Assembly (NCBI GenBank): GCA_024682255.1
Contig: GCA_024682255.1_4716.1
Direction: 5' to 3' (one strand)
Source: a phage
DNA length: 64,000 nt
The translations under genes and the position numbers were made by a program. The notes below the pieces were generated by a model, which searched no databases, was not told the DNA's origin, and was given only the letters and a program-made list of their open reading frames with translations. Position 1 is the first letter of the stretch. Each line of letters opens with the position of its first letter. Positions 1-64,000 of the stretch are shown here, in pieces.

Positions 1-1471
1 CATCCGCTTCCGGCATAACCTTTGCAGGCGCTAATTTCGCGGCTTTTGGTTTAACTTCAACATACTCGGCAAGTGTTAATCCAGAACCGTCGGGTGCTTC
101 GATTTCGTGAATGGCATCGGCGTTACGCATCGCTGCTTTATATTGGACACCGCTTAACTGACCCGCATCGGCCAGATCGCTCGCGCGTACCAACACCGCA
201 TCCGATAACGACTGAATATATTCACCATGTGTTTTTGGTAACGTTGTCGCATCAAAGACATCAACCTTTTCTTCTTCGGTATCGTCGGTAACGACTTCGA
301 AGAGATCGTCGGTAATGTCCTGATCTTCATCGGGTTGGAAATCCGGCTGTACTTCTACCCCGGGTACTTCACGGACATCTTCGAACGAGCGTTCTACAAT
401 GGCGTTCCACGCATCAGCGTCATCGTCTTCATCCGAACCACCGACCAACTCCGCTTCTAACTCATCGGGATCAAGAACGGTAGCCAGATCCTCACCGTTA
501 GGAAGCACGACGTCGCGATCATCGTACTCCGCATCCGGGCTGTCTGCAAGAATATCCCGCTCTTGACGAAGAACCTGTTCCTCTTCTTGTTTCTGTTCTT
601 CTTCATTCGCGCTCTGCGACCACAGACGTGTTACCGCCATCATCCAACGACGCTGGAAGGTTTCGAGTGTCGTTTTATCGAGTTCTTCCCCTTCCTTTAC
701 AAGTCCGGTACGCCATTCTTCCAGCAAGCCGAGATTCAGCGTAAAGAAGTACACACCGTCTGTAAATACAACGTTAAGCTTATCCAGCGTGGCCCTGTCT
801 AACGAAGCCATCGTGCTGTTCTCACGATCGGTTCCCAGCCAGCGGAAGAAGTCAAAGAACGACAGCTCCTCCGGTGTGGCGAAATTCATGAGGTTGTTAC
901 GGGTCGGTGCCTGTTGCGTGGTACGCATCAACGAAATCTTCGGCAATGTTGACGGTATACGGAACAACAAAAAGTGTTGACGATCGCTTTGCTGTGCGAT
1001 TTCGTTGGCTTTCGACCAAATTGTTTTACGTACGTTGAACCATTCATCATACCAACGGGTGAGCGTTGGACGATAAATGTACATGTGGTTAAGATGCGCG
1101 TAGTTAGCAACGATCTGAGCGTTGATGTTTTTCTCTACCGTGCTTAGATCGGTAACCAAACGAAAACGACGATGTGATGCACGATAATCCAATTTCGCTC
1201 GTGGGAGTTGGAATCGTTGATCGCGTCGAGGTGCGCCCTGTTTGGTTGCGAGATCATCAGCAAACGAAATCCATAGTTGAGCACTTTCTTTACTCAGCAT
1301 GTATTCGTTTTCTGGAGGACCTATCAACGATGGATCCGTTGCGGTGTAATGATAGACAGCATAACGCGGCAGCTGCAATAGCTGCACTAAACGTAATCTC
1401 GGTGATAGTAGCTCTTGGTAGCGTCTGACACCGAACTGTCGGTAGTAATCAAGGTATTTAAGTTTTGCCAT
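1..1471 (-). CDS. hypothetical protein, N-terminal part only (gene continues beyond window start)
   Basis: Open minus-strand frame from ATG at 1469-1471 to position 1 (starts MAKLKYLDYYRQFGVRRYQ); absent from ORF track because no stop in window. ATG lies 3 nt after the stop of beta-prime exon 2 with GGAG ~10 nt upstream. No recognisable motif. Confidence 0.5.
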   Translation of the reverse strand, partial: MAKLKYLDYYRQFGVRRYQELLSPRLRLVQLLQLPRYAVYHYTATDPSLIGPPENEYMLSKESAQLWISFADDLATKQGAPRRDQRFQLPRAKLDYRASHRRFRLVTDLSTVEKNINAQIVANYAHLNHMYIYRPTLTRWYDEWFNVRKTIWSKANEIAQQSDRQHFLLFRIPSTLPKISLMRTTQQAPTRNNLMNFATPEELSFFDFFRWLGTDRENSTMASLDRATLDKLNVVFTDGVYFFTLNLGLLEEWRTGLVKEGEELDKTTLETFQRRWMMAVTRLWSQSANEEEQKQEEEQVLRQERDILADSPDAEYDDRDVVLPNGEDLATVLDPDELEAELVGGSDEDDDADAWNAIVERSFEDVREVPGVEVQPDFQPDEDQDITDDLFEVVTDDTEEEKVDVFDATTLPKTHGEYIQSLSDAVLVRASDLADAGQLSGVQYKAAMRNADAIHEIEAPDGSGLTLAEYVEVKPKAAKLAPAKVMPEAD

Positions 1472-1474
1472 GGG

Positions 1475-1654
1475 TTAGGCTCCACGAGGTCCCGTTAAGT
1501 TGCGTAATAGGAACGCAACTGTATCGTAACCAATATCAATGTTGAATTTATTTTTACCGCTTACCCAAAAAGCACGCTTCTTGTGCGAGTTGGTAATTTC
1601 GTCAATGGCTTCCATGGAATAAAGAACGTTAACCGAGACCGTATCACCGTCGAA
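1475..1654 (-). CDS. RNA polymerase beta-prime-like subunit (N-terminal segment), exon 2 (59 codons + stop)
   Basis: Minus-strand translation FDGDTVSVNVLYSMEAIDEITNSHKKRAFWVSGKNKFNIDIGYDTVAFLLRNLTGPRGA* matches the bacterial beta-prime stretch [21 protein letters not shown]...; frame has no Met so it is absent from the ORF track; stop TAA at 1475-1477. Confidence 0.7.
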   Translation of the reverse strand, partial: FDGDTVSVNVLYSMEAIDEITNSHKKRAFWVSGKNKFNIDIGYDTVAFLLRNLTGPRGA

Positions 1655-2161
1655 CCTTTTCTTCGCCTCAGGTCGCTACGCTGAGACCGCCTGCGTGGAT
1701 ACGTACATCACAGGCTGCTTGCACTTTCATGCAAGAGGAGACTATATCAAACCGTCAGCTTCACCTTCTCGATCGTATCGAGAATGCGGTGCTGAAGTAT
1801 TCTTCAGCAGCACCTGCTACGGTAACCTACACTTCGAAGACGCTTGTCCTCTACAGGGTGGTAAATCCCTTAGTCGTTGAACCTGCGTTGTTTCACATTC
1901 TTGTTTGCAAGAATGCCGTATTGCTACGCAACAACCAGGCTGCTGATTGCCCATTATCACGCACCTTAGCACCGCTTACGCGGCTTTTCTTTCAGCCTAA
2001 GCCTCCGTGGGAGGTAATGTCTGATTAAATCAGACATCGCCAGGAGGTAGTGCATCTCAACTGTTGTTTCCGCCTTTCGGCACCTCATGGGTTGTTGAGC
2101 TTTAGGGGTTCCCAGCAATTCGTAGGTTTTTCAAGCACTCCCTTTCGGGAATACCGGACCA
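1655..2161 (-). ncRNA. group I intron ribozyme core (P3-P9 region)
   Basis: On the minus strand: P-like GAATTGCTGGGAACCCC (~2105-2121), Q-like AATCAGCAGCC (~1938-1948), R-like GGTTCAACGACTAAGGG (~1866-1883), S-like GATATAGTCTCC (~1737-1748). P4 pairing UGCUG/CAGCA and P7 pairing GACUA/UAGUC are present; GAAA tetraloop hairpins (~2070-2084, ~2139-2151). No long ORF. Confidence 0.7.
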
Positions 2162-3646
2162 TTACCCTTTAGCTAATTTATTTAAGTATCTGAAATCCCA
2201 CTTATCTTTGCGTCTATTTTCGCACTTAATAGCTTGGTTCTTTATTCTCCAAGCCACCTTTGTTTTAGGTAATTGGCTGTAATTGGCCGCTGACGCAGTA
2301 CCTAAAACAACGGTTACGGTACCATCGGGTTTAGTAATCTCTACAGCGCGATAATGCTTACGTAACACATTACGCCAATATTCACGGCGTTCTGGCTCAG
2401 CATACTCAAGCATATAACCGTTGGTATCGACCAGACCGTAACACTCGTTTAAACGAGAGGTAGCGGCCGGTCTACTAATACCGATTGCTTTAGCCGCGTC
2501 AACCACGGTTTTATACGGGGTTTCATTACCGTCTCTATCTACAACCACAATAAAATCTGGACGCGAATCGAGCAGCTGCTGTCTTCGTTCAAGGGCTTGT
2601 TGATGAAGCACCTTGTTAACATGTTCGAACCCGTAACCTTCTGGACCGCGCCACCCTGGATTGTTATTCGCTCGATAAAGTACCGTCGCTGATTTCACTC
2701 CAGTCTGACGTGACGCCTCGTTTGCACTATGAACAACCGTGGTAGAGCCGTCAGGGTGATATATCCGTATCTGGTTCATTATACCGGAACCAACAAAATT
2801 ACCATCAGCTGATTTAATATCCGGCCATGGTTGAGGATTATCCTTGAATTTAACCACCCAACGACTGTTAAACAATTTGACTTTCCGGGCATGTTTACCC
2901 ATTGTCGTATCCGTAACACCAGCTACAACAGAGGCTTGCGTGATACTCAGGTACTCAGTAACGGTATCGTCCCATGTATCCCAGAGCAGAACCGGTTTAT
3001 TGTCGTCGCGTAAACCGTGTTCGATAGCATGCAGGACATTACGACTTCTGGTTGCCCATTCAAGGTTGTCAAGAGAATAGTTCCACTTATCGGCATCAAG
3101 ATGGTTAACGTCCATCCTATCGACATCGGCTGGATACTCTCTCCACGCCAGCATTAGACAACGGTGTAATACCTTGCTACCGGCCTTCTGGCGACAATCA
3201 TGTTTCAAGCAGACAGTAACGTAACGGTTCGTTACGAAACACGGGCGACAAATGCTCCCGTCTTTTCTGTCCCTGATATCACCTACTTCGTTTATTACAT
3301 ATCTCGTCAGTCCTGGAATAACGCGATAGCCAGGATACTTAGCGATTTCATAAGCGGGCTCGAACCGATAGGATAAATTATCAACATCCCAGTTAGATTC
3401 GTCACCATCAACAAACATCGCTTTGACGTATTTCTGTGTTTCAATATCAACCAGGATGTTTTTGTGTGCGATACAAATCAATGCTGGGATATTGAATTCG
3501 CGACCGGCTAAGATAACCGTGTCGCCATCTCTCGGTACCTCGACGTGGGTATCGCGATACCGCAAGTTTCCATAGCCGTCTATTTCAATCCAGCTTAGAA
3601 ACGGAATAGATATAAATTCTTTTTCAGATACTCGCCATTTAAACAT
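2162..3646 (-). CDS. HNH homing endonuclease (intron-encoded)
   Basis: Track ORF, 494 aa; HNH_3-type motif VNHLDADKWNYSLDNLEWATRSRNVLHAIEHG; ATG with AGGGG SD; lies between the 5' splice site and the ribozyme core. Confidence 0.85.
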   Translation of the reverse strand: MFKWRVSEKEFISIPFLSWIEIDGYGNLRYRDTHVEVPRDGDTVILAGREFNIPALICIAHKNILVDIETQKYVKAMFVDGDESNWDVDNLSYRFEPAYEIAKYPGYRVIPGLTRYVINEVGDIRDRKDGSICRPCFVTNRYVTVCLKHDCRQKAGSKVLHRCLMLAWREYPADVDRMDVNHLDADKWNYSLDNLEWATRSRNVLHAIEHGLRDDNKPVLLWDTWDDTVTEYLSITQASVVAGVTDTTMGKHARKVKLFNSRWVVKFKDNPQPWPDIKSADGNFVGSGIMNQIRIYHPDGSTTVVHSANEASRQTGVKSATVLYRANNNPGWRGPEGYGFEHVNKVLHQQALERRQQLLDSRPDFIVVVDRDGNETPYKTVVDAAKAIGISRPAATSRLNECYGLVDTNGYMLEYAEPERREYWRNVLRKHYRAVEITKPDGTVTVVLGTASAANYSQLPKTKVAWRIKNQAIKCENRRKDKWDFRYLNKLAKG

Positions 3647-3731
3647 ATAAACCCCTGTATAACCTTACTGTCACACTAAGAGGTTTATCTGTAAATTCTT
3701 ACAGAATGGCGTAATTTTACTAAAAGGGCCG

Positions 3732-5198
3732 ATCACCGCCTAAACCGGCGAGGTATGGCGCAGGAACAATAGTCGTTTCTACGAACGAAGCATTAGGTAA
3801 CCAGTCGGGGTATTCCCATGCGATAAATCGTTCATCCGTTATTGGTTCCCAGTTACTATCCAGTTCGGTTTTCGGTTTTGCAGCGACGGTTGTACGCGCG
3901 TAACAGGTTAACGGGATAACGGATTGCATACCCGATACCGGATAACGTGTTACCATCGCAGCCAGGTTATTCCAGTACTTATATCCGGCGATATAGATAA
4001 GCTCGGTGTAAGTAATGGGGTGAACATCCGCACCAGGTTTATTCAACATCTCTGGGGGTAATTCACTCATACCACGGAATAACCGAAACGAATCGTTGTT
4101 CACATAGACGAGGCAAAGATAACGTCCATTGACCATGATAGGTTCATTACGCACACCAGGATCGCTTAAGGTGTTCAGTAAACGTTCGATACCGTCCCAG
4201 GTTGTAAAGTCATCGATGGTGTCTGGATCAAGCGTGACACGTTCACGTTCCATCGTTTCGGTATCGATAAGTTCAACTTCTGTAACATCACGGACAAATA
4301 TTTCCTGCAAAATCCCCGTACGTAACGCATGTTGCGTTACAGGGAGAGCAGCTTTACTCATCTGGTATAACCCTAACTGAACCGCGGTACAGGAAGGCTG
4401 GTTAGGCGACCCTAGTACCTCCGTTGTGGGGTTAATTGCCGAAATAACGTTACGGGTTGAGTTCCAAACGCGACGTGAACCGAACTTGCCTTGGAAGATC
4501 CCTTTCTTACCTTGGAACATATCCAACAACAAAGCGTAGATATCGTTAAATGTTCTCTGTAAGCTCCAGCGCTGGCCGTCGTAAACGGGATCAGAATAAT
4601 CTTTTAATCCATCAGGGACGGTGTTAGAAATTGCAAGGAAACGACGATACAACTCTGTGATTTCTTGCTCGCTTTCATACCCGCCTTCTTTTACTTCTAT
4701 TTCACGTAAGCCCGCAGGTAAAACCAGTAAGTGACGAGTCATCGCTTTGAACATGTTCTCTTCGACAACTTTAATTCGTAGCTCTCGTTGAGCTGAACCT
4801 GTTGAAACGAACTTGATATCCGCGACGTGTTGTGCAAAGAACCCATATCCTGTTTGTCCTGTTAACGCATCAGACGCAACGAAGTCGCGTTGTTCAGGAT
4901 CCCACCGAGCGTACGCCTTCCCCGACATGATATCGCCATAGAGGTGTTTTAGTCGAATGAGGCGATCGTAAATGACGGGATGCAGGATTTCAACCTTACA
5001 TTCAATCACCGCAAATCGACGGTCTCGATCTTCGCTACCCGCACTACCAAAGATGGTGTAAGAATAGAAACCATCATCGTGGAAATTACCGGTGCTTGGG
5101 TCACGGATGCTCATGCTCGTGATCTTGGGGAGAAAACGTAACTGCTGTTTATCGAGGTGTAAAATACTAATGTTAAACGGCTCTCTGACTTTAGCCAT
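3732..5198 (-). CDS. RNA polymerase beta-prime-like subunit (N-terminal segment), exon 1
   Basis: Track ORF 3720..5240. Start moved to ATG at 5196-5198 (M15, AGAGGAG SD). Beta-prime-like motifs: TIFGS (cf. RIFGP), LLVLPAGLRE (cf. LTVLPVLPPDLRP), ITELYRRFLAISN (cf. LNDLYRRVINRNN), GKKGIFQGKFGSRRVWNSTRNVI (cf. [23 protein letters not shown]), VTRYPV (cf. NRAPTLH). Ends ..PAPYLAGLGGD at the position of ..AAYNAD, so the last codons RPF plus the TAG/TAA stops are read as intronic. Confidence 0.75.
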
Positions 5199-5443
5199 GG
5201 AGACACTCCTCTTTACCACCACCGGCTGCGGCGGTATCATCTGAACACACGAGAGACGTAATGGGTGATGGCGTCACCCATCGCTTCCTTGCTTGAGGCG
5301 AGGAAGTTATTAGGTTACGTACCTGCCTGATTTTATCAGGTGGGCGATGTGTGAAGTTACGCTTCAACATTATCAATGCCGAAGGTAAACTTCGTGCATC
5401 ACGTTCCAACGTAACATGGGAACGTATCGAACTGGAGGTATAC
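5199..5443. promoter_or_regulatory. divergent intergenic region with palindromic hairpins
   Basis: Lies between divergent starts of beta-prime (5198, minus) and the giant virion protein (5444, plus). Inverted repeats GGGTGA-tggcg-TCACCC (~5263-5279), CTTCCT..AGGAAG (~5284-5306) and CGTTCC..GGAACG (~5400-5422). Confidence 0.35.
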
Positions 5444-8400
5444 ATGGTAGATAAAACCCGTGTTGAGGGTGATGATAATTGGGATAACTGGGATGAAGAC
5501 TTCTCCCTGGATCTCGATTTCAACGAACCCAAAGACGATCGTAAACCGATAACACGCTTTGCGGTAGGCGCGGTTAAAGGTGCCGCTGAGGATCTTACTT
5601 CCTACGAAAGAATGAAGGAGATCGCCAGAAACGCGTTGCCTAAGGGCTACAGCGACGGTATGGATCTTATCGATTCCGCCGTCGGATCCACGAAGGAACT
5701 ATACAATGAAGCCGTTCGTGACGTTCTTCCTAAGGTCCAAAGCTCAAAACGGTTAGCCGCACAACTAACCAAGAAATACCGTGCGAGCATGCCCGATTTC
5801 TCAAAGAAAATTCTCGAGCAATGGGAGCGAGAAGCCAAGGAAGAAGACGAACGTAAACAAGCTGAAGAAACCCTTCGTCAACGCATGGCGAGCGCTGGGG
5901 ACGATGAGATCGCCCGCAAGGTTGCCGAGGCATTAGGTGAATCAGCAAACCAAAGCGCGGATCAGTTCGCTGAACAGCAAGCAAAAGAAAGTATCCGTGA
6001 CGATATCGCTGACAAACGGTACGCTGTAACCAACAAACAAATGAGTGCGATGCAAGAAGGCGTCGCCAAGATGGTTGGTTTCAACAATGAATTCGCTGCA
6101 CGCTACATGCGTAAAAGCCTGGAACTGAAATATCGTTCCTTAGCGATTCAACGTGCGAGTTTTGATCAGCATAAAAAGTTAGCCGAAGTCTATATCGGTT
6201 TATTACAAAACATCCAGAAGAATACGGCTTTACCTGATGCGGCTAAAGCGAAAATGTCGGAAGAATTCCGTCGTAGCGCATACCAACGCTTCTTTGGTAA
6301 TGCGTTAGATGCGATGGGTTCTTTCGAGAACCGTTTCTTTGCCGATGTTAAGAAGAACCTTGCCACCAACGCATTAGGTGCTTTAAAAGGCGTCGTATCT
6401 GGCGCAAACGATGCGTTATACGGTTTAAACGAAGCGCGTGACTCGATGTCCATGATGGACGGGATGGGGTCAGAAGGCGATATTAAGGAAATGCAAGGAA
6501 AGATGTTGGGTCAGTTCATTGGCTCAACTGTCGCCCCATGGATGGCTAATAAAGGCAGGATGGCGTTACGCGATTTAGCAAAACGTCACCCCAATGCTAA
6601 ATTCGCTAGCGCGTTAAAAGCCGTGGATCAAGGTGGTGAGGCTGCCGCTTACACGACGCGTAATCTCGGTAAACTGCTCCAGGAAGATATTCGTAAAAAC
6701 GAATTCAATCTTAGCGATCCGTTTTACAAGCAATTAATACGTGGCGCAGGGCGTTGGGCGTTCAACATGGACAGCGGACGTAACTTCCGTGTGATGAACG
6801 ACACCGCTGAAACACTGGCGGAGCAAACGTCTTTCGACGGTTTAACTTACCGCAGCATCAACGAGGTTATTCCTGGCTTTCTTGCACGCATTCTGAAAAG
6901 CAGTGAAGGTATCCGCACCGGAAACAGCGATCCTGACTACGAGGTCTATGACGGCATCAGCGGGCAATTCGTGTCTCAGCGCACGCGTGAACAAAGCGTC
7001 AACGACACGCTGTTTAACAAACGTTCGTTTGGTTATTACGCAAGCCGTTTCAATGAGGTCATCTCGGTCATCGATCCTGATAAGCAATTATCGGAAAAAG
7101 CCAGAAAGGCGCTGGCTAAGCAGTTGGCACGAGATAGCGACGCAAATATCGCATTCGACCCGGCCCGTTTTACGGATGAAAGCAACTTCGATCGTAGTAT
7201 TGACCGCGACGCTATTAAGGAACTTTCCACGTACTTTCGTGACCGTTACGGTATTCGTGATGATGTCAACGATAAGGGCGAACGTCATCAGGTCATTGGA
7301 AACCGCGGGCAATATTACACGGAACGTAACCGAGCTGATCTTCGCTACGGAAATCTGAAATCGTTACAGCCGGATATCCAGCGTAACCTTAACCTACTGA
7401 AACGTACTGGCGACGTCCAATATCTGGAACGTATCGGTATTGTAACGAGAAATAGCGACGGAAGTTACTCGGTTAATCACGATCGGTATTTCTCTGAAAT
7501 CGATCGGTACATCGACCGACCGGAGTACGCTGAACGTAGTGATGTTAATACGCGATTAACCGCTCAGGAAACAAGAGCGCTGGCGCTAGGTTATCGTGAT
7601 GCAAAACCATCAGCTGGTGACGTCCAAAATGCGGGTCTGCCGAACATCGATCGTAAGGCTGTTGGCGCAGTAACCGTTGATGAAAACATCGGCTACGATA
7701 AATGGTGGAACGATACAGGTGTTATCACCACATCGCTTGAAGAACAGAATCGAGCATGGCAAGAGCTTTATCTCGAAGCGTTGTCTGAAGCATCCGAACA
7801 ACGTGTTGAAATGCTTACGTTACTGAAAGCCATTTCTGAGAAAGACTGGTCTAATAACGTTTCGCTGGATGGTGTAGATGTACCTGAAGGTGCGGCACCC
7901 ATTTCATTTATCGATCGTGCCAAACAAAAACTCGGTACACGCAACCTCTTTAAAGGTGGTCGTAATCTTCTCTGGAAAGGAATTAAAAATACCGCACGTT
8001 TGGGTGTTAAAGGCGCGCGCTGGGGTGCAGAACGCACGTTGGGTAGTTTGGTAAATTCTGGCCGACGCATTATCGATTTCAACCGCTTCGTGTTCGGCGC
8101 ATTATCCAAGGTTGATCAGGTTCCGTTTGACATTTACGTTAAAGGGGAATCCCAACCACGCATATTGGCGGCCAAACTTCGTCAGGGGTTATACTTCGAC
8201 GAAGCGACAGGAAAAGCCGTAAAACGGATGAAGGATATCAAAGGCCCACTCGTTGATGTGGATGGAAATATCGTAATCAGCAACGAGGATATCGAGAAAG
8301 GGTTGGTCACTCGCGCTGGTCGAGCCTTTGAGAATTCAGGACTTAAGGCGTGGGCACGTGAAGGTCTTAATGGAATCACGACGGTATTAAGTCTCCCACG

Positions 8401-11400
8401 GATGTTAAAACGCGGTGCGGTCGAGATCTACAAACAGCTCGACAAGACGCCCGACGTTTACGTCAAGGGAGAATCAACGCCTCGTCTGTTGTCCATGGTG
8501 TTAGCAGCGGGTGGGTATTTCCGTCGGTCGGATGGACAAGTCATCAAAAATCTTGAAGATATCGATGGTGATGTTGTTGATGCACAAGGTAACGTCGTAC
8601 TTACGCTTGCCGACATGCAGAAAGGACTTGTCGATAAATACGGTAAAGCGATTCGTCGCTTAAAAGAAAAGCTCATCAACTTCGGTGTAAAAGCTTTTAC
8701 GTTACCGTTAACGCTGCTACGTAAGACAAAGGACATCCTTAAAGCCCTTCCAGGTAAAACCGTTAACGGTCTACGACGGATGGGATTAAACTTCCAATCA
8801 CCTGACGCATTACTGGTGGGAACAACGTCGAGCATGGTAGATCGCCTCGATGCTATTTACCAGCTTCTTGACCAGCGTATGCCGGGAGGTGATAAGGATT
8901 ACCGCGATTGGAATGGTGATGGTGTTCGAGAAGGATCGTTGGAAGACCTGAAACGTAAGCGTGAAGCCAAGGAAAACGGTAAGGATGAATCAGGCAAAGA
9001 TTCCAATAAAGGAGAAGAAAAGGAGAAGAAACGAGGGTTACTCGGAAGCCTTTTCGATATGCTCGGCGATACCGCATTAGGCAAACGACTCATGGCGAGT
9101 CCGCTTGGAAAAATTCTGGGTGGTCTTGGGGCGGTGTTAAGCGGCGGAGCATCGTTAACCGGATTGTTAGGCAAGGGTCTCATTAGTGGAACCGGCGCGC
9201 TGGTCAAGGGAGGACTAAGTGCGGCAGGATGGTTAGGACGTGGTGCGTTAATGGCGGGCGGAGCCGCATTGAACGCTGTTGGTGGTTTATCGGGATTAGG
9301 CGCATTCCTTATATCACCTGTTGGGCTTGCTATTGCAGGTGGTGCATTGGCTGCTTATGCAGGATGGAAGATCTATCAGCATTTCGCCGAGAAGCCTGAC
9401 CCGATGCAGAAGCTCCGTCTTATTGCATACGGTGCAAAAGGGGACGATAAAGACTTCAATAAGAAGCTGCTTGCGACAGAAACATACCTCACCGATCACG
9501 TGGTTATGACCGGGGATACCATCGGATTCGATCCGAAAGCGGATTCTGAAAAGATTCTCGAAATCTGGGAATTGTCCCTGGAAGACTCCGACCGAATGAA
9601 CGAATGGAAACGCTGGTATCTGCATCGTTTTATTCCTGTTTTCGCTCGTGCGTACAAACTCTGGAAAGAGCATATGCCGGACGAGAAGAAATACATGGAA
9701 ATGGATAAATATCCGAACGGTGAGAACAAAGTGAAATGGTCGGAAGCGTTTATCTGGCCTTCCGATAGTCCTGACGGTCCGTATTACGTCGAAGCTAACC
9801 CGTTGGGTTCTTCTGGTGCGACGCGTTATATTGCTGGTCAAGACGTCAAAACCTTGATGCTGAAACAACTCGAAGCCATCAAGAAAGAGTACCAGAATCA
9901 GATCAAACAATACACTCATGATGAGGCTATTGCTGATTGGTCACGGATGTCTGACACACAACGTAAATCCGTTGCGCCTAACGCATTACGTGGTCAGAAA
10001 GCGTCGTTACGTTTTAACGATAAACGTTACAACAGCGCTGGCGCTAAAGGACGACAGAAGCTTGACGCGACCGCGGTTATTGAAAGCGTAGACCGTCGTG
10101 GTAGAAAATGGGTTGCCGGTGGATACATCGATGAACTCACCAGTCTCCGTGTTCGTGCGTACGGTATTAAGGTTCCGTTGTTAAGTCAGATAAAAGTGCT
10201 GATGGAACTCGAAGACGCTGTAGAACCCGGCGTTGTCGCTGAAGGTAAAGGTGTTAAATACGGTGGCGATCTTGTTGCGCTCTACAAGAAATTCGCGACG
10301 AAATTCGGAAGAGACGTTAACAGCAAGCGGGATCAGGATATCTGGTTCGCTTGGATGAATAACCGTTTCCTACCCGTCTTTTTAACCTATTACCAACAAG
10401 TTAGCGAAATGGGCGGTCAAGGGCTTCTGTCCGACGTGGTACAGAACCTGAAAGACAGCCAACGTTGGGAAATCGGTGAAGCACTTGTCGCAACGCAATA
10501 CCGTGATGAGAAAGGTACACTGCAGCCTGTATGGTCCTGGAATAGTTGTGGTTTCTCCGGTACTGAAGCTAACACCACCAGCAGTTCAACAAAGAGCCAG
10601 CTCGATCTGTTAAAAGAATATGCGGATAAAGAGAAGGTTCGTGAGAAGAACGCGGAAGCATCGCAAGAGGATGCCGATAAATTATCGAAGATCCAAGAGC
10701 TGATGATGAAGCAGGCTGGGTACGAGAAGAAAGACGGTGTCTGGCAGAAGAAATCTCGCATTACCGGTGGGATGAGTAACTCCGAAGCGAATTACAACCC
10801 CAATAGGAATAAGGTCGGTGAAAGCAGCTTTACGGCTTCGGCTACGTCCAATGCGGGATTGGGATCAACCGGCGATCTTACTGGATTGCCTAACATGGGC
10901 TTACAGAAACCTGCAATGGGACCAGGTCCTGAAGCTGGACGTCGTGCGCTTGTTAAATCCGCTGTAAAACGCGGCATTACCGATCCGATGGAAATGGCCA
11001 TGTTCCTTGCGAACATCGAACATGAATCGGGGAACTACACTCACGTACGTGAGGGGAACTATAAGACACCGGAGCGTCTTAAACAGGTCTTCCCTTACAA
11101 ATTCCGTGATGTGCAGGATGCCGCACAGACGATCAGCATGGGGCCGGAGGCGGTATTCGAACGTGTGTACGGTAATCGTAAAGATCTCGGAAACACACAG
11201 AAAGGAGACGGGGCGAAGTATTTAGGACGTGGCTTCATTCAGGTTACCGGTAAAGCTAACTACGCTCGTCTGTCTAAGACCTTGAATAAGGATCTTGTCA
11301 GCGATCCGACCTACCTGGAAACGCCGGAAGGTGCGGCGGAAGGTAGTGTCGCGTGGTGGCTCAACCGAGGTAATGTATTACGCGATCCCGCAAAACGGGG

Positions 11401-12109
11401 TGATGTGCGCCAAGTTCGTTATCTGGTTAACGGTGGTTTTAACGGATTACGTGATGTTGAACAGCGTTCAGCTTATTGGATTCAGGCGGCTAAGAATGGC
11501 ACCCTGAAGAAAATGATGGACGAGTTATCGGGGTCAACATCGGACGATCAAGTTGAAGGACCGACCACTGCCGAACAGGTGAAGAACGAAGCAGCCCAAG
11601 AGGCAAACGGAACACCTGCTGTAAGCAACGATCCGCAAGCCCCAGTATCTTCTACTACCCCTGAAGCTAAACCGTCTGCGGCTGCCGGTACTGCTCCAGC
11701 ACCTGGAGAAGCATCACCAACGCCTGGAAGTTTCGAAACAGCAAAAGCCGCGGCAGGACAACCGACATCAACACCAGCACCTAGCGATTTGCCGTCAAAC
11801 CCGGGTGCAAATCGAGGGATATCGGTTCCGAATACGCCTGCACAGGTTGCGCAGTCTGCGACACAAACATCGGTTGCGAGCGAGAACTTCTACGGCAGCG
11901 CAGGTGAAATTCTCCGACAGCAGCTGACCACACAGCAGAACATCGAGAAGAACACCGGTAGAACGAATGAACTTATTTCGGAATTAATCCAAGCCGTTAA
12001 GGGTTCTTCTATCGGTAAGGGTTCTGCAGGTCCTTCTCAACAACAGACGATGTCGCTACCTAATCGTCCGCAAGGAATCTCTCCAACACGGACAAGGTAC
12101 GCACAGTAG
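5444..12109 (+). CDS. giant virion-associated protein with C-terminal GH19 lysozyme-like domain (tape-measure/ejection-protein-like)
   Basis: Track ORF 5351..12109 (GTG start). Likely start is ATG 5444 with GGAGG SD. Coiled-coil-rich N-terminal half; Gly/Ala-rich hydrophobic segment (LGGLGAVLSGGASLTGLLGKGLISGTGALVKGGLSAAGWLG...); GH19 signature HESGNY ... YLGRGFIQVTGKANYARL (~nt 10970-11500); Pro/Ala/Ser/Thr-rich linker near the C-terminus. Confidence 0.85.
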   Translation: MVDKTRVEGDDNWDNWDEDFSLDLDFNEPKDDRKPITRFAVGAVKGAAEDLTSYERMKEIARNALPKGYSDGMDLIDSAVGSTKELYNEAVRDVLPKVQSSKRLAAQLTKKYRASMPDFSKKILEQWEREAKEEDERKQAEETLRQRMASAGDDEIARKVAEALGESANQSADQFAEQQAKESIRDDIADKRYAVTNKQMSAMQEGVAKMVGFNNEFAARYMRKSLELKYRSLAIQRASFDQHKKLAEVYIGLLQNIQKNTALPDAAKAKMSEEFRRSAYQRFFGNALDAMGSFENRFFADVKKNLATNALGALKGVVSGANDALYGLNEARDSMSMMDGMGSEGDIKEMQGKMLGQFIGSTVAPWMANKGRMALRDLAKRHPNAKFASALKAVDQGGEAAAYTTRNLGKLLQEDIRKNEFNLSDPFYKQLIRGAGRWAFNMDSGRNFRVMNDTAETLAEQTSFDGLTYRSINEVIPGFLARILKSSEGIRTGNSDPDYEVYDGISGQFVSQRTREQSVNDTLFNKRSFGYYASRFNEVISVIDPDKQLSEKARKALAKQLARDSDANIAFDPARFTDESNFDRSIDRDAIKELSTYFRDRYGIRDDVNDKGERHQVIGNRGQYYTERNRADLRYGNLKSLQPDIQRNLNLLKRTGDVQYLERIGIVTRNSDGSYSVNHDRYFSEIDRYIDRPEYAERSDVNTRLTAQETRALALGYRDAKPSAGDVQNAGLPNIDRKAVGAVTVDENIGYDKWWNDTGVITTSLEEQNRAWQELYLEALSEASEQRVEMLTLLKAISEKDWSNNVSLDGVDVPEGAAPISFIDRAKQKLGTRNLFKGGRNLLWKGIKNTARLGVKGARWGAERTLGSLVNSGRRIIDFNRFVFGALSKVDQVPFDIYVKGESQPRILAAKLRQGLYFDEATGKAVKRMKDIKGPLVDVDGNIVISNEDIEKGLVTRAGRAFENSGLKAWAREGLNGITTVLSLPRMLKRGAVEIYKQLDKTPDVYVKGESTPRLLSMVLAAGGYFRRSDGQVIKNLEDIDGDVVDAQGNVVLTLADMQKGLVDKYGKAIRRLKEKLINFGVKAFTLPLTLLRKTKDILKALPGKTVNGLRRMGLNFQSPDALLVGTTSSMVDRLDAIYQLLDQRMPGGDKDYRDWNGDGVREGSLEDLKRKREAKENGKDESGKDSNKGEEKEKKRGLLGSLFDMLGDTALGKRLMASPLGKILGGLGAVLSGGASLTGLLGKGLISGTGALVKGGLSAAGWLGRGALMAGGAALNAVGGLSGLGAFLISPVGLAIAGGALAAYAGWKIYQHFAEKPDPMQKLRLIAYGAKGDDKDFNKKLLATETYLTDHVVMTGDTIGFDPKADSEKILEIWELSLEDSDRMNEWKRWYLHRFIPVFARAYKLWKEHMPDEKKYMEMDKYPNGENKVKWSEAFIWPSDSPDGPYYVEANPLGSSGATRYIAGQDVKTLMLKQLEAIKKEYQNQIKQYTHDEAIADWSRMSDTQRKSVAPNALRGQKASLRFNDKRYNSAGAKGRQKLDATAVIESVDRRGRKWVAGGYIDELTSLRVRAYGIKVPLLSQIKVLMELEDAVEPGVVAEGKGVKYGGDLVALYKKFATKFGRDVNSKRDQDIWFAWMNNRFLPVFLTYYQQVSEMGGQGLLSDVVQNLKDSQRWEIGEALVATQYRDEKGTLQPVWSWNSCGFSGTEANTTSSSTKSQLDLLKEYADKEKVREKNAEASQEDADKLSKIQELMMKQAGYEKKDGVWQKKSRITGGMSNSEANYNPNRNKVGESSFTASATSNAGLGSTGDLTGLPNMGLQKPAMGPGPEAGRRALVKSAVKRGITDPMEMAMFLANIEHESGNYTHVREGNYKTPERLKQVFPYKFRDVQDAAQTISMGPEAVFERVYGNRKDLGNTQKGDGAKYLGRGFIQVTGKANYARLSKTLNKDLVSDPTYLETPEGAAEGSVAWWLNRGNVLRDPAKRGDVRQVRYLVNGGFNGLRDVEQRSAYWIQAAKNGTLKKMMDELSGSTSDDQVEGPTTAEQVKNEAAQEANGTPAVSNDPQAPVSSTTPEAKPSAAAGTAPAPGEASPTPGSFETAKAAAGQPTSTPAPSDLPSNPGANRGISVPNTPAQVAQSATQTSVASENFYGSAGEILRQQLTTQQNIEKNTGRTNELISELIQAVKGSSIGKGSAGPSQQQTMSLPNRPQGISPTRTRYAQ

Positions 12110-12120
12110 TCATTAGTTAA

Positions 12121-12139
12121 GGGCGGGAGATTCCCGCCC
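12121..12139 (+). terminator. stem-loop GGGCGGGA-gat-TCCCGCCC after the giant gene
   Basis: Perfect 8-bp GC-rich stem 12 nt after stop, followed by TCTTCTTG; next ATG at 12159. Confidence 0.55.
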
Positions 12140-12158
12140 TCTTCTTGAGGAATGTTAC

Positions 12159-14300
12159 ATGGGTATTCTTGTTCAAAACGCCCTAATAACCAAACAAGCG
12201 TTTTTATTACCTGGCGATAGCAGCACGCTTAGTGCTGACATGATTAAAGCGAGACATACACCGTATTCCTACGATAACGTCGATGATACCACCTTAGGTG
12301 GGAACTGGGTGCTTAACCCGCCACCGCAATATACTAAATTTGCCGACATCAAAGAACGCCGACGTGCGGTTATGCCGGGATCAACGGGCATGGGCCGAGG
12401 CTATAGTGAAAGCATTAACAGCTTTAAAGAAGTCGTTACGTTACGATTCGGTAAACCTCGCTTTACAGGCGCAAGTATCTTCTTTACCGATTTCTACGAC
12501 GCCGATGTTGCCGTAACGGTTAAAACCGGTCGCGATCCCGGTATTCTTTATTACGCAGCCAAAGCGTATACCACCGTTCTTTCTTACCTCACACCTCTAC
12601 CTTACCTGTATATGGTTGGACGTATTGGTCGATATTTCCTGGGTAAGCCTACCAGTCAATATTACTATCAAGTACCAACCATGCACGTGTATTGGGCGTC
12701 TTTCCAGACGCTGGTAAACCAAACAGCGATAAACATGGGTCTTATCGCCGGTGCCGGTAAAGATAAAGGCTATGTGGAAGAAGGGGGTACCGTACTCCAC
12801 CAATATTCAATCGGTGGTCAGAACGTTGAAGAATTCATCAACTACGCCTCTAAGACGCTACCGGGGATTTATAAGAAAGGTGGTGGGATCGATATCTATC
12901 AGATCGCAACACGCCGTCAGCGTATACAGAACGCATGGGTACGTCGTATTCAATCCATGATGGAAAACGATTACTCGTCTTACGAGGAGTTCTGGAACGA
13001 TCTTGATAAACGACTTGATAGCGGAGCATTTCCATCGGATGTAACCGGCCGTACGCTAACGCAGTATCTCGCCGATACGCAGAAGTCTGCTGTTTACAGT
13101 GCGACAGCCGGTGATAATAAACAAACGATGGACGACCTTTTATTTGGAAGAGCCTCGTACACCAATAAAGATGCCGATGCCAACTTCAATGTCTCGGCGG
13201 CTACCTCCGACGGCGGTACGTCAACACAGAGTCAGGGTACAACAGCCAATGTCGGTAATTCGACATCAGGGACAACGCAGGCTTCAACAGCAGCATCCAC
13301 GGCTGGAGGCGCGAACGTACAGAGCAAAGGAATCGGGCAAACGAACGCAGCCGAAGAAGCTACGTTTCTTGATCTGATGGATGCTGAACTGGCTGACGGT
13401 GCTCAGTTCATCAGTTTTCGAGTCGATTCTGTCACCAGTGTAACCGAAACGTTTTCAAACAGCGCTTCAGAAAGTTCAATCGCACAGACGATGAACAGCC
13501 GTGCACAAGCGAACATCGAACGTCGTTTCACCCTCTCCGGTGGTAATACAGGTTGGGCTGTACTAGACGAAGCCATCAAAGCCGGTTCCGATCTCGTCAA
13601 TGGTGCTATTTCCGGGATGGGTCTGGATGGTATTTTTGGTGCCTTCATGGGTTCCGGCTTCGCAGACATTCCGAAATTCTATTCTGGGTCGTCAGTAAGT
13701 CTACCGCGTGCCGATCTGACGATGGAATTGCGTTCCTGGAGTGGGGATCGCTGGTCGATCTTTACGAACCTCATGGTACCTCTTTTAGCCATTCTTGCGG
13801 GTGGTTTACCTCAGGCTACCGGTAAATCGTCCTACGGGATGCCGTTCATGTGTGAGTGTTATATTCCCGGTAAAGTCCAGATTAAAATGGGTCTTATCGA
13901 TAACATCACTGTGACGCGTCATGTTGGAAACGTGCCATCAACACGCGAGCGGTTACCGTTGGGTATCGATGTCAGCTTCAGTGTTTATGACCTGTCGTCC
14001 ATCGTCGCCATGCCGATCACAACGACAGCCGCATCGATCGCAAAACTGGATCCTCGTGGCTTCTTAAGTGATCTTCTTGCTGATGATACCCCACTCAACA
14101 ACTATCTTGCTGTATTATCGGCATTGACACTTACGGAACAAGTTTACATGATTCCGGATTTAAGTCGTCGCATGCATAAAACCATGGCCGATATCGATAG
14201 TTTCTGGAGCAAAGGTAATTTTGCTAGCTGGTTGTCTGACACCATGCCAGGCAGGATAGCATCAGGGCTGTTATGGAAACGCACAGAACGACCGTTCTGA
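12159..14300 (+). CDS. hypothetical protein (likely virion protein; co-oriented with giant gene)
   Basis: Track ORF, 713 aa, ATG start; Ser/Thr/Gly-rich low-complexity stretch mid-protein; no catalytic motif recognised. Confidence 0.7.
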   Translation: MGILVQNALITKQAFLLPGDSSTLSADMIKARHTPYSYDNVDDTTLGGNWVLNPPPQYTKFADIKERRRAVMPGSTGMGRGYSESINSFKEVVTLRFGKPRFTGASIFFTDFYDADVAVTVKTGRDPGILYYAAKAYTTVLSYLTPLPYLYMVGRIGRYFLGKPTSQYYYQVPTMHVYWASFQTLVNQTAINMGLIAGAGKDKGYVEEGGTVLHQYSIGGQNVEEFINYASKTLPGIYKKGGGIDIYQIATRRQRIQNAWVRRIQSMMENDYSSYEEFWNDLDKRLDSGAFPSDVTGRTLTQYLADTQKSAVYSATAGDNKQTMDDLLFGRASYTNKDADANFNVSAATSDGGTSTQSQGTTANVGNSTSGTTQASTAASTAGGANVQSKGIGQTNAAEEATFLDLMDAELADGAQFISFRVDSVTSVTETFSNSASESSIAQTMNSRAQANIERRFTLSGGNTGWAVLDEAIKAGSDLVNGAISGMGLDGIFGAFMGSGFADIPKFYSGSSVSLPRADLTMELRSWSGDRWSIFTNLMVPLLAILAGGLPQATGKSSYGMPFMCECYIPGKVQIKMGLIDNITVTRHVGNVPSTRERLPLGIDVSFSVYDLSSIVAMPITTTAASIAKLDPRGFLSDLLADDTPLNNYLAVLSALTLTEQVYMIPDLSRRMHKTMADIDSFWSKGNFASWLSDTMPGRIASGLLWKRTERPF

Positions 14301-14318
14301 TATTCACCGCATAAACCC

Positions 14319-14350
14319 CCCTCTCCCTTCCCTGATGGGTCGGGAGAGGG
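14319..14350. terminator. GGAGG-family hairpin CCCTCTCCC-TT-CCC-TGAT-GGG-TC-GGGAGAGGG between convergent genes
   Basis: Inverted repeat read directly; sits between stops at 14300 (+) and 14357 (-). Confidence 0.55.
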
Positions 14351-14356
14351 ATTATG

Positions 14357-15424
14357 TTAACCTAACGTCACTGTCGGTAAATCAGGATAAAGTTTCTTCA
14401 AGCCTGCCATCGTGGTGGTAGTCGTATAATTCTTACCCATCACAGCAAGAGATGCGTATTTCCTACTGCGGGAGAAAAGGGAATAAAACCCACTGGATGT
14501 TTCCATCCACATCGTGAGGAGTTCTGCATCCTTACCGTGATAGTTCGTTTTACCCCATCCGGGTTTAAACGCATCGGCAAAATCAATTAAACGCGAGGCT
14601 TCAGCGTCGTATTCTTTAAGGGTAAGGTACGATGGGATACGGTAGTTACGAAACAGCAACGTAATGAGTTCCGGAACAACGCTACGGGCACGTTCAGCTG
14701 TAATGAGTTCGGTGATCACAGCAGCTGTACGGAAATCGCCGTTAAGACCAACGCTGCTTAACGATTCCGCTAAAGTGGTTGCCATCGCCACTTTATCCTC
14801 CGCTGACCCGGAGTCATACAGACTACGTACATCGATATAGTTGCCTGCTAATGCGGCTTGACGAATCAACGACGTGACAACCGTTCGGTTCGTCTTATAG
14901 TCGTTGTAGTTGAATTCGGTTCGCGTTTTCCCTTGGTCGTCGAGATACCGATCAACGATTGTTGATAGTTTATAATACTCATCGCCCGACATCAGACTAT
15001 CGAGAAGCTTAACGTTTCCATCTTTATCGATAAGCTTCCCTAACGCACCATTGGATTGCTGGTTAATGGTGCTGTAAATCTGATCTTTTACTTGCGATAG
15101 AATGTTATCGGTTGACGATATATTCAGGCCGGTAACATCTTTGATCTTATTCATCAATGCGTTTTCATTCAGGGAGATTTTGCCTCCGCTGATATCGATG
15201 AACGAATTAAGATCGCTTATGGAAATCAGGTTTCCTGTTAACGCCGATAATGTACTATTGATACTGTTCGTGATACTGCTACGAAAACTGGTTAACGCAT
15301 CCGCCGCCGAAACAGCGGTACCGCTAACCGCTTTAAGGAGCGTATCACGCCCTGTCGAAAAATCGCTGGTGATGGTTTTGATCTTGGACGTATCTATACT
15401 CGGCAGTTTGTCGTAAAGACTCAT
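14357..15424 (-). CDS. hypothetical protein
   Basis: Track ORF 14357..15475 (GTG). Start moved to ATG 15422-15424 (MSLYDK..) with AGGAGG SD 5 nt upstream; the track N-terminus overlaps the upstream terminator. Confidence 0.65.
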   Translation of the reverse strand: MSLYDKLPSIDTSKIKTITSDFSTGRDTLLKAVSGTAVSAADALTSFRSSITNSINSTLSALTGNLISISDLNSFIDISGGKISLNENALMNKIKDVTGLNISSTDNILSQVKDQIYSTINQQSNGALGKLIDKDGNVKLLDSLMSGDEYYKLSTIVDRYLDDQGKTRTEFNYNDYKTNRTVVTSLIRQAALAGNYIDVRSLYDSGSAEDKVAMATTLAESLSSVGLNGDFRTAAVITELITAERARSVVPELITLLFRNYRIPSYLTLKEYDAEASRLIDFADAFKPGWGKTNYHGKDAELLTMWMETSSGFYSLFSRSRKYASLAVMGKNYTTTTTMAGLKKLYPDLPTVTLG

Positions 15425-15432
15425 CACGTCCT

Positions 15433-15490
15433 CCTGAAAAAGAAAAAAGAAATACGGCATAAAGCCTACCCACACAATGGTGGGTAGGCT
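15433..15490 (-). terminator. rho-independent-type terminator (11-bp stem AGCCTACCCAC/GTGGGTAGGCT followed by T-rich tract on minus strand)
   Basis: Hairpin ~15463-15490 followed on the minus strand by TTTATGCCGTATTTCTTTTTTCTTTTT; lies after the stop of 15507..16019. Confidence 0.6.
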
Positions 15491-15506
15491 AAGATTAACA
15501 TCGATG

Positions 15507-16019
15507 TTAAACTTCTTCGTTTTCTGAACCTAATGATTCAGCATCTGGATCGTCAACAGGAATTGTTGCGTCAAAATACCGTTTCGTATGCGTGGTTGTA
15601 TATCCTACGCTATCTGTGATAGAAATCGTAAACGTGACTTCCCTTGCACGGATTAAGCGTAGTTTATTCATGAAGTTACGGAACGGCATCGATCCCCGAT
15701 TCAACTCCTTAATGACGTTTCCCCGAATACTGGAAATGTCTTTATTCGTTTTATCAGGATGTCGTTTCTTCACATCACGCATGTGTCGGGTAATATACGA
15801 ATTGAGCTGATTTGCGCCGATCCCTCTCTCCGTATAAATCTGCAACAGGAACTCCGTAAGGAAATCCTGTCTACCCGTAGGCGTCCAGAAATTGTTACCG
15901 TGATTGTAGTTAGTCGCTCGTCCTCGATTGCTTTGAGGATTTTCATCATCGCTCTCGTCACGACGCTTAAGCGGATTAATGCGCGCGCGAAAAGAGACTT
16001 CATTATATTTATTTGTCAT
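15507..16019 (-). CDS. hypothetical protein
   Basis: Track ORF 15507..16064. Likely start is ATG 16017-16019, overlapping the upstream stop (ATGA coupling). Confidence 0.55.
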   Translation of the reverse strand: MTNKYNEVSFRARINPLKRRDESDDENPQSNRGRATNYNHGNNFWTPTGRQDFLTEFLLQIYTERGIGANQLNSYITRHMRDVKKRHPDKTNKDISSIRGNVIKELNRGSMPFRNFMNKLRLIRAREVTFTISITDSVGYTTTHTKRYFDATIPVDDPDAESLGSENEEV

Positions 16020-16531
16020 AATACACCAGTGTACTGACTGAGTGCGAAGGTTAGGAGTTCGCAACAGTCTCTCGCTAGTTTCCTTGTTTTGCGTAATCCA
16101 TAAGCCGCATCCAAATCGTCACGTTCCGCCAGCGCGTCTAACCACGTCGCAAGTATGCGTCCATACTCGATAACGTCACGCATGAGAACGTCGAACTGGA
16201 TAACACGACCATCGGCATCAGCAAGCCAACGATTGAATGTGATTTGTGGTGCTAGTATTGCATATGTTCTCTCCTCTAATGCTATTATGTTTATGTTGCC
16301 TTCGTTATCGAACGCTTGATGCCAACGGCGAAGGTCAAGCATCAACGACTCAGCGTCCATATACCACAACGGTAAATACGTTTTACGTGCAACGCGTATA
16401 TCGTAGATGTTGTGAACCCAGGACGTTGTTTTATAAAGCAACAAGAGTTCGTTTAACCGTTGCCTATCATCTTGAAACGTCTTCCTTTTATAACGTTGGA
16501 ACGCACGCCTCAAGAAAAAGCGATGTAACAT
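16016..16531 (-). CDS. hypothetical protein
   Basis: Track ORF, 171 aa; ATG with AGGTGA SD. Confidence 0.6.
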   Translation of the reverse strand: MLHRFFLRRAFQRYKRKTFQDDRQRLNELLLLYKTTSWVHNIYDIRVARKTYLPLWYMDAESLMLDLRRWHQAFDNEGNINIIALEERTYAILAPQITFNRWLADADGRVIQFDVLMRDVIEYGRILATWLDALAERDDLDAAYGLRKTRKLARDCCELLTFALSQYTGVL

Positions 16532-16580
16532 GGCATCACCTATGTATCATTCTTGCAGGCATCAATGAAGCCATCACAAG

Positions 16581-16635
16581 AAGGTAACGTTTACGTCACC
16601 TCCATGACAGTCATCATGAAGGTAATATAGTCCTG
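16581..16635. promoter_or_regulatory. promoter-like motif copy 1: AAGGTAACGTTTACG ... CATCATGAAGGTAATATAGTCC
   Basis: 19-mer CATCATGAAGGTAATATAG is identical to the copy at ~42285; lies in the divergent region between 16016..16531 (-) and 16664..17293 (+). Confidence 0.45.
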
Positions 16636-16663
16636 TTATTTTTTTCAATACGGAGAATGTAAA

Positions 16664-17293
16664 ATGAGCGAATATGGTGTTGCCCCCGTAGATGATGAAC
16701 CGCAAGAAGCACCTGATAAATTCGAGGTCCGTCTTGACGAAACCCGTAATATCCGTCAACGATTTATTCAACGTCTTGAAATGCTGTTAGATAGCGAATT
16801 CAAAGATTTCGAGCTTAATCCTGGCGCTGATAACAAAGCCATCGTCGACGTCGAAAACGTCGACCGAATAGGTAAGCTGTTGTTGAAATCGTTGGGTGAT
16901 AACGACAAAGTCGACTTAACATTGAAACGTATCAGTGCTGACCAGGCTATGAACGACAGCGCATTGAAAACAGCACAGGCCCTAACCGAAACCATGCTGC
17001 GCCGCTTAGGTCAGATGGATCAACATCCTCTCGCAGCAGGGGCTGTTTATGAAGGCGAAGTCGTGAAGCCAGTCACACCTGAAGAACGTGATCGTCGACT
17101 TGGTTTTGCGTCATTGGAAGAGTTCGATAGCAAGGAGTTTTCACCAGGCGTTCTCATCCAGGGACGTGTCGAAGAAACCAGTGATGCTTTCTACGCTAGA
17201 ATGGCTCAACTGACGGCGTCGGTTCGTGAGGAGGTATCTCAGAAGATGGCTGCAGATCATCAGTCTTCGGAGGCGTCACACGAGGAGGAATAA
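16664..17293 (+). CDS. hypothetical acidic protein
   Basis: Track ORF, 209 aa; ATG with GGAGA SD; 3' end overlaps convergent ORF 17196..17984 by ~98 nt. Confidence 0.6.
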   Translation: MSEYGVAPVDDEPQEAPDKFEVRLDETRNIRQRFIQRLEMLLDSEFKDFELNPGADNKAIVDVENVDRIGKLLLKSLGDNDKVDLTLKRISADQAMNDSALKTAQALTETMLRRLGQMDQHPLAAGAVYEGEVVKPVTPEERDRRLGFASLEEFDSKEFSPGVLIQGRVEETSDAFYARMAQLTASVREEVSQKMAADHQSSEASHEEE

Positions 17294-17984
17294 AATAACT
17301 GAACCATTTTATTCCAAAGAACCGCATGAACATCACAGGTGCGTTAGAAAGTTCGATTGCTTCGTAAAGTTTGTCATAAGCCAGATCGGAATCAGGGATG
17401 GTTTCGCTGATTCGTCTGGCTACAACCAGTACGTTACAAATCGGATTGTCTTCTAACAGCATCTGATTGGGGAGGTGCCAGCGTTTGAAATCGTAAAAGA
17501 ACATCGCATTATACGTCTTACGGATTTCTGACGGATGCAGTGTGGCCGGATGACGGTAAATAATTTCAACGCTATCTTGCGCACCGAGGTATTGCTGGAT
17601 GCCTTCTTTTAACGCCGTCGCTGCATCTCCCACAAATTCAAACGGGTACGTATTCACATGAACCGAAAAATCCGGTGCGGCAATCCCTGTCAAGCGGTCT
17701 TTCATGTAATCCGCGACCACGTAACATAATCGCCACATCAACTCCGTCGGAATGCATTTATCGAGAATGGTTTCATCGATATTTGCCAACGCACCCTTAA
17801 ACTCTTCGTAAGTGTAAGTAACACCCGCCTGCTTCTCCGGCTCCAGGTTATAGGGTCGGTAATGCCATTTCTTCCCCCACTTTCTGATAGCCTCCGGATC
17901 CAACGTTGTTGCTACCGCCATTTCGATATCAAGCAGCGCCTCGAGTTCTACGTACACCGTCACTAACGCCGCATTTCCAGTCAT
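17196..17984 (-). CDS. hypothetical protein
   Basis: Track ORF, 262 aa; ATGA overlap with upstream gene. Confidence 0.6.
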   Translation of the reverse strand: MTGNAALVTVYVELEALLDIEMAVATTLDPEAIRKWGKKWHYRPYNLEPEKQAGVTYTYEEFKGALANIDETILDKCIPTELMWRLCYVVADYMKDRLTGIAAPDFSVHVNTYPFEFVGDAATALKEGIQQYLGAQDSVEIIYRHPATLHPSEIRKTYNAMFFYDFKRWHLPNQMLLEDNPICNVLVVARRISETIPDSDLAYDKLYEAIELSNAPVMFMRFFGIKWFSYFIPPRVTPPKTDDLQPSSEIPPHEPTPSVEPF

Positions 17985-18688
17985 CGTTGCTCTCCAGCTT
18001 CACCGGTTAACATCTGCATATCGGGAGACGTTTTAATTTTCTTCTCGTACTCTTTTGTTTGTTTGAATACCAACTCACCGATTTCTTCCAATTCTTCAAC
18101 GGTGACGGTATGCAAATAAAGCAACGGAATAATCCAGGTATTCGCACGAAGCATATCCCGAATATCATCAACGGTGGGTAATTCCGTAAAGAACTGTTCA
18201 TCTACCGCGAATAAATCCCGGGCGATACCGTCCACCAGTTTATGATTGCTTTCATGGATCCATGCAAAACTTCCAGCAAGATGATCGATAAGCATATCGA
18301 TGTCCTCGTCCGTTGAGAACACTGTACGGCGAACATGCGTTGTGAGGTCCATCGTAAAACCCATTAACGAAGGGGTTTCCTCAGAACGAAGTTCACGCCA
18401 AAGACGGAGCATGTTTTCAGGGATAAACAAATCATGGATGAACGTCACACTGAATTTCGTAACCCAGTCACGAATTGTTGCACCTTTGGAATATTGTTGC
18501 GGTGGGGAATACAAATACACCCAACGTTTTGTGTACGCGATAACTTCCTTTCGCATCACCGCATCTAAAACAAGCACGTAACGATCGGAAGCAAGCTCTT
18601 CTAATAAAAGCTCGAACGCATCATCACTCTCTGGGGAGAACGATCGTTTTATTTCTGCGATACGTCGTGATAACCGACCACGTAACAT
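17981..18688 (-). CDS. hypothetical protein
   Basis: Track ORF, 235 aa; part of a tightly packed minus-strand operon. Confidence 0.6.
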   Translation of the reverse strand: MLRGRLSRRIAEIKRSFSPESDDAFELLLEELASDRYVLVLDAVMRKEVIAYTKRWVYLYSPPQQYSKGATIRDWVTKFSVTFIHDLFIPENMLRLWRELRSEETPSLMGFTMDLTTHVRRTVFSTDEDIDMLIDHLAGSFAWIHESNHKLVDGIARDLFAVDEQFFTELPTVDDIRDMLRANTWIIPLLYLHTVTVEELEEIGELVFKQTKEYEKKIKTSPDMQMLTGEAGEQR

Positions 18689-18690
18689 AA

Positions 18691-19365
18691 TTAGCCCTCA
18701 TCAAGGTTATTCTGGAGATGCATCGCGGTGAGGATAACACCAACCGCCGAAACCGATTTTGCCTTGCTGTCTTCAGGGAGCTGCTCCAAGCTTACGGTAC
18801 CTGTTTCTAACAGCATACGGTTCATCGCGTTGAACTTCTTATCGTCGCCACCACGAGCCTGCATCAACTCTCGGTTCACGTTCGGCATCGACCGTCCTAA
18901 CGTCGCCTGCATTTCCGGCTGGCTCCAAGTGGAACCTTTACTATCACCCGTCGGCTGATTGGTGAGCTGGTCCTTGGTGTTGTTGTTTTTCGGAATCGAT
19001 ATTTTAGCACTCAACGTTTCGGCTTGTCGGCGGTTTGGAATCAGGTACAATCGGGTTGGGCGGTCACGAAGCACCAACTGTCCTGTTTTCTGATCGGTAA
19101 GATAAATGCGCTGGAAGAAAGGGAAACCGTATTTCTTACCGACTTCCAACGCCCGTTTTATCGTCACCTCGTTTTTGTTCATGTTGGGTACCCAGATGGG
19201 TAGAATCTCTTTCTTATCCCGGCATAAACGCATATAGGCATCAAACGTCTCATCATCGATTTCGGCAAAACGTTTTTTGTAAATAGCGTAAGTTGGGCTC
19301 GATTCACCCACCAGGTCTTTGATATACCCAAGAATGAATTTTTCTGCTGCAGCGCGGTTGGACAT
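18691..19365 (-). CDS. hypothetical protein
   Basis: Track ORF, 224 aa. Confidence 0.6.
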   Translation of the reverse strand: MSNRAAAEKFILGYIKDLVGESSPTYAIYKKRFAEIDDETFDAYMRLCRDKKEILPIWVPNMNKNEVTIKRALEVGKKYGFPFFQRIYLTDQKTGQLVLRDRPTRLYLIPNRRQAETLSAKISIPKNNNTKDQLTNQPTGDSKGSTWSQPEMQATLGRSMPNVNRELMQARGGDDKKFNAMNRMLLETGTVSLEQLPEDSKAKSVSAVGVILTAMHLQNNLDEG

Positions 19366-19374
19366 AAACGTCTC

Positions 19375-19716
19375 CTATTGTCGTGTCTGTTGCGGAAATA
19401 CCCGAAACACCTGGACAATGATGTTCTTGTCCTCGCGGTTGGCGATGTCGATCATGTGTTTTGTTCCAGGACTTTTGAAATCCCAGAACGCAATTAGATG
19501 CGTAATGACATCACCCATCCACTCATTGCGTCTGAATCCAGCACCTTTACGATAAGGGCCATCCCAATCGGCAGGAAACGTGGTGTATTTAAACCCGTAA
19601 TCCTTCGCGTAGCGGCGCACATGCAAATCAGCGCCTGAATGCGCACCGCCAGCAATGAGATGAACTTTGTCGTGAGGAAGGTTGTGTAACATCTGGTTCA
19701 TACGCTTTTCGAACAA
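19375..19716 (-). CDS. hypothetical protein, possible Rossmann-like (SLOG/DprA-like) fold
   Basis: Track ORF, 113 aa; motif HLIAGGAHSGADLH ... FPADWD..GAGFRRN ... IAFWD; assignment is tentative. Confidence 0.4.
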   Translation of the reverse strand: MFEKRMNQMLHNLPHDKVHLIAGGAHSGADLHVRRYAKDYGFKYTTFPADWDGPYRKGAGFRRNEWMGDVITHLIAFWDFKSPGTKHMIDIANREDKNIIVQVFRVFPQQTRQ

Positions 19717-19769
19717 GGGATAATCATCCCAGTAGCGTGATCCTGATACCCCTACACGATAGGGTTCGC

Positions 19770-20090
19770 TTATCTTCCACCGCGCAATGACTTTACGTTG
19801 CGTGCAATAAAGGGCGCAACGTAATCACGGAAATTATGGATCCATCCTTTAATGGGTTGGTTGTCGAGTAAGCACTCACGTACCGAAAACGTACTTACTT
19901 CTAATACGCCGAACTGTAGTCGCCAATAGCGATTGATTTCAGCTTGGGTATGTTCTAATGTCATGTACTCAGGAACACGAGCCAATAGGTCGTGTTTAAA
20001 TTGCTCAGCAATTGCTGGTTGATGTGACGCAATTGTCTGCGTGATAACATCAATCAGTTCATGTGCATGCTTGATAGCAGGTGCGGTCAT
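19770..20090 (-). CDS. hypothetical protein
   Basis: Track ORF, 106 aa. Confidence 0.5.
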   Translation of the reverse strand: MTAPAIKHAHELIDVITQTIASHQPAIAEQFKHDLLARVPEYMTLEHTQAEINRYWRLQFGVLEVSTFSVRECLLDNQPIKGWIHNFRDYVAPFIARNVKSLRGGR

Positions 20091-20102
20091 TTATTTAGCC
20101 TT

Positions 20103-21593
20103 TTATTTTTTACTCGGACGATTTAATGCGGGTACCGGGTTCTTTGGTTGTTTTGTCTTTTCATCCATCCAGTACGGGAAGTACTCACCGGTACGCATAC
20201 GCAATAAGTCCATTGTAGACAAGAACGGCAGTGGGTTAGGATCGTCCAAATACGTCCAGTAACCACGCGTGTTTAACAATACATCCCAATCGAAACCTTT
20301 TGCTTTAAGATCGTCGTACAGTTCCTGTGGGGTGCAATACAGTTGTGGGTTTTCGTAAACCTCTTGACGCCAGAGATTATGCATCTGACACAGCTCCGAC
20401 GTGATTTCCAGAGCACGCTGTAAATACTCATCCTCTTCGCAGAGAGAACGAATGGTCGTACGCTGCAACGCAACATCCGGATAAATATCCAAGTATACCG
20501 TTGAAGCACCATCCGCTGATTTACCACCTGACGCATGCATACCCCAACCACGCATCCAATCTTTATCACGCAGGTAGTGGTATTCCGTTAATGATGGTTT
20601 AACCCCTTCGCTCTGACTAACCACAATCGGGAACGGTAAGCCGGTGGGTCCGTTTTTAGCGCGCATGTTAAAGACTTGGATCAACTGCAGATCGGTATCC
20701 CCGATAAGGTTGTCACCAGGCCCACGCGGATAAAGGACGCGTTTATCGGCGTTCTGAAGAATCGTCAGTTTATCGATTTTCCAGAGGTTATTCGTATAAA
20801 ACGTGAAGCGTTCCGGGACGTTCTTAAACTTCTCATCGCCCTTAAACCCTTTCAGTTTTCGTACCGGCTGCTGTCCCGGCATACCACCAACGTTTACACC
20901 ATCACCAAGGTGGGCGGTCATGGTAATGTAGATACCCGCCGACGCTGTGAGTACTGGCATCTGTGATAGAATCTGGCTTTTCGCTGCTGCTGAACGCATC
21001 GCTTCGGCATTCAGTTTTGCACCACCCGCGGTTTCTTTATCGAATAGTGCATCAACGGCATCGATTGGTAATCCAGAGAAACTGTCGATGAGCACAACGG
21101 TCGGCAACCACCAGGTATAGTTCTCACCATGTTTATTAATAAACGGAACGGCTTTGCGTTGAGATTTATCTTTGACCTTGTCGTCACGGAATTTCTTAAT
21201 CGCATCAAACCAAATGTTACCGCTCATCTGAACAGCATCGGTGATAAACACACGTTCTTCTTCGAAAAGATCGACACCTGCGATATTAGACATGTTCATC
21301 GCAAGCGTTAAGATACGTGTTGTCGTTAACGACATTTCTGTGTCGTAAACGCTACTATTGCTGTTTGCGTAACGATCGATAACGCGTAACAAGCGAAACA
21401 TTATGAACGTGGTTTTGTTCATGTTGCCGCGAGCGCCTGCGCCCTCAACAAGCATCATGCCGCCGTTACAAATGCTTTCACCGTGTTTACCGACATAGTA
21501 CCGACCACCAGATGTGGGAATATCCATTAAGCAACCAATGTTGAGATTAAAACGCATCTCTTCACCAGGAGAAAGGTACTTATTAAGATTCAT
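20103..21593 (-). CDS. RecA/UvsX-like recombinase-family ATPase
   Basis: Track ORF, 496 aa; deviant P-loop GAGARGNMNKTT; RecA-like Walker B VVLIDSFSGL (cf. IVVDSVAAL); following AEAMRSAAAKSQIL / IYITMTAHL segments align with RecA ARMMSQAMRKL / LIFINQIR. Confidence 0.5.
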   Translation of the reverse strand: MNLNKYLSPGEEMRFNLNIGCLMDIPTSGGRYYVGKHGESICNGGMMLVEGAGARGNMNKTTFIMFRLLRVIDRYANSNSSVYDTEMSLTTTRILTLAMNMSNIAGVDLFEEERVFITDAVQMSGNIWFDAIKKFRDDKVKDKSQRKAVPFINKHGENYTWWLPTVVLIDSFSGLPIDAVDALFDKETAGGAKLNAEAMRSAAAKSQILSQMPVLTASAGIYITMTAHLGDGVNVGGMPGQQPVRKLKGFKGDEKFKNVPERFTFYTNNLWKIDKLTILQNADKRVLYPRGPGDNLIGDTDLQLIQVFNMRAKNGPTGLPFPIVVSQSEGVKPSLTEYHYLRDKDWMRGWGMHASGGKSADGASTVYLDIYPDVALQRTTIRSLCEEDEYLQRALEITSELCQMHNLWRQEVYENPQLYCTPQELYDDLKAKGFDWDVLLNTRGYWTYLDDPNPLPFLSTMDLLRMRTGEYFPYWMDEKTKQPKNPVPALNRPSKK

Positions 21594-21691
21594 TGGGTAA
21601 AGACTCCTTCGATTCTTCGACTAATTCTTAGTGTTCAGAGAATAACTATTTTTAGTTAAGACTGACAACCGCTATTTCCACGAGGACAATC

Positions 21692-22534
21692 ATGCATAAA
21701 TTTACCATTCCTGAAGACCCGATTACACTGCAGACCCTTTGGGATTCACATCGTGCTTTATCAATGGAAGGCTTTGCGCAAGACTTCGCTTCACTTACCG
21801 CAGTAACGAATCTTCGCAGTATGTTTACCAATGGTAAGAAGTTTGTTACCGATTGGCTTAAGAAACGTGATGAGACGGTTTATCCTAAAGTTTTCGATGA
21901 CCTCGATACGATTTTTAGCAACAACGCTTACAGCGATCTCATTGGGTATCGTGCTTTTATTCCGAATGGTTTAAATGCGCCGATGTCAGATTATGTTGTT
22001 GCTTTAATCCAGAGTCTGGATAGCGTAATTGGCACCATCCTACCTGATTTGGATAAGTTGACCGTAACGTGCGCTAAAGCCGTCAACGACGTTAACTTCC
22101 GTCGCAGTAGTGGTATGGCTCAAACGCTACCTAAAAACGATCCAGAGAACGTTCTAGAGACGTTACGTGCGATGTTCAAACAAGGGACGGTAACACAGAC
22201 CACTGTAGGCCGTGCATATAAGAACGAAGATGATATTCGTCAGATCGGAAAAGATCTGGATGCTTCCCGTATCCGTGCGCTTGACGTTAATCCTAAAGAC
22301 GTGAAGAAGGCAATCGAACGTTTCATGGAAGTGGCTGACCGTTTAACCGAAATCCTGGTTCAAGACTACAATGAAGGTGCGGTGAGCAACGCGATGATTC
22401 GCGATATTAGCGACGCTATCTACCAAACAGCCAAGCAGGCTGAACTGTATGCGTTTCTCGTGAACGCTTTGGCTGAGGCGATCATCGCATATAACGACAC
22501 TTGGGACGCCGTTAAGAAGAACGCGAAAAAATAA
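21692..22534 (+). CDS. hypothetical protein
   Basis: Track ORF, 280 aa, ATG start; divergent from recA-like gene. Confidence 0.6.
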   Translation: MHKFTIPEDPITLQTLWDSHRALSMEGFAQDFASLTAVTNLRSMFTNGKKFVTDWLKKRDETVYPKVFDDLDTIFSNNAYSDLIGYRAFIPNGLNAPMSDYVVALIQSLDSVIGTILPDLDKLTVTCAKAVNDVNFRRSSGMAQTLPKNDPENVLETLRAMFKQGTVTQTTVGRAYKNEDDIRQIGKDLDASRIRALDVNPKDVKKAIERFMEVADRLTEILVQDYNEGAVSNAMIRDISDAIYQTAKQAELYAFLVNALAEAIIAYNDTWDAVKKNAKK

Positions 22535-22542
22535 CATAATAA

Positions 22543-22578
22543 CCCACCCTACTACCCCGTTAAGGGCGGTAGGGTGGG
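22543..22578. terminator. hairpin CCCACCCTAC ... GGGCGGTAGGGTGGG between convergent genes
   Basis: Imperfect ~12-bp GC-rich inverted repeat between stops at 22534 (+) and 22586 (-). Confidence 0.5.
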
Positions 22579-22585
22579 ATAAGGT

Positions 22586-23017
22586 TTATTTGCCGTATAG
22601 ATGTACCACTCGTTGTGTCGTAGGAACGCAGACTCTTACCAGAAGTTTCTTAATCTCCTGACGAATCGTTGCTTTATCGTCATAATAAAGCCACGGTGGA
22701 ACGCGCTGCATTATGCACTGCACGGCTTCATCGTAGTTCGCCGTCTCATTAAGTAACGTCTCACTATCCAGATCTTTCCATGCAGTAATACCAAGTCGCG
22801 CAGCAAACATCAACGCTGAAACCGACTCAGCTATCTCCAATCGCTCATTCATATCCGCAAGACCTTTTAGCATGATGTAATTATCATCATACTGATGTAA
22901 AGTGCCATACAAACTTCCGAAGAGAAGTATACGTTTAGCTTTTGCGGTTAAGAGGAACGACAGGAGAGCGTGTTTCAACGGTTGTTTCTCACGTTCTACC
23001 TGTTCGACCATCACCAT
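22586..23017 (-). CDS. hypothetical protein (weak nucleotidyltransferase-like GS..G..DD motif)
   Basis: Track ORF, 143 aa; LLFGSLYGTLHQYDDNY. Confidence 0.5.
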   Translation of the reverse strand: MVMVEQVEREKQPLKHALLSFLLTAKAKRILLFGSLYGTLHQYDDNYIMLKGLADMNERLEIAESVSALMFAARLGITAWKDLDSETLLNETANYDEAVQCIMQRVPPWLYYDDKATIRQEIKKLLVRVCVPTTQRVVHLYGK

Positions 23018-23020
23018 TGA

Positions 23021-24547
23021 TTACTCCAACACATAACGTGGGTTACTGTATATGTTAGCCCATATACCAACGTCGTCCCCCGACTCAATAATCACAGCGA
23101 AACGAAACGCAACATCAGACTCGCGATATGTTACCGCGTACGCTTTCGTTTCCGGTGATGCTAAATAGCTCAAGTTCAGGCGTTGAGGCAGGTCTAACCC
23201 CAAGGACATGGTACAAGACGTAACGCCCTGCTTATCAGGGTTCAGTCTGTAATTCACGTCCACCTTCAAGCTTTTCGTAACCTGCGTAATCGCACTATGC
23301 ACTTTGGTAACCGTTTTGCCTTTCTTATCCTTTTCTGTTTCGAAAAGAACGTCGGTAATTTCGGTTACGACCAGACGCGGTGTGGATTCGCGGTTAGCGT
23401 CAAGCCATTCATCCAGTAACGTCTTTAAGAAGTTCAAGGAATCAATCGCACGCCAAGCAAGGTTAGGCGGATTACATGCTTCCATTAAAATGGCTGTGTT
23501 CGATCCACCTAGCGGAAGATGCACGCTCTTACCGAGGCCTGTCGGACGCATCGTAAGATCGCACTCACCCTCAAGAATATCGCGATGATATTGACGATGA
23601 TGAAGGTTATCCGTGTATGCGATATACACTGACTCCGTTGTCCCATGCTCTAATACCCGAGATGCATGCGTACGCATAATCTCAACAGCATCATCCGGCT
23701 TGCTTAGATAGATAACACTGTACGCACTATCGCTAATCCTTTTCCCTAACTCAAGACGTCCCTTGTTGTCTTTATCGGTGTTACCACCGAAATAGATGTA
23801 GCGGCCATCTTTCGCACGCTCTTGCTGCTGGTTGGTGGTAAAGTAGCAGCGTGAGAACGTAAAGAACGGGCTTATTTCCGGTTCGGGGCTCCAATACCCC
23901 TTAGCCGGAAGTTCGCGGCGTATTTGGGTTCTTACAGCCCAGTCCTGGTTTTGTGACAGATATGTTCCACGCGTTGCCAGCATATCCGCACGTTCGTTAC
24001 CAACATTGCCCTCATGTCCAGGAACGTAGCGCAGCGAAATATCGATAGCGTCGCGCTTCGCATCCCTTATCGCGCTATCGAGTTTCCGCCACCGTTCCGC
24101 ATTCATTAACGGTTTATTGTCGGATTTAACCCAGTTGTTCTCTCGCCAGTTAGCAAGATGGTTGGTGGCACCTACAACAACATATTGGCTGTCCGACAAC
24201 AGCTGGATCCGTTTTGCCCCCTTTGCTTTTCCAAGTTCAATCGCACGTATTGCGGCATCCAACTCAGCCTGATTGTTCGTTACATTGAAACCCAAAGCCT
24301 CTAACTCATCCACGTATTCCTTGGGTTCGACCAGCACAGCGTCTTTAGGAAAGTCGAGTTTAGGGTCAACATAACCGTATTGCGTTGGTTTGGGCTTCCC
24401 ACTTTTTGAGGGTTCCAAGGTGCCTTTTATTTCTTTCACCATATCGTAGGTGTAGCCGTGCACGCCGTAACCACCATACCCACTCGATGTTGGACGGGAT
24501 CCTCCATCGCAGTAGAAAACGGCACCCAGCTCAGTATTTCCTGCCAT
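23021..24547 (-). CDS. RNase H (RNase HI-like) domain protein with ~300-aa C-terminal extension of unknown function
   Basis: Track ORF 23021..24559; likely start is the second ATG (24545-24547, GAGG SD). Motifs CDGG..GYG, TNNQAELDAAIRAIE, SDSQYVV, HEGNVGNERADMLA. Confidence 0.7.
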   Translation of the reverse strand: MAGNTELGAVFYCDGGSRPTSSGYGGYGVHGYTYDMVKEIKGTLEPSKSGKPKPTQYGYVDPKLDFPKDAVLVEPKEYVDELEALGFNVTNNQAELDAAIRAIELGKAKGAKRIQLLSDSQYVVVGATNHLANWRENNWVKSDNKPLMNAERWRKLDSAIRDAKRDAIDISLRYVPGHEGNVGNERADMLATRGTYLSQNQDWAVRTQIRRELPAKGYWSPEPEISPFFTFSRCYFTTNQQQERAKDGRYIYFGGNTDKDNKGRLELGKRISDSAYSVIYLSKPDDAVEIMRTHASRVLEHGTTESVYIAYTDNLHHRQYHRDILEGECDLTMRPTGLGKSVHLPLGGSNTAILMEACNPPNLAWRAIDSLNFLKTLLDEWLDANRESTPRLVVTEITDVLFETEKDKKGKTVTKVHSAITQVTKSLKVDVNYRLNPDKQGVTSCTMSLGLDLPQRLNLSYLASPETKAYAVTYRESDVAFRFAVIIESGDDVGIWANIYSNPRYVLE

Positions 24548-24597
24548 TGTAAACCTCATTAATCATTGTCCGTATGATAGCCCAAAGTTGTACGGTA

Positions 24598-25149
24598 TTA
24601 CCGATTACCGTCGGTTGACGTCGGTTGATCGCGATTGACTTTCATTGACTGCAGTTTTCCACCGTTAATTACGCATTGATTGCGTTGTTTGGCGGAGGTC
24701 AGACTATTACAGACGTAATAGGTATCGATAAAACGTTCAACGCGTTCTTGAAACTCCCTCTCGTCAACTTTCTCTTTTTCAAAAGTTCGTAACGCTCGAT
24801 CAACCTCACCCTGGAGAATCCGGTTCTGTTCAACCATACTGTCGATTAAACGGCCTCGTACTTCGTTCGATGTGTAGAGTTGACGAATCAGTTCTCGGTT
24901 GGTGTCTCGCGCATAACGCAATGTTGCATTTTCCTGACGTAAACTCGTCACGTCAGCCATCAAGGTAATGATTTTTTCGCCAGCGAATAACGTCACGATA
25001 CCCAATACGATGAAAAAGCCCGTAATCAAGAATATCGAGGACTGTCGGGCTCCATCTCGACGATAGCGTGTGGGCGGTCGCTTACTTCGCCGAAACAACT
25101 CGCGAAGAAAAGGGAAAAGCCAGGGCAACGCCTTGAGTGTAGTAAACAT
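24598..25149 (-). CDS. membrane protein with N-terminal TM helix and coiled-coil (spanin-like architecture)
   Basis: Track ORF 24598..25293 trimmed to ATG 25147-25149 (MFTTLKALPWLF..); TM segment SSIFLITGFFIVLGIVTLFAG followed by heptad-rich region. Confidence 0.45.
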   Translation of the reverse strand: MFTTLKALPWLFPFLRELFRRSKRPPTRYRRDGARQSSIFLITGFFIVLGIVTLFAGEKIITLMADVTSLRQENATLRYARDTNRELIRQLYTSNEVRGRLIDSMVEQNRILQGEVDRALRTFEKEKVDEREFQERVERFIDTYYVCNSLTSAKQRNQCVINGGKLQSMKVNRDQPTSTDGNR

Positions 25150-25203
25150 GCGTGTGTCCTTGATAGTATGAAATTTCCAATACAACTTAACCGAGGACGT
25201 CGA

Positions 25204-26544
25204 ATGATTAGTATTTTTGGTTTTTATACGTACAAAGGGTACGCTAATAACCACCCAAAAACCACGGCGAAATTCGGTGAGTTCAGTCAGCACAGTGCTA
25301 CGTTCAGTCGCGAAATCGGCATCTATACCAACACGGCGTACGCACGTACGACCTTATTAGTGTTGAATGCCGAAAACGAAGCTGGTGAAGCACAAACGCT
25401 GAATGACGACACCGCAGGCCGCATTCTTCAGGTTGGTCAATGGTTGCTGGAAAAAGCCGCATCGGGCGAAATCCAGGAAGACCGAGACCAAGTTATCAGT
25501 TACCTAAAAGACGACTTCACAACGTATCTGGATTCTATCGACATCCCAACACCCACCACCGATGGTACAGTCTATCTACCGGCGTGGATCAGTTTCAAGA
25601 TAACCGCCACCGGCGATGTTGTCAAGATTTGGTTGTCTGATAGCGTATTCCAAAGTCAATATCCAAAATACGAATATGAAGTCGTTCCCCCTGTTCCTAA
25701 GGATCAGTTAGACACCTTCTTCGAAGATCTGGCAACATTGAAGAAACTGGTTGACAGTCGAAGCAGCGAGAAACTGACCGAAGAAATCAACGAGGTGCGC
25801 GACCAATTCCCAGACACACAATTGTGGACGAAAACCTATAAAGCGTACGATTACACCGACGATTCGAAATACATTAATACCGATTGGACGGTGATTATCT
25901 ACGGTGCAGCAGGTAACAACATTGATAATATCAAGGAGTTCCTGCAAAACTGGATTCTTAGCAATAGCACACACGGACGTCCAGACTGGGAAATCGTTCT
26001 GCCGGATCTTTTTATTCCGACAGAACACATCTTCATCCCGATCTGGAACCGCCACAGTGCGCCAGAGATGACCAATCAGGCACGTATCTATAGTCCTATC
26101 TTCGATGATTCGTTGATGGATACCTACCTGAAAAACTTTGCTGACGGTTACGGTGAAACCGCCGAAGTCCGTAAATCGCTTCAAGCGGTGCCGACGTTGT
26201 GGCGTTCGATCGGTTTCTTAAGTGTTGGTAACTCACGTAACCGTGACGGTAAACTTAAGTTCTACGATCGTTGGCCGCAATACGCGCTCATCAGCACAAC
26301 CAGCATTGATATTAACCGTATCGACGACGCGACACGTGAATTCATCACGTTCACTTACGAAATGCTGAAACTGGCAGAATCGCTCACCGAAGACGACCCG
26401 GTACCGTTGGGTTATAGTCGTGTTACGCGTGGTAGCAATAGCTTCTTAGCGAAAAGCCACAACGATGTTCAGTATCTCTTCTTGACAAAAGAAGCGTTCC
26501 TGAAGAAAATGCCGGATGAAGCCGACACGCCTGTTGGAGGTTGA
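25204..26544 (+). CDS. hypothetical protein
   Basis: Track ORF 25168..26544; second ATG (25204) has GAGGA SD. Confidence 0.6.
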   Translation: MISIFGFYTYKGYANNHPKTTAKFGEFSQHSATFSREIGIYTNTAYARTTLLVLNAENEAGEAQTLNDDTAGRILQVGQWLLEKAASGEIQEDRDQVISYLKDDFTTYLDSIDIPTPTTDGTVYLPAWISFKITATGDVVKIWLSDSVFQSQYPKYEYEVVPPVPKDQLDTFFEDLATLKKLVDSRSSEKLTEEINEVRDQFPDTQLWTKTYKAYDYTDDSKYINTDWTVIIYGAAGNNIDNIKEFLQNWILSNSTHGRPDWEIVLPDLFIPTEHIFIPIWNRHSAPEMTNQARIYSPIFDDSLMDTYLKNFADGYGETAEVRKSLQAVPTLWRSIGFLSVGNSRNRDGKLKFYDRWPQYALISTTSIDINRIDDATREFITFTYEMLKLAESLTEDDPVPLGYSRVTRGSNSFLAKSHNDVQYLFLTKEAFLKKMPDEADTPVGG

Positions 26545-27173
26545 TTATGGCTGTAACACGCATGACGCCAAGTCCCGGTGCGGTCGGGGTATTCACAGTA
26601 TCAGCGCCGTTTACCGTTGGTGCGTCGACGCTATATACCGTTACAGCGTTGCGAAGATTTAGCGAAGTCATCGGTAGTGGAATCGACCTATTTACGGAAC
26701 TGTACGAACCGTTATCGATAGACAAATCCACTTTCGAAGCGCATCTCGAAGCGAATGCTTATCTCGTCACGTTGCAACCGGATTATGGTGCGCCCGTACT
26801 GGTACCCGACACGTATATCACGTCGTACCCAAAGAACGATTCCTTGCGGTATCGTCGCATTATTCTGGGTATCGATTTCGGGCCTCTTCCTCCCGGTCTT
26901 GACCTTTCGTATTTAACAACAATATTGAAAGGTAAGGCCAGTGATATTCTTGGTGTCGAACCTGAAGTTAAAACGATGGAAATCACTCTCGATGATACCG
27001 TTACTCAGGGACAACATCAGATAAACGAAGCCCGTCGTCAGGCTGCGATAAAAGAGCGGGATACCATTTACGCACGCTGTGAAACGCAAGAGAAGCAGAT
27101 AACGGCTTTACTTGCAACCCAAAAGCAACTTATCAAATTGCTTCAAGACGCCGGTATCAATCCGACACCTTAA
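26541..27173 (+). CDS. hypothetical protein
   Basis: Track ORF, 210 aa; start overlaps upstream stop. Confidence 0.55.
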   Translation: MIMAVTRMTPSPGAVGVFTVSAPFTVGASTLYTVTALRRFSEVIGSGIDLFTELYEPLSIDKSTFEAHLEANAYLVTLQPDYGAPVLVPDTYITSYPKNDSLRYRRIILGIDFGPLPPGLDLSYLTTILKGKASDILGVEPEVKTMEITLDDTVTQGQHQINEARRQAAIKERDTIYARCETQEKQITALLATQKQLIKLLQDAGINPTP

Positions 27174-27179
27174 CATATT

Positions 27180-27211
27180 CCCTCCTCCTTCCCTGTTGGG
27201 TTGGAGGAGGG
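27180..27211. repeat. GGAGG-family hairpin repeat (reverse orientation copy): CCCTCCTCC-TT-CCC-TGTT-GGG-TT-GGAGGAGGG
   Basis: Reverse complement is identical to the core of the copies at ~43048 and ~55009. Confidence 0.6.
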
Positions 27212-27225
27212 TTATGCCGTCAAGC

Positions 27226-27275
27226 AAAAAAAAAAAATGATAGTCACAGGCTCTCCAATGAAGGAGAGCCGTGAC
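27226..27275 (-). terminator. rho-independent-type terminator for gene 27283..27984 (13-bp stem GTCACGGCTCTCC + T12 on minus strand)
   Basis: Hairpin ~27243-27275 directly after the stop, followed on the minus strand by a 12-nt T run (A12 on plus strand, ~27226-27237). Confidence 0.6.
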
Positions 27276-27282
27276 CGTCAGT

Positions 27283-27984
27283 TTAGGATGCGGATAATCT
27301 CGCGTACTTCTGACGAACATGGTTCTTACGGCGAACTTCGTCGTCCTCGTCACGCCATTCGAGGTAAGCAACGAATCGACGTAACTGCGCCGCCGTCATC
27401 GTTGACGAGCGGTCTTCTACGTCCAGAACAACGTAACGAACATCACCAACATCATCGCAATCAACGTAACTGAATACCAAAAGACCATCACCATATTCAA
27501 CGATGGTAACTTCGAATCGTTTATCGAACAAATAAAACAGTTCCGATTCAATGATCATTGGAATGACGCATAAATCGGCACGATTGAGGATTTCCATCAT
27601 CACCCGTAACGCGCGAGGAGTATGACGAGCGAACTGGTCGTTAAAACGTTGTTTCATCGCTTGTTCCACGCCATCTGTTTTTGTTCCAAACCACGGACGT
27701 ACTACAGATTTCGGTGGTGTAAGACGAAAGCGATATGCTTGTATAAACAACAGAATATCAGCGACGTTGGGAAATTCTTCCTGGTCTTCGTATATCTTGC
27801 GGATAATATCCGGAATCGTAACCATCAAGTATTTCTTATCGCCTCCCACTTTCTCGAGATTAGCAATATGTCCTTCTACCACCGGCTGGTAAACGAAATT
27901 ATACCAATGACGGTATCTTTCGGTACGTTGGTAGTTTGGGATAAAATTAAGAATAATACTCACTGCGCGTTTTAACGGGTTCAT
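27283..27984 (-). CDS. hypothetical protein
   Basis: Track ORF, 233 aa. Confidence 0.6.
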   Translation of the reverse strand: MNPLKRAVSIILNFIPNYQRTERYRHWYNFVYQPVVEGHIANLEKVGGDKKYLMVTIPDIIRKIYEDQEEFPNVADILLFIQAYRFRLTPPKSVVRPWFGTKTDGVEQAMKQRFNDQFARHTPRALRVMMEILNRADLCVIPMIIESELFYLFDKRFEVTIVEYGDGLLVFSYVDCDDVGDVRYVVLDVEDRSSTMTAAQLRRFVAYLEWRDEDDEVRRKNHVRQKYARLSAS

Positions 27985-27998
27985 CGAAAGGATCCTTC

Positions 27999-28433
27999 TT
28001 ATGTTTTAATATGCACATCGTCAATCCCCTCGGTAATCCAGCCGATGGGAAGGACAATCGTTGTTATCGTGTTATGGGTGTAATGATTGAGAAAATGGAA
28101 ATAGTAATTTTTGTTAGACTGTTCAATCCGCAGGTCGAGGTGCGCGTCTTCAGGTAACCGTAACCATGCACCGTACAGTTCATTAAACTTACGCTGAATT
28201 TTACCGGGGTTCATTGGAACCCCACGACCACGACGATGTAGCTGACGTAATGATTCAATCAAACACTCAGAGATACCCGTTGTCGTTCCGTTATCGCTTG
28301 TATCAATAACGATGAACTCTCGTGACCCACGACCGAGATAAAAGCCAGCGACAAAAGCTGCAGCAACAAAAATTATCGTACCGATACCAATATACCAATA
28401 GTAAGTATCCATAACGACCTCACTTATACCCAA
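27999..28433 (-). CDS. membrane protein (N-terminal TM helix)
   Basis: Track ORF, 144 aa; YYWYIGIGTIIFVAAAFVAGFYLG. Confidence 0.5.
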   Translation of the reverse strand: MGISEVVMDTYYWYIGIGTIIFVAAAFVAGFYLGRGSREFIVIDTSDNGTTTGISECLIESLRQLHRRGRGVPMNPGKIQRKFNELYGAWLRLPEDAHLDLRIEQSNKNYYFHFLNHYTHNTITTIVLPIGWITEGIDDVHIKT

Positions 28434-28999
28434 TAATCGGCAAGCGGTTTTACCTTATTAATGGGCAACTGTACTTTACCGATGTTCTCTACACCCGCAT
28501 CCGCGTAGAGAACAATTTTATCGTCGTCTCTTTCCCAACGAATAATGAATCGACCAGGAAGAAGATTACTCTGTTCAAGAGACGCAGTAACCTGTTGTGT
28601 TAATACAGACAACCAAGCAGGCATCAGTGTTGCAATGTCTAAGTCATTTGACCATTCAGCACGTTGCTCCACTGGGCGTAACATACGTTCGACGGTGCGT
28701 TGAACCGTTGCGGTGATATAGCCTTTATCTTCGTCACTGATTGGATCAGGGCGAGACACGAAACGTTCAGCAGGTTTACGGGAAATATGCTCATGTAAAT
28801 CGATGAGTGGTGTTGTCATAGTACTCGCTCCATCAGAATGTAATTGGGTAACCCGTAGGGTTGTCTGCATGCTATTCAGAAGCGCAAAAGCGCCATAAAC
28901 AACAACGATACCAAGTATAGCCAAAACAGAAATCATTAACGTGTATTGCATTGTCATCTCCCCTACATACGCATCTTGAAGATCGGTTAAAAACAACAA
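28424..28999 (-). CDS. membrane protein (N-terminal TM helix)
   Basis: Track ORF, 191 aa; MQYTLMISVLAILGIVVVYGAFALL. Confidence 0.5.
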   Translation of the reverse strand: MLFLTDLQDAYVGEMTMQYTLMISVLAILGIVVVYGAFALLNSMQTTLRVTQLHSDGASTMTTPLIDLHEHISRKPAERFVSRPDPISDEDKGYITATVQRTVERMLRPVEQRAEWSNDLDIATLMPAWLSVLTQQVTASLEQSNLLPGRFIIRWERDDDKIVLYADAGVENIGKVQLPINKVKPLADYWV

Positions 29000-29052
29000 A
29001 AGAAAAAACGATATAAAGCAAGGTCCTCTGATATCAGAGGACCTTGGATCAA

Positions 29053-29709
29053 TCAGCTTGCAGCTTCTTCATTTGTATCAGGTTTGCTTCCCCCTAACAA
29101 ACCGTCAAATAGACCCGTATGTTTCAGGTAGAAGAGAGCGATAGCGCCCATTGCTGCTGCGCTCGTCGCCGTTAACGCAACCCCAGCACGATACTGCCAT
29201 TTACGGTCAGGCTTTTGATCAAGCGCCATACGTCGCATGTATTCAGCCTCTGCTTCATTCCGATGAATTTCGGATTCAGCCAAGCGGGCTAAGGTATCGC
29301 GGTCAAGGTTATCATAACGTACGTTCATGGTGGTTTCCTCTTGTTTGGAAGTTGATTGCTTAGTGGATTCTTGGTCAACAGTCGTTTCAGTTGGTTCAAA
29401 CGGCTGGTTGTTCATTTTCTGATCTTTATTGGTCATGATAGACTCCTTCGATTTTTGAGACGAAATTGATTTAAACCATCGTGGATGGCGGTATTCAGTT
29501 TTACATGTACAGTTAAGTTTCTCGTGCAGAAAAGCGTAAAAACGTTTTGCGCCTACACGTAAGGCTTTCAGCATTACCCATCCACGAGCACTCAAACGGT
29601 GTAGCTGTTGCGGTATGTCTAGTTTCCTAGCCAAGCGAAAGTATCTTTCAATCACTTCGATAGGAAACCATTGTTGTTCCACATCGGTGAGACTGAAAGT
29701 CTTATCCAT
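29053..29709 (-). CDS. hypothetical protein with C-terminal TM anchor
   Basis: Track ORF, 218 aa; C-terminal AGVALTATSAAAMGAIALFYL. Confidence 0.55.
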   Translation of the reverse strand: MDKTFSLTDVEQQWFPIEVIERYFRLARKLDIPQQLHRLSARGWVMLKALRVGAKRFYAFLHEKLNCTCKTEYRHPRWFKSISSQKSKESIMTNKDQKMNNQPFEPTETTVDQESTKQSTSKQEETTMNVRYDNLDRDTLARLAESEIHRNEAEAEYMRRMALDQKPDRKWQYRAGVALTATSAAAMGAIALFYLKHTGLFDGLLGGSKPDTNEEAAS

Positions 29710-29734
29710 GAATGAAATCTCGCTGGCTTACTTC

Positions 29735-29757
29735 ACTTAAGTAATATAGCCGTGAAA
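29735..29757. promoter_or_regulatory. promoter-like motif copy 2: CTTAAGTAATATAGCCGTGAAA
   Basis: Shares GTAATATAGCCGTGAAA with the copy at ~42294; 31 nt from the ATG of 29053..29709 (-) and ~110 nt from the ATG of 29860..30636 (+). Confidence 0.4.
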
Positions 29758-29859
29758 AATGATGGAATAAGTTAAATACCGCAACCGCCGCTAATTTTAT
29801 AGGCTTTTAGCCTAAACCAATCATCTTCGGAATCATCATCTTTGAAACAGGAACCTATC

Positions 29860-30636
29860 ATGGAAAAAGTATTTGTTTGTAAGTTGTTTACCAACGGCAA
29901 TAGCCAACCAATGTATCTGACCGATCCTGTTCTAGGTAATCGGAACAGTACCGTATTCAAAGAAGCTTTCGAATACGCTAAAAATAAAGCCGTGAGAACA
30001 CTGACGTCCGATGACTGTATCAATGGTATCACGTGGGCAGAGTTATTAGGTGATGCTGTTAGACACTTCGTTCGGGATGCAAGAAAACAGGAAATCGGTC
30101 TCACGACTATCGTTGTGCATGAAAACGCAGAAATTTTATCAAACGTTTTGGTTGATTTTAATGACGTTTGCGTGTTTAATCCAGAGAACACGTTTGAACA
30201 ATACCTTACTGCCCTGAACAACCAACTCGGTAAAGATATTCATCCCGAATTCGCCAAGTTAACGTATCAGGTACTTTTTGATAACGTCGATCCAAATACG
30301 AAGATCAATACCAGCACGTCACACCTGGTAAAGAAATACGGATCGGTTTTGGATAATCCATTAAAAGAACAAGAGCCTACTGGGGTTAGGGCGGTACATC
30401 ACAACCTCGTCGTTAAATCTGATGGATGCGATGAACATTACGCTATGATAAACGATGAAAACAATTACCGTTTAAGTCAAGCGATTGGTGTTCTACGCTA
30501 TACCGAACCCACTGTTGTAGACGATTATACATCGACAACAACACACACCACGTGTTTCATTTTCATCTATCCCAATGAAAGTGTATACATTACTGACTGC
30601 TATGGCAATACCGTAGATAGCTTACGTCGTTATTAA
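29860..30636 (+). CDS. hypothetical protein
   Basis: Track ORF 29842..30636 (TTG); in-frame ATG at 29860 preferred. Confidence 0.6.
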   Translation: MEKVFVCKLFTNGNSQPMYLTDPVLGNRNSTVFKEAFEYAKNKAVRTLTSDDCINGITWAELLGDAVRHFVRDARKQEIGLTTIVVHENAEILSNVLVDFNDVCVFNPENTFEQYLTALNNQLGKDIHPEFAKLTYQVLFDNVDPNTKINTSTSHLVKKYGSVLDNPLKEQEPTGVRAVHHNLVVKSDGCDEHYAMINDENNYRLSQAIGVLRYTEPTVVDDYTSTTTHTTCFIFIYPNESVYITDCYGNTVDSLRRY

Positions 30637-30642
30637 TCATCA

Positions 30643-30670
30643 AGCCTGTCCTTCGGGGCAGGCTTTTATG
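30643..30670 (+). terminator. rho-independent-type terminator AGCCTGTCC-TTCG-GGGCAGGCT + TTTTATG
   Basis: UUCG-tetraloop hairpin 7 nt after stop, followed by T-run. Confidence 0.65.
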
Positions 30671-30744
30671 CTGTTAAATATCAGGAATAAGAATTAACAA
30701 AATAGGAAAATGGTGTGAATATAACACAAAGGAGGGAGATGATT

Positions 30745-30861
30745 ATGTTACTCATTCTAATGGAGAGAGCGTTGCTGGCGGGTATCTGCGCATTCTCTGT
30801 TAAACACGCTGTTGCTATCATGGCTGAAGAAAGGCGTAATACGCATAATGTATTACGCTGA
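30745..30861 (+). CDS. small hydrophobic peptide (38 aa), not in ORF track
   Basis: Strong SD AAGGAGGGAG, then ATG 8 nt downstream; encodes MLLILMERALLAGICAFSVKHAVAIMAEERRNTHNVLR; single predicted TM helix. Confidence 0.35.
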   Translation: MLLILMERALLAGICAFSVKHAVAIMAEERRNTHNVLR

Positions 30862-30971
30862 AAACACTGTGTGCATTAGTGTATGACGAGAAATCGTCGA
30901 GGCCCCCGTCTTCACGAGGGCCAACACCTATGCATGATTATTCATCGTCTGTTAAACAAAAGGTTATAAAC

Positions 30972-31280
30972 ATGAGCAATTTGAACGTTGAATTTACTTC
31001 AACAACGCCTGTCATGAATGGTGTTGGCACTGAAACCAAAATCGTATTAGAACCCATTCCAGGGTTACGTGATCTCGGTGATTTTTATCCACTGATGCCG
31101 CGTATACGGAAGGCCTTAAACAGTATCGATCTTGATTCTAATAAAGATTTCCAACACGATACAGAAAATACCGATCATGTGTTGCTACCGTCAGGGATCG
31201 CAAAATTCACCTACACGCAAACATTGAAAGCCTCCGATGGTGAAATCCGTCGTTTTATCGTTGAAGTAGAAAGCGCATAA
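30972..31280 (+). CDS. hypothetical protein
   Basis: Track ORF 30879..31280 (GTG start overlapping a GC hairpin); internal ATG at 30972 chosen; start uncertain. Confidence 0.45.
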   Translation: MSNLNVEFTSTTPVMNGVGTETKIVLEPIPGLRDLGDFYPLMPRIRKALNSIDLDSNKDFQHDTENTDHVLLPSGIAKFTYTQTLKASDGEIRRFIVEVESA

Positions 31281-31284
31281 AAAC

Positions 31285-31316
31285 CATCCTCCCAACCCGT
31301 AAGGGAAGGGAGGATG
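31285..31316. terminator. GGAGG-family hairpin CATCCTCCC-AA-CCC-GTAA-GGG-AA-GGGAGGATG between convergent genes
   Basis: Inverted repeat between stops at 31280 (+) and 31334 (-). Confidence 0.55.
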
Positions 31317-31333
31317 AAATATGCCGTTAAACG

Positions 31334-31963
31334 TTATTCAACAAACCCCGCATTCAACAGATTGTCGTAAACACGATTAGCGACATCAACAGGAGAATGT
31401 GTGTTACTGGTATCTATACACAACGTTTTCGCGTCGCCGAGATAGTCCATAAAATCCATGTAACGATAACGTCGTTTATTGAATGTCGCTTCATCGATGT
31501 TATCAAACATCTGATGTTTAGCATGACGAACACGGAACCGTCTTAAATACGTAGGATAGTCAATATCCAGATAAACATAGTAAGACGGCATGATAATAGA
31601 CGGTAAGTTCGGCAACAACGCATCAAACAACTTAACGTTAGCATCATTAACCTGATAAACGTACGTCGAAGCAATCGAACGATCGCTAAGCACAGTCTTC
31701 CCTTCGTTAAGGGCTGGATGAATCACCTTGTTGAAGAGATGATTGCGTTGCGACATCATCGCCAATAGTTCGGTTTCTGGATCGAATCTGTTCGTTGGCG
31801 TCTGATCTTCCAGGATAAGTTTACGAATCGCTTCTCCGTAGAGTGTACCACCGGGTTCACGTACGACGCAGACGTTGTTTAAACGACTGTGTAAAGACGA
31901 GATAACCGAACTCTTTCCTGAATAATCCAGGCCTTCAATAACGATATATTTATTACGAGACAT
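31334..31963 (-). CDS. tmk: thymidylate kinase
   Basis: Track ORF 31334..31975 (TTG); start moved to ATG 31961-31963. KYIVIEGLDYSGKSS (cf. E. coli KYIVIEGLEGAGKTT), REPGGT, DR motif. Confidence 0.85.
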   Translation of the reverse strand: MSRNKYIVIEGLDYSGKSSVISSLHSRLNNVCVVREPGGTLYGEAIRKLILEDQTPTNRFDPETELLAMMSQRNHLFNKVIHPALNEGKTVLSDRSIASTYVYQVNDANVKLFDALLPNLPSIIMPSYYVYLDIDYPTYLRRFRVRHAKHQMFDNIDEATFNKRRYRYMDFMDYLGDAKTLCIDTSNTHSPVDVANRVYDNLLNAGFVE

Positions 31964-31979
31964 TCCCCGCTCCAATTAA

Positions 31980-33257
31980 CTATTTCGTTTTTGCCGTCAG
32001 CGGCTGCGATACCGTAATCTCCACCCGATCGACATCGGTACGTTTAACGATGATAAGGCTACGTTCATCACCGAATGGTTCTGAGACCTTACAAGCCTCT
32101 TTAAGATTTTCGAGAATCGTGCCATGGGGTTCAAACACCGCAAAACCGGAACTAGCATCGATTCTTATTAGACTTACACGCGTGCCGTTTACGGTGATGG
32201 TGTCATCCGTCTTGAATTCACAACAGGAGGGTAGGCGGAACTGACCATTAACGCAATTAGCTAAGTATGCCTCACCACCAAACATTTCTATTAATGTCAC
32301 CGGTTTGAATGTTTTCTCTGGGAAAGCATTATTAAGAATATCGTTTCCATTCACGAACCAGATCGTTACTTTATCTTCGGAATACGCTAGTCTGTACGGT
32401 TGGGTTGCGGACGCTTGCGCTTTATGCTGGTTAAATAACTTTGATTTTGTCGCAATCGCAGCACGACCTTCGGCGTCGAAGTACAGAACTTCATATCCTA
32501 CACATCCGATAAACACGCGACGGTTATTAAGTTCCGGAATTCTGACTAATAATGCTTCACCGTTGTATCCAGTAGGAACAATACCACGTAGGATGATAGA
32601 TTCATTGTTCAATACCGAATTTTTCATGGTGATGCTTCGCATTATCGCTGGCGTCACTATTTTATCTTCGACAGGTTCAAGCTGCTCTGCTGTTACAGTC
32701 ATGGATCTGTCTTCGTTTTCAACCGACCGATTAAAGACTATTTTATTAAGACAAACAATCGGTAGAATCCGGTCTACACACACGGTCTCATCGAAATGTG
32801 CAGGAAAGCGAAAAATATACGGAACAAAAACATCAATATCGTCGGTTGCTTTTTCAAGCATATTAGCATATTCAACTGCTTTAGAACGACCGTTGAGAAG
32901 AATAACCGCATAGATAACACTATCTTCCAACCATGCGCGGGTCGTACGCCCGATAATACGATTGGTGTCTATTTCAGCGCGCTGAGACTCCGGCGACCAC
33001 TTTACTGAGTTGACACCATCTACAACCACGTCGGCACCATCATCACACAAACTTCGTATGAACCGACTGACGGTCGCTGCATCGATCTGAATCCCAGCAA
33101 CCTCAATTTTCATCAATGGGATAACAAACTCATTATTACCGCACTTCTTTGCTCCGCGAATAATAGGAGTACTCTTCTTGTTTTCACCCGACCCCCAGAT
33201 AACTTTAGTCATTTTCTGTTTCCTTCTGAGTTTTGTACTAAGCTCTGACGACATCAT
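31980..33257 (-). CDS. hypothetical protein
   Basis: Track ORF, 425 aa; no recognisable motif. Confidence 0.6.
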   Translation of the reverse strand: MMSSELSTKLRRKQKMTKVIWGSGENKKSTPIIRGAKKCGNNEFVIPLMKIEVAGIQIDAATVSRFIRSLCDDGADVVVDGVNSVKWSPESQRAEIDTNRIIGRTTRAWLEDSVIYAVILLNGRSKAVEYANMLEKATDDIDVFVPYIFRFPAHFDETVCVDRILPIVCLNKIVFNRSVENEDRSMTVTAEQLEPVEDKIVTPAIMRSITMKNSVLNNESIILRGIVPTGYNGEALLVRIPELNNRRVFIGCVGYEVLYFDAEGRAAIATKSKLFNQHKAQASATQPYRLAYSEDKVTIWFVNGNDILNNAFPEKTFKPVTLIEMFGGEAYLANCVNGQFRLPSCCEFKTDDTITVNGTRVSLIRIDASSGFAVFEPHGTILENLKEACKVSEPFGDERSLIIVKRTDVDRVEITVSQPLTAKTK

Positions 33258-33868
33258 CGACGTTTCGTACCGACCTTCCCGTTTCGATGGTCATCAAGAA
33301 TACGCCATTCTTCGAACAGGAGTTCAGCAGCGAAATAACCTACGGCGATGCTGTCTATTGCATGCTCATCAAGATTCGCTAACACAACACCGTTCTTGGG
33401 TGTGATGTTCATGAGGTTCAATACTTTCTGGCGAACATCGTCCTTACCAACACGGGACGTCATAATCCCAACAGCGCGCTTTGCGCTTCGGTTATCAACC
33501 CCTAAGAAAGACACCGTAGGATCAAAATCGATAACCGTTGTCTGAATCGCTGAAAACAGCTCGCTGAGCGCCATACCGCTTTGCTTGAAACGACCGATGA
33601 ACGGTGTCTCACAAGCGACCGCTTGCGGCTGGTACTCTTGCAATAACGTTGTCAGCGAACGACGGTGTTCTTGGATACGTGCGGCACGATTACCGTATCC
33701 AAGCGCAATATCGCCATCGGGATCATATCGACGTGAAGCGTGCCATGTCCCCGCATACAGCAGTTCAATATCTTCGACACGCACGTCCAAACGTAGTAAC
33801 GACGCACCGAGCGTATCGGTGCCAGGGTCGATTGCCAGAATATCGTAAGCGTATTCTGGTGGGATCAT
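33254..33868 (-). CDS. RuvC-like Holliday junction resolvase
   Basis: Track ORF 33254..33895; likely start is ATG 33866-33868 (ATGA overlap). Motifs ILAIDPGTDTLGA, ACETPF, DEHAIDSIAVGY. Confidence 0.7.
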   Translation of the reverse strand: MIPPEYAYDILAIDPGTDTLGASLLRLDVRVEDIELLYAGTWHASRRYDPDGDIALGYGNRAARIQEHRRSLTTLLQEYQPQAVACETPFIGRFKQSGMALSELFSAIQTTVIDFDPTVSFLGVDNRSAKRAVGIMTSRVGKDDVRQKVLNLMNITPKNGVVLANLDEHAIDSIAVGYFAAELLFEEWRILDDHRNGKVGTKRR

Positions 33869-34680
33869 GGTGTTACAACAGCCTCTACTGACCATGGGAA
33901 GGTTTTCGCAATAACGCCTTCCAGGAAGCGTTCAACTTCGGCTTGCTCATACACCGAAAGCTTTTCAAACGGTGTTTGGTCTTCGGTTAAACCTACCGCA
34001 TGAATAGGACCCAGGTCTTTAACCAGGGTAACTTCGCCTTTAACGCCTTCGCGTTTAACGATGATCGCGTGGTCATTAACCTTAGGATCATACAACACAC
34101 GCATCATGGTTACCGCGTCATCCGGTTCATAACCGAAATCGATAGCGACACGAGCATTCGTCCCTTCATCGTCCAGAAGCTTGCTTAGCGCTTTACAACG
34201 GTCTTCAATCCAATCCAACGCAACCACGGTTTCTTGGCGTAGCTGAACCTCAACTTCTTTTCCTTGTTCGTCGATACGTTTCACGGTAACAAAATCGTGT
34301 AATAAACGGTCAGGGAGGAGGGAAGCGATAAGCTCAACGTTGGGTTCAGGTTTTTCGTTTTCCAGAATGATGGTCGCTTGTGCGTCCAAATGTTCTTTAA
34401 AACGGATGTAACGTGTTAATCGAAGAACTTCGTCTTGGGATTTTGCGTCTTCAGGAATAATCTCCGTCATGACGTTATAGATCTTTTCAGCGAACGTCGG
34501 AATGACGGTGATTGTAATTCGTGCTGGCGTACCACGCTCTTGGTACTCATCGGCTAACTTCTTCGCCATCCCGTTAAAATAAGTCTGGAGAAACGGTTGC
34601 TGTGTTAAAAACATTTTCTCCAGATCGGAATAGCGATGCTTGCGTGCGTGGCCTAGCTTCTTCATGGGCTTTTTCATCAA
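33865..34680 (-). CDS. hypothetical protein
   Basis: Track ORF, 271 aa; no Mre11/SbcD phosphoesterase motifs. Confidence 0.6.
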   Translation of the reverse strand: MMKKPMKKLGHARKHRYSDLEKMFLTQQPFLQTYFNGMAKKLADEYQERGTPARITITVIPTFAEKIYNVMTEIIPEDAKSQDEVLRLTRYIRFKEHLDAQATIILENEKPEPNVELIASLLPDRLLHDFVTVKRIDEQGKEVEVQLRQETVVALDWIEDRCKALSKLLDDEGTNARVAIDFGYEPDDAVTMMRVLYDPKVNDHAIIVKREGVKGEVTLVKDLGPIHAVGLTEDQTPFEKLSVYEQAEVERFLEGVIAKTFPWSVEAVVTP

Positions 34681-34698
34681 CAGAAATCCTTATTTGTC

Positions 34699-37155
34699 TT
34701 AAATAATCGTGACGTGTTCGTTATATGTTTCAGGGAGAATGATGTTCGTTTTATCAAGAACCATACACTCGGCTTTACGGAATGACGCATGGTTGATTAC
34801 ATAGTGGCTGATGAACCACACTTGGCTTACACGGTGACCATCAACCAGACGACGAACAAAATCCATGGCATTAGATTGGTGCTGAGGATCAAATGTTGAT
34901 GCAAATTCATCTAACATCAACGGATAATCCGTGAACCCTTTGTAGTGCATCATCGCGATGATGAACGCGATGTTGATAATTTCCTTTTGTCCCTTACTCC
35001 CACAAACAATATCTTTTCGCGGTGTCGGATACTTCTCAGTTAAAAGCGGAAAACGATAGTTCAATCCTTGCGCGTCGATAGCACACGGAAGTATCTGAAG
35101 TTGGTATTCCCAAATACTCGCAATGATACCGTTCATGTACTCAACGAACGCGTTGATGGGACCCGCAATTGTTTCGGCAATCAGTCCGTTAGATGGACTT
35201 AACTCATCCAGAACAAGTTGTGCATAACCGAGTTGTTCTTCCACCTCTTTTTGTGTCGTTTCCAGCTGAGCCAGAAGCTGTTGGTCGGTTTTAGCTTCTT
35301 GTAGTTGCTGTTCGACATGACTTATTCGACGAACCGTATCAGACATCGCAGCACGTAACGATTTCGTGTAGAGGTGTTGCAGATACTCTAACCACAGTTG
35401 GGTTAACGCTTTATCGCTGTTATCAGAACGCACTTGATCTTCCATAATCGCCGTAATGGTTTCCAATCTACCTTCCGTAGCTGTAATGGCTTGTGTTAAC
35501 CGCTCAACGGTTGTTAACAACTCTGTCCTGTTCTTATAAAGCAATTCCCGACGTTGCTGTAACGGTTCAACATCAACTGCTTGTACACGTTCGAGCATGC
35601 CTTGAAGATGCTTCCGTTCTTGCTCGGCTTGTGTGTAACGCGCAAGTTTCTCGAACGCAAGCAACCAATCGTTAATGATTCCAATACTGCGGAATCCTAA
35701 ACCGTTTTTACGTCCTTCTTCCAGCAGATTATCCCACATGGGTTTAATGGCGTAATAATCCTTCGTCCAACGCGTTAACTGACGATGCTGTTCCATCCAG
35801 AGCGTATAGCGCTGAACCTTCTCGCTAAGCTCAGCTAACGATTTTTCTTGCTCTTCAACCCAAGCACGGCCCTTCTGAATACGCTGTTCAATACCCGCTT
35901 TGCTGGTCTTTTCTGTTTCACCAACATGAAAGCGATAGTTGCATTTTGGACAGCTGGTCTGGGGTTGATGGTTAAGGTGGTCGAGATGCGCTTCCAAATC
36001 GGCTAACGCATGTTTCGCGTTACGCAAACGCATTCTTGCCGCCTCTTCCTCCTTGATGTAAGCTTCAGCATCGTAGACGTGATAGGTGTTGTCGGTATCA
36101 ATCCATTCTTGGAGTAATTCCGTTAATGGAGCCTGAACTTGCGTGAGCTGCTGTAAACAAACCGCAGCGTCCAGATTCATCGTTAAAAGCTCACCTGGAT
36201 GATCATGCTGGAGTTGTTCGTCCAAACGTGCAAGGCGGGCTTTAATCTGATCGATATCACCTTCTCCAGACTGTTTCAACTGGTCAAGGATATTATCGAT
36301 GCCCAACAGCTCGTCAACCTGACTTTCGAGTTTCGCGTTCGCATTCGCGAGTTGTTCTCTTAGTTCTGCCAGATTCTGCTGTTCTTGTTGCGATGTTCCT
36401 CCTTGGTAACGAACAACCGCACGAAGAAGCTCGCGATTAAAATGATGGGCACGTTGTGCGGATTCCAGAAGCTGTCGTTGATCAACATCGCTGTCAAATA
36501 ACGGCAATCCCATCATCGCTTCGAGCGCTGAGCGTTGCTGTTTTAACTCTGCTTCCAATCCCTGGTGGTCGGTGCCCGTGTATTTCGCTTCAATGCGTTG
36601 TGATGTTTCAACCAACTTATTCAGTGTATGTTCGTTCACCGCTTTCAGTGAACGTACTTGTTGCTTAACAACCTGAAACAACTCGAGCGCGTAATCGACG
36701 TTAACCGGACATATCTGCGTTAATCGTTCACGACGTTTCATCGGCCCCATTTCGGTGAACTGGTAAGCTGTTTCGTAACCTAACAACAAACGAATGGTAT
36801 CGTCATTAAGTTCGAAATGTTCTTCAATCAGTTTCCATTGGGCCGGTTGTGTGCCACCACCGTTCAGGTTCTCGCTGTCGTTAACGTAGAACTCATGCTT
36901 AAACCCTTTTTCTAAACGACTGATAAGACGGTATTGTTTATTACGGTGTTCACAGCGGTACTCGTAATACCCGTCTTTATCAAAATCGGCACGCTCAGGA
37001 ACGGTCGGATACAGCAAAGGCAATAGACTACTCTTACCGGAACCATTACTGCCTAAAATGAGTTGTACGGGATTATCTGGCCGGATGACCAGCTCCCGAA
37101 TCATCCCGGTATCAAAACGATTGAATCCACGTAAGTGGAGATAGGTGCATCGCAT
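34699..37155 (-). CDS. SbcC/Rad50-like SMC-family ATPase
   Basis: Track ORF 34699..37218; M22 (ATG 37153-37155) may be the true start because the first 21 codons overlap two hairpins. Walker A LGSNGSGKSSLL, long coiled coil, zinc-hook CPKCNY, C-terminal Walker B/D-loop LMLDEFASTFD. Confidence 0.8.
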   Translation of the reverse strand: MRCTYLHLRGFNRFDTGMIRELVIRPDNPVQLILGSNGSGKSSLLPLLYPTVPERADFDKDGYYEYRCEHRNKQYRLISRLEKGFKHEFYVNDSENLNGGGTQPAQWKLIEEHFELNDDTIRLLLGYETAYQFTEMGPMKRRERLTQICPVNVDYALELFQVVKQQVRSLKAVNEHTLNKLVETSQRIEAKYTGTDHQGLEAELKQQRSALEAMMGLPLFDSDVDQRQLLESAQRAHHFNRELLRAVVRYQGGTSQQEQQNLAELREQLANANAKLESQVDELLGIDNILDQLKQSGEGDIDQIKARLARLDEQLQHDHPGELLTMNLDAAVCLQQLTQVQAPLTELLQEWIDTDNTYHVYDAEAYIKEEEAARMRLRNAKHALADLEAHLDHLNHQPQTSCPKCNYRFHVGETEKTSKAGIEQRIQKGRAWVEEQEKSLAELSEKVQRYTLWMEQHRQLTRWTKDYYAIKPMWDNLLEEGRKNGLGFRSIGIINDWLLAFEKLARYTQAEQERKHLQGMLERVQAVDVEPLQQRRELLYKNRTELLTTVERLTQAITATEGRLETITAIMEDQVRSDNSDKALTQLWLEYLQHLYTKSLRAAMSDTVRRISHVEQQLQEAKTDQQLLAQLETTQKEVEEQLGYAQLVLDELSPSNGLIAETIAGPINAFVEYMNGIIASIWEYQLQILPCAIDAQGLNYRFPLLTEKYPTPRKDIVCGSKGQKEIINIAFIIAMMHYKGFTDYPLMLDEFASTFDPQHQSNAMDFVRRLVDGHRVSQVWFISHYVINHASFRKAECMVLDKTNIILPETYNEHVTII

Positions 37156-37269
37156 GCTATGATAATCCTTCTTCGATACCTTCTGAACCACGGGTTCAGA
37201 ATGCGAAGCTGAAGACATACTTCAGCGTTATTTTCTATATCGTTATTTAAATCAGTAGGAGATTACAGC

Positions 37270-38358
37270 ATGAGCGACCTGGCAACAGACAATCGCACAA
37301 AAGGGAGTCAGCTAGCTCCAGACAACAACGTAAGCGTTTTCCGTATCTATGCCTTGGGTACTGTTGCTGCCGACTTTTCCAATAAAAGTCTGGAGGAAGA
37401 TCCTAACCAAACGCTGGAGGTCTTTCTTGATGAGATGATGTCAGGCGCTGATGGGAAAGTTGAAGCGGCGGGAAGCGTTAAAGAAGTCAGTGCAACAGAC
37501 GCTCAAGGGAACAGCTATACGGCGAAAGCGGCAACAACAACCAGCGTACAGTGTTACTGGTTACCTTTCGGCAGTAACCGGATGACAGCACCTAACTTGA
37601 GGAAAGGTCAGCGTGTGGTGGTTTGGCGAACCGCGGATGAAGAACAACTCTACTGGCAACCCAAAGGTGGGGATAGTGAGCTGATGACCATGGAATCGGT
37701 TATCCTCACCGTCAGCGCACGTCCTAGCGCTAAGAAGGACCGTAAATCGATTTCAACGGAAGACTGCTATTACCTAATGGTTGATACCTTTCTTAAGAAA
37801 GCGGTTATCGGTACCAGCGCACAGCTTGGTGAAGTTACCCAAGTTTACATGGAACTTAATCTGGACGAGGGTTACCTACAGGTTGCGGACAGCGTTCATC
37901 AAAATCTGCTGTTACTCCATTTCGTTGAACATATGCTGCGTTATCAAAACCAGGACGACAGCATCATCGACGTGACAAAAAAGAACATCACATTCCAATG
38001 CGAGGATACGCTCAAAGCAATTGCTAAGAACGATATCCGAATGAAAGCAAAAAACATTTATACCGAATGTGAGAACTTCGAGCGTACCAGCAAAACAGAA
38101 AGCGTTACGAGTCAGAATGTTTCTTTGAAGTGTGATCGTTACACCGCGCAAGTATCAGGACAGACCACGTTTAAATGTCCGAATACGGTATTCACTGGAG
38201 CTGTAAGCTTCACAGGTGAAGACGGAAACACGATGACGTTGAATGGGAACTTCATACACATCGCAGGCTCTTGGCGTTCACCAACCGGAACAAACGTATA
38301 CACTCACGACCACGGTGGCGTTAAATCCGGTAGTAGTAGAACCGACCCGTTCCAATAA
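37270..38358 (+). CDS. hypothetical protein
   Basis: Track ORF, 362 aa; ATG with AGGAGA SD. Confidence 0.6.
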   Translation: MSDLATDNRTKGSQLAPDNNVSVFRIYALGTVAADFSNKSLEEDPNQTLEVFLDEMMSGADGKVEAAGSVKEVSATDAQGNSYTAKAATTTSVQCYWLPFGSNRMTAPNLRKGQRVVVWRTADEEQLYWQPKGGDSELMTMESVILTVSARPSAKKDRKSISTEDCYYLMVDTFLKKAVIGTSAQLGEVTQVYMELNLDEGYLQVADSVHQNLLLLHFVEHMLRYQNQDDSIIDVTKKNITFQCEDTLKAIAKNDIRMKAKNIYTECENFERTSKTESVTSQNVSLKCDRYTAQVSGQTTFKCPNTVFTGAVSFTGEDGNTMTLNGNFIHIAGSWRSPTGTNVYTHDHGGVKSGSSRTDPFQ

Positions 38359-38379
38359 AAAAAAAGAAATGCTATACAA

Positions 38380-38414
38380 CCTCCTTCCCTAGCCATCAAG
38401 GCCGGGGAAGGAGG
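38380..38414. terminator. GGAGG-family hairpin CCTCCTTCCC ... GGGAAGGAGG flanked by A-run and T-run
   Basis: 10-bp stem; A9 upstream and T-rich downstream; between convergent stops 38358 (+) and 38430 (-). Confidence 0.6.
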
Positions 38415-38429
38415 ATTATAGTTTATTTA

Positions 38430-38819
38430 TTAACGCGTTGCGTTCTGGATGATTTCTTTTCCGATCTTAACCAAAGCGGGTATCTGCACAGCGGTTGCGC
38501 CTCGATGACGAAACGCGGTCGTTAACGCAGTATCGATACTCACCGCACGTCCATGAAGACGATCGAAATAGACTTGAGTGATTGCGGTAGCGTAATCCTT
38601 TCGCTGTTTCTTGGTTTGGCTCAACAGCGCCGCACTACGACTAACGATGAAGTAAGCGATTAAGAAGAACGCCGCTGACCGCGAACCAGGTAGAAAACCT
38701 TGTCGCTTAGGAAGCATCTCACAATCGCGAACAGAATTATCGTTCGCGAGCTCTTCCATGTCAACACGGCATAATTTTGCATAGGTGTGGAGATAGTGGG
38801 TAAAAGTTGAATTTAACAT
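38430..38819 (-). CDS. hypothetical protein (one predicted TM segment)
   Basis: Track ORF, 129 aa. Confidence 0.5.
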   Translation of the reverse strand: MLNSTFTHYLHTYAKLCRVDMEELANDNSVRDCEMLPKRQGFLPGSRSAAFFLIAYFIVSRSAALLSQTKKQRKDYATAITQVYFDRLHGRAVSIDTALTTAFRHRGATAVQIPALVKIGKEIIQNATR

Positions 38820-38924
38820 TTTCTTTCCTCGATTACAATGAGTTCAATGTATAGCTTAAACGTCACAGAACGACGTATAACGGTTTGTTTTAATTTCTAA
38901 GGGGTTTCCTTATCTACGATTGAA

Positions 38925-39287
38925 TTAAAGCGTTCTGAAGAGTTCTGTAGCGTTCTCGTCACGTAAACAGGCTTCGTTCAACAATTCAGCTAACAGCTTC
39001 GACCGAACTTCAACAAATGTCCTGAGGCGATGCTCCCATTCTAAACGGATAGTGTAAGTATTATCCAGGTTTTTGTAGTCAACGACAGATACCGAGCAGC
39101 GGGGTTCACGTTTGTTCACAGCATCCCAAACATCACGGATAACCGTCACGCCTTTCTTGGTACACGTAAACGTTAAAATAAAGCGATTATTCGCTGCTTC
39201 TTCACGGACATGACTAAATTCACTTCGTAACGATGAGACTTTGATAAGTCGGTCAATAGCTAACGATAAACCGATACGTTGTTGCAT
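38925..39287 (-). CDS. hypothetical protein
   Basis: Track ORF, 120 aa. Confidence 0.5.
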   Translation of the reverse strand: MQQRIGLSLAIDRLIKVSSLRSEFSHVREEAANNRFILTFTCTKKGVTVIRDVWDAVNKREPRCSVSVVDYKNLDNTYTIRLEWEHRLRTFVEVRSKLLAELLNEACLRDENATELFRTL

Positions 39288-39288
39288 A

Positions 39289-39714
39289 TCAAATCCCCTC
39301 TTTCAGAATCTCATTAAGACCGTCAGTAATCCAGTCGAACTTCGTCTTAATCATGGCTGGGTTCAATCCATATACTTCCCACACAAGCTGGGGTTTATGT
39401 GTTCCATCGTCCAAACAAAGCACATCGATTGAGAGTACCATACCACCCGTCAATTTCATGTTCTCGCAACTACGAAGATATGCGGATTCTAGCAATACTT
39501 TCCCTAACGCAGTGCAAGCAAATGTTAACCGGGAAGAGTACAGGTACGATGACGTTTTACAGTAGGTTGCTGATATCGGTTGAATATGTTTGCGGAGTTT
39601 GGCGTCTTCACGTAAAAGCAATAACGTGTGATGTAACCGCGTATGCTCGGTAACCGATGAGCTATACTCACCGATACACTCTTCGGCGACTGATTTAGGC
39701 CATTTAATTTTCAT
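39289..39714 (-). CDS. hypothetical protein (paralog of 39730..40173)
   Basis: Track ORF; N-terminus MKIKWPKSVAEE vs MEIKFCKSIAIV in the neighbour. Confidence 0.5.
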   Translation of the reverse strand: MKIKWPKSVAEECIGEYSSSVTEHTRLHHTLLLLREDAKLRKHIQPISATYCKTSSYLYSSRLTFACTALGKVLLESAYLRSCENMKLTGGMVLSIDVLCLDDGTHKPQLVWEVYGLNPAMIKTKFDWITDGLNEILKEGI

Positions 39715-39729
39715 GTTCGATTCCTCGTA

Positions 39730-40173
39730 TTAACACTGTGTTCCATTCGATAAGCGGGTGGTATCAAAACGATCCAGTTGGTGTACAATGCTATCAGCAA
39801 CACGATGCAAATAGTGTATTTTGTCCATTCGTGAAATCGCAGAAATCGTCCAGCAAGCCTCTGACGTCCAATAGGTGCCGTCTTCACTAAGGCTAACGTT
39901 ATAAACTAACTTCGTCATCACATTTCTCGCCTTATGCTCAGCAGACCAGAATATGTTTTCTAACACATCCTTCCCCGTTTGTGAAAACACGAACCCAAGC
40001 TTCACGTCGAAGTCGGATGCTTCAAGATTAACGCAGTGAAGATGATTCTCTAACGGCGCAAAAGAGGCTAAACGTTCCAGCGTATGTTGCAGTGTGGGAT
40101 GATCGAGCTTTTCGAGATCATCCACAGGTCGTTCAGGTACAATCGCGATCGATTTACAGAATTTAATTTCCAT
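39730..40173 (-). CDS. hypothetical protein (paralog of 39289..39714)
   Basis: Track ORF, 147 aa. Confidence 0.5.
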   Translation of the reverse strand: MEIKFCKSIAIVPERPVDDLEKLDHPTLQHTLERLASFAPLENHLHCVNLEASDFDVKLGFVFSQTGKDVLENIFWSAEHKARNVMTKLVYNVSLSEDGTYWTSEACWTISAISRMDKIHYLHRVADSIVHQLDRFDTTRLSNGTQC

Positions 40174-40209
40174 GGTAGGTTCCTCTTGATAGTGGTTGAT
40201 GATAGTAAC

Positions 40210-40272
40210 GGGGACGGCGATGTCCCCTTGGTTTCTTATTGCCCCGCCCGAACCCGATGGGGTACAGGCGGG
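40210..40272 (-). terminator. pair of GC-rich hairpins (GGGGAC..GTCCCC; CCCGCC..GGCGGG)
   Basis: Inverted repeats read directly, between 40286..40693 stop and 39730..40173 start. Confidence 0.4.
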
Positions 40273-40285
40273 TGATGTTGATGCG

Positions 40286-40693
40286 TTATAGCGGCATCAG
40301 ACGTTCTTTAAGTTGGGTTAACTTATTCGCAACGATGGTCTCAACATCGATCATCTTGTTCATGTTGTCGAGGGTATCCTGCCAGATGAAAATATCCACG
40401 GAACCGGTTCCGACTAACGCGTTCTCAGGACGATGGTCGCGGGTCACGTAGCGTGGTCTCTGCGGGCAGGTTTGTAACTCGATCCAAAGCGCATCTAACG
40501 GACCGTGGTCCGTGACACCTAAGGCGAAGAATTCACCTCTTACGACCAGAACATCATCAGCCGTCCTGACACGGGTTGATCCTTCGTACACCAATTCCAT
40601 CTTTGCTCGGCAGGCCGGGTTCCCGTTCCACGCCTGGACGGCATCGGCAAGGGCTATTGACGTTGCGGTGGTGTTCGTTTGATCATGTTGCAT
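40286..40693 (-). CDS. hypothetical protein
   Basis: Track ORF, 135 aa. Confidence 0.5.
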   Translation of the reverse strand: MQHDQTNTTATSIALADAVQAWNGNPACRAKMELVYEGSTRVRTADDVLVVRGEFFALGVTDHGPLDALWIELQTCPQRPRYVTRDHRPENALVGTGSVDIFIWQDTLDNMNKMIDVETIVANKLTQLKERLMPL

Positions 40694-40771
40694 TCTAAGC
40701 TCCTCAATCGTTCTACAACGAACTTTTAATGGAAGGGAATATGTTTCCCTTCTTTGGATTCGTTTATTGCG

Positions 40772-41047
40772 TTATACGGCTTTTCTGTGCGCGTAGAACG
40801 CCTTCGTTCCGTTGTTGATTGCTTCAACCACATCCCGGGTTAACACAACGGCGTTATCGCTTCGAGACGACGGTGCGTAATACCCTTCACCGTTCTCGGT
40901 AATCAGGCGATAACGGACTAAGCCTATGCTCGGTTCAACACGTAGCACCTTTTCAAGTTTGTATTTGATGATCTTCGTCAGGCTGACTGTGTCTGACGCG
41001 TAGATTGCTTTATAAACCTTGTTCTTTGTTGTCGGTTTCATCAACAT
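40772..41047 (-). CDS. hypothetical protein
   Basis: Track ORF, 91 aa. Confidence 0.45.
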   Translation of the reverse strand: MLMKPTTKNKVYKAIYASDTVSLTKIIKYKLEKVLRVEPSIGLVRYRLITENGEGYYAPSSRSDNAVVLTRDVVEAINNGTKAFYAHRKAV

Positions 41048-41087
41048 GATTTCTGTTGTATTTTCCTTTTCGCTTGTTGGTGTTGGA

Positions 41088-41441
41088 TTAAGGTTTAGGT
41101 TCCGTTTTGTGTTGTGCGAGTAGTATGTTGATCTGCTCCCGTTGTTCTTTTAAGCATGCGGGAAGCTGGTCTTCCCGTACCGTTCCGATTTCCAACGTGA
41201 TGTACCAGCGTTGTTCGGAAGCCTGCCATTGAAAACTGCTCTGTAAACGAAGGATGCTAGGATCACGTACCTTGTTTGCGCTGTAGCGGTTGAACCAAAC
41301 CAGGTAAGCGGCTTTTCCTTCCTCGTCGGCAACGTAACGCTGCACGCTGTTCTTGCCTTTGTTCTCGTATCCTGTTGTACGTATCATGCGAACGTTTCTC
41401 CTGCAGCGTGTTGCGGATGGCGTAGCATGGTAGCATCCCAT
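41088..41441 (-). CDS. hypothetical protein
   Basis: Track ORF, 117 aa; N-terminus overlaps upstream gene, start uncertain. Confidence 0.4.
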   Translation of the reverse strand: MGCYHATPSATRCRRNVRMIRTTGYENKGKNSVQRYVADEEGKAAYLVWFNRYSANKVRDPSILRLQSSFQWQASEQRWYITLEIGTVREDQLPACLKEQREQINILLAQHKTEPKP

Positions 41442-42166
41442 TGTACGAACCGGCTCCGGCTTACCCGCATCATGATGGATTCATCGTCAAGCCCTGGTTG
41501 CACAACCGGTAACCAACGTTCGTTAAGCACCTTCGCTTCAACGCGTTTCTTGCGTGGGTTGTAACGCACCCCGCTAACCCAAGCGAATCCAAGTGGATGC
41601 ACAACCCGTGGATAATACATGCGAAGCAATTGATGCATCCGATCCGTTGCCTCCAAGCTCGCATCCGCCATGTAAGGTTTCACCATGGTAAGCTTTTTGG
41701 TATAATACGTACCAACGGTATGGTTACGCCAACTTGGCAAGGCATGATCCCCTTCTCTCAGTTTGCTATCCGGGTTCATCGGCCAGACCTGCTGTTTACC
41801 GGCCAGCATCGCGTACTGCCGATCAACGCAACGAACCTGATCGGCGAACAATGGATCCAGGATATCATCCACCGCACCCTTATTGCGATAACCGTGATGT
41901 ACCACCAACCTGCTTGCGCTCATCCGTTGCGGATGCTGGCTCTTATGCGCATACAGTCCTCCGTCACCGCGAGCGTCGTAAAGATAACCGCATGCGCCAC
42001 GCCATATCACCTTGCCTACGGTTCTCTCGTCTTCAAGCAGCATCGTCGGTCCATCAAGCAAATTGGTGAACCATTGCACCTTCACGCATTCCGCTTGAAC
42101 GCACTCAGGTAATGCCTGATACTCTTTTTGGGTGTATAAGGTATCAAAAATGATTTCATCGTTCAT
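41384..42166 (-). CDS. hypothetical protein
   Basis: Track ORF, 260 aa; ATG with GAGGAA SD. Confidence 0.6.
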   Translation of the reverse strand: MNDEIIFDTLYTQKEYQALPECVQAECVKVQWFTNLLDGPTMLLEDERTVGKVIWRGACGYLYDARGDGGLYAHKSQHPQRMSASRLVVHHGYRNKGAVDDILDPLFADQVRCVDRQYAMLAGKQQVWPMNPDSKLREGDHALPSWRNHTVGTYYTKKLTMVKPYMADASLEATDRMHQLLRMYYPRVVHPLGFAWVSGVRYNPRKKRVEAKVLNERWLPVVQPGLDDESIMMRVSRSRFVQWDATMLRHPQHAAGETFA

Positions 42167-43047
42167 CTAAAAAGTTCCTCTGTTTCACGTTAATTAAACA
42201 ACGTATTGATTTCTGGTAACGATAACAATCCTAGTGATGTTATCAAAAAGGTAACGCTTACGCGTCGCGTTCATGATGCCATGCATCATGAAGGTAATAT
42301 AGCCGTGAAAGGATTTGTGTTACAGAAAGGGTTTTGTTGTTTTTAAGAAGAGATGGATTTAGAAGAGGTGTTGCAAGCAAGGAAGGTAAACGAGGATAGG
42401 TATTTTGATTTAAGTAAGTAAGATGTTATCTGTATTCGTTAAAAATGTATTGTCTAAGTTATCTTGTTTATCTTAGGTTATGTCTTATTGTTTAATCGTT
42501 TAATATTTTTATCTAAGTAGGTTTAACTCTATCTTGTTTGTATATTTAAATTAATTTAAAGTAGATCAATAAGCTTATCTTCAAAACAATGGATAACATG
42601 TGTTTACTACCTTAACGGTAACACATGTCATCTGTGCATTCACTCCGTTATCACTTCGTTACATGCTTATCAACGTTTTGTCTTCACAAAACGTTCAACT
42701 CAAAAAACCATTTGTGATACTCTTCTTCACGTTGTTCATCAGAGTATCTCGTCTATACTCATTGCATTCGTATACGACATAACCGTTATACGCTAACGCT
42801 ACGCTTATAGCTTGATAACTCTAAGGATAAAAACATAAACTCGCTTCGCTCGTTTAGTTTTTCTTTTTCTTAGAGTTATCCTGTTGCTCGTCTCTAAAGG
42901 ACTTCGCTCCTCCCCCGTCCCCCGAAGGGGCCGAGGTCGTGGAAATTTTACTTTCCAAATACATTTACAACATCTGTAAACTTTTACTCCAGGTACTTAA
43001 TCTTATCATTAGAAATTATAAAAGAGAAGAATAAACACAAACATAAA
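42167..43047. other. AT-rich gene-free region (~0.9 kb) with TTATCTT-type repeats
   Basis: No ORF with SD. Repeated TTATCTT/TTATCTA units (~42459-42540); promoter-like motif copy 3 at ~42248-42310; hairpin AACGTTTTG-tcttca-CAAAACGTT (~42672-42695); CCCC-UUCG-GGGG hairpin on minus strand (~42915-42930). Confidence 0.5.
42248..42310. promoter_or_regulatory. promoter-like motif copy 3: AAGGTAACGCTTACG ... CATCATGAAGGTAATATAGCCGTGAAA
   Basis: Same bipartite motif as copy 1; ~127 nt from the ATG of 41384..42166 (-). Confidence 0.45.
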
Positions 43048-43082
43048 CCTTCCTCCAACCCAACAGGGAAGGAGGAAGGGGG
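43048..43082 (-). terminator. GGAGG-family hairpin (CCTTCCTCC-AA-CCC-AACA-GGG-AA-GGAGGAAGG) downstream of 43094..43993
   Basis: Near-identical to the copy at ~55009, including the AACATAA flank; followed on the minus strand by T-rich sequence. Confidence 0.6.
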
Positions 43083-43093
43083 ATTAATTAAAA

Positions 43094-43993
43094 TTATACG
43101 GGAGCGTTAACGTTATAACCGAATACTGCTTTACCGTAGGTGTGAGTACCGTCAGCTAACGACAGCACCAGCACATTGCCGTACGTAGCGTTAACGCCCT
43201 TGTCGGTAGACTCGAGGGTATCACCGTTATAGACAAAGGTAGCTGTTTGCAGATTGGCTTTCAGTTCATTGATGATCTCATCACTTACACCGGTCTGCTC
43301 TTTGATCAGGGTGGTCAGGTTACCTGCCAGGCTTTCATCGATCTTGGTTTCGTTACTGGTAATCGCCTGTAAACCTACGCCGTAGATGCTGAAGTCTAAC
43401 GGATAGGTTAACAGACGCGCTGACGTTTTGGTACCATCGCCTTCATCAACGTAGGTTAAGTTACCCAGGTTGGTAACCTTGATGATGTTAGCCAGATCCA
43501 GCGTGGTGTTATAAACTTTAACTTGAACCGAGCCATACCACGCCAACGAATCTTCTTTGGCTTCCAGGGTGATCGTCTGGATACCATGCTGGTCGAAGGT
43601 AACCGGCGTAGCTAACGTTTCGGCTTTGATGTCTTTCGCTTTATCCAGGAACTTCTCACCGGAAGGCGTGATCATACCGTAGCGTTGAGCTACAAGGTCA
43701 ACCACGTCACCAATAGTGGTGTTCGCATTAACGTTAACACGTACAGCGATTTTCTGGAACCACTTAGCCAGATCCAGACGATGGTAGGTAACATCGCGTT
43801 CATTGAAGTAAGGGGTACCTTCACCTGGGCTAAGCGTTAAAGTTGCTTCTGGAGCAGAAGGATTCTTTTCTTTAAGAACGTATTTAAGGTCGGTGTATTT
43901 GAAGCTGGCACCAGTGTCGGCGTTGAGTTTGTTAATCTCATCAACGATAAGTTGCCAAGGTGTTTTTAAAGTAAGCGATACTTGAGCTGTCAT
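43094..43993 (-). CDS. paralog-family protein (YxRLDL ... LAWYGSV motif family), function unknown
   Basis: Track ORF, 299 aa; shares TYHRLDLAKWF and LAWYGSVQV motifs with 44135..44677, 55050..55955, 56872..57723 and 57734..58681. Confidence 0.6.
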   Translation of the reverse strand: MTAQVSLTLKTPWQLIVDEINKLNADTGASFKYTDLKYVLKEKNPSAPEATLTLSPGEGTPYFNERDVTYHRLDLAKWFQKIAVRVNVNANTTIGDVVDLVAQRYGMITPSGEKFLDKAKDIKAETLATPVTFDQHGIQTITLEAKEDSLAWYGSVQVKVYNTTLDLANIIKVTNLGNLTYVDEGDGTKTSARLLTYPLDFSIYGVGLQAITSNETKIDESLAGNLTTLIKEQTGVSDEIINELKANLQTATFVYNGDTLESTDKGVNATYGNVLVLSLADGTHTYGKAVFGYNVNAPV

Positions 43994-44134
43994 TTTCTAC
44001 CTCTATGGTTGTTACATCACTCTCAAAAGATGTAAGTGTTTACAGAAATTAATATATTTTATATTAGTGTGAATAGTATGGAGAACGACTCCGAATCTCC
44101 TTTTCGACCATCAAAAATCAGAGGACACATAATC

Positions 44135-44677
44135 ATGGACTTAAACTTTAACAAAGCAGCGAAATCCCTTCTGCTTGATCTTATCAACACCAAAGCAACC
44201 CGCACACTGTCTGAAGAAGAACTGCAGTTCGGTACTCCGGCGACATCTTCCGAACATGGAAAGAACACCGTTATTCAGCTGGACGCTGCGCCTGAAGCAG
44301 CTAACCTGCAGGGTAGTCAGCAGTTCTACTACGATCGTCTGGCTCTGTCCGAAGTTTTCGCTGAAGTAACCGGCGATGTTACTTTCGAACTGCCGCACGG
44401 CACTGACAGCATTAAGGCTTCTGAACTGGTAAGCAAGCTGGTCACCAAATTCGGCCTGGCTTCCCTGACCGGTGAAATCAAAGAAGAAACCTTCCAGCTG
44501 TCTGCAGGTACTGTTGGTCGGGTAACCCTGACTGCGATCGAGGGTGGCCTGGTATATACCGGCACTCTGCAGGTTGCACTGACCTACGCAGCTGCACCGA
44601 AAGACCAACTGGCAACCGTTCTGGCGAATAACGTAGCTGATGGCTTCGTGAAACCGACCGTTAGCGCTGTTGGCTAA
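44135..44677 (+). CDS. paralog-family protein, function unknown
   Basis: Track ORF 44036..44677 (GTG); ATG 44135 with GAGGA SD preferred; motifs FYYDRLALSEVF and LVYTGTLQV. Confidence 0.55.
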   Translation: MDLNFNKAAKSLLLDLINTKATRTLSEEELQFGTPATSSEHGKNTVIQLDAAPEAANLQGSQQFYYDRLALSEVFAEVTGDVTFELPHGTDSIKASELVSKLVTKFGLASLTGEIKEETFQLSAGTVGRVTLTAIEGGLVYTGTLQVALTYAAAPKDQLATVLANNVADGFVKPTVSAVG

Positions 44678-44682
44678 TAAGC

Positions 44683-44733
44683 GTGTAGAGCAATAGTATG
44701 GGTTTTGTACAGCTCGGCTATTGCTCTTCTACA
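44683..44733 (+). terminator. long hairpin GTGTAGAGCAATAG ... CTATTGCTCTTCTACA
   Basis: ~13-bp inverted repeat starting 6 nt after stop of 44135..44677. Confidence 0.5.
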
Positions 44734-44876
44734 ATTTGGTTGTAACAATCTGCGTGGTTGCACGCTTATCTTTCTCATTGAGCGCTTCGTATGAAGCGTG
44801 GTGTTGAAAGGGTTGTGGATCTCCTCAAGCGGCCAGGGACCCAGACCAACCCGAATAAACACGAACACCTGTTAAG

Positions 44877-44908
44877 CCCCTCCTCATCCGTTATTGGGTG
44901 GGGAGGGG
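44877..44908. terminator. degenerate GGAGG-family hairpin CCCCTCCTCATCCG-TTAT-TGGGTGGGGAGGGG
   Basis: Imperfect inverted repeat in the 44678-44971 intergenic region. Confidence 0.4.
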
Positions 44909-44971
44909 TCTTATACGTCTTTATACGTTCCGTTCGTTCTGGAGCGTTTTAGGACGGTTTACGGCGGGGTT

Positions 44972-45607
44972 TTACTCAACACTGAACCCGTTCAAACGAA
45001 TAGCTTCATAACGCTTACGTTCACGACGTTTACGTGCCTGCCAACCGTAAATGAACTTCTCGTCTTTCTCACGACGTTCAGCTAATTCGATGTAGTAAGT
45101 GCTCTGCATATCCAGCATCGCGTCGATGAGATAATCTTTACCGGTTTCTCCGCGTTTAGCGATGTAAGCATCAATAGCTGCCAGTGATTTGGGACCCATT
45201 GCACCATCAGCGTCAATATCTTTCCAGTAAGTTTGACGGTTGTTCATGACGTTGAGATAACGCTGGAGGTTCTTAACCGCAACGGTTTTGCCTGCGTTGA
45301 TACCCAGGTCAAAGAGACGGTCAGCTAAAAACACAGAACGTTTCATGACTTCGTCAAGCTTCATCTTATCCCAGAAGTGGGTCTTGTAAATAAAGAACGC
45401 CATGTCGTAAGTAAGGTCACGCATGTTACCGTTCCAGCCGAATTTCGTTTTCAGCGTGGTTTTGTACTGATCGGCGAGTGCTTTCGTGATCCCCATCATG
45501 GTTTCATTTCCACTATCGTCAGGATCGTTAACATATCCTGCTTCGATACTGGTTTTGTCACGAATGATGAATTCGCAGGTAAAATCTTTTTCAGTAATCT
45601 TAGCCAT
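44972..45607 (-). CDS. GH108-family muramidase-like protein (candidate endolysin or virion-associated lysin)
   Basis: Track ORF, 211 aa; N-terminal EAGYVNDPDDSGNETMMGIT matches the GH108 signature EGGYxxDPxDxGGxTxxGIT; ATG with GAGGAG SD. Confidence 0.65.
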   Translation of the reverse strand: MAKITEKDFTCEFIIRDKTSIEAGYVNDPDDSGNETMMGITKALADQYKTTLKTKFGWNGNMRDLTYDMAFFIYKTHFWDKMKLDEVMKRSVFLADRLFDLGINAGKTVAVKNLQRYLNVMNNRQTYWKDIDADGAMGPKSLAAIDAYIAKRGETGKDYLIDAMLDMQSTYYIELAERREKDEKFIYGWQARKRRERKRYEAIRLNGFSVE

Positions 45608-45649
45608 TAGAACTCCTCGTTGGAATAACGATTTAGAGGAACAGGAAGG

Positions 45650-45727
45650 GTCTAGAACGCGATAAACGATTTAAACCAGGTAAACCCCAGGTTAAACTTT
45701 TCGAAGCGTTACAACGCGTTCTAGAAC
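45650..45727. promoter_or_regulatory. 11-bp inverted repeat TCTAGAACGCG ... CGCGTTCTAGA (54-nt spacer), 3' arm within 12-bp palindrome CGTTCTAGAACG
   Basis: Read directly; between the tail-fibre stop (45734) and the GH108 gene start (45607). Confidence 0.35.
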
Positions 45728-45733
45728 GTTGAA

Positions 45734-47782
45734 TTACATACCCTTGGTTCCTTTCACGTGATGTGCAATTTCTTCAACCATTGCACGCAGAGCACGAAGC
45801 TGTTGATCATGTTCGTACCAACCGCCTAACAGAACCCCACTATACACCATGGTGTCAAGACTTAACAGCCCTTTATCTGATACGTTGATCATTTCAGGGA
45901 ACTGTTCTTGAACACGCTGTGCAATAACACCGATCTTCTCGACATCAGGATCGTAGTTGTGACGGAAACGGGCAAGCCCGCTGCGCGCCATTTCACGTAA
46001 ACGTTCACTGAGAGATTCCGGATGGTCTTTCAGATAACGGATGTCGTGTTTACTACGCTCATCTGAACGGATGTATGCGTTAGGAACATCGATGTTGCTG
46101 TTGAAGTACAGCGCACTACCACCACCTGCAGAGTTCCCCCAATAGAAGCGTGTGATCTCACCGCCACCATTTTCCGTGATGATAACATGTTTACCTAAAC
46201 GTGTACCACCATTACCATCAACGAAGACCAGTTTGTTTCCGCTGTAAGAACCCCAGAACAAACGCGTATCGATGATGTGCGTTGCGGCGAGGCGGGCGTT
46301 ACGTGGTGTAGAATACACGGTGTTAACATCTTGCTGCGCATGCGCATCGGAAGCGATACCATAGTTCTGTACGTTACCCAACCCAACCTGCGCTTTCGTA
46401 ACAGCGTGAGGGTTGTCTCGACGGTTAGCGTGAGCGTTAACCAGATCACCCGCTAATTTCTGAATTGCCCAGTTGGTAGACTGTGGCGTCATGTAACGGT
46501 TAGTTGCAGAACCACCTTGCGCTTCAGCTTGGTTAGCGGTTGGGTAGTTCTCAACACTTCCTAACCCTACTTGTGCTTTAGACACTTGGTGCGGGTTATT
46601 CTTGTCGGCTTTATGCGCATTAAGCGGAACTAACGCAAAGGTCTCAATGGACGCTTTGGTTGTGTTCGGTGCCATTAATCGGTTAGCTGCAACACCGGCA
46701 CGCGCTTCTTCTTCAGAAGCCATCGGATAGTCTTGCACATTACCTAATCCCACCTGCGCCTTGGTCACTCTGTGTGGGTTGTTATAATCGGCTTTGTGCG
46801 CATTAAGTGGAATCAATGCGAATTGTTCAATCGCGGCAACGGTACGTAGCGGTGTCATGAAACGGTTGTTCGCTGTTCCGGCTTTCGCCTCATCATCCGA
46901 AGCGGTCGGGAAGTTATCAACGTTCCCAAGGTTAACCTGTGCTTTGGTGACGCTGTGTGGGTTATCCCGGCGGTTAGCGTGAGCATCGACTAGATCGCCC
47001 GCCAGTTTAGCAATTGCCCATCCAACCGTTTGTGCGGTCATGTATCGGTCAGGTGCGGTACCGGCTTCTGCCTCCGCCTTGTTTGCAGTAGGATAGTTCT
47101 GTACGTTACCTAGTCCGACTTGGGCTTTTGTTACTTCGTGCGGGTTATCGGTACGGTTAGCGTGTGCGTAATGCAGATCGGTCAGATCTTTATCCGCTGC
47201 TTGCATGTCTTTGCGTAGCTGATCGATTGCCGCCCAGAGACGGTTATCGGATGCAGCATCACCGATAAGTATTGCGGCTTTCAGTGAATAGATCGCTAAG
47301 CAAAGATGTTCGGTACCGTAAATAGCACTAACGTGGTGGATGTGTGGTTCAGGCGGATAAAGTTCCGGTTTGTTCTTGATGTCGTCCCAGTTGATCGGAC
47401 GATCGTCAAGTTTGAGTTCTTCGATAGCCTGATACAACGCGTCAATAAGACTTACGTAAACACCACCGATGATACGATAGTCGTTAACTAATGTCCCCTC
47501 GATATCATCGTTGATGATGGCGATGGCTGCACAGATTTCTTTACCTGCGTAAAGCGTCGCATCCTGATACAAGAAAATGGGTTTATAATCCACGCCTCGT
47601 ACCAGTGTCTTACCGGTAAGCTTTTCAGTGATGACCAGACTTTCGGTGAAGAACGGTCCGCCATCAAGGGCGTAACATTTATTCTCGGTTCGTGGAACGG
47701 TATGCTCTTCACCAACGATGTGGTTGCTGGCGAGTGTACCGGTCCAGTCCTCGGGGTACTTCAGGGTAATTGGTGTCGACAT
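45734..47782 (-). CDS. tail fibre protein with five NPHxVTKAQVGLGNV repeats and a C-terminal S74-type intramolecular chaperone domain
   Basis: Track ORF, 682 aa; five ~45-aa repeats of the Phage_fiber_2 type; C-terminus RSDERSKHDIRYL ... IGVIAQRVQEQFPEMI matches the endosialidase-chaperone autocleavage region (SDxRLK ... GFIAQEVEEVLPE). Confidence 0.8.
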   Translation of the reverse strand: MSTPITLKYPEDWTGTLASNHIVGEEHTVPRTENKCYALDGGPFFTESLVITEKLTGKTLVRGVDYKPIFLYQDATLYAGKEICAAIAIINDDIEGTLVNDYRIIGGVYVSLIDALYQAIEELKLDDRPINWDDIKNKPELYPPEPHIHHVSAIYGTEHLCLAIYSLKAAILIGDAASDNRLWAAIDQLRKDMQAADKDLTDLHYAHANRTDNPHEVTKAQVGLGNVQNYPTANKAEAEAGTAPDRYMTAQTVGWAIAKLAGDLVDAHANRRDNPHSVTKAQVNLGNVDNFPTASDDEAKAGTANNRFMTPLRTVAAIEQFALIPLNAHKADYNNPHRVTKAQVGLGNVQDYPMASEEEARAGVAANRLMAPNTTKASIETFALVPLNAHKADKNNPHQVSKAQVGLGSVENYPTANQAEAQGGSATNRYMTPQSTNWAIQKLAGDLVNAHANRRDNPHAVTKAQVGLGNVQNYGIASDAHAQQDVNTVYSTPRNARLAATHIIDTRLFWGSYSGNKLVFVDGNGGTRLGKHVIITENGGGEITRFYWGNSAGGGSALYFNSNIDVPNAYIRSDERSKHDIRYLKDHPESLSERLREMARSGLARFRHNYDPDVEKIGVIAQRVQEQFPEMINVSDKGLLSLDTMVYSGVLLGGWYEHDQQLRALRAMVEEIAHHVKGTKGM
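45737..46115 (-). other. S74-like intramolecular chaperone (autoproteolytic) domain of tail fibre
   Basis: C-terminal ~125 aa beginning at the SDERSK motif. Confidence 0.6.
46330..47200 (-). repeat. in-frame tandem coding repeats (~135 nt unit) encoding NPHxVTKAQVGLGNV modules
   Basis: Recurring DNA segments (e.g. ..gttacccaacccaacctgcgcttt.. on the plus strand) and five protein repeats. Confidence 0.7.
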
Positions 47783-47795
47783 AACCTGGAGGTCC

Positions 47796-50390
47796 TTATA
47801 ACGTGACTGTACCTAATTTGGTTGTCTTATTGAGATTAATGACAGAGATCTGGGTATCGCTGGTCGTAATCGTTCCGATATTAACGCGCTGTCCTTTATC
47901 ATCTTCTTGCTTGTAGATGGTTAACTCCAGTTCTAACTGGTCGCCATTAGGAACAACGGAAACGTACCATGTTTTATTACCTGGTGAGCTATTATAGTCT
48001 TTTAGGTTATAATGGCCTTTAGGTAAGGTCATGACCTTACCGGCAAACAAGCAAGTGATGTCTTCGTTGATGTAGATATCGTAACCGGAAGCAGCAACGA
48101 CCGTAGAAACCATGTAGACATGTTTGACGGTACCTGCGAGGTATTCGGCTACGCTTGGCCCATATGCTCTGAATACCTGTCCGCCATTGGATAAACGGTA
48201 CGCTTCCCCAAGGTCAACGTACCCCAGACCCCATACCGGATGGACGTTGTAACGACGTCCGCTGCTGGCCAAATACTCATAAAGCTCATCTACCGATAAC
48301 CCAACCCACGCACCACTGGCGTTCTTAGCACCACGGAATTGAAAATCGTTTGCGTTTCCTGGAGTAGCAACGCGCACGGACATCGCCCCGGCGATTAACC
48401 AGCCATCAGCGCATTTACGATACCCTAATGGTCCCCACGCCCCCAGAGTGTTATCAATGTTATTGATTTGGTCCCGAGGCGTGTAAGTTACCGTTGTGAC
48501 GACCCCCGTTACGGTAATGTTCCCTTCCCGAGCGCTAGTCGTTACTTCAGACGTCATGATAGCCGCCTTCCTGGAGACAGGATCGTACACCGATATGAAC
48601 ATCAAGCAGGGGGCCCCTGTGGACGCTGGAGGAACCACGATAGAGCCGCGTATAACGGAGTATCTCTCAAGCTTCGGCGACGTGTAGGTATCCCAACAAA
48701 GTTTGGCCGCTCTGTCGAGTTCTGCCTGCGTGATGCTTATCGATGCCCCCTTTAAGGCTAACGTATCAGGGTCGACCTCAACCCTGCTGCTTAATCTCCC
48801 TTCCTGTAACCAGCTACCAGTCACTATCGTCTGGTCGTCGCTCATGTGAATTGTCGCGAAACGTTCGCTCACTGAACCGCCTACGTGGACGCGACTGGTT
48901 GGCGGGAATCCCGTCACATCGACCACGCTGTTCTTATAGCGATAACTCAAATCCCAATCAGTGGTTATTAACCGCTTTTCGAAATTGCTCTGACCCCCTG
49001 GGATGCGGGATAAGACATAGACCTTGTTCTTCGCCGTGAAGCCAACGAAGCCGTGTGGACCACAGGACCCAACAACGCGGTCCATGATGTTAATCCAGTT
49101 CCCCACCTCGTACGCGGATATTGGGGTGAGTTTCGCAAGTTCGTCGAAGACATTACCAGCGTAGTCACCAATGCGATACGATCGAACCATCGGCGAGGCC
49201 AGGTTATCATTCACACAGCTGGTAACCAGACCGTCCTCGCGAATGACCATGTTCCCGGTAAGGTTGCCCCCACCCCATGCCCAGAATCCGTCTTTATAAT
49301 CACGGTCACGAGTTGACATCGTACAAGGGCCACGAAAGGACACCGAACCATCGGAGTTCACTTGTAATGACGGCGTTCCAGCATTGGGACTTAATGTCCA
49401 TTGCTTCGTATCCAGGTTCAAATCGACGTACCAGATCGTTGTCCCCTGGTCGGCGATATTCACGGTACTGTTAGTGTACCATGCCGTCGTGCAGTAGATT
49501 CGCGCAATGTTACCTCTTACAACAGCGTAATTTCGAACACCCGCACGAATAGGGATAAACGTCGTTAATTGACTAGGGTACGCTGTATGGTTTAACACTT
49601 CCCAGAAAAGAATGTGGTCGAGGTTGGTTTTCGTCGTTCCCTCAAAAATCTTTCCACTAAACCCGGTTTCTTTGGTGAACTGTACAGCCGCACCATTTTT
49701 AATGTCCGATAACATACAGGTATGTACATCGAGCCCGTGTTTCCCTTCATATTCCCACCAGACTAACAGGTACACTTTGTTTTTGTAGACGAACGTACTA
49801 CAGCGCGCCATGCTGTTGGTAATACCCTCTACCGACCCGGTACACATAGCGGCGACATGCATCTCTACGTTGAATGTGCCGTTAGTCAGAACGATGTAGG
49901 GCTGTGTGTTCTCGTCGTTTGCGTCCATCGCGATACCCATCATCACGCCGTGGTTATGACACCAGACCGATTGTGGGATTTTAGGTAGTGCTGTAGGGTT
50001 GTACTGGCGACTGGTACCTATGGCGGTATCGAGCAACCCTTCACCATTGTTTTTACAGATAGCGTAATACACCCCGTTTTTCATGCTGTTGGATGCAGAG
50101 CGAAGGATGGAAACACTCCCGTCTGCTTCCTGACAGATTCCGTAGGTACGACGTTCGGTCATGGCTATCGCGCCATCAGCTGACCCTTCGATGGCGAGAG
50201 GGAAGTAACTTTGATCGCCAATTTGTTCGATATCGGTTACGTCAATATCAATGTACTTTTCCATCTCGGTGTTGAACTCTGCAGTGCTGTACGCGCCGAG
50301 ATCGCCAGCCTTTAACCCTGTTGGATTGCTTCTGCTAGCGATGCGCTCGGTAACACTGGTCACCAGTTCGCTAAATTTTTTCATTGCCAT
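47796..50390 (-). CDS. large tail-associated protein (putative tail fibre/tailspike), function unknown
   Basis: Track ORF, 864 aa, ATG start; embedded in fibre operon; no catalytic motif recognised. Confidence 0.45.
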   Translation of the reverse strand: MAMKKFSELVTSVTERIASRSNPTGLKAGDLGAYSTAEFNTEMEKYIDIDVTDIEQIGDQSYFPLAIEGSADGAIAMTERRTYGICQEADGSVSILRSASNSMKNGVYYAICKNNGEGLLDTAIGTSRQYNPTALPKIPQSVWCHNHGVMMGIAMDANDENTQPYIVLTNGTFNVEMHVAAMCTGSVEGITNSMARCSTFVYKNKVYLLVWWEYEGKHGLDVHTCMLSDIKNGAAVQFTKETGFSGKIFEGTTKTNLDHILFWEVLNHTAYPSQLTTFIPIRAGVRNYAVVRGNIARIYCTTAWYTNSTVNIADQGTTIWYVDLNLDTKQWTLSPNAGTPSLQVNSDGSVSFRGPCTMSTRDRDYKDGFWAWGGGNLTGNMVIREDGLVTSCVNDNLASPMVRSYRIGDYAGNVFDELAKLTPISAYEVGNWINIMDRVVGSCGPHGFVGFTAKNKVYVLSRIPGGQSNFEKRLITTDWDLSYRYKNSVVDVTGFPPTSRVHVGGSVSERFATIHMSDDQTIVTGSWLQEGRLSSRVEVDPDTLALKGASISITQAELDRAAKLCWDTYTSPKLERYSVIRGSIVVPPASTGAPCLMFISVYDPVSRKAAIMTSEVTTSAREGNITVTGVVTTVTYTPRDQINNIDNTLGAWGPLGYRKCADGWLIAGAMSVRVATPGNANDFQFRGAKNASGAWVGLSVDELYEYLASSGRRYNVHPVWGLGYVDLGEAYRLSNGGQVFRAYGPSVAEYLAGTVKHVYMVSTVVAASGYDIYINEDITCLFAGKVMTLPKGHYNLKDYNSSPGNKTWYVSVVPNGDQLELELTIYKQEDDKGQRVNIGTITTSDTQISVINLNKTTKLGTVTL

Positions 50391-50402
50391 TATTCACCTC
50401 AG

Positions 50403-50888
50403 TTAAATCGGCGAATCAGGTAATTGACCATCGACAATCTCGATAGTGGCCACTTTACGTGTCGCAGCAAGATGTGCTGTGCCCTGAACTTTGTTCCAGG
50501 TACCGATACGCATCACGTTTTTATAGCTGCTGTTACTGTCGCTCAATGTGTAAACAAAACCGTTATCCGTGACAGCAAGATAGATCCAACCGGTTGATGC
50601 GCTAACACCAGAAACATCCAACGTGGTCGCGGGAACCGTTCCTGTTATCGTGTTGTATTCCGCTTCACCTTGGCCGATGCTGATCCTCCCGTTGTTGTAG
50701 CTGGCTGCTGGAATTATTTTATTTCGGCTGAAGAAAAGGAACGGAAGATAACGTTGTGTAACAAGAGGCGTAAGTTTAGGAGCCACTTCTGTCTTAGCGT
50801 ACACGTTTGTCTGTGTCGTTGTTACTGAATGAGGATTCTTCTTGGCCAGGTAGGCTCCCCATTCAGAAAGCAATGTCGATAACTTCAT
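50403..50888 (-). CDS. short fibre-associated protein with single NPxxVT motif
   Basis: Track ORF, 161 aa; N-terminus LSEWGAYLAKKNPHSVTTTQT resembles one fibre repeat. Confidence 0.5.
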   Translation of the reverse strand: MKLSTLLSEWGAYLAKKNPHSVTTTQTNVYAKTEVAPKLTPLVTQRYLPFLFFSRNKIIPAASYNNGRISIGQGEAEYNTITGTVPATTLDVSGVSASTGWIYLAVTDNGFVYTLSDSNSSYKNVMRIGTWNKVQGTAHLAATRKVATIEIVDGQLPDSPI

Positions 50889-50892
50889 ACGG

Positions 50893-51408
50893 CTACCCCA
50901 TGTAACGTTTTTGGCCGAGGATGAAGACCTTGTTAAGGACCACCGAGGTAATGCCTGACGCGTTGCAACTCACCTGCCCAACACGAATCGCTGTTGATGA
51001 ATCAGCCCCAGCACTACTGTTCCAACTCCAGCCGACCGACCCACCTTTCTGATGAATGAAAAGATAACCGGTTCTGTTCGCCCAGTCGGAAGTAAGATTT
51101 TTGATGTCTAGCGTTCCTTTCGCCAGAATATAGTCGGTACCGGAGATCATGACGGGGATTTCAGGATACGAGATTACCGTACCGCTAGCGGTAACGTTGC
51201 TGATGCGATCACTACGGATATCAGTGCAATCACCGAAATACGCTACAGGGAGTATCCCCTTAGGTAGCTTTTTGTCGATTTTTGTATCGACCGTGCTTTT
51301 ATCGGGTGCGTCGATTTGCGCTGCAGTGACTTGGTTAGGGTTATCCTTCCTTGTGTACCATGTCGTCATGCGAGCACCCAATTCACTCATTTTTGTGCCC
51401 ATTTTCAC
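50893..51408 (-). CDS. short fibre-associated protein with single NPxxVT motif
   Basis: Track ORF, 171 aa; N-terminus WYTRKDNPNQVTAAQI. Confidence 0.5.
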   Translation of the reverse strand: MKMGTKMSELGARMTTWYTRKDNPNQVTAAQIDAPDKSTVDTKIDKKLPKGILPVAYFGDCTDIRSDRISNVTASGTVISYPEIPVMISGTDYILAKGTLDIKNLTSDWANRTGYLFIHQKGGSVGWSWNSSAGADSSTAIRVGQVSCNASGITSVVLNKVFILGQKRYMG

Positions 51409-51417
51409 ATCCTATCG

Positions 51418-51453
51418 AAAAATAAAAAGAAGGAAAGGTGGGTAGAACCCACC
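51418..51453 (-). terminator. rho-independent-type terminator (GGTGGGT-aga-ACCCACC + U-rich tract on minus strand)
   Basis: 7-bp stem; followed on the minus strand by TTTCCTTCTTTTTATTTTT; directly after stop of 51460..53613. Confidence 0.65.
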
Positions 51454-51459
51454 CATCCG

Positions 51460-53613
51460 TTATAACGTTTCGAAGTCGGTTGCTTTGATAACCGCGTTGA
51501 AGTTAGCAAGGAATTCCTTAAGCAGTGCTTGGAAGACATCACGAAACGCTGTGTTCGTCTGCAAGCTGGTTAAATAATCGTTCTTAAGGTAATCGCTCAG
51601 CTTACCGATCTTCTGCATCTTCTCGCCGTCTTGGTTCTCTCCAGGTTCTTGGCTGTTGATGTTAACCCATTTGATCCCTTCGAGATCGCCATCGGCAAGG
51701 AAGTTAGCAGGTGTCTCATCGTCGTTCAGGATTTTAATTGTGTCGCTGGATTCAATGCCACCGTAAGCTTCCAGAAGCTGGTTGATGGTCAACTTATTGA
51801 CGTTGATTGAACCATTGACACCATCAATACCGATGCCTGCACCTGTGATGGATGTCGCCGAAAGATCGATCGGTCCGGTTAACTTACCACCGTTGATCGG
51901 TAACGCACCAACTTGCTCAGCGGTGTGTGTATGGTCGGCTAACGCCGCAAACGCCACGATAGACTTATACGTCGAATACGGCGTCATATACGCTGAATGG
52001 TTGGTGTTGTCAACCGCTTCGGTATCGGTAGCGACATTAAAGTTCTGCACGTTGCTGAGACCGACCTGCACCTTCGTTACTTCATGCGGGTTGCTCTTAT
52101 TGACAACGTGTGCTGCAAAACCGTCACCAGCTAAAGCAGTGATTGCCGCTTTTGTCGCAGCCGGTGTCATATAGCGGTTGGTTGCTTCACCCGTTTGCGC
52201 CTCTTCGTCGGAAGCAACAGGATAGTTCTCAACGCTCCCCAAACCGACCTGAGATTTTGTTACTTGGTGTGGGTTTTCGGTATTCGCGATGTGACTACTG
52301 AACCCTTGACCAGCCAGTTGCTCGATTGCGTAACGAACAAGTATTGGTGTCATGTACTTGTTGTTAACTTGACCATCGATAGCTTCTTGGGTGGTAGCAA
52401 CCCCGAAGTTTTGCACGCTCCCCAACCCAACCTGCGCTTTCGTAACGGCGTGAGGGTTATTGGTGTTACCGATGTGATCGGTAACCGTTGGCGTGATTAA
52501 TGCTGCGATAGCGGCTGCCGTGGTCGCAGGGGTCATGTATTTATCGTTAGCAACACCCGCACCAGCTTCTACGTTAGATGCTACACTGTAGTTCGATACA
52601 TTTCCCAACCCAACTTGAGCTTTGGTTACCCCATGAGGGTTATTGGTGTTACCGGTATGGGTTGTCAACGTAGCGTCGACATGATCGATACGCGTGCTTA
52701 AGCCATCGGTGATCGCTCTGATTGCGGCTCGTACACCCGCTGGAGTCGTGTACAGATTTGTGGCCGTACCGGTAATGGTTGCATTACTATCGGCTGTACC
52801 GTAGTTCTCAACGTTTCCGAGTCCCACCTGGGCTTTAGTTACCTTGTGTGGGTTGTTGCGGTTACTGATGTGTGCAGCGGCACTATCACCACTAAGGTTA
52901 GCGATCATCTTACGTGTCATCGCCAACGTCATGTACAGATTTTCACCGACAGTTTCCAGATCGCTCTCGGTCGCTGTTGTGAAGTTCTGCACATTCCCCA
53001 ACCCAACCTGCGCTTTCGTAACGCCATGGGGATTATCGCGACGATTCTCGTGCTGCAGCAATGCGGTCATTGCTTTATTGAACCCTTCTTCAAGCGGTTC
53101 TTTCAATGATTCGATTGCCGCCACCACATCGTCCCACGTCATTGTGTCGGTTTCGACATTATGTTGGTGGTTGATTGGCGGGAATACGGAAGGAACGTCG
53201 GCAACCTTTTCCCAGAACGTAACGCGAGGATCGTAAAGGTTGTTGGCTAAAACGTTAAGAATTTGTTGTTGATCAAGTGTAAACTCACCCCCCAGTGAAT
53301 AGTAGTTCAGTTGCAACTGTCCACTGAATGCGGTGTCCAACAGCATGATGGAACCGTATAATTCCAGGCCGGTCAGCGCAGCCATGGCACGGAAGGGGTG
53401 AGTGCATAAAAAGTCAACGCCTTCTTCCAGATACGCGTTTGTTTCAGGGTTGTAGATCTTTAACCCATTACGAAAATATGGCGCGTATTTAGGAACGAGA
53501 AAGTTAAATCCGGTCCCCGTGGAAGGACGGACAGTGACGAGTTCTTCTGGAACCCATGCGCCATCCAAATTCCCCTGCGGGTTATACGGAAGGCGTTTAA
53601 TTTCATCTGTCAT
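51460..53613 (-). CDS. tail fibre protein with six NPHxVTKAQVGLGNV repeats
   Basis: Track ORF, 717 aa; six ~46-aa repeats; N-terminal domain related to that of 45734..47782. Confidence 0.8.
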   Translation of the reverse strand: MTDEIKRLPYNPQGNLDGAWVPEELVTVRPSTGTGFNFLVPKYAPYFRNGLKIYNPETNAYLEEGVDFLCTHPFRAMAALTGLELYGSIMLLDTAFSGQLQLNYYSLGGEFTLDQQQILNVLANNLYDPRVTFWEKVADVPSVFPPINHQHNVETDTMTWDDVVAAIESLKEPLEEGFNKAMTALLQHENRRDNPHGVTKAQVGLGNVQNFTTATESDLETVGENLYMTLAMTRKMIANLSGDSAAAHISNRNNPHKVTKAQVGLGNVENYGTADSNATITGTATNLYTTPAGVRAAIRAITDGLSTRIDHVDATLTTHTGNTNNPHGVTKAQVGLGNVSNYSVASNVEAGAGVANDKYMTPATTAAAIAALITPTVTDHIGNTNNPHAVTKAQVGLGSVQNFGVATTQEAIDGQVNNKYMTPILVRYAIEQLAGQGFSSHIANTENPHQVTKSQVGLGSVENYPVASDEEAQTGEATNRYMTPAATKAAITALAGDGFAAHVVNKSNPHEVTKVQVGLSNVQNFNVATDTEAVDNTNHSAYMTPYSTYKSIVAFAALADHTHTAEQVGALPINGGKLTGPIDLSATSITGAGIGIDGVNGSINVNKLTINQLLEAYGGIESSDTIKILNDDETPANFLADGDLEGIKWVNINSQEPGENQDGEKMQKIGKLSDYLKNDYLTSLQTNTAFRDVFQALLKEFLANFNAVIKATDFETL
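52050..53040 (-). repeat. in-frame tandem coding repeats encoding NPHxVTKAQVGLGNV modules
   Basis: Six protein repeats; recurring DNA segments. Confidence 0.7.
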
Positions 53614-53645
53614 GATGCGCCCTTTACAAGTTGTTAGTAAGTATG

Positions 53646-53663
53646 GGATACCCTGGGGTATCC
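53646..53663. promoter_or_regulatory. 18-bp palindrome GGATACCC-TG-GGGTATCC in divergent promoter region
   Basis: Perfect 8-bp inverted arms with 2-nt spacer, between 51460..53613 (-) start and 53718 (+) start; followed by AAATATTACTG resembling the TATATTAC core. Confidence 0.4.
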
Positions 53664-53717
53664 TGTGTTAACAGCGGTAAAATATTACTGTAACTATAAA
53701 ATAAGGGGGCCTCTCCC

Positions 53718-54998
53718 ATGTATACATTGGTAAAAACTTACGGGTTACCCGTAGGTTCTGGCACGGCCTGGACAGCGCTTGAGGCGGGTGAAAGTGTCCT
53801 GAGTACGTTGTTCTCAACGTATCAAAAACTCAAGATCCAGGTCCATGAAAGCTACGCTGACCAGCAACAAGTTATTGATCTGTACACATTTCAATCCGAG
53901 CTTCAAAACAGCAGTGATACGCTCAATGCGTGGTTGAAAGCGAAATCGGATGCACATACCAACCTTCGAGGACAGCCTGGTGAGCTGTCGATTAAAACCC
54001 ACAAGCTTTATTGTCATGACGCTATTACGGTAGGCTTTCTCCCTAAAGTCGGTAATAGCGGTTATCATCCGAGCAATGCGATCCCTGAGTCGGAACGCAC
54101 TGATATCCTGTTGACGAAAGCGAATACGAATTACGAAAATATCGGCAAACACTGCTTGTTCACCGTAGGCGGTTATGTTCATCCTCACGTCTACGGTAAA
54201 GACGTTGGTGTCTATATCCTGGGTGGGTTCGAGACAGCACAGCGTAGCCAAGAAAACGATATCGGCATGATTGATTTTAGCCGTATCGGGAGTTTGGAAA
54301 TTCATGCTATCACAGAAGAGATGATTGCTGATTCCACGAAGCTCTTGCCGTATAAGGACGAGATGTACTTGCGGTTACCGCGCAAGGTCGCCGAAGATGA
54401 AACCGTTGCGCTGGTGTTCGGGGGATATTTACATCTTCTTGACGATTGTTACACGATCGTTAGCGACACGACAGCAAAAATAAACTGCATTAACATGTTT
54501 CTCTATGAAAGATACTTCCGTTCCCGCAAATACCTTGATCTAACATCTCTTGGTATTCTGTTGAACGAAGAAGACCCACAGTCCGACATTGTTGCCAATC
54601 GTTTATTGTCGGATAAAGCATTAAAAGCGTGGGTGACGCATCCTTGCAGTTTCTGGGTGTATATCAAAGCAACATCGATTCGGGTTACGCAAGAACCTTT
54701 ACCACGAAGTGGTGTACCAGGACAGTATTTCTTAGGTAAGAAACCGGAAGGATTGATTCGGGCCGATCTTGGTGAGTTACCGGCTTACGTGCAGACCTAT
54801 GAAAAACCGTTATGGGTACTTCACTCGCGCTGGGGACTTCGTAAGAACATGTTGTTTGAAAATACGTTGTACAAACATACCCGCGTTAAGCGGCTTAACG
54901 ATACGCCTTATCTTCACCAGGTCTGGTTGGAAACGCATGCGACGTTGCAGACAGTACACAAGCTCGAATTGATCGATTCCAGTCAGAAAAACAAATAA
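53718..54998 (+). CDS. hypothetical protein
   Basis: Track ORF, 426 aa, ATG start. Confidence 0.6.
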   Translation: MYTLVKTYGLPVGSGTAWTALEAGESVLSTLFSTYQKLKIQVHESYADQQQVIDLYTFQSELQNSSDTLNAWLKAKSDAHTNLRGQPGELSIKTHKLYCHDAITVGFLPKVGNSGYHPSNAIPESERTDILLTKANTNYENIGKHCLFTVGGYVHPHVYGKDVGVYILGGFETAQRSQENDIGMIDFSRIGSLEIHAITEEMIADSTKLLPYKDEMYLRLPRKVAEDETVALVFGGYLHLLDDCYTIVSDTTAKINCINMFLYERYFRSRKYLDLTSLGILLNEEDPQSDIVANRLLSDKALKAWVTHPCSFWVYIKATSIRVTQEPLPRSGVPGQYFLGKKPEGLIRADLGELPAYVQTYEKPLWVLHSRWGLRKNMLFENTLYKHTRVKRLNDTPYLHQVWLETHATLQTVHKLELIDSSQKNK

Positions 54999-55008
54999 CC
55001 AAACATAA

Positions 55009-55040
55009 CCCTCCTCCAACCCAACAGGGAAGGAGGAGGG
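55009..55040. terminator. GGAGG-family hairpin CCCTCCTCC-AA-CCC-AACA-GGG-AA-GGAGGAGGG between convergent genes
   Basis: Perfect 9-bp outer and 3-bp inner stems; near-identical to the copies at ~43048 and ~27180 (reverse complement). Confidence 0.6.
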
Positions 55041-55049
55041 AATATGCTG

Positions 55050-55955
55050 TTATGCTACATATAGCGTTAGATAACCATCGATGAGCGTATTCATCACACT
55101 GAGTTGGAGTACGACAGCTTTACTAACATCTGTGCGTACACCGAACGGTAGTGTTTTGAATTGCTCTGGATCGGCTATTACTCTCGCATTCTGCAAGTTG
55201 AGTGGTCCAGGCATTGCTGACAGTACCCAGCGATCGTTGACCGTAAGACCGTCGATCTCTTCAGAGAGACCCAATTGCAGCATGTTCATTTCTGCAATTA
55301 GTGCCTCCGATTGCGTATCACCTGAGGTTAACGTATACCCATCGGTAAGTGATGCCAGAACACCAGCAGATACGAACCAGTTGTACGAAACAATAGCGCC
55401 AGGGAGTTTATCACTATCTCGATCGATGAGATAATTCAACCCAGCCAACATATTGTTGCGAATGAGGTTGTTGAGGTCATTATGTCCTGAGGTTAACTCA
55501 ATGAGTAATTGACCAACCCATACTTGGTTACCGGGTTTAGGTGTTATCACAACCTGTATCGGTGACTTGGACTTATCCAGATCCGCGTCGACAATCTCGG
55601 TTTTGTTGAGAAGGATACCGTACGTCGATGCTAAGACAGGTAGGATCTCAGAGACCTTGGTTAGCGCATCTAAGGTTTCGATCTCGATGGGCCAGTGGTG
55701 CTGTCCGCCAGACCAAGTACCTAGTTTACCAAGATCGATACGGTTATAATAGATGTCGACAGAGTTCACCAGCCCTGAACCCGGTTGGGGATGCACGGTT
55801 AACTTGCTGTTACGCTTGTACCCGGTGCTTTCAGAAGCCTCACCGATAACCAGTTTATCCAGCGTTACGCCTCGAGCATCGAAATCGCTATGCTTTCGAA
55901 TCAGCCGAAAGAGGATTTCTTTCGATTCTAACCCCAGGATTTCACTGTACTCCAT
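55050..55955 (-). CDS. paralog-family protein, function unknown
   Basis: Track ORF, 301 aa; motifs YKRNSK, IYYNRIDLGKL, STYGIL. Confidence 0.6.
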   Translation of the reverse strand: MEYSEILGLESKEILFRLIRKHSDFDARGVTLDKLVIGEASESTGYKRNSKLTVHPQPGSGLVNSVDIYYNRIDLGKLGTWSGGQHHWPIEIETLDALTKVSEILPVLASTYGILLNKTEIVDADLDKSKSPIQVVITPKPGNQVWVGQLLIELTSGHNDLNNLIRNNMLAGLNYLIDRDSDKLPGAIVSYNWFVSAGVLASLTDGYTLTSGDTQSEALIAEMNMLQLGLSEEIDGLTVNDRWVLSAMPGPLNLQNARVIADPEQFKTLPFGVRTDVSKAVVLQLSVMNTLIDGYLTLYVA

Positions 55956-55970
55956 TTAACACCCCTTAGG

Positions 55971-56855
55971 TTACGGTAGGATTTCTGCGCCCGTCGGGCC
56001 TGCCTTACGAGCTTCCAACGCACCAAGGTCGTATTTCAGTGTCAGCGTATCGTTGGTAGTATAAAGGTTGTGGTAAGTCGAAATCAGATCGGTAACCTGC
56101 GCGCCGACGATTTCGTTCATGTCGAAGGTAGAACCTTGACCATCATCAGCACGAACGATTTTGTCACCAGCAGAGACCATCCCAATTTCAGAAATAACCG
56201 CGTACTCTTCACCACCTTCGGTGAGTTTAGCCACATTGAGATATTCGTTAATATCCCACGGCGTCCAAACCAAAGAGACTTTACAGCTATAGTCGTAGTA
56301 CTCCCCGGTCGCTACCAGAATTCCGGTTGTTGGAATATCTGGTCGGGTGGGGTTGAGGTTCGCGTCGGTTGGATGCCATTCGATGGTCTGAGCGACGCCG
56401 TCGACGTATTTGGTATAACGCATGGAGCGGACAACGTTATCGAAATCGATGCGACGACCGTAATAACAGATATACTTTTTACCGCTTTCCAGTGTCTCAA
56501 TACGACGTAACCCAAATCTAGCGCGTTCGTCCGTGGTCAAATCGTTACCAACTTCACGCATCACGAAAGGCTTGATTTTCCACGGTGATAGATCGCTTGC
56601 TTCGTGAGCGATCGGCATCGAGGAAGGGATACCGTTAGCGTTGCGGATGAATTCATGACCTTGGTTGCCGATACAGAAGTAACGTACAGCAGGATTACCC
56701 TCGGGGTAAACCTTTGATTGAATCTGAAGCTTTTCATTCAAGGTGCTGTGTTCTTCCCACGCATGAGGAAGACCGAGCGTAAGATTAGTTTGTACTTGAC
56801 CGCCGATAATCGTACGGACGATACGATCGGTAGCACGGATTTGTGTAGAAGCCAT
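55971..56855 (-). CDS. hypothetical protein (not of the paralog family)
   Basis: Track ORF, 294 aa, ATG start. Confidence 0.6.
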   Translation of the reverse strand: MASTQIRATDRIVRTIIGGQVQTNLTLGLPHAWEEHSTLNEKLQIQSKVYPEGNPAVRYFCIGNQGHEFIRNANGIPSSMPIAHEASDLSPWKIKPFVMREVGNDLTTDERARFGLRRIETLESGKKYICYYGRRIDFDNVVRSMRYTKYVDGVAQTIEWHPTDANLNPTRPDIPTTGILVATGEYYDYSCKVSLVWTPWDINEYLNVAKLTEGGEEYAVISEIGMVSAGDKIVRADDGQGSTFDMNEIVGAQVTDLISTYHNLYTTNDTLTLKYDLGALEARKAGPTGAEILP

Positions 56856-56871
56856 GTCTTTTCCTATTTAA

Positions 56872-57723
56872 TCAGTTATATTGCATCAACAGGATACCGC
56901 CGTAGTTCGTGCAGTAATCTTGGCTAAGCGTAACGATAACAGCGTTAGCGAACGCTGGGTTAACAGGATAACCCTGTGCGATAAGTTCTGTTGTTTTACC
57001 GGTCGCGAGCACGGTGGCTCCGTAAAGGTTGTTTTCATCTTCACGGCCGTTATACACCCACGGGGTTGGCGCAACGTTGTTGAATAAGCTAACCAATGCG
57101 CTTAAGTTACCACCAACTTTTAACCCAGCAAGATCGGAACGGATCGCTGTACAGTCTATAGCGTAACTGTAGACCAGTGCTTGGATACGATTTGCGGTGT
57201 AGTACGGGAAATTGAGACCGGTCATCACCGTGGTCTTCATCATCCCCGCAATATCGTGGGCGCTATCGAGGAGATAGAACGTAACACTTCCTGTCCAAGC
57301 CAATCCGGTTGTTTTCAATTCTACGGTGTGAGGGAACGGATATTCATCACCTCGTACAATCGGAGAATCGACGCAGCTATCCTGATCGATAACGATACCG
57401 TACGTTGATTGGATCAGAGGGATAAGATCGTGCGTCGTTTTAACCCCGGCATCGATAGCAAGCTTCGGTTCCATTCCCAAGAAGAAGTCTTGAATAGGGA
57501 TACGATCGTACCACACGTAGCTGCTTTCACGGTATTGTGCTGGTGTTACTGTTGCCGAAGGCGATACTTTCGCGCGCGTGTTCCGTTTATACGCGTGGTT
57601 TCCGTTTTCAGCAACATCCGTGATATCAATTGCATCGAAGTTAAAGTCGAAGTCAGGATTGGCTGCCTGAATAAGTTCAGCGACCAGTACTTTAGGACTT
57701 TTGTTTAACAATTTCTGACTCAT
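56872..57723 (-). CDS. paralog-family protein, function unknown
   Basis: Track ORF, 283 aa; motifs YKRNTR, VWYDRIPI, STYGIV, LAWTGSV, DYCTNYGG. Confidence 0.6.
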   Translation of the reverse strand: MSQKLLNKSPKVLVAELIQAANPDFDFNFDAIDITDVAENGNHAYKRNTRAKVSPSATVTPAQYRESSYVWYDRIPIQDFFLGMEPKLAIDAGVKTTHDLIPLIQSTYGIVIDQDSCVDSPIVRGDEYPFPHTVELKTTGLAWTGSVTFYLLDSAHDIAGMMKTTVMTGLNFPYYTANRIQALVYSYAIDCTAIRSDLAGLKVGGNLSALVSLFNNVAPTPWVYNGREDENNLYGATVLATGKTTELIAQGYPVNPAFANAVIVTLSQDYCTNYGGILLMQYN

Positions 57724-57733
57724 TGTTTATTCC

Positions 57734-58681
57734 TTAGCCTTGTTCTTCTGGAGAACGACCCTGGAGGCTTGCGGTATGTCCGTCGACATTGTAATAGAAA
57801 ATCAATGGACCGCCAACGGCAGTACAGTAGTTTTCATCCAGACTGATCTCGATACCGTATTGGTAACCTGCTCTTGCTGGAATACGTCCGCCTAACTCAC
57901 CGTTGAAAGCCACTTTAGCATTATACAGGTTATACGGTGCGGCGTTGTCGTCTAATACCCAACGATCGGTAGTCATTTCAGCCAGAAGATCGGCGACCAC
58001 CACATCGCTAATAACGGTACCTGTTACCAGCGAAGCCAGCAGTTCACCGTAATCAGAAGTATCACGACTGTAACTGTAGATCTCGCCGCTAGCGCGTACG
58101 CCTTGACCGAAGAACTTAAGACCATCCAGCTCTTTGATCGCGATAATATCATCAAGATTCGGTACACGCGACTTCATCAAGATACGAACGCTCCCCGTCC
58201 AAGCCAGGCAGCTAGATGAAACACGAAGCAATTGTCCGTTAACGGTATCCCAGCTAAGTTCGTCGTTGACGATTTCTTCCGCGGTAAGGCCAAGACCGAA
58301 ACGTTCTTTGATGATAGGCCAGATATCACGCATCTTGGTAGCGTCTGGCGCATCGATAAGAATAGGCGCTACGTTACGCAGATACGCACCGATGTTAATA
58401 CGATCGTAATACAGCGTCGTCGAACCTTCATAATCGTCTAACTCGGTAAGCTTAGCGGTTGCCGTTGCCGTAATCTGGGTGTCGCGCTCATAGGCGCTTT
58501 GGTTGGTGGTTGGTGTTCCTAAAACCAATAATTCAGGGGTTAGAACATGCTCTCCGTTCTGAGGTGGGTTATCGTGGTTGATAAGACCATACACGAGATC
58601 GGATGAGGGTAAAGAGACGTCGACCGGGTAAAGTTCGGTGTCGTCAATAATTGTTACCGTATCACTCACGGTGACCTCCAC
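57734..58681 (-). CDS. paralog-family protein, function unknown
   Basis: Track ORF, 315 aa; motifs YERDTQ, LYYDRINI, LAWTGSV, ENYCTAVGG. Confidence 0.6.
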   Translation of the reverse strand: MEVTVSDTVTIIDDTELYPVDVSLPSSDLVYGLINHDNPPQNGEHVLTPELLVLGTPTTNQSAYERDTQITATATAKLTELDDYEGSTTLYYDRINIGAYLRNVAPILIDAPDATKMRDIWPIIKERFGLGLTAEEIVNDELSWDTVNGQLLRVSSSCLAWTGSVRILMKSRVPNLDDIIAIKELDGLKFFGQGVRASGEIYSYSRDTSDYGELLASLVTGTVISDVVVADLLAEMTTDRWVLDDNAAPYNLYNAKVAFNGELGGRIPARAGYQYGIEISLDENYCTAVGGPLIFYYNVDGHTASLQGRSPEEQG

Positions 58682-58728
58682 GCCAGGAATTAATTAAAAA
58701 AGACTTTACGATTTGCTGCACTATCACG

Positions 58729-61209
58729 TTAAGCGTCCTCGATAGGCAAAGGTTTAACAATCAAACGATTGAGCGGATTCGATAGACGCATACTGACAGG
58801 CTTATACGCAACATGATTCGTCTCACTTAGAGCCACCGATCTGAAACGACCGTTCAACTGTTTGTAGATTGGTTCTATCCAAAGACCTCGAAGGTCGTGT
58901 TTGCGGAAACGTTGTTCGAACGGTTTGATCGGGTTTATAGTCAGCCCATGCAACGACTCCGACAGTAAACGCTCACGAAGGTCGCGCGGTGCCCGACCTG
59001 GGAATGGTGCAAGCCACAAACCATCAAGTGGGTTTTTACGGAAACGTAACGAGATAGGATCACTGATGACTTGTACCCAATATTGCGTACTGAATCGAAC
59101 GGTTTGAGTATTCTCGTAACCGCTACAATCACACCAGGTTGGTTTCGGAGGCGCTTCCAAACTTTCAACCGCCGATTCACGCCAGTTCGTCATCGGGTTG
59201 TTATCATGCACGAATTTGATAACTTCCGTAGCCTGGTTATCCGTATCATGAACGTTTGCCTGTGCCCAGTCTTCCCACAGTTCTTCACTACCGCTTACTA
59301 AACTCGAACCGAGACGAACGGCGATTTTGTTTAGTGGTTTGATTGGATCGCTGTTGATTGTCTGGATAAAATGGATGGTGTAACTGCTCAATGTCTTAAG
59401 CAGCTGCAACATTCCGTATTGAATATCCTTAAGACTGGTGACATCTTCCAAATCTTGGCCGGTGGCCTTTGTGAAGATATCGAGAGCCAGAATTCCCGCC
59501 TCTTCTTGACTGATTGCGTCAAGCTCCCAATCCATCGCTAAGAACCATTCCTTGTAAAGCTGCCCAATACCGAAGTCGACGCCAACATCCATGTAGAAGT
59601 TTTCAACGATTGCTTCAGCCATACCTCGAGCTTGATAATGCTCTTGGAGCTGGTACATGAACTGATGACGACGCCAACCCTGGTAAATCTCGGTAACGGC
59701 GGTCAGAAACTCTTCAGTACTGACGACAGCACGCAGCGTCACTTGCTTATCCAAACACCACCAGATCAGTTTATCGGGAATGATAGCCGGATCGGTAATG
59801 CTACGGAGATGGTCGAATGTCGGTAGCGTTAACACCCTGACGTGGTTAGCATGGATCTTAGGTACTTCAATCAGCGTCATACCCATCGAATAGTTCAGCA
59901 AGTACAAGAACAGCTTGTATGCATCTTTCATCGACATCGTCATGGTATCACCCGTCACCGGGTTGGTTGTCGTTAACCGTGACTGATACATGCCTATTGC
60001 GCTAAGATGAATCCATTCGTTCAGCAGGAAATCATACTTAGGATACAATTCACTGTCTGTAAGGTCTTCGGCTTCACTTTCCAACACCTTGGTCGTTAAG
60101 GTATTGTTGTCGTGCATTGACATCTTCTCTATCGTGCGGTTAAGCTCGGTATAATACTCCGCTTCGTTATCCCGCGCTAGAGGGAACTGTTGCTGCATCA
60201 CGGTAGTGACCTTACGTCTTACCGTGCCATTACCGACGATCTCTTGAAGGTTAAGCGGTTTACGCTCCATGTAAACTGCGGGTTTTAACGTCTGGGGTAT
60301 CTCGGAAGCGTCTTGTTTGATCGAGAACGCCCCGATTGGAATTCCACGATCGGTTAATACCTTTTGAATGAGCTTATCGTAGTTTTCCGTTCTGCCCATG
60401 TTTCTTTCAACGTAAGCGATGTTACGATAGAACCAGAGCATTTGGGATTCGGTCATGTACCGCTTGAATCGATCAAGGCCTTGATGGCTTGCCAGATAAC
60501 TCCAGATATGGAAGCTATGGGCATAATGGGTATGACAGTTTTCCCAACGAATACCTTTTATCATCTCAGGTATTTGTGTGAATAGGATGGCGTATAGCGC
60601 AGGCCAATGAAGCATATCGACGCTCTCATATGCCGGATGTTCCCAGCGTCTGAAGTAATCGTCGATTTCTTGCTGTAAACGCGGAATAAGATTGGCCTCG
60701 CGTGACTCAACCTCTTGTGTATCGTACCAGAGAATCTCATGATTGCGTGCCGCAATTGCTTTCTCGATATCGATGGGGTTAAGGATACCCAAGATCAACA
60801 TACGTTGTTCCGGGTACCGCGCAATTAAACGATTGAAATAATCTCCACCATACGCGTATTCCCTTGCTGTCATGCGATGCCGTAACATGTTTTCCTTGGT
60901 GAACTCGATCTCTTCGAGCGTATCCAGGGAATTTACGGTCATCATTGTCTGACAAGGATGATACTCGCCAGCGAGATTCATGTAGTATAACCACGTGCGT
61001 GGGTCGTCCCCGACGGCCATCTGGTAGACTTCGGAAACCTTGAGGTTTAACCGTTCTGCCGTGATGTCGCTTTTAATAATCAGGGTGTCCGTTAGACGCT
61101 GCACGCTTTCCGAATAAAGCTGATAGTCAGTGTTGGACACGATCGGTCCTCCAAGGAGCCAGTGTAAATGAACGATATAAATAAAGGGCGCGTCGCCCTC
61201 GAACGTCAA
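58729..61209 (-). CDS. large hypothetical protein with C-terminal internal repeat
   Basis: Track ORF, 826 aa, TTG start as listed (true start uncertain); C-terminal repeats LRFRKNPLDGLWLAP / QRFRKHDLRGLWIEP. Confidence 0.6.
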   Translation of the reverse strand: MTFEGDAPFIYIVHLHWLLGGPIVSNTDYQLYSESVQRLTDTLIIKSDITAERLNLKVSEVYQMAVGDDPRTWLYYMNLAGEYHPCQTMMTVNSLDTLEEIEFTKENMLRHRMTAREYAYGGDYFNRLIARYPEQRMLILGILNPIDIEKAIAARNHEILWYDTQEVESREANLIPRLQQEIDDYFRRWEHPAYESVDMLHWPALYAILFTQIPEMIKGIRWENCHTHYAHSFHIWSYLASHQGLDRFKRYMTESQMLWFYRNIAYVERNMGRTENYDKLIQKVLTDRGIPIGAFSIKQDASEIPQTLKPAVYMERKPLNLQEIVGNGTVRRKVTTVMQQQFPLARDNEAEYYTELNRTIEKMSMHDNNTLTTKVLESEAEDLTDSELYPKYDFLLNEWIHLSAIGMYQSRLTTTNPVTGDTMTMSMKDAYKLFLYLLNYSMGMTLIEVPKIHANHVRVLTLPTFDHLRSITDPAIIPDKLIWWCLDKQVTLRAVVSTEEFLTAVTEIYQGWRRHQFMYQLQEHYQARGMAEAIVENFYMDVGVDFGIGQLYKEWFLAMDWELDAISQEEAGILALDIFTKATGQDLEDVTSLKDIQYGMLQLLKTLSSYTIHFIQTINSDPIKPLNKIAVRLGSSLVSGSEELWEDWAQANVHDTDNQATEVIKFVHDNNPMTNWRESAVESLEAPPKPTWCDCSGYENTQTVRFSTQYWVQVISDPISLRFRKNPLDGLWLAPFPGRAPRDLRERLLSESLHGLTINPIKPFEQRFRKHDLRGLWIEPIYKQLNGRFRSVALSETNHVAYKPVSMRLSNPLNRLIVKPLPIEDA

Positions 61210-64000
61210 ATGAGCAATAATGACGTTGCGAAGGCACTCATGAACAAATTTGTCGCTCCTGCTCCGCAGTCACGTCTTTATAACACACGTGATGCGGAAG
61301 GAGCGAGCGGTCGTTTCGGGTTAGTTGTTCCCGACCAAATGACGATGAACACGGTTACGCGTGCGACCGCGACAAACATCGAGGATAATAAAAACATCCT
61401 CGAGCTGTTCCCTGAACTTAAACGCGTGATGCAGATCTATGTTGCCGCGTTGACGAACCCTAACGATCTTAAGACGGTCGAGATGTTTATCGACAGCGAA
61501 GATTTCCCCGGCAGAGTCGCAGAAATCGTTCAGCCGATGATCGATACCATCGACACGCATTTTAAGAATATCTATAAAATAAAGACGCTTATCCCTCGTA
61601 TCATCGAAGACGTCTTCTTTATCAAGGGCAGTTATAACTTCGTTGTTCTGCCAGAAAGCACACTCGACCGCGCGATTAATGGTAACGGTCAACTGAAACT
61701 TGAAGAATACGGATTTAAAGACAACCATTTTGCAAGTTGGGGGCTTCTAGGTAACGACAGTCGCAAACGCCACGAAAATCAATTACCTGCGACGGTTTCG
61801 ATGGAAGATTATTTCTCAGGCGTTAATGAAACCATACCGTACGATCCTGTTGTTCGCATAGACAGTATCAAGTTTACCAATACCCTGCTTCGCGATAAGG
61901 ACGGTAAATTCATTGAAGCGAAGATCGATATTCCGGATATGGTTACGGTGGTCGATAACCCAGATATCCTCCGCATGCCCATTCTGCATCAGCGTCGAGC
62001 GGCGACAGCGGTACAACGTGCGTTACGTGCAAACACGTTAGGTGGTAGTGGTTTGGTAACACTGTCAGGTGACCCAACCCTAACCGCTAACCGACGTGAG
62101 CTGACGCAAGAACAGGTTAACGAGATCTGGAATAAGCTCAACATCCAGCGCCACACCAAGGTATCTCCCGTTTACGCGCTGGCAACCCCAGATACGCTCG
62201 ATCGTCAAAGCGTCGGTCATCCTGGCGTGATGCACGTACCACCTGAGGCATTAGAACCCGTACATGCGCCTGGTGATCCGGAGAACCATATCGGATATTT
62301 GGTTCAGTTGGATGAGTTTGGTTATCCGGTACGTTTGGTTGAAGATGCAGCGTATTACAAGCAGTTGGAAGGTCGGTTGTCGAAGATCACCGCAGATATC
62401 GCAGGTACGTCAAGCAACGGCATGGCGAGCGAGATGATCGGCGCGGCCAAGAACATGATCCAAGGTACGTCATGTAATCAGGTAGACATGTCGGCCTTCG
62501 TATCGTCGTACGAATCGCTGATGCAACGTTACATCGTTGAACGTATCGTTAACGGTTATCTCGGCAGTGCTGTGGAAATCGGCGCGACATCATCGTTTTA
62601 TCTGTCGATGCTTGCCCGTAGCCTCGCTCACAAGCAGACCCGTGTTTTGTTTATTCCTCGAGAGATGGTGACTTACATCGCCTATGAATACAACAAATAC
62701 GGTATCGGTCGTTCGCTGCTTGAAAGTACGAAGATGATCTCGTCGCAACGAGCCATGCTCATGGTTCAAGAACTGATGGCGAAAATCAAAAGTTCGTTGA
62801 ACTATACGACGCTAAGCGTAATGCTTGAAGACACCGACAGAAACCCGGTCGATACCGTCGAACAAGCACTGCATAGTTTCGCTCGTGTCTACCAGTCTGG
62901 TTTCCCGTTGGGTGAAACTAACCCGATGGATATCATCAATGCGTACGAACGAAGCTCGATTCGATTGAAGGTCGAGGGGAATAACCCACGCTTCCCGAAA
63001 TTGAACACAGACGTCAGTGTTGAGCAGCGTAACTATCAGTCTCCTGATAATGAGCTGATGGATCGTTACCGTCGTGACCATTTCATGGGCTTGGGCGTTT
63101 CTCCGGAGATTATCGATACTTCCTACCAATCTGAATTCGCAGCTTCTGTGATTACAGCTAACGCGATGCAAGAGAAACAGTTCACGGTTTGTCGTGAGGT
63201 GATCACGAATGGATTAACCGATCACATCAAGAAGTACACGGCATACAGTCCTGTGTTGTTGACGTCGTTACGAAACACGGTTCGTGCGAACATGTCTAAG
63301 CTCTCCCAAGCGCAATTGAAGCAACTTTTTGGTAGCGATTTCGAAAACGGTGTTATCCGTAACGTTAACGCTTATCAGGAGATTGACGATCAATCAGCAA
63401 CAATGGATCTGGATTACACTAAACCAGAAGTCCAGGAAGTTATTGCCGATGCTTATGTGTCCATGTTCTTAAACAGCCTGTGTGTGCGTTTACCGGATAG
63501 CAATGCTCGTCGCCTTGAAGATCAGGTACGTGAATATAATCAGTACAAGGAAGCGATTACTGCGCAACTTGATGATTATTTAACGCCTGATTACGTCATG
63601 GGTCTGGGTGGGGTTGATGAAACAACGCTGCAGATGATCCGCGCATGCATTATTGGTACCGCGATGCGTACGTGGGCAAAAGAGAACAACTTCAATCAGG
63701 AGCTGGCTGATCTCTTCAGTCTTGACGATAAGAAGAATGCCGTGCAAGATTGGAAACGTATGTCCATGGAACATATTGAAGTCATGGGTAAATGCATGGG
63801 TGATTTTGCATTGTATATTCAGAATCTGACGAAGAAGATTGAAGAGAAGATGGGAGCTCAAGCACAGGACGGCAGCGTTTCATCTGACGGTTCGTGGTCA
63901 TCCGATTCAAGTAGCGATACCGGTTCTTCTGATGACTTCGGTGGCGGTGACGATTTCGGAGATACCGATTTCGATACCGAAACGATGGAGGAAACCTCAA
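61210..64000 (+). CDS. large hypothetical protein, N-terminal 930 aa (continues beyond window end); acidic Ser/Asp-rich tail region
   Basis: Open plus-strand frame from ATG 61210 (MSNNDVAKALMNKF..) to window end; not in track because no stop; divergent from 58729..61209. Confidence 0.6.
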   Translation, partial: MSNNDVAKALMNKFVAPAPQSRLYNTRDAEGASGRFGLVVPDQMTMNTVTRATATNIEDNKNILELFPELKRVMQIYVAALTNPNDLKTVEMFIDSEDFPGRVAEIVQPMIDTIDTHFKNIYKIKTLIPRIIEDVFFIKGSYNFVVLPESTLDRAINGNGQLKLEEYGFKDNHFASWGLLGNDSRKRHENQLPATVSMEDYFSGVNETIPYDPVVRIDSIKFTNTLLRDKDGKFIEAKIDIPDMVTVVDNPDILRMPILHQRRAATAVQRALRANTLGGSGLVTLSGDPTLTANRRELTQEQVNEIWNKLNIQRHTKVSPVYALATPDTLDRQSVGHPGVMHVPPEALEPVHAPGDPENHIGYLVQLDEFGYPVRLVEDAAYYKQLEGRLSKITADIAGTSSNGMASEMIGAAKNMIQGTSCNQVDMSAFVSSYESLMQRYIVERIVNGYLGSAVEIGATSSFYLSMLARSLAHKQTRVLFIPREMVTYIAYEYNKYGIGRSLLESTKMISSQRAMLMVQELMAKIKSSLNYTTLSVMLEDTDRNPVDTVEQALHSFARVYQSGFPLGETNPMDIINAYERSSIRLKVEGNNPRFPKLNTDVSVEQRNYQSPDNELMDRYRRDHFMGLGVSPEIIDTSYQSEFAASVITANAMQEKQFTVCREVITNGLTDHIKKYTAYSPVLLTSLRNTVRANMSKLSQAQLKQLFGSDFENGVIRNVNAYQEIDDQSATMDLDYTKPEVQEVIADAYVSMFLNSLCVRLPDSNARRLEDQVREYNQYKEAITAQLDDYLTPDYVMGLGGVDETTLQMIRACIIGTAMRTWAKENNFNQELADLFSLDDKKNAVQDWKRMSMEHIEVMGKCMGDFALYIQNLTKKIEEKMGAQAQDGSVSSDGSWSSDSSSDTGSSDDFGGGDDFGDTDFDTETMEETS

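Follow-up and report, generated by a model that had tools for sequence, protein, structure and literature searches.

Baseplate fibres of phiKZ and corresponding proteins of Goslar

The closest described systems are the baseplate fibres of phage phiKZ and the corresponding proteins of Escherichia phage Goslar. In phiKZ (Xiao et al. 2026, Nat Commun, PMC13250141), gp130 and gp131-gp135 constitute a 'hetero-hexameric fiber complex'. Twelve fibres were seen by cryo-EM on the baseplate, and the base of each comprises six N-domains of the gp131 type with a bundle of six helices, beneath gp130, a peripheral-baseplate protein located directly above the fibre attachment sites; the N-domains are placed at these sites, and an extended region runs down from them. 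For Goslar, mass spectrometry of purified virions detected gp025 to gp029 (HOV27_gp025-029), at about 87 copies per virion for gp025 (range 58-136), 75 for gp029 (50-118) and 13-14 each for gp026, gp027 and gp028 (about 14 for the last two), all estimates with an error of about +/-50%. In the Goslar cryo-EM map, both the peripheral baseplate ring and the fibres are unassigned.

The window analyzed here, a phage DNA stretch of 64,000 nucleotides, is 93.6-95.1% identical to Goslar (about 94-95%) and belongs to a Goslar-like jumbo phage of E. coli. The region of interest matches Goslar gp024-gp030 gene for gene, the order of gp025-gp029 and gp030 being identical, and comprises the following features:

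45734..47782, minus strand: fibA, ORF of 682 aa, orthologue of Goslar gp025 (99.3% identical; phrog_2163/13857)
47796..50390, minus strand: 'big', 864 aa, anchor-less, counterpart of Goslar gp026, gene of the variable cassette
50403..50888, minus strand: s1, ORF of 161 aa, anchor-less, counterpart of Goslar gp027, N-terminal half unit KKNPHSVTTTQTNVYAKTEV
50893..51408, minus strand: s2, ORF of 171 aa, counterpart of Goslar gp028, N-terminal half unit KDNPNQVTAAQIDA
51436..51454, minus strand: terminator-like hairpin GGGTGGGTTCTACCCACC with a T-rich run behind it, after the stop codon of fibB and before the start of s2 (consensus scan only)
51460..53613, minus strand: fibB, ORF of 717 aa, orthologue of Goslar gp029 (97.1% identical)
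53718..54998, plus strand: phiKZ gp130 homologue, 426 aa, counterpart of Goslar gp030 (phrog_3337; BLASTP 4e-27)

Terminator-like sites are no more numerous in the region than in shuffled sequences, and the start context points to the ATG at 51402 as the likely start of s2, for a product of 169 aa. Positions 45734-54998 are probably the form that the phiKZ gp130-gp135 baseplate fibre module takes in Goslar-type phages, with two repeat-built fibre proteins, one of them carrying a presumably self-cleaving folding domain, and three partner proteins. Such a phage part is already known, and the region is a further member of a recognised kind; among close relatives, variation concerns the propeller protein encoded between the fibre genes and not the repeats. 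The same five parts were found in a more distant relative, where the trio of partners is contiguous.

The anchor domains and the base of the fibre

The first-pass annotation had proposed two fibre genes with five and six repeats, a related N-terminal anchor and different distal domains, and this architecture was confirmed. Both proteins are encoded on the minus strand and are organized as follows:

47333..47782, minus strand: gp131-like N-terminal anchor domain of fibA (residues 1-150), ending in the WDDIKNKPELYPPEPHIHH motif
47174..47332, minus strand: long alpha-helical neck of fibA (residues 151-203; AF2 helix predicted at 152-208)
46259..47173, minus strand: fibA shaft of five 61-aa NPH units, A1-A5 (residues 204-508; regex, unit HMM, alignment A3)
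46067..46258, minus strand: short glycine-rich distal tip of fibA with GNGG, GGG and GGG (residues 509-572; sequence)
45734..46066, minus strand: Peptidase_S74 intramolecular chaperone domain of fibA (residues 573-682 and stop codon; C-terminal helix 649-681)
53164-53613, minus strand: fibB anchor (residues 1-150)
53062-53163, minus strand: fibB neck (residues 151-184)
51937-53061, minus strand: six NPH units of fibB (residues 185-559; regex, unit HMM, alignment)
51463-51936, minus strand: fibB distal domain (residues 560-717), starting HTHTAEQVGALP

The N-terminal domains of fibA and fibB show a distant relationship (24% identity over 131 aa, E 6e-11), and the anchor domain was found by tblastn in 267 phage records. 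In BLASTP comparisons with phiKZ, the fibA anchor matches gp135 (2e-31), gp131 (7e-30), gp134 (5e-23) and gp133 (2e-21), and fibB matches gp131 (3e-44). In the structure model of fibA, a monomer, the anchor is a beta domain whose 10-residue blocks over residues 11-110 average pLDDT 82-97. The model also presents the helix 152-208, which may be the counterpart of the six-helix bundle at the phiKZ fibre base, and repeating helix-plus-loop units (pLDDT 80-87), while the tip is unfolded in the monomer (pLDDT about 30), as expected where folding needs an oligomer.

The phiKZ module resembles the present one by its homologous N-terminal anchor, by NPH units in all of gp131-135 (1-3 per protein), by a small protein with one unit (gp132) and by a gp130 gene adjoining the fibre genes in divergent orientation. 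The two differ in that the anchor-bearing paralogues number four in phiKZ, with 1-3 units each, and two in the present phage, with 5 and 6 units; in that the propeller of gp131 lies within the same chain, whereas here it belongs to a separate anchor-less protein; and in the S74 domain of fibA, none being noted for phiKZ, whose proteins were outside the Pfam scan. We propose that the gp131-like beta domain and the long helix would attach fibA and fibB to the outer baseplate, beneath the gp130 homologue, followed by a shaft of five (fibA) or six (fibB) units of 61 aa and then by a distinct distal end. Because there are only two anchor-bearing paralogues, about equimolar in Goslar virions, the six-chain base most likely combines three fibA and three fibB.

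Twelve such fibres would require 36 copies of each protein, and the Goslar estimates (about 75-87) are roughly twice this number. Since these values exceed what six or twelve simple trimeric fibres would need, fibA and fibB could instead be mainly building blocks of the peripheral baseplate ring, with the NPH units acting as spacer or lattice modules; the unassigned ring in the Goslar map leaves room for such a role, as does the fair confidence with which the units are predicted even in a monomer model. We consider this very unlikely, because in phiKZ the homologous N-domains occupy the points where fibres attach, the extended region running downward, S74 chaperones usually sit at the distal ends of fibres or spikes, gp12 fibres give the best fold matches, and the copy numbers carry the error given above.

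The NPH repeat and the question of recombination

The repeat unit consists of an invariant H-x5-NPH-x-VTKAQVGLGNV loop, an 'A(S/T)xxEAxxG...YMTP' element like that of T4 gp12 and gp34, and a helix of about 20 residues bridging to the next unit. The NPxxV[ST] motif was located by regex at residues 213, 274, 335, 396 and 457 of fibA, with a period of 61, and at 194, 254, 325, 386, 447 and 508 of fibB. An HMM built from the 11 units gave exactly 5 full-length matches in fibA (E 7e-27 to 2e-32) and 6 in fibB, each at E 1e-27 to 1e-32 over the two proteins, and found no further full unit in any reading frame across the window. The repeat is carried by 16,141 protein clusters and covered by no Pfam family: no Pfam or NCBIfam family matched it even at E 10, and Phage_fiber_2, suggested in the first-pass annotation, gave no match.

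Using the fibA model, the only significant Foldseek matches were gp12 short tail fibres (E 7e-6 to 1e-5), namely the T4-type gp12 chains 5iv5 and 9f4b, followed by crystal structures of gp34 and gp12; TM-scores are uninformative for the monomer model of a fibre. The 'IATQxExxAGT...TPK' repeats of T4 gp34 resemble the second half of the NPH unit, but the sequence-profile match is not significant (E 0.69), and these matches have no counterpart of the invariant H-x5-NPH-x-VTKAQVGLGNV half or of the bridging helix. Together with the homology and synteny described above, these folds argue for baseplate fibres of the phiKZ gp131-135 type rather than the long tail fibres first proposed.

That earlier proposal held that fibA and fibB are independent long tail fibres, whose in-frame DNA repeats recombine and thereby change fibre length and host range among isolates. 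Across the family, such changes have a basis: the repeat number varies from 2 to 12 among the best 120 homologues, one protein contains up to 29 matched stretches, and the distal domains are shuffled, some being S74, one a Gp38-adhesin domain and many without a Pfam match. At the level of this locus, however, the DNA is a poor recombination substrate. The units are 36-63% identical as protein and 37-66% as DNA in register, the DNA repeats being only a diverged 183-nt periodicity; Tandem Repeats Finder reported nothing, and exact runs common to two units reach at most 29 nt, or 18 nt when both lie in fibA, the runs of 26-29 nt occurring between units A5, B1 and B4. Lengths are also constant among close relatives: fibA has 682 aa in 5/5 Goslar-like loci (99.3-100% identical), and fibB has 717 aa in the four Goslar-like loci holding it and in 2/2 full-length cluster representatives.

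A possible recombinant was found on a 1,437-nt contig of an E. coli draft assembly, where a fibA part reaching from the anchor through unit 3 (95.8% nucleotide identity) is followed by a distal end of the fibB type (84.5%); the two meet within the VTKAQVGLGNV core. Neither a further copy of this hybrid nor a longer one was found, and since the B6 core of fibB variants reads GLGNVQD, as in unit A3, a short-read mis-join is plausible. Given also that the strongly diverged block of close relatives lies outside the repeats and that fold and homology indicate short baseplate fibres, recombining long fibres appear unlikely; the range of 2 to 12 repeats across distant family members suggests that repeat number probably changes only on long evolutionary scales.

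The S74 chaperone of fibA

The C-terminal chaperone assigned to fibA in the first-pass annotation was borne out. PF13884 (Pfam Peptidase_S74) scores 26.0 bits with the whole protein and 28.7 bits with its C-terminal fragment, for a cut-off of 22, and the RefSeq note of Goslar gp025 already cites this family. Profile A4 matches solved members: S16 gp37 (2e-19), the MYRF autoprocessing domain (5e-12), the GA-1 neck appendage (2e-6) and the DT57C L-shaped fibre (2e-4). Like these and other members of the family (K1F endosialidase, T5 L-shaped fibre), fibA has the domain at its C-terminus, ending in a long helix, with the SDxRxK motif, in which Lys follows Ser by five residues, and the G-x-x-A-Q...P-E motif. 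SDERSK occupies residues 573-578, placing Ser573 and Lys578 in the invariant motif (alignment A4 shows no variation at S, D, R and K), and IGVIAQRVQEQFPE starts at 617. Sequence identity between the family and the fibA domain is only 14-30%, and the residue after Arg, mostly Leu, Val or Ile, is Ser in fibA.

By analogy with the family, the domain would fold the small glycine-rich tip and then cut itself off at Ser573 using Lys578, so that residues 509-572 would form the mature C-terminus. The published Goslar peptides are weakly consistent with this cleavage: in the alphabetical portion from A to at least DM, gp025 peptides that start with A or D are present for the mature region, and the two of this kind from the S74 domain are missing.

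Partner proteins and the variable block

The three proteins between the fibres lack the anchor. Two short proteins had been described as each carrying a single NPxxVT unit; the similarity extends over only the first ~14 of the 61 positions, with marginal matches to unit HMM positions 6-19 for s2 (E 0.02) and 8-19 for s1 (E 0.1), and an hhalign probability for the half-unit match of 2.5%. A degenerate half unit, RSNPTGLKAGDLGAY, overlooked in the first-pass annotation, also starts 'big', and its N22, P23, G25, L26, A28, D30 and Y34 are invariant across the alleles of that protein. Behind it follows an all-beta body with a beta-propeller, whose similarity to other propellers is generic (4-10% identity); hhalign found no sequence link to the gp131 propeller. 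The C-terminal domain of s2 is related to that of 'big' (BLASTP 6e-4), matches to phrog_3573 and phrog_26864 being common to both, and in phrog_3573 a gp026-like body is fused behind a region matching fibA residues 101-259.

Comparison with Goslar by sliding 200-nt identity on a MAFFT alignment revealed one mosaic block:

48128..50990, no strand: mosaic block versus Goslar, about 2.9 kb, spanning 'big' and its two small neighbours

Nucleotide identity is 30-60% in the core (48128-50191), 79-83% in the shoulder (50192-50991) and 92-100% in the flanks. At the protein level, Goslar gp026 is only 52% identical to 'big', the two belonging to different allele groups (the nearest cluster of 'big' is P0121, at 98%), gp027 is 84.5% identical to s1 (83-85% among its relatives) and gp028 87.7% identical to s2. 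Divergence of the host-range type is located in 'big', the non-repeat gene between the fibres.

We suggest that s2, s1 and 'big' ride on the fibres as exchangeable heads. All three would begin with the half unit, termed 'junction', with which the repeat arrays of phiKZ gp131, gp134 and gp135 close, and the 13-14 copies of each in Goslar virions would give approximately one per fibre for a set of twelve. The propeller protein is encoded in the one block that diverges strongly from Goslar and is the best candidate for a host-specificity element; the reported receptor of Goslar is LPS, with galU, hldE and waaF as screen hits.

The Fibre Module and Its Source Phage

The fibre genes of the window form a tightly packed run of five minus-strand ORFs, in which fibB and fibA, the two proteins built from repeats, enclose three others that we call s2, s1 and 'big':

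53718-54998, plus strand: divergent ORF upstream of fibB, 426 amino acids, gp130 homologue
51460-53613, minus strand: fibB, 717 amino acids
50893-51408, minus strand: s2, 171 amino acids, start probably the ATG at 51402
50403-50888, minus strand: s1, 161 amino acids
47796-50390, minus strand: 'big', 864 amino acids
45734-47782, minus strand: fibA, 682 amino acids
44972-45607: endolysin after fibA (Pfam Glyco_hydro_108 and PG_binding_3)

The window is 93.6-95.1% identical (megablast) to Escherichia phage vB_EcoM_Goslar, a nucleus-forming jumbo phage of 237 kb, and the five ORFs correspond one-to-one to its gp029 down to gp025, with the upstream 426-residue ORF corresponding to gp030. FibA is 99.3% identical to gp025 and fibB 97.1% to gp029. 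The RefSeq note on gp025 already names 'conserved domain Peptidase_S74 pfam13884'; tail fibres with repeats and an S74 chaperone are routine phage biology, annotated before in the reference genome, and the fibre module of this phage is a slightly mosaic version of an already known kind.

Two of the Goslar-like loci compared with the window, L003 (12208-13317) and L005 (6527-7636), present an extra ORF of 369 amino acids on the opposite strand between the fibA and endolysin genes, without counterpart in the window (where the equivalent intergenic region is 45608-45733), Goslar or the locus L004. Its Pfam match is a faint Stc1 only, and the ORF resembles a mobile insertion that may encode a homing endonuclease.

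A 61-Residue Repeat

The first-pass annotation had described fibre ORFs with five and six NPHxVTKAQVGLGNV repeats, and both motif spacing and profile searches agree with these counts. FibA has five copies of the motif NPxxV[ST], spaced at exactly 61 residues, and fibB has six, spaced at 60, 71, 61, 61 and 61; a profile made from the 11 units recovers exactly five and six copies (each with E of 1e-27 to 1e-32) and finds no further full unit elsewhere in any frame of the window. The consensus of this NPH unit is xxAHxxxxxNPHxVTKAQVGLGNVQNYxxAxxxEAxxGxAxNxYMTPxxTxxAIxxLAxxx, with H4, N10, P11, H12, V14, K16, Q18, V19, L21, V24 and A30 invariant and a pairwise protein identity of 36-63%. The repeat arrays are genuine, well past chance.

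The Pfam family Phage_fiber_2, suggested earlier as a check of the repeat, gave no match, and beyond S74 no Pfam family was found at E ≤0.1 for the whole proteins or ≤10 for the isolated repeat region; an NCBIfam scan for a fibre repeat returned nothing relevant. When the PDB was searched by sequence with fibA, fibB and 'big', neither the repeat nor 'big' had a solved relative, and a literature search on the motif strings found no papers. A match of fibB to ribosomal protein L18e (E 0.004) was rejected as a chance likeness to an NPH-like string. Searching 1.84 billion representative proteins with the profile, we found 16,141 that carry the unit (E ≤1e-3), 797 of them at E ≤1e-30, with a maximum of 29 unit-matching stretches in a single protein, and at least 2,894 relatives turned up in a word-indexed search with fibA, many of them encoded by 200-300 kb contigs. 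A 61-residue repeat present in about 16,000 protein clusters is thus without a curated family.

Two histidines, H4 and the H12 of NPH, are invariant in all 11 units of the window (fibA 204-508, fibB 185-559), and invariant or nearly so across a 62-sequence alignment of the family. Metal sites are known along other phage fibres, and the paired histidines might form such sites along the shaft.

Baseplate Fibres of the phiKZ gp131 Type

Residues 1-194 of fibA have tblastn matches in 267 phage records, phiKZ included, and among the matches listed almost all records measure 200-320 kb. By BLASTP, fibB matches phiKZ gp131 at 3e-44 and fibA matches gp135 (2e-31), gp131 (7e-30), gp134 (5e-23) and gp133 (2e-21); the alignments of fibA and fibB with these four proteins that start in the N-terminal domain (the anchor) range from 4e-15 to 3e-44, and that of fibB with gp134 is weaker (5e-9). 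The phiKZ proteins gp131 to gp135 carry NPH units too (e.g., HIHDYNNPHRVTKAQVGLSLVPNY in gp131), gp132 being a protein of 110 amino acids with a single unit. The likeness did not extend to the seven-bladed propeller at gp131's own C-terminal. The ORF at 53718-54998 (plus strand) matches phiKZ gp130 at 4e-27, and the divergent gene layout likewise matches.

The structural atlas of phiKZ describes twelve peripheral fibres. A six-helix bundle and six N-domains of the gp131 type hold each fibre in place under gp130; the authors assign them to three copies of gp131 and a single copy each of gp133, gp134 and gp135, and in function they compare the fibres with T4 short tail fibres (PMC13250141). The predicted model of fibA fits this picture: it shows a confident beta N-domain (10-residue blocks over 11-110 averaging pLDDT 82-97), a 57-residue helix (152-208) and units with pLDDT of 80-87, up to a tip (508-568) with pLDDT of about 30. 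In each unit, an extended NPH...GLGNV segment is joined by a short helix and by a second one, about 20 residues long, that bridges to the next unit. The only significant Foldseek matches of this model in the PDB were gp12 short tail fibres from T4 and a Klebsiella T4-like phage (5iv5, E 7e-6; 9f4b, 8e-6 and 1e-5), for which TM-scores and rmsd are meaningless because the model is a monomer. The next matches were the crystal structures of T4 gp34 (5nxh, 0.016) and T4 gp12 (5lye, 0.04). In its second half the unit is similar, below significance, to the 'IATQxExxAGT...TPK' repeats of gp34, and the unit profile matched only gp34 in the PDB, also non-significantly (E 0.69).

The two proteins had initially been called long tail fibres. 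They are fibre proteins, but the phiKZ homology together with the gp12 fold matches makes them baseplate fibres of the phiKZ type, with a shaft probably like that of gp12, rather than long fibres of the T4 type.

A motif W-x-x-I/V-x-x-x-P-x-x-F/Y-P-P-x-x-H-x-H ends the anchor in both proteins (fibA 129-150, about 47333-47398; fibB 132-152). It weakly matches 'tail collar fibers gp4' (PDB 9d93, E 0.03) and may be a fibre motif of wide occurrence.

Virion Content in Goslar

A recent preprint on the Goslar virion, in whose cryo-EM maps the fibres could not be assigned, lists gp25 and gp29 among the likely peripheral-baseplate or tail-fibre proteins (10.64898/2026.04.21.720040). Virion peptides numbered 44 for gp025 and 34 for gp029; these are the Goslar orthologues, 97-99% identical, and not proteins of the window phage itself. 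The published copy numbers are good to about ±50% only.

Estimated copies per Goslar virion (10.64898/2026.04.21.720040)
gp025 (fibA): about 87, range 58-136
gp029 (fibB): about 75, range 50-118
gp028 (s2): about 14, range 9.5-22.4
gp027 (s1): about 14, range 9.2-21.6
gp026 ('big'): about 13, range 8.5-20.1

The two repeat proteins are about equimolar in Goslar virions. By analogy with phiKZ, the fibre base would be made of three fibA and three fibB beneath the gp130 homologue, with trimeric shafts. The main quantitative tension with this arrangement is that 75-87 copies are about twice the 36 of each expected from twelve fibres of three fibA and three fibB.

Between fibB and s2 (51436-51454, minus strand) there is a terminator-like hairpin with a T-rich run behind it. 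This is a consensus match only; it might be part of the reason why the three products encoded next are about five times less abundant in Goslar virions. A scan for sigma-70 promoters was uninformative, since it gave fewer sites than in shuffled sequences and phages of Goslar's kind use their own RNA polymerases.

The S74 Chaperone Domain of FibA

The earlier assignment of an S74 intramolecular chaperone to fibA was confirmed by three lines of evidence: a Pfam score above the cut-off, the SDxRxK motif and profile matches to solved members. Peptidase_S74 (PF13884, curated gathering cut-off of 22 bits) matches fibA 573-631 with 26.0 bits for the whole protein and 28.7 bits for residues 500-682, spanning positions 1-56 of the 58 of the profile. 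Ser573 and Lys578 fall within SDERSK at the start of the domain, and the Ser and Lys of the S-D-x-R-x-K motif are the catalytic dyad of the S74 family. Aligning fibA with 14 homologous C-terminal domains, we found that the S, D, R and K of the motif are invariant in all 15, as are the G..A....P of the 'GVIAQ...P' motif. The profile of these domains matched S16 gp37 (6f45_A, 1.9e-19), the MYRF autoprocessing domain (7dc3, 4.6e-12), the GA-1 neck appendage (3gud, 1.9e-6) and the DT57C L-shaped fibre (8hqz_d, 2e-4). The fold search with the whole-chain model reached 3gw6 at E 2.5 only; in the model, the S74 region consists of beta strands followed by a long terminal helix (649-681). Membership of fibA in the Peptidase_S74 family is well supported by the Pfam score, the invariant motif and the matches to solved members.

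The domain would fold the glycine-rich tip of fibA and then cut itself off at Ser573. The A-to-DM part of the Goslar virion peptide list, in which two of the six peptides expected from the S74 domain would fall, contains five A- or D-initial peptides of the mature region of gp025 but neither of those two (AMVEEIAHHVK and DHPESLSER), in weak agreement with a release of the domain.

Three Anchor-less Proteins and a Variable Block

The proteins s1, s2 and 'big' have neither an anchor nor full units; at the N-terminus, each has a short helix and a half unit of the NPxxVT type. The two short proteins had each been credited with a single NPxxVT unit; the motif is there, but the full unit is not, the unit profile covering only its positions 6-19 in s2 (E 0.02) and 8-19 in s1 (E 0.1). 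The N-termini of the trio are alike (s1 versus s2, 1e-4; 'big' versus s2, 4e-3) and resemble a 'junction' variant, NPHxVTADQVxxYTKxxVD, which in phiKZ gp131, gp134 and gp135 closes the arrays immediately before the C-terminal domains. In 'big', N22, P23, G25, L26, A28, D30 and Y34 are invariant, even in alleles of 33% identity. S2 and 'big' also have related C-terminal domains. The family phrog_3573 joins a gp026-like body to a preceding region that matches fibA residues 101-259. A more distant relative (L007, 7808-15582) encodes, in this order, fibB-like, fibA-like (without S74), s2-like, s1-like and 'big'-like proteins; compared with the window, the trio is still contiguous and fibA has moved. 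The junction-like N-termini, the fusion, the contiguity and the 13-14 copies or so of each protein per Goslar virion suggest that these three proteins are fibre heads on separate chains, each fibre having about one copy of each.

Foldseek of 'big' gave low TM-scores, indicating only 'beta-propeller plus beta-sandwich'. Homology of its propeller with that of phiKZ gp131 was considered and rejected: hhalign paired residues 5-40 of 'big' with 304-339 of gp131, the junction segment, at low probability, and nothing else.

The trio also contains the most divergent part of the module. While both repeat fibres are 97-99% identical to those of Goslar, a mosaic block (48128-50990) takes in 'big', s1 and part of s2: from a sharp edge near nucleotide 48128, a core of 30-60% nucleotide identity runs to 50191, followed by a shoulder of 79-83% to about 50990. 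'Big' is 52% identical to its counterparts in Goslar and three other contigs, which are mutually 93-97% identical, the first 80 or so and last 120 or so residues being conserved, and at least four allele groups of this 864-residue protein exist in public data. This suggests the 2.9-kb cassette as the place to seek host-range determinants.

Repeat Number and Recombination

Recombination between the repeats had been proposed to change fibre length and host range. Close relatives do not bear this out: fibA has 682 residues and 99.3-100% identity in five loci (the window, Goslar and three other Goslar-like contigs), and fibB has 717 residues in the four loci holding it (95.7-97.4% identical) and also in an allele of 87% identity. 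Over long evolutionary distances the idea does stand: the best 120 homologues carry 2-12 units, with distal ends shuffled among S74, a Gp38-adhesin domain and many without a Pfam match. At the DNA level, units in register are 37-66% identical, Tandem Repeats Finder detected nothing within the fibre genes, and the longest exact runs measure 29 nt (first and fourth units of fibB, B1/B4), 26 nt (fifth unit of fibA with these two, A5/B1 and A5/B4) and at most 18 nt within fibA.

One hybrid was found, on a 1,437-nt contig (JAODFR010000112.1) of the E. coli draft GCA_025336745.1 (locus L002, protein cluster P0035): its first part is fibA from the anchor through unit 3, at 95.8% nucleotide identity, and the rest is a distal end of the fibB type, at 84.5%, with the junction inside the VTKAQVGLGNV core. 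A search for a second copy found none. A short-read mis-join is conceivable because the string GLGNVQD is common to fibB variants and unit A3, and the hybrid may be either such a mis-join or a natural recombinant.

Proposed Assembly and Significance

The trio would ride on the fibres, and the propeller protein would determine LPS specificity. As a tentative extension, which we consider rather unlikely, the NPH unit may be the universal plug of a split fibre, with s1, s2 and 'big' forming through their half units a 1:1:1 heterotrimeric head, one per fibre, that docks on homotrimeric NPH shafts. Since gp38 docks on the gp37 tip of S16 and T2, the docking site of such a head could by analogy be the fibA tip bared by departure of the S74 domain. 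If the split head is true, host range would be altered by a swap of the head cassette, leaving anchor and shaft untouched.

The outer baseplate fibres are incompletely resolved in the 2026 cryo-EM studies of Goslar (10.64898/2026.04.21.720040) and phiKZ (PMC13250141), and for the phiKZ fibre the base alone was modelled (PMC13250141). From the sequence, a Goslar-type fibre can be given a concrete list of parts, namely two proteins with anchor and shaft, three putative heads that lack the anchor, and a gp130-like docking protein. The phage nucleus shields nucleus-forming jumbo phages from many bacterial defences, hence the interest in them, and both the parts list and the cassette are useful for engineering them.

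DUF7941 proteins flank the fibre module (43094-43993 and 55050-55955, both minus strand; also 56872-57723, minus strand, by way of L003 and L004). In the Goslar preprint, this family, specific to chimalliviruses, is proposed to make up a long 'fibre cloud' at the baseplate (10.64898/2026.04.21.720040).

Proteins near-identical to those studied here occur in hundreds of entries (clusters P0001, P0121, P0127 and P0266, with 405, 56, 326 and 426 members), and those with a named source are attributed to assemblies of E. coli or Salmonella Enteritidis. It may thus be common for Goslar-like phages to be sequenced together with enterobacterial isolates, either in a carrier state or as contaminants.
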